From NCBI GenBank assembly GCA_000165425.1, contig CT868072.1, positions 114,563 to 134,562 on the forward strand: DNA of 20,000 nt, read 5' to 3'. The stretch comes from Paramecium tetraurelia. Lineage: Eukaryota. The position numbers and the translations under genes were made by a program. Positions within the stretch are counted from its first letter, which is position 1; each line of letters begins with the position of its first letter. A model generated the notes under the pieces. That model saw nothing but the letters and a program-made list of their open reading frames with translations, did not search any database and was not told the origin of the DNA. Of this stretch, positions 1 to 20,000 are shown in pieces.

Positions 1-854
1 TAATCAAATCCAATGCTTGAGGAGTGGCTTTTGGAAAATAGTTTGTAAATCCAATTCTCTAGCCTTTAGGAATATTGTTGACGATTTGAGAGGCCAAGGG
101 TGCTTAGACACTTTCCAATTCAGAGGTGGTTGGTCTGCCTATGACTTCAAGAACCCTTTCGATTTGATTGAGTGTGGAACTACCAGGGAAGATAGGTTTG
201 CCATTAATCATTTCTCCCAGGATGCAACCAACTGACCACATGTCTACAGCTTTGGTATATTGGGTGGATCCAAGGAGAATTTCAGGAGCTCGATACCAGC
301 GAGTTGCTACATACTCAGTCAGAATGGAAGTTTCATCGATTTGATTTAGTAGACTTCTAGCTAGGCCGAAGTCTGCAACTTTGACATTACATTCTGCATC
401 GAGTAACACGTTTGATGGTTTAAGATCTCTATGTATGATTTCAGCAGAGTGAATGTATTTTAATGCTTTGAGTATTTAATAGATAATATATCTGAAATTA
501 AAGTTTAAGATTATACCTCTAGTGTATTTCTTCGAGGATTCCTCCTCTAATTACAGCATGGAGGTCTGTTTCCATGAAATCGAAAACAATATACAGATCT
601 TTGTTATTATCTGCTCGATGAATATTGGTCATTCGAATAACATTGTCGTGGAGCATCTCCTGTAAAAACATGACTTCTCGAAATGTGCGTTGTGCATCAG
701 TGGCATTATGAAATGCATCAAATACTTTTTTGAGTGCTACAGTTTATTTTGTTTTTCGATCTATGGCTTTCCAGACTACTCCATATGCTCCTTTCCCCAT
801 TTTCTGTAATACTTCATACTTCTGCATTATGTGGGACTCGATTTCTTCGGTCAT
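1..854 (-). CDS. MAPK15: MAP kinase, ERK7/ERK8 (MAPK15) family. The 3' end runs off the window. Exons are 854-517 and 491-<1.
   Basis: Code-6 translation from the ATG at 854: [67 protein letters not shown]...[11 protein letters not shown]...DFGLARS...[18 protein letters not shown]...[12 protein letters not shown]. It has the TEY activation loop, and the '[14 protein letters not shown]' segment is characteristic of ERK7/MAPK15. In-frame TAA/TAG fall at Gln positions. Confidence 0.93.
492..516 (-). other. 25-nt spliceosomal intron in the MAPK gene
   Basis: Minus strand reads gtataatcttaaactttaatttcag. Removing it restores the kinase frame ([22 protein letters not shown]). Confidence 0.93.
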
Positions 855-883
855 TTTAAAAAAATTAACTGTTAAAAATAATT
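855..883. promoter_or_regulatory. 29-bp AT-rich divergent intergenic spacer (putative bidirectional promoter / 5' UTRs)
   Basis: The sequence tttaaaaaaattaactgttaaaaataatt lies between the MAPK ATG (-, 854) and the first in-frame ATG of the RING gene (+, 884). The promoter function is inferred. Confidence 0.45.
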
Positions 884-1720
884 ATGAAGAAACATAAATC
901 CTACATCAATTACGAAGACATTATTGATAAACCTACTCCATTGATCAATATGTAATAATCATTTAATCTTAACGTGAATGTCAAATAACTCAAATAATAA
1001 TAATCATCTCCACATATCCCTCTCATTAATCCTAAGAAACCTTATCTTCAATCCAGAACCAATAATCGAAATAGTCTCCCAGTCATACGCTCTGCTATGC
1101 AATCACAAATTATGGACAGAGATACCCAATTTAATCAAAAGGAGCATGAAAAATTAAAAACTGATTATGAAAACCTTAAAATTGAGTATTCTAAGTAAGA
1201 ATCGCTTGTCTAGCAATTGATGAATGAGAATGGCCTATTGAAGAGTCTCAATGCTGACCTTAAAAATTAGGTTGATGATCTTAAAATCAATATCAAAAGG
1301 TATCAATAGAATGATGAAGCTGCTTACTAATAATATCTCTCAAATTAATAAGAGTTAATTATAAAAGAATTAAAATCGAAGATTAATTAATTGTCTGAGA
1401 AATTGATTCTTAAAGAAAAACAAGAGAGCCAACCAGCCAATTATCTTCTTTACGTGAATGAGATTCAAAGTTTGTGTCTGGATCTAAAGAGGCACTTGGA
1501 ATGCAAGTACTGCGGAAAGGAATTGAAAGATCCAGTAACACTAATTCCATGTGCTCATTCGTATTGCAAAGGATGTAGAAAGGGTTATTCCAATGATTGT
1601 TTTTTGTGTGGTAAAGAACTAAAATTAGAGGCGGTGTATCTAAATTAATTTATGATTGACATGATGGCATTATATAAACGAAATATTGGACTCATTGAAT
1701 AGTTGAAAAATAATTTATGA
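884..1720 (+). CDS. 278-aa coiled-coil protein with a C-terminal C3HC4 RING finger (putative E3 ubiquitin ligase)
   Basis: Uninterrupted code-6 ORF from ATG 884 to TGA 1718-1720. It has a low-complexity N-terminus, a heptad-rich middle (HEKLKTDYENLKIEYSKQESLVQQLMNENGLLKSLNADLKNQVDDLK) and the RING motif CKYC..LKDPVTLIPCAHSYCKGC.......CFLC. The true start could be a downstream ATG. Confidence 0.85.
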
Positions 1721-2019
1721 ATTAATAATCAAAGAACAAGTCTCTCTATTCCAAAAATATTATTCCTAAACACAATGAGCCCCAAGATATCGAGCATTGT
1801 CGATAGGCAATCAAGTAAATCATTGGCAATAGTGATGCTTCTCGCAATCAAGCATATCATAAGTCTGCCGAAAACCATCACCAACAGCCTTAACTGAAGA
1901 AAAACTTACACTCTACAGTGCAACAGTATAATGAAAATGTCGGCAAGATGTTTACATCCTCTAAGTATGGTGTCGCATACATGTAGAAAAAGGTCATGCA
2001 TAATATTGATTAACTATGA
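1717..2019 (+). CDS. 100-aa hypothetical hydrophilic protein
   Basis: Code-6 ORF MNQQSKNKSLYSKNIIPKHNEPQDIEHCRQAIKQIIGNSDASRNQAYHKSAENHHQQPQLKKNLHSTVQQYNENVGKMFTSSKYGVAYMQKKVMHNIDQL*. GC content is visibly higher than in the flanking spacer and the composition is ciliate-like. No domain is recognisable. Confidence 0.55.
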
Positions 2020-2635
2020 TATATTTGATCCACATTATAACTTTTCTGTTATTACCAACAATTATCTCACTCTCCTTTTTTGGAAGATTACCTTTAAATT
2101 TTTCCAGAATGATTTGGTATCAATTTAAATTTTGATACATATTTAAAGTCGATCATTAATAATACAATTAAGTATTCATCATTTATTCTTAATTTTATTT
2201 ATTCCCCCATCGATAAATTTAATTAAAAAGTATTAAAGAATGTTACAAATCCTTTTTGAAGAAAATTGATAGTATAAATATACGCTGTAAAGATATTTAA
2301 ATATGTCAAACAATCGATTACCAATGTTATTTTATTGTTGTCATCCATTTCAAACTATTTATGTTATTTCTTATATATATAAAAATCTTTTTTATTATAA
2401 TAATATTGATATATAGAAATAACATAAATAAGCATAAATTTTAGATTCCCTCATTTTTCTATCCAAATACCACTATGTGATATTTAATAATAATAAATTT
2501 CTAAAATATATTTAGAAATACTTTTTTAATACATAATAGTAAATATGAATCTAATTATATAAAGTTAATTAGATATATTAATATATATAATGTTATAATA
2601 ATAAATTTTATATTATGTTGAATATGTTATAATTT
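2020..2635. other. AT-rich intergenic region between convergent genes (3' UTRs)
   Basis: GC is very low, especially at 2380-2630. There is no convincing long code-6 ORF. Confidence 0.6.
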
Positions 2636-5600
2636 TCACACTTCAATCATCTCAAAGAAAATATTCGTTGCTGGATTAACAAATATTTTCACTAAAATTG
2701 TTTACAAAAGTCCAGTTGCACCTGATAAACTCAATTGCACTGCCTTGAAAACAATTAATAATTTAATTGGGTCTGATACACAATGAGTGTTTAGGAATCC
2801 CATAATGAAGTTAAGACCCCACATATTTGATCTACTAATATCACCACCAGAATCGCTTGCTTCTAAGGCCATGGCTATTAGGATGAAGTAAATTAACAAT
2901 GTAGTTAAGCCTATGAATATTCCCCATCCTATTTGTCTAACCACAAACACTTTGTGTGGCATCAAGAACAGTATTACAAACATTTCAAAGTTAGACAATA
3001 TAGCCGAGAAAATACTGAATATAACTGATTGTAAAGGTTCCAAGGGCACTTAGAAGAAGATGTTTATGTAGCAAGTGTTAAGTATGGTCATGTATAACAC
3101 ACAGAATCTGATGGGACGAGGCAATCTTCTTTCAAAAATTAAAAAGATGCATAACAATTTATGGAATAGAGCCATAAACAATAGTACATTGGCAAGGGTG
3201 AACTTAAGTTGACATCCACTTTCTAAGAACTTCTTTCGTTTGTAATCTCTATGCCATTATTGAACTATTTGTTCTTTGATTTCATAAGTTGGTTCTGGCT
3301 CTTCTTAGAGATTTTCCTCTTCATTTGAAACATCTAAAAGATCTTTATCCTTCTCTTTTTCTTTTTCTTTCGCTTTATCAGTATGTTTACTCTTATTTCT
3401 CTTTCTCCTTCTCATTGTTGATTTTTTCTTTTGTTTAGGTTCAATGATTTCAGATTAACCAGCTTCTTTGACATCCTTTTCAAATGAGTCCTCTTAATTA
3501 TTTTGAGCAGGTTGATTGACATCAGTGACTTTGATGGCACTAAGTGCACATCCATCATCATCTTAAAGTTGAGGTAAATCATTTGATTGTAATTCCTGAC
3601 AGAAGGGTGGTGTCATATTATCTCTTCTATTGAGGATAGGTGACTCTTTCAATTCTGGATGAAGTTCATACTATTAGCTATCACCCATATCATATTGAAG
3701 TGGTTAATCAGCATAGAGTTATTGCTGTTGTTTTTGTTCTTATTATTGGAATTGCTTTTCTAATTCTAGATTGAATTATTCTAGATCAGCAATACTCTCT
3801 GATTTGAATTATTATTATTATTAATCTTATAAGATTTAAGATTATTATTGTGACTATGATTTCTATTGCTATGATTATGATTTCTATTGTTATGATTATT
3901 ATTATTGTTATTATTGATTTGAAACATTCTTAGATTTAATGGTTGCAATAGACACAGAAGATTTGGAAAATTCAGGTTCCAATTATTTGAAGTATTTAGC
4001 TATTTCAGGTTCCTTTTGCTTTTCTCCTGGTTTCACATCCAAAATGTTTTCAGGAACTTCATAGATACTTTCCATGTTGTCACTATTTTCACTATCTTCT
4101 TCATCATAGACTACTTAATTAGGTGGTTTATCAGAATCATCAGAATCAGATCTATAAGTAGGCTCACTTTAAAGTGGAGGATTGGCATTTTATTCACCTT
4201 TGATTTCATCCATCTATCTAATCTTCATCAATTCTTCTGGTTCGATATCAGGTTGAACCATCTTAATATCCACTGGAGCTTCCTCTTATAATGGGAACTA
4301 GACACTGGTGTTGATTTGTCTCTCAGGATTATCTTGTTATTCCTCAAGTTGCTTTTATTACTCCTATTCTAATCTTAGTTATTCTTCATATTCTTATTAC
4401 AGTTTCTACTCTATTTCCTTTTGCTTTTCCATTTTCAATTTTTGTTATTCTGATCTCTTGGATTGGTTTTCTTCAGCCTTGATTCTAATATATTCTGATT
4501 CAACAAAATGAGGAGCCAATAATTTCTTCTCATAATCTTCCCTATCCTTTTTGAATCCATATCTGACTGAAAACACTAAAGCAATAGTCATAATGGCTAA
4601 AGCATAAACAATGACTGATTTGTAGAAAGGGAAGTTGAGTAAGGCTAATAAAGCTTCCATGGAGAATGCCTTAGCGAATTTATCAAATGCTAGAGCATCT
4701 GCAATAGCATCACCAACTGAAGTAGGAGATAGTTCTTCGCATTAGCAAGTGACAGTAACAGCTCCAGTTGCATCAACCAGTGTAACAGATTTACAGTTTC
4801 CTCCTCCTGCACTCCAACTTCCATCAGCACCTTTTCCAATACAAAATATGGCTTAAGATTCTGGTTCTTCATCTAACTCATATAAATCCTAATAATATTG
4901 CATGTTTCTTCTGCCATACAGTCTTCTGAGTCTTCTTAATCTTGCTGCTTTTTTGGCTGCGGTGACTCCAAAGGACATAGGTATTGGTTATTTGGGAACA
5001 ATGACTGATCCATTGGCTAATTTTGGTTCAATGTTTTAGACAGATGCTGGTACAGATCTACTTGGGAAGGAATCGTCAGTTGCATAAGGATTGTTATTGA
5101 ATTCAGCTTAATTGTAAGTAACAGTTGAGATAGAAGTGTCATCAGATGCTGAGGATTCATCATCATCGCTGATTTTGATATCCTTCTTTACTTTAGTGGG
5201 ATCTGCTCCTGCCAAATATTCAGCCATCTTAGAAGGAGTAGCAATAGATGATTTCATAGAGAATGATCCACCTGAGAATACTTTAGGAGGTGCATTGGGA
5301 TCAGCAGTCTATGTTAAACCAAATTTAACAGATTCTTGGACTTTAAACATTTTTGCATTATTCTCCTTCATTTTTTACCAAGCTTCATCAGCATCACTTG
5401 TTGAATTACTGTCAGTTGAATTAGTTGAATTGGTTGATGCAGTTGTACTGGTTGAATCTATAGAATCCATTTAATTCTATCCAGCTGCCAATAGTCCATT
5501 TAATAACCCAGCAGTTCTCATGATGTCATTTTGGAGATTCTCTTTTATTCTAAACGATTTGAAGTCGACATTGCCATTCTCAATATCTCCTTGAAGATCA

Positions 5601-8600
5601 CTGACTCCATTGGTACTGGCTGAAACAATACTATCTGCTTTATCTAATTCAGCATCCATATTTGCAGAACTCATACTCAATTAGATATCTTCATCATTCA
5701 TTAGTTCTTCAATGGATTTGGTCAGAGCACTCTTAGTAGCAACACTGACATCTTGGGATTGCAATTCTTTGAGTGATGCCAAAATATTTTGTTTGAGTGT
5801 GACTAATTTAGACTACTCTGCGTTGACAATAGCTGTTTCATTAGTATCTTGATCAGAAGTTGGGTTATCGATAGTGATATCCTTGACACCAACAGCAAGA
5901 AGGTTAAGTAAATTAATTTACTCTGGGATTGTCAAAGTTGTTCTGTTCTAATAAAGCAAGATAAATCTATCTGTTGCAGCCACAATTTCTGCTAATTATC
6001 TTGATCTGAAGAAATAGGGTAATGGGGAGTACTTATCCTCTTATGATTCTCTCTTTTTCAAAAACTCAGCAACCTAAAGTTTATGTCTAAGATCTGCTTT
6101 ATTCAATCCGACTACAACTGATGATGTAAGGTTTGTTAAGGCTCCCAAAGAATCTGATACTGATGCCATCAGAACTATGAATGGTTGAGTTACAGCTGAA
6201 TCACTCAAAGGATTTGGTAGAATAGTATTCAATTCATCGTCTATTGAGTAATCAAGTAATAGAATCTGATTTAGTGAAGCAGCCTTCAAAATGTCATTGT
6301 CGTATTGAGTGGGAGAGTAGTAGAGTGTAAACTTATAAGTGAATGGTGAATCGCTATCTTCACAATCAACCACTTTTATAGTGAATTAGGTATCAAAGGA
6401 AAGCCCACTAGTAGGAGATACCTTTATTTTACAGTTACGAGGTGGCAAATTGATATTAATAAGTAATGTAGTTGTGGAAGGCATGAAGAATTGAGGATTG
6501 TAAACAGATGCCCTGAATCCTAATTAAGCAAGATCAGTTAAATCATAGAAACTATCCCAGAACTTTATAGTTATTGAGGTGAAGTAGAATCTTAATGTTG
6601 CCACTACATTGAAATCATATACTATTGCACCACCATAGTACAGACTATCTGGATTCTTCGTGGGATATAAGAATTTAATGCTGATTTCTTAATTCATGTT
6701 AACTCTCTTTGAAGTCAAATATTCAGGTCTCTTGAGTTCTAAAACTGGGATGTCTAATTCCACAATTACAATAACTGCCTAAGCAACCTCAAACAATTCA
6801 CCTTTGGTACCATTCAAGTAGAAATTATAGGCATTATAAGGCACTAATCTTTTTGCTGGAACAAATTGAGAGGTGGTTCTATTAAGTGGAATTTCTTCAT
6901 CGTACACATCTGAACATGGTAGATTAGTATTTAGATTCACACATTTCCATACCAACTCAATTCCTACACTCTAATCTGTTTTAATATTGGGATCCTTTGC
7001 CCATCCATTCACTCTCAAAGGTACAGCATATCCATTCATTCTATTTCCTCCTTCAATTTCAACTTATAATCCTTAATTCAATAGTGTAATATCAACTGTG
7101 TAATTTGCTGAAATTGGTTTGGTTGTTAGAGTAGCTACCAAAGTTACTTGATATTAGAAACCACCTTTTCCTGAATAAGGAGGGATGTCTAGTTGAACAA
7201 ATTGAACATCTGGAGCTTTTACACCTGTAAGAGCAGTGGTATCCTATAGAAGATATGATTCAACAGTTCCCTTCTTAGCTTTATTTGACATCCACTCATA
7301 ACTGATTGTTGATGCTATAATTTCTGTAGTTCCAGATAGACAACTTTAATGAATGATTGTACCCACTAATTTGATTCTTGCATTTGTGTAATACACATGT
7401 GGGGCTAGTTCTTCAATTGATACAAATGGTGATTCATAAGTAGTAGTTGAAACCTAGTAATCTGAACTGAACTCTGTATTCAAGAAATTGGTGAATGTGT
7501 ATTTAAATACATACTTTGAGTATTCAGATAATAACAAAGGTGGAATTTCAATTTTACTACTCTTGGCGGCATTTGCAGTGTCAAATAAACCTTAGATTCT
7601 TCCTCTGACACTAGAGTTTTCTGGTTCAATTGAGACTATTGACCATGATTTCATATTCAACCCTCTACCACCATCATTGAATATTTAACTTGGGAAGAAT
7701 ATGATCTTGCTGCATAAATTGCTATATTATGGGCCTGTAAATTTAACATAGGCAGCAGCAGGAGCATCTGGACCATTAATTTTGGCTGCCAAGAAGTTTG
7801 TGTAAAATATTCCTTAACAATCCTTCCTACCTATTACTGATTTCAGATTTAATGTGAGTAAGCCACCTATTAAAAATTAAGCATTATTTCCAAAGACTAT
7901 TAATGCCTACTTCTAATTATTAGGATCCACATTACATAAAGGTTTTCCACTTCCTAACTTAGCAAAGTCATCATCGTTGAATAATTTCTGACATACATCT
8001 CTGCTAGGTATAGTTGGGTCATTGATTCCTTTTATTGAGATTATTCCACCCAGATTTATTGTCATGGAATCTAAACTATCCTTCATCTTAATATAAGGCA
8101 CTCCATACTCGCAGGTTCCACATTCAGAGTATCCATGTTATCTTCTATCAATACCTGTAGTTGGACAATTACAAATCTTTACAATATCTGGGCCTTCTCT
8201 ATTACCAGCACAGGTTAAACAACCATTTTTATCACAAGTAACACATTACAGATCACATTTTTAACACTTATCATTGACATCATCATCGAAGTAACCTGAG
8301 TCACATGTGCATTGTTCAGTAAGTATCCTATCACCTCTACAAGTTAAACAATTGGAACTTGAACTAGTACAGCTTGTGCATTTAAAGTCACATTGAGGAC
8401 AGTTTGTAGATTTGCCATCCTCAAAAAGTCCATTTGAGCATAAACATAATTTATAAATTGGATTATCTGGTAATATTGTTGAATATCTATTTCCTTTACA
8501 AGTAATGCAGTAATTGGCTTTGACTGCACAAGTTGAGCAAGTAGGATCACATATTGAACACATTTCCTTTTGAGCAGATGAGTCTTCGTACTTTCCAGCT

Positions 8601-11600
8601 GGGCAAACACAACTTTAACCAACTCTGTCTCCTTTGCAGGTTATACAAACATCACTTTTTCTTTGACAAGTTGCACATTGCCAAGCACATGGTTAACAAA
8701 CAGCATTCTTATTGTCTTCATCATCAAAGTAACCAGGAGGACATGAACAAAATGGTGCATCTTGATTCCTATTAGCCGCACATTTCAAACAATTTATGAA
8801 AGCTTCTTTGCATGTAGAACATTTATAATAGCATTATTCGCAATCAGCAGTATGCGAATCTATCAAATATCCATTTGGACAATCACATTATGGTACTGTA
8901 AGTCTATTTGATGGGCAGCCTCCAGTACAATTATTACTTTTTGTTTAACAACTGTTGCATTGAATTGAACATTCTTGGCATATCAATGAATCGGGATCTC
9001 CATATTTATGATTTCCACAATCTTAAATACATTTTCCATTTAGTAAATATGTCTATATATCAGTATTAGTTTGTTTCTGTGGACATGATAAACAACTAGT
9101 CTCTTTATCATCTGTACATGTTAGACATGATGTGTGACAATCTTGACATTAGAATGTGGAAGGATTAAGGAATGATCTAACAGGACATTCAATATAACAA
9201 GTATTTTTATTTGGATAGAAATAGAGATCAGTAGGACAAGAAGTACATTGATTTGATTCCTTTCCAGTACAATTAAAGCAGAATTTATCACAATTTGTAC
9301 AAACATTACCATTTTTAAAGTATTCATCTGGACAACCAGTTTAACAAGTGTCTTTATATAAATAGTATCCATCCGCACATGCAATACATTAAGTGGATTT
9401 AACACCATCACATTTAGAACATCCTTAATAACACTTTTCACATTTTTGATTGGAATCATTTGAGAAATACCCAGTAGAACACTCCTTAACACATTAACCA
9501 GTAGCAGAAAGATAAGTTGTTGAATAGCAACTGCTACAGTTAGTATCCAAAACTCCAAAGCAAGTCTTACAAGTTGCATTGCAAATCAAACAAATATTAC
9601 CATTAATGCTATCTGCATATGCGTAAGAACCAGCTTAGCATGTGATTCTACAAACATCATTTTCCATATATCTAATTTATGTAGCACCTGTTTTTGGATG
9701 AGTAACTGTTCCACATTTGGTACAATCCAAACTTGTAGAATCTAAGCAAGTCTTACAGGTCCAATCGCAATTTGAGCATTAATATGAATCTAAGTTATTA
9801 TATTTTCCATCGGGACATATCTTGTAACATTGTACATTTTTCAAGACCTTATTAGTATCATAAGTCTAGTCAATAAAGTAATCAGTATCGCATTTAAGGC
9901 ATTTTGTAGATCCTAATAATTTTTCATCATACACACAATTTTAACAATTAGGTACACATCCAACACAAATAGGTTGAGTAGCATGCTTAATATATTTCTC
10001 TGGACATGTACTAACACAATAAGAATCATCAACTCTCAAAGCAATATCTGAACAGGATGGACAAATTGTTGAATTATCATTACAAGTTTTGCATAATCTA
10101 TTACAAAGAACACACGAGTTATTTTCTACAAAATATCCATCTTAACAATTATTTAAGCATCTTGAATTGGACAAAATTAAATGATTACAAGATCTACAAG
10201 CGGTAGGTTAATCATTCAAACAAGTAGAGCAAGAACTATCACAAGTATCAAACAAGCAAACAGAACTTTAAATATCAGGTGAATAGAATTCTCCACATTG
10301 TTATTCACATGTCCAATCATATACTCCGGTATCTGCATTTAATGAAACCTTCAAGAAATAATCAGTTTCACAACTCAAGCATTGATTGTTATCTGGACCA
10401 GTGCATGTAATACATGAAGAATTACAGCTTTAACAATTTTTCTGAGTTGAATCAAAGTAATATCCAGAGGCACAATAATTATAGCAATTGTCTTCGAACA
10501 AGAAGAATTTAGAAGTATCACAAGCATTGCAAGTTGTACCATCAATACATGTCAAACAATTTTCCATACACTTATCACAAGAGTGTGTAGTTTCATTCTA
10601 GAAGTACCCTTCAATACAAGAGATCAAACATTAAGAGTTAAATAGGAAAAGCTTATCGCTGCAACTTAAACATTAATTTGTGGAAGGACCACTGCATGTA
10701 TTGCATGACAAATTACATTGGTTACATTGATCAACATTTAAATAATAACCATCTATACAGGTATCACTGCATATTCCCCCCATAAACATTAAAGTTCCAC
10801 TGCATGTCAAACAATCATTCTCTTCAGGGCCTTAACAAGTTAAACATGTAGTATGACAAAGCTTGCATTTGTTGTCCACAGTGTCAGGATAGTAAGATGT
10901 ATTACAATTTTGTAAGCATTTACCACTTGAATCACTCTCCTAAAGTTTTTGAAGATATAGTTCAAGGGAACAAGAAGTACATTCTTAAATATCATTTCCA
11001 ATGCATTATACACAAGTGTAATGGCAAGAAACGCAAACTTAATCAACGACCACATAACCGTCATTACAACTATCTAAACATTCCCTGTCTTATTTAACCA
11101 AAGGAGCTGAACACTCAGTACAATCTGTTGCATTTGGTCCATCACATTCTTTACATCTTGAATTACATTTGATACAAGATGAGGTGACAGAATATAAATA
11201 GGTACCTGAAGGACATCCAGATGAGCAAGTTCCTTCAAAGAGATAAAACCCTGTAAAGCAGGCTAAACATTAATTGCTTAAGTTTCCTTCACAACTTCTG
11301 CATGATACATGGCATTTATCACAAACCATAATTGAATTATTTCTGTAAGTTAACGGTGGACATTTAGACACACAATTATAAGAAAGTAGATCTGATACAA
11401 TATCACCATATAATTGTTAATCTGTTGAAGTTCCATCTTAATTAGGCACTGATTAAGTTGGGCATTAAGTTACACAACTGTTCAAAGACAAATAGTAATT
11501 CACTTGATAATTATTGATGTTTTTATTCATGCATGCTGTGCAACTATTAGCCGAAGAACTTGTGCAACTTCTGCAATTTGTTGCGCATAATTAGCATGTT

Positions 11601-14600
11601 CTAGTGATTTGATCTCCATAATATTAATAAGGGCAAACTGTAATACATGGTGAATTGATATCAGCACTCAAAGGACTCATGAATCTGTTGGTTGTGCATA
11701 AGGTACATTTAGCTGAAGCATCTATGCATTTACCACAAAATTGATGACAACTATCACAATTACTATTTGAAGTATTAGCATATGTTCCATCTGGACAAGT
11801 TTAATTACAAGAATAATTAAAGTAGAACAACCTTGGACTGGCACTCGCTAAACATGATTAGCATTTATCTGCTGTTGTACCAAAGCATGTCTTACAACCA
11901 GCAAAGCAACCTCTGCAAGTTCTAGTTCCTGCATCCCCATAAAATCCTGCAGGGCATGCGGTTTAGCATAAAAGTGGAGTTCCAGTTAAAAATGAGCCTT
12001 GAGTACATGATGCACAAGATGTAGAATTTATGCAAGTGGCACAAGTGGAAATACATGTTTTACAAGTCTTAGTTGTTGTATCAGGATAATAACCATCAGG
12101 ACAATATTGATTGCAGGAATTTGAATATAGGAAAGTAGTATTGCAACTTTGGCAGTTATCTATCTTAGCCCCAAAACAAGTTAAACAACTAGGATCGCAT
12201 TATTTACAAGTTCTTGTTAGAGTATCTCCATATTAATTGCTTAAGCAACTTGTAGTACACAATATTCCAGTGTAGAAAGTTGAATCATTACATCTTTAAC
12301 AAGAAATACTATCATTGCAAACAGAACAATTTGAAATACAAGATGTACATGTTGTACCTGTCTTATAGGATCCAGTTGGGCAACTGATGTAGCATCCTTT
12401 ATTATAGAACAAGTATCCAAAATCACAAGTAGTGCAATTGCCCATTCCTATAGATGTACAAGTAGAGCATCCTTAAGAACAAGTATCACATCTCATATTA
12501 ACTGTATCTAAAAATGTACCTGCTGGACATGTTGCAATACAATCTCCCAAATAATTAAATCTACCAGCTGAACATATGATACAATCAGATTATGTTGAAC
12601 CCTTACAAGTCTTACATCCAGGATCACATTATCTGCAGGATCTGGCAGATACTTATCCGAAATATCCATCAGGACATACTGCTAGACAATTATTAATAGA
12701 ATTTATTGAATTAAAGAAGAAGCCATCATCGCAGTATTAACAATCTAATGGATTTATGCATTTCAGACAACCATTAATACAACTATCGCCAATCTAAAAG
12801 TATCTGTTTTTCCATAAAATCTATCAGGGCACAATGTTGTACATCTTTTTTCTTAAACCAAATAGAAAATAGATGCTCCACATGATAAACAATTATTTTC
12901 TAAAGGACCATCACATGTTAAACAAGATGAATTGCATGCCTAACATACCTTGTTGGCATCTCCATAATAACCAGTTGAACATTGAGTAAGACATTAGTTT
13001 TAGAAGAAGAAGTAATTAGGAGAACATTTTGTGCATCTCTATGCTGAAATTGATGTACATGAAGTACAATTTTATGCACATTGATCACATTTATTTGTAT
13101 CTGAATTAGCTACATAGCCTACATTTTCCCCACAACTTGTTAAGCATTTTTTGTTAAGTAAATATCTTCCAGCTTAACAGGAAATGCAAGAAGTTTCTTA
13201 GTCATCTAGTGCAATCCATTACATAGTTGAGTGACAACTATTACAAATACCACCTGAAACAGTAGGGGTTTATGAAGCCTTTTAGTAAAATGTAGTCTGA
13301 CATTCAGGTATGCATTATCCTTTCACTTATTAACCAGCTGTATATTACAAATACATATTTGGGTAACATTCTGTACATGCTGTTGCAGTATCCAAACATT
13401 GTTTGCATGCGTTATCGCAAATAGTACATGTGAAATCTAAATTCTTATAATAACCAGGCAAACATTGAATCAAACACTATCTCTGTTACTACAAATACAA
13501 ACTGCAAGTAGTTGATGTACATACATTATTCATAGAATCGCTAACAGTTTATGCTATTGAAGGGAGACAAGATATGCATCCAGTATCAGTAGTTGAAGTA
13601 CAAACTTTACAATTTGAAATTGGACACTTGATACATTATTAATTATTGACATCCTAGAAAAAGGAATCCCCACAAGTATTTGTACATATATTATTTCCTA
13701 ATCCATCCCAATTCTATTTGTAGTAGTATCCAGTATTACATAAGGTACATTGGTTTGAGGTTGTACAAGAAGAACAATTTGCCATACATGAGATACAATC
13801 ATCTCCAGAAGTATAAGTACCAGGTCGACAATAGCAAGTTGGAGGTTGGATTCTTTAATTTGCACAAACAGAACAATTTTTAGCTGATTAAGTACAAGTT
13901 ATGCAATATTTAGTATTGCACTATTCACAATTCAATAAGCCACTATCAAAATATCCATATGGGCAAGTTGTACATTGTGGAGTTCCTTATCTATTACCAG
14001 CACATTTTGAACATTATGATAAGGACTAAGAACAACTTGCACATTTTACTGAACAAGGTTAACAAGTACTAGTAGTAACACCATTTTAGGTTAAATTATA
14101 AATAAAGAATCCATCTTTGCAAGTTAAGCATTTGTTCAAATTGCTGCAAGTCATACATGCTGCATCCATATTACTACATGATAAGCAAGTATTTGAAGTG
14201 GTTAAATAATAAGAATTACTAACACAGGTAAAGCATTTTGTTGCAGTCTCGCAAGTATTGCAATTATTAGTACATTTGATGCAAGACGTTCCATCTAAGT
14301 AATAACCAGAAACACAAGTTGTACAACTAGCCATATCTGTGCATTAATCACAAGGACTAACACATAATTTACATTTCTTAGTGGTATCAACTTCAGCTGA
14401 ATCAAAATAGTATTTATTAACACAAGATTTGCAAACATCTTAATCACAAGTTTTACAAGGTAATGAGCAACTAATACATTGGCTTAGACTTAGTTTGTAA
14501 AGATCATTTTAACATTTTGTACATATCGATCCTGAGTTACATTCAATACAAGGAAGTGTGCATGCTAGACATTCTGACCCATTATAATAGTAACCTACTG

Positions 14601-17600
14601 AGCATGATTAACAAGTTGTCAAACTTGTACAAGTGACACATTTTGGATCGCATGTCTTACAAGTATTATTTTCCAAATATCTACCAGAAGCACAACTCAA
14701 ACATGTTGTTGCTGTTCCTGTACAAGTGATACATGAAGTTTTATCACAATCCAGACAATTTTTTTGAGTTTGGTCATAATATTTACCAGACAAACATAAT
14801 TTACACACAGTTGCAGAATCACAAGTCCAGCAAGGTGAAATACACCTCTTGCAACTATTGGCTTCATAATAGTATAAATCTAAACAAGAAGTGCAAGAAG
14901 TTGCTGAATTAACACAAGATGAGCAAGGTGATGTACAAGCAGCACATTTATTATCAGCTGTTAAATATTACCTTGAAGTGCAAGTCATACAATAATCTGC
15001 TCTATTCCAACAAGTTTTACAATTGCTGTCGCAAATTAAGCATTAAGTGCCTGATAAGTAATAACCATCTAAACAAGATAAACATGATGTTTAAGTTGAA
15101 CAAGTAACACAAGGTGACACACATTAAGTACAAGTGTTTTAAGCAGTCAGATAATAGGTGGAAATACAAGTTAAACAATAAGATGCACTTGAACATGTTT
15201 AACATGGGGAAACACAGTTTTAACAAAGATTGTTGTCCAAGTATTTTGTTAACGTATTACAACTTAAACATTTAGTTGAAGTATCAACACAAGATCCACA
15301 TGGAGATGTACAACCTAAGCACGATGTTCCATTTAAATAATATCCAGAAGCACATGAAGAGCATGTGGAAGCAAATCCTGAGCATTTTGTACAAGCAAAA
15401 TTACAACTTAGACATTCTTAACCATTTAGATATGTTCCATCAACACATGAACTACAACTAGCAGCAGCTGTGCATGTTAAACATGGAGAAACACATGATG
15501 TGCAAGATGATACATTAAGATAGTATTTGGTTTCACAAGAACTACATGTTAAACCATCCGTTCCAGAGCAAGTTAAGCAAGGAGATTAGCAAGTTGAACA
15601 AGTATTAGAGCTATTCAAATATTTACCACTTAAACAACTATTACAAGTGGTTGAATTATTACAAGTATTGCATCTGGGTTGACAAGTCAAACATTAACCA
15701 TTACTAATATAATGAGTACTATCACATTTTGTACAAATTGATGAGCTAGAACACTCCAAGCAATATGATACTTAAGTACAATCTTTACAGATTAATCCAT
15801 CTAAGTAAAATCCAGCCATACAGGATTAACAGTTTGTGTTTCCTGCAGTTAAACAAGTTAAGCAAGGAGACGAACATGTAGTACAAGAGTTATTTGAGCT
15901 TGTGTAATAATATCCATTCTAGCATGATAAACAAGCAACATCTGAACTACACAATTTACAAGGTGAAACACATTATTAACATGTATTCAAATTGGTCGGT
16001 TTATAGTAATAATCTATGCAACTCAAACAATTAGAAGCATTTGTCACACATGAAACACATGGTGATTAACATTGAGCGCAAGAATTATTAGAAATAAACT
16101 AACCAACACTACATTATTTGCATATTCCATCCAAATAATAGTTGGAACTGCAACTTGTACATGTAGAATCATTTGTACAAGAGGTACATCCAGTTGGACA
16201 TTAAACACATGTAGATCCACTTAGATAATATCCATCAGCGCAGGATTAACAAGTAGTTGATGTTGTACAAGTTTTACATTTTGCATCACATTAAGCACAC
16301 ACAGTTCCATTCAAATAATATCCAGTAATACATTCTTAGCAATTTGTATTGCCTGCATTTTAACATTTGACACAAGGGGATTAGCAAGTTAAACATGAAG
16401 TTCCACTCAAGTAAGTTGTACTAATACAAGATAAACAATTAATAGCAGAAGTACAATTTATGCATGGTGCCTAACATAATGTACAAGTACTATCTTGTAT
16501 ATAGTATCCATTTATGCATTTGGTACATTAAGAAATCAATCCTCCAAAACATGATCCACATTTAGCATCGCAAGCAAAGCATTTATTTTAACCTTAATCA
16601 TAGTATTATCCATCTGGACAGTTACAAGTTGTACATTAAGCACATTGATAAAATGCATTAATAGAGTAGCCATTTGAACATAATGTACAGTTTCCAGTAT
16701 TTGCTTCACATTCCATGCAGTTTGTCGAACATGTTAGACATTATGAGTTGGATAGATATTTACCTTTTAAGCAGGTAGTACACTAAGTATCTGCATTTTA
16801 GCAAGTTTTGCAACTACTTGAACATTAAACACAATCTGAATTGCTGATGTAAAATCCATCTGCGCAGCTTCCACATTAAACCTAGCTATTTGCAAAATTG
16901 CATGTATCCTTGCATTTTATTGGACATTTTGTGCAAACTGTACCATTAAGATAGTATGTATCAATGCAAGTACTACAGACCTATGCTGATGAGCAATTTT
17001 AACATGGACTAACACATTACAAGCAACTAGTTTAATCTTAGTAGTATCCATTTGTGCAGCTCAAGCAAGAGGTTTGCCCACTGCATGTTAAACATGGTGC
17101 TATGCAAGCGATACAAGAATTATTAGCATAGTAATACGATGTGTTCACACAGCTATTGCAAGATGATTAAGTTGAACAAGTTGAACAAGGAGATACGCAA
17201 CTAATGCAGCTTGTTCCAGATAGGTAATATCCACTTTAACATGAGGAACATGAAGTTGCTGAGCCAGAACATAATTGACATGCATTATCACATTTTGAAC
17301 ATAAGCCATTAGAGAAATAGTATCCTGGAACGCAACTAAGGCAAGTGGAATCATTTGAACAATTTTAGCATGGAGATGTACATTCTAATATAATATAGTA
17401 AATTACTTATGCAAGAATTTGAGTTAAGATAGTATGAATCTACACAGCTTAGGCAGTTAGTTGAACTTGTTATACAATTTAGACAAGGAGATTGACATGA
17501 TTTACAAGTATTAGATTCTAAATATTTAGTATCTATGCAACTAGTACAAGTAGATTAATCAGAACATGATTTACAACTAGTTGAACATTATAAGCACTAT

Positions 17601-20000
17601 CCATTATTCAAATAATGAGTAGAATCACAAGTGTTGCAAGCAATCTTACTACTACAAACCAAACAAGAATTTAATGTTGTACTGCATAAAATGCATAGAC
17701 TATTTTCTAAGTAATAGCCTGGTTAACATGATTAGCAACTAGTAGTGCCTGAAGAAGTACACGAAGTACAAGGTTATTCACAAGTTACACAAGTCTTATT
17801 ACTTAAATATTTTCCTGAGATGCAAGATGAGCAATCGGTTTATGAAATACAATTAATGCAAGGTTAAATACAAAGTAGGCATTATTATCCTGATAAATAA
17901 TAACCATCTATGCAACTAGTACATTGTGAAGATGTTTATTCACAAGAATAACAAGGACTTTAGCATGATTAACATTTGAGGTTCAAGTAGTATTGATTAT
18001 TTCCACATGCAACACATTAACCAGCGACTATTTCATATCCAGTGTCACATGAAGTACACTGAGTTCCTAAAGTGCAAGCATTACATCTATTCGAACATTA
18101 TGAACAATTTGATCCATTTAAATAATATCCGATTTAACATTCGGAACAGTTGTTAGAAGAATTTGAACACTTTTTGCAAGCAGAATCACATAATTTACAA
18201 ATTTATCCATCCAAATAATATCCTGTCTAACACAAGGAGCAATTTGTATTTCCAGCTATCAAACAATTGATACAAGGGGATTGACAAGGTTAACAAATAT
18301 AATTATTTAGATAGTATCCACTGTTGCAATTTGTACAAATATCACTAGCAGTACATAAGTTACACGGAGCAATGCAATTCTTACAAGTTGAGGAATCTAA
18401 ATAAAACCCAGCAGTGCAAGCCTAACAATTAGATTTAATTCCTGAACATTTGGTACATGTAGTATCACATGATTTACATTTTAATTCTGTACTATCATAA
18501 TATTAACCTGTTTCACAAGTACAATTTGAGCAAGCTAGTGTTTGATAGATATAATAAAATTACTTGCACATTTGTTGAATTCATTTACCACGTATTGACT
18601 ATCGCAGCTCAAACAGTATCCAGTTGTATCAGCACAAGTAACACAATGCAGGTCACATTGACTACAAGTTTAGCCATTTAAGTAATATCCGATAATGCAT
18701 GAAGTACATTTTGTAGAGGTATCAATGCCAAGTCTTACAGGTCGTAGAACATTAGTCACAAGCATCACCAAAGTAGCCAGAAGCACAAGCGTCACATTTT
18801 ACAGAGCCATTTAAGAATTAACAAGTGGACTGGCATTATGCAGGACAATCTAAGAAAATTAATTAGTAAATTTACGTTTGCAGGTTGTTCCGTCAAGATA
18901 ATTTGATTATTTGCAAGTTGAACGATTGAGAAGCTGCTGATCCAGAGCATGTAGCACATTCTTAAGCGCATAATTAGCATTGCGCTCCATCAAAGTAATG
19001 TCCATCGACACAAGTTTCGCATGTTGAAGCATTTAAACAGTTTAGGCACGGTGAGTTACAAGCATGACAACTGTTTGATTCCAAGTAGTAACCATTAACA
19101 CACTTTTAACAATTTGTATTTCCAGATACCGAGCATTTGTGTGCAGGGAGATTGACAAGCTTCACAAGTCTTACTTGAATCGATGTAATAATATCCAACA
19201 AGACAGGTTGAGCAAACATTTTCGGATTCGCAAGTGTCACAGTGGTTTATGCATTATGAGCAGGAATTATTATTCAAGAAGTATTTGGATAAGCAGGATA
19301 AACAATGGGTGGCTGAAGTTTCACAGGTGGCACAAAGGCTGTTGCAAGCAGAGCAACCATTTCCTGATATGAATGATCCAGGAGAACATTATTTACAAGT
19401 ACCATCCAAATAATAATTTGATTGGCAAGAAGTACATTCAGAAGCACTGTTGCACTTAGTACATCCAGTTGGACAAGTTTAGCATGAAGTTCCTTCAATG
19501 TAGTAGCCATCAGTGCAAGATGAGCATGTAGTTTCAGATGTGCAAGTGGTGCATTTATCATTGCATTTAGTACAAGTGGAATTATTAAGCCAATATCCAG
19601 GATTACATATAGTACATTAACTAGAGCTTTCACACTCCACACATTGACTTGCACAAGGTAAACATTGATTGCCTTCAAGGTATCTTCCTGAATTGCATGT
19701 TGTACAATTTGAATCACTGTTCAAACATGATTTACAAGTAGTAGAGCAATCATAACAATGGCCAGAAGAGTAGTATTAAGTACTTGTGCATGCTTCACAT
19801 TATCCATTGACTATCTGATAGCCAGAATCACATGAGTTACATTGAGTTCCTGATTCGCAATTATTACAATGAGGTGAACAGATAACGCAGGTAGTATTAT
19901 CCATAATAATAGCCTACTTTGCATATTGAACAATTGATTGAAGAGCCAGAACATTTTGTGCAAGAAGAATTGCATTGGGTGCAAGTAGAACCATCAAGAT
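2636..20000 (-). CDS. Giant polycystin-1-like membrane protein (Cys-rich furin-like repeats, REJ, GAIN/GPS, 5 TM). The 5' end is beyond the window. It has 3 tiny introns and several apparent insertion frameshifts.
   Basis: A single code-6 frame can be followed from the TGA at 2636-2638 (…NIFFEMIEV*) to 12787, and the provided ORFs at 2702, 4445, 5477, 6074, 7913 and 8261 are all in it. The Cys-repeat register continues to 20000 after allowing for introns at 17385-17406, 18535-18563 and 18850-18875 and for insertions near 12790, 13207-13224, 18728, 18924, 19137 and 19905. Confidence 0.88.
2740..3200 (-). other. Four-TM bundle resembling polycystin-1 TM2-TM5
   Basis: FHKLLCIFLIFERRLPRPIRFCVLYMTILNTCYINIFF / LQSVIFSIFSAILSNFEMFVILFLM / GWGIFIGLTTLLIYFILIAMAL / NMWGLNFIMGFLNTHCVSDPIKLLI. 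This resembles the PKD1 patterns H-x-W-x-S...R-x-Q-R before TM2 and W...F...EPLKVLL at TM5, as recalled rather than aligned. Confidence 0.6.
3809..3916 (-). repeat. Poly-Gln tract encoded largely by TAA/TAG, including a 21-bp tandem duplication at 3857-3898
   Basis: Translation is QQQQQQQSQQQKSQSQQQKSQSQQQSQILQDQQQQQ. The plus-strand units tgatttctattgctatgatta and tgatttctattgttatgatta differ by 1 base. Confidence 0.85.
4557..4630 (-). other. First transmembrane helix after the GPS
   Basis: FYKSVIVYALAIMTIALVFSVRYG followed by the charged KKDREDYEKK. This resembles the TM1...G...D pattern of GPS-TM proteins. Confidence 0.75.
4718..4843 (-). other. GPS (GPCR proteolysis site)-like motif
   Basis: CIGKGADGSWSAGGGNCKSVTLVDATGAVTVTCQCEELSPTS fits C...W...C...TCxC-x-x-L-S, about 30 aa before TM1. 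The canonical His of H-L|S/T is replaced by Glu. Confidence 0.7.
6100..7750 (-). other. REJ (receptor for egg jelly / PKD-REJ) module
   Basis: Beta-rich Cys-poor region with REJ-type motifs: LQVEIEGGNR...KDPN...ELVWKCVN, INLPPRNCKIKVSPTSGLSFDTQFTIKVVDCEDSDSPFTYKF and VSDSLGALTN. Confidence 0.75.
17385..17406 (-). other. 22-nt intron (phase 1)
   Basis: gtaatttactatattatattag. Splicing gives TGC ATA A|AA TGT ACA TCT CCA TGC (CIKCTSPC). Confidence 0.9.
18535..18563 (-). other. 29-nt intron (phase 1)
   Basis: gtaattttattatatctatcaaacactag. Splicing gives TGT GCA A|CT TGC TCA AAT TGT (CATCSNC). Confidence 0.88.
18850..18875 (-). other. 26-nt intron (phase 1)
   Basis: gtaaatttactaattaattttcttag. 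Splicing gives TGC AAA C|AT TGT CCT (CKHCP). Confidence 0.9.

Follow-up and report, generated by a model that had tools for sequence, protein, structure and literature searches.

Several lines of evidence suggest that the window, by which we mean the whole 20,000-nucleotide stretch of Paramecium tetraurelia DNA analysed here, encodes a protein in which a PKD1/REJ-type ectodomain is, as judged from sequence profiles, joined to a ciliate-specific membrane module. Our favored reading, which we consider probable, is that of a giant multi-pass surface glycoprotein, the product of one expressed gene, consisting of a furin/VSP stalk, a REJ domain, a GAIN-sized region with a GPS-type motif, TM1, a loop without PLAT and a module of five hydrophobic segments. 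Work on ciliary channels and ciliopathy genes uses Paramecium as a model, and Paramecium Pkd2 was investigated under the explicit premise that the cell lacks a Pkd1 homolog (PMC6627415). On the evidence of profile and motif matches, ciliates do appear to possess the polycystin-1/REJ ectodomain (REJ plus GPS-type motif), coupled with a membrane module that is different and specific to ciliates; at least one such gene is expressed. These genes are concrete candidates, testable by RNAi, for mechano- or chemoreception at the surface, for adhesion or for mating, in an organism whose behavior and electrophysiology are easy to read. They also widen the range of REJ-GAIN receptors by a PLAT-less form that is predicted not to cleave. 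Our claim is modest, given that the family is named in databases and that GAIN domains in Tetrahymena have already been published (PMC3321182).

A single expressed gene

The protein-coding gene lies on the minus strand (2636..20000), as do all features described below. It is read in genetic code 6 and ends at a TGA stop at 2636-2638; its 5' end lies outside the window and the N-terminus beyond base 20000. About 5,758 codons fall inside the window, in agreement with the single giant gene of more than 5,700 residues proposed in the preliminary description. From 12823 the frame stays open to its sole TGA, a run of 3,395 codons, and this one TGA between 12823 and 2636 compares with counts of 60 and 181 for the two alternative frames and of 67 expected from base composition. 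The upstream open reading frames (12763-17607, 17351-18580, 18259-19161 and 18990-20000) carry on the same cysteine-repeat protein. Three introns bounded by GTA..TAG are predicted, and all three are retained in DNA runs X1 and X3. The first (22 nt, 17385..17406) is absent from RNA runs X17 and X11, and the other two (29 nt, 18535..18563; 26 nt, 18850..18875) lie where X17 lacks coverage and are therefore seen spliced in X11 alone.

The frame of the window changes at about 12790, 18690-18730, 18924-18960 and 19136. Letters of the window at 12790 (2 nt) and at 13208, 13218, 13224, 18728, 18924, 19136 and 19904 (1 nt each) are missing from the contigs of all four runs, DNA and RNA; therefore the frame breaks stem from errors in the window sequence and do not mark a pseudogene. 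The Paramecium primaurelia ortholog has an uninterrupted frame across the 12790 site and the other sites of frame change. RNA contigs, which are no proof of a single transcript, tile 2596-6689 and 7031-20000. Where the preliminary description had considered that transcripts might divide the region into separate genes, these contigs instead form bridges across 7031-13713, 13684-18520 and 18491-20000. RNA depth is 130-290 across 2669-17342 versus 2-7 at 668-1334 and 2002-2668. This is one expressed gene. Scans of the window for Rfam families, tRNAs, and bacterial promoters and terminators returned nothing relevant.

The extracellular region

The extracellular cysteine-repeat stalk (8123..20000) comprises about 3,900 residues, is rich in CxxC and contains 15-19% cysteine. 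Repeat statistics give a period near 30 residues distally and near 50 residues proximally. Its matches to Pfam Furin-like_2 (E 1.2e-7) and VSP (E 2.1e-60) bear out the furin-type stalk of this length that had been described earlier, and a family profile matches the furin repeats of R-spondin, EGFR and ErbB3 at E 1.6e-6 to 6e-3. The cysteine repeats of the Paramecium protein itself gave no PDB match at E up to 1e-3. The stalk is followed by a pre-REJ module (7316..8122) that has no Pfam name, is conserved family-wide and is 90.7% identical to that of the ortholog.

The REJ domain (PF02010; 6086..7315) scores 82.5 bits against a cut-off of 25, with an E-value of 3.2e-23, and its match runs from profile position 11 to 420, that is, over 410 of 452 positions. 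It was detected in Pfam scans of sub-ranges of the protein, the whole-protein scan having passed over it, and it is present in eight of the 10 family members scanned. By these scores the REJ domain named in the preliminary description is genuine.

Between the REJ domain and TM1 lies a GAIN-like region (4709..6085) with a helix-rich first half, an S/T-rich insert (5396-5455) and a second half closing in a GPS-type motif (4715-4843) directly before TM1. The motif is made up of C2661, W2670, C2677, C2693 and C2695, followed by E-L-S; a basic stretch of the region lies at 4907-4942. Across 28 aligned rows the four motif cysteines are invariant and the tryptophan nearly so, and the motif matches column for column the canonical C-x-C-T-H-M-T-A-F of the non-ciliate protein P0071. 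A histidine at position -2 occurs in just one of the 28 rows, that of P0071; the Paramecium protein reads E-L-S and departs from the H-L-T/S triad. A GAIN/GPS unit had been placed before TM1 in the earlier account; its Cys/Trp motif stands, and the catalytic histidine is missing.

Profile searches point in the same direction as the motif. A family profile compared with the PDB at E up to 10 gave eight matches, six of them to adhesion-GPCR GAIN/GPS regions (E 0.004-0.4). These matches are weak and span only about 60-130 residues at the end of the domain; the best, both to ADGRG1 (E 0.0037 and 0.005), align on the GPS Cys/Trp pattern. Pfam GPS is found in 4 of 14 family members (best E 1e-4), and the Paramecium protein itself has no Pfam GPS or GAIN match and no PDB match when searched alone. 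A ciliate-only profile of 13 sequences scores 29.7 bits against the post-REJ tail of P0071 (profile positions 85-400, about 320 in all), compared with 9.0 bits for the best of 2,000 shuffles, and 44.7 bits against P0053. It gave nothing significant against P0163 and P0151, and its score against P0117, a second canonical REJ-GPS protein from outside the ciliates, was 4.2 bits, inside the shuffle range (hhalign probability 3%). One additional weak match came from a search started from P0071. GPS clusters account for 21 of 30 language-model neighbors of the GAIN-like part of a Tetrahymena member (top score 0.90), which we treat as a lead only, and UniProt names paralogs 'PKD/REJ-like', 'GPS domain-containing' and 'GAIN-B domain-containing'. 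Chou-Fasman prediction of secondary structure on the alignment gave uninformative output dominated by ciliate composition. We conclude that the GPS-type motif before TM1 is supported at the profile level only, and we infer a GAIN fold from the motif together with the weak profile matches. Replacement of the catalytic histidine (E-L-S) makes it doubtful that the protein cleaves itself as GAIN domains characteristically do.

The membrane module and its ciliate family

TM1 (4553..4615; hydropathy 2.13), with a conserved G..D just behind it, leads into a presumed cytosolic loop (3197..4552) of about 450 residues that is acidic, Q-rich and of low complexity, with an E/K/Q/L-rich stretch at 4334-4417. 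The PLAT domain that follows TM1 in the PKD1 architecture set out in the preliminary description was not found: the loop, scanned over 443 residues, holds no Pfam domain at E up to 0.01, and PLAT is likewise absent from the whole-protein Pfam scan. The C-terminal membrane module (2747..3196) contains five hydrophobic segments rather than the four TM segments counted previously, namely segments A (3134-3196), which carries an invariant histidine, B (3047-3103), C (2960-3034), D (2864-2932) and E (2747-2824), with an R-P-x-R motif (3104-3124) between A and B and a tail of 36 residues (2639..2746) at the C-terminus. Loop charges are compatible with a five-TM topology. By the positive-inside rule, segment A would be a cytosolic or interfacial helix and segments B-E would span the membrane, which would give five TM segments in total and a C-terminus inside; hydropathy and charge are the sole basis of the TM count (5 or 6). 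The module is the best-conserved part of the protein, with 95.5% identity to the ortholog, followed by the linker and TM1 at 94.5%; identity drops to its lowest values, 83% and 78%, in the loop and the S/T insert, respectively.

A 10-sequence alignment of the module gave no PDB match at E up to 10, and it showed no sequence likeness to solved chains including PKD1 and PKD1L3. Pfam yielded single weak matches only (E 0.016 or worse), a language-model search with the module of a Tetrahymena member returned unnamed neighbors only, at 0.89, and a word-indexed search of longer proteins found five Paramecium paralogs and nothing else. Against P0117 the module profile scored 5.9 bits, inside the shuffles (best 10.3), with an hhalign E of 0.23. 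Within the scope of these searches, the module has no detectable relative outside ciliates. The earlier statement that the protein lacks a channel domain holds: TM6-TM11 are absent, with no Pfam match to PKD_channel and only about 190 residues left after the loop. A secretin-type 7TM domain is likewise absent from the Pfam matches (no 7tm), and TM1 and the five hydrophobic segments are interrupted by the loop. There is no [RK]VxP motif downstream of TM1. As a separate observation, P0117 viewed by eye has a histidine and R-x-x-R ahead of its later helices, a likeness that the scores above do not raise to homology.

By its alignments, the protein is a member of the 'REJ domain protein' family of oligohymenophorean ciliates. 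Relatives are found in Paramecium, Tetrahymena ("REJ domain protein"), Pseudocohnilembus and Ichthyophthirius, with at least seven members in T. thermophila. The closest relative is P0006 (E 8.3e-112), which forms with the Paramecium protein a separate Paramecium branch (support 100/99), and the P. primaurelia ortholog is 87% identical. The alignments show all the family hallmarks in this protein, namely REJ, a GPS-type motif and then P-T-T/S, TM1 with G..D, a low-complexity loop, and a module with the invariant H and R-x-x-R. The N-terminal heads differ among members and include pentraxin/LamG, H-lectin and DUF4215, a variation that is typical of recognition receptors. In a literature search of the main texts of CC-licensed papers, we found no paper on the localization or function of any family member and none on a 'REJ domain protein' in Paramecium or other ciliates, consistent with the preliminary view that this architecture has no functional description. 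Among the Tetrahymena polycystin/PKD1 papers listed, judged by titles and the starts of abstracts, PMC3321182 alone bears on the family.

Possible functions and comparison with known systems

We propose that the ectodomain would serve as a head for adhesion or force sensing, of the PKD1/REJ type. With its histidine replaced, the GAIN-like domain probably does not cleave itself, and the stalk would thereby stay covalently coupled to TM1. A pull on the stalk or a ligand might then act through TM1 on the output side, which would be formed by the membrane module specific to ciliates together with the cytosolic loop.

An alternative is a split polycystin system, in which the protein would act as the receptor half of polycystin-1 and would gate or traffic a separate Paramecium Pkd2 channel in trans. 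We regard this as unlikely. The REJ domain and GPS-type motif of the ectodomain are in its favor, as is the report that Paramecium Pkd2 is both ciliary and at the surface, with a Pkd1 homolog absent according to its authors (PMC6627415). Furthermore, polycystin complexes are described as activated by the PC-1 N-terminus, even as a soluble fragment (PMC7728438), and Chlamydomonas PKD2 as linked to extracellular glycoprotein polymers (PMC7265326). However, PC-2 is described as assembling with TM6-TM11 of PC-1 (PMC7728438, PMC8357825); this part is missing here, and a split system with Pkd2 is therefore without evidence from the present analysis. PLAT is absent as well, the sequence of the membrane module is unlike that of the PKD1 or PKD1L3 chains, and the number of family members in T. 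thermophila alone is ill-suited to a single dedicated partner. One supplement of PMC6627415 contains none of the terms REJ, GPS, furin, EGF and polycystic and so offers no support from co-purification. Coupling to Pkd2 is speculation. It is also improbable, in our estimate, that ciliates have their 'missing' polycystin-1 counterpart in the REJ-GAIN family, with its ectodomain or membrane module controlling ciliary or surface Pkd2 from outside the pore, as an ancestral split receptor-channel pair.

We see an equally slim chance that the protein is a receptor for cell-cell or particle recognition, designed like the ciliate mating-type proteins and acting in pairing or in adhesion to prey or surfaces rather than in ion-channel control. 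MTA/MTB and mtA combine a domain of furin-like repeats with five TM helices and are said to come from an ancient 'furin-like repeat' family (PMC7786109, PMC3608545), which together with the variable heads of the ciliate family would suit such a role. Marks of that mating-type superfamily are 12-14 fixed Cys in the furin-like domain beside the helices and expression specific to mating; of these, the Paramecium protein shows furin-like repeats. REJ proteins are also reported in sea urchin gamete recognition (PMC1934368) and possibly in that of Ectocarpus (PMC4700764). Against this, REJ and GAIN are not reported for MTA/MTB/mtA in the portions of those papers considered, the family S-R-P motif occurs zero times in one MTA/MTB alignment supplement, and the conditions of the expressing RNA runs are unrecorded. 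Less probable still is a purely structural role at the surface, with the protein as a long, stiff rod that belongs to the glycocalyx or provides cortex anchoring, and in which REJ-GAIN would be the stalk base and the membrane module the anchor. The huge repetitive stalk with its VSP-like CxxC repeats, the lost cleavage triad and the low-complexity loop are compatible with a rod, yet one helix would be enough for an anchor, whereas the five-segment module with its invariant His and Arg is the most conserved part. Finally, the multiple frame changes within 12.7-20 kb might suggest several genes or a decaying pseudogene, a reading that we consider highly improbable given the absence of the frame-changing letters from the contigs of four runs, DNA as well as RNA, the bridging RNA contigs and the continuous frame of the ortholog.

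We continue to favor a protein that couples an ectodomain of PKD1/REJ type to a membrane module specific to ciliates. Members of the polycystin-1 family (PC-1, PKD1L1-3, PKDREJ and sea-urchin SpREJ1-10) likewise have an ectodomain that is large and modular, a REJ domain, which the sea-urchin authors take as the defining feature of the family (PMC1934368), and, immediately ahead of TM1, a GPS-type motif. The Paramecium protein differs from them in lacking PLAT, the TM6-11 channel-like domain and the C-terminal coiled coil, in the replaced GPS histidine, in a membrane module with no detectable sequence likeness to theirs, and in a stalk of furin/VSP repeats where they have PKD/Ig, lectin or LRR modules. 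Channel-less members are reported among the SpREJs too (SpREJ1, 8 and 9 with one TM, SpREJ2 with two and SpREJ7 with six), and some SpREJs also lack PLAT (PMC1934368). The GAIN domains of adhesion GPCRs (ADGRG1, ADGRG6, BAI3, ADGRE5 and ADGRB2) are the top PDB matches of the family profile, through the GPS Cys/Trp pattern; these matches are weak and confined to the domain end, and unlike those receptors the Paramecium protein has neither a secretin-type 7TM domain nor the H-L-T/S triad.

Beyond animals, Ectocarpus Esi0130_0068 from the male gamete is described as having REJ, GPS, six to seven TM segments and no full channel, a likeness by description; unlike the Paramecium protein, it is 1,427 residues long and has no cysteine-repeat stalk (PMC4700764). 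MTA/MTB of Tetrahymena and mtA of Paramecium, from the same ciliate class and again likened by description, share furin-like repeats, five TM segments and a large extracellular part with the Paramecium protein, unlike which they have no reported REJ or GAIN in the parts of PMC7786109 and PMC3608545 considered. Arac et al. 2012 described Tetrahymena GAIN domains, which are here set beside the family and not equated with a particular member. The Tetrahymena 'REJ domain proteins' belong to the same family and share REJ, the GAIN-like region, TM1, the low-complexity loop and the S-R-P-x-R-F module; the Paramecium protein, with its giant stalk, is two to three times longer.

Gene structure and expression of the putative giant receptor

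The minus-strand gene at 2636..20000 joins a polycystin-1/REJ-type ectodomain to a ciliate-specific membrane module and is expressed as one gene. Translated with the ciliate code, in which TAA and TAG specify Gln, the frame from 12823 to the TGA at 2636-2638 comprises 3,395 codons, including 139 TAA/TAG. This frame contains a single TGA, the stop itself, as against 60 and 181 in the other two minus-strand frames and 67 expected from base composition. Upstream, the cysteine-repeat protein runs on through minus-strand open reading frames at 12763-17607, 17351-18580, 18259-19161 and 18990-20000; about 5,758 codons lie inside the window, and the start lies beyond base 20000.

Splicing and frame were checked by aligning contigs of two public RNA-type runs (X11 and X17) and two public DNA runs (X1 and X3) to the window. 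A minus-strand GTA..TAG intron of 22 nt from 17385 is absent from the contigs of both RNA-type runs and retained in both DNA runs. Two more of the same form and strand, 29 nt from 18535 and 26 nt from 18850, are absent from X11 contigs and retained in the DNA runs; X17 does not cover these sites. All other frame changes are small insertion errors of the window sequence that break reading frames, not mutations, because the DNA runs also lack the letters concerned. Extra letters missing from all four runs comprise 2 nt at 12790 and 1 nt each at 13208, 13218, 13224, 18728, 18924, 19136 and 19904, an incomplete list to which two sites counted without positions are to be added; at 18556 the letter is extra in part in the same comparison. 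The Paramecium primaurelia orthologue reads uninterrupted across the 12790 site.

RNA contigs cover 2596-6689 and 7031-20000, single contigs span 7031-13713 and 13684-18520, and RNA depth is 130-290 across the gene versus 2-7 in two flanking bins. RNA contigs, intron removal and one open frame therefore agree with the single giant gene of the preliminary description; the data suggest nothing in favor of several genes, although contigs cannot prove a single transcript. At 18010-20000 the summed contig depth is about 10- to 100-fold higher than elsewhere in the gene, in both the DNA and the RNA runs, and thus the distal cysteine-repeat DNA is common to many other loci or transcripts and represents a large paralogous repeat family.

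By Pfam, the neighboring genes encode a RING-finger protein with a coiled, Q-rich N-terminal part (734-1720, plus strand; zf-C3HC4, E 6e-5 to 7e-6) and a protein kinase represented by its C-terminal half (2-628, minus strand; Pkinase, E 1.8e-41). Over 600-840, the DNA contigs reveal a second variant at roughly half depth.

The stalk, REJ domain and GAIN-like region

The stalk extends over roughly 3,900 residues, 15-19% of them Cys, with CxxC as the most frequent spacing. In Pfam its matches are Furin-like_2 (E 1.2e-7) and the VSP repeat of Giardia (E 2.1e-60), and in PDB its family profile recovers the furin-repeat regions of R-spondins, EGFR and ErbB3, which bears out the furin-repeat stalk proposed previously. 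The REJ domain, likewise proposed, was missed by the whole-protein Pfam scan and is a firm match at 82.5 bits (cut-off 25; profile positions 11-420 of 452); eight of ten other family members scanned also have it.

The claim of a GAIN domain with a GPS motif has partial support at profile level. In most members the region measures approximately 390-430 aa, a size that fits a GAIN domain, and it ends in C-x8-W-x6-C-x15-C-x-C, in which all 28 aligned rows keep the four Cys and nearly all keep the Trp. This pattern aligns with the canonical motif of P0071, a non-ciliate REJ protein. A ciliate-only profile matches the post-REJ tail of P0071 with 29.7 bits over about 320 positions (best of 2,000 shuffles, 9.0), and gives no significant match to the non-ciliate metagenome protein P0117. 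When a 14-sequence profile was compared with PDB, six of the eight matches were adhesion-GPCR GAIN domains, all weak (E 0.0037-0.38) and confined to the domain end. Pfam GPS was matched in 4 of 14 members, the studied protein not among them, and the cleavage triad is not retained: the studied protein has E-L-S, and P0071 is the only one of the 28 rows with a His at -2. Given these weak, partial matches and the lost triad, we regard the region as GAIN-like and as probably non-cleaving.

About 20 residues ahead of the first GPS cysteine lies a highly basic stretch, R-L-R-R-L-R-R-L-Y-G-R-R (4907-4942, minus strand). It is common to the studied protein and its orthologue, the Paramecium paralogue P0006 carries R-Q-K-R at the equivalent position, and other members are without the insert. 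This stretch may serve as a target for a dibasic-specific protease in place of the lost self-cleavage.

The membrane module and its possible partners

TM1 (4553-4615, minus strand) is followed by an acidic, Q-rich loop of about 450 residues. The loop is without PLAT, since a Pfam search of it returned no domain, PLAT included. Within its Q-rich part, which is presumably cytosolic, a 21-nt tandem repeat is present in 2.5 copies (3851-3903), and contigs of all four runs are interrupted or skip at 3857-3921.

The last 190 residues form the membrane module, the part best conserved with the orthologue (95.5% identity). It has five hydrophobic segments, three strongly and two moderately hydrophobic, with an invariant His in the first and an invariant R-x-x-R just behind it. 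Thus TM1, the long loop and a multi-helix C-terminus stand as first described, but five hydrophobic segments, not four TMs, follow the loop. The loop charges agree with a cytosolic or interfacial first segment and four membrane-spanning ones, which would fit five TM in total; six are also possible. The module had no PDB match, as a single sequence or a profile, no meaningful Pfam match, no significant match to P0117, and unnamed neighbors only in the protein Atlas.

The observation as first described is confirmed, and its polycystin-1-like reading is supported in part, for the REJ domain and a GAIN-like region; PLAT and the cleavage triad are absent. The protein is probably a receptor of REJ and GAIN-like design on a giant furin-repeat stalk; it has no PLAT or channel and is probably not self-cleaving. 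Surface recognition or force sensing would be a plausible role because of the long rigid stalk and because the N-terminal heads differ among family members (pentraxin/LamG, H-lectin, DUF4215). If the GAIN-like domain stays uncleaved, it would keep the stalk in covalent linkage with TM1, and the conserved module and loop could provide an inward signal route.

It is possible, though of low probability, that the protein serves Pkd2 in trans, as initially proposed. However, in the solved polycystin complexes, as covered in excerpts of two reports, it is TM6-TM11 of the PC-1 type, absent here, that assembles with PC-2-type subunits, TM1-TM5 being peripheral (PMC7728438, PMC8357825). In excerpts of their papers, Paramecium authors describe the cell as without a Pkd1 homologue (PMC6627415) and PKD1L1 and PKD2L1 as not found (PMC8535419). 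Kinship with ciliate mating-type proteins is a second lead: these combine furin-like repeats with five TM helices in the portions consulted (PMC7786109, PMC3608545), but the S-R-P motif of the present family does not occur in one MTA/MTB alignment supplement.

Relatives and known REJ proteins

The closest protein is an unnamed P. primaurelia product of 5,434 aa, whose N-terminus is an out-of-frame gene model; identity is 87% across the C-terminal 1,828 residues. The studied protein groups with P0006 (3,627 aa; support 100/99). Among 1.84 billion representatives, the REJ-to-TM1 region found 333 matches at E<=1e-3, 128 at 1e-10 and 27 at 1e-30. The 30 listed matches that were looked up by name include seven T. 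thermophila proteins called 'REJ domain protein' and one 'GAIN-B domain-containing protein', as well as proteins from Paramecium spp., other Tetrahymena spp., Pseudocohnilembus and Ichthyophthirius. The membrane-module alignment found 5 Paramecium proteins, two of which UniProt lists as 'PKD/REJ-like' and 'GPS domain-containing'. Different N-terminal heads sit on one REJ-to-membrane base: pentraxin plus laminin-G-like in P0051, H-type lectin in P0161 and DUF4215 repeats in P0071. Our literature search found no paper on the ciliate REJ domain family itself.

Sea-urchin REJ proteins are PKD1-family members with 0, 1, 2, 6 or 11 TM, and in the sections consulted their authors regard the REJ domain as the defining feature of that family (PMC1934368). 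Published work already includes a REJ-GPS protein from a brown alga, with 6-7 TM (PMC4700764). P0117 (1,856 aa) combines REJ (130.8 bits) with a canonical GPS bearing H-L-T (37.1 bits), followed by TM1 and more helices; Pfam detects neither PLAT nor a channel domain in it. Therefore, the PLAT-less REJ-GPS multi-pass design also occurs outside ciliates.
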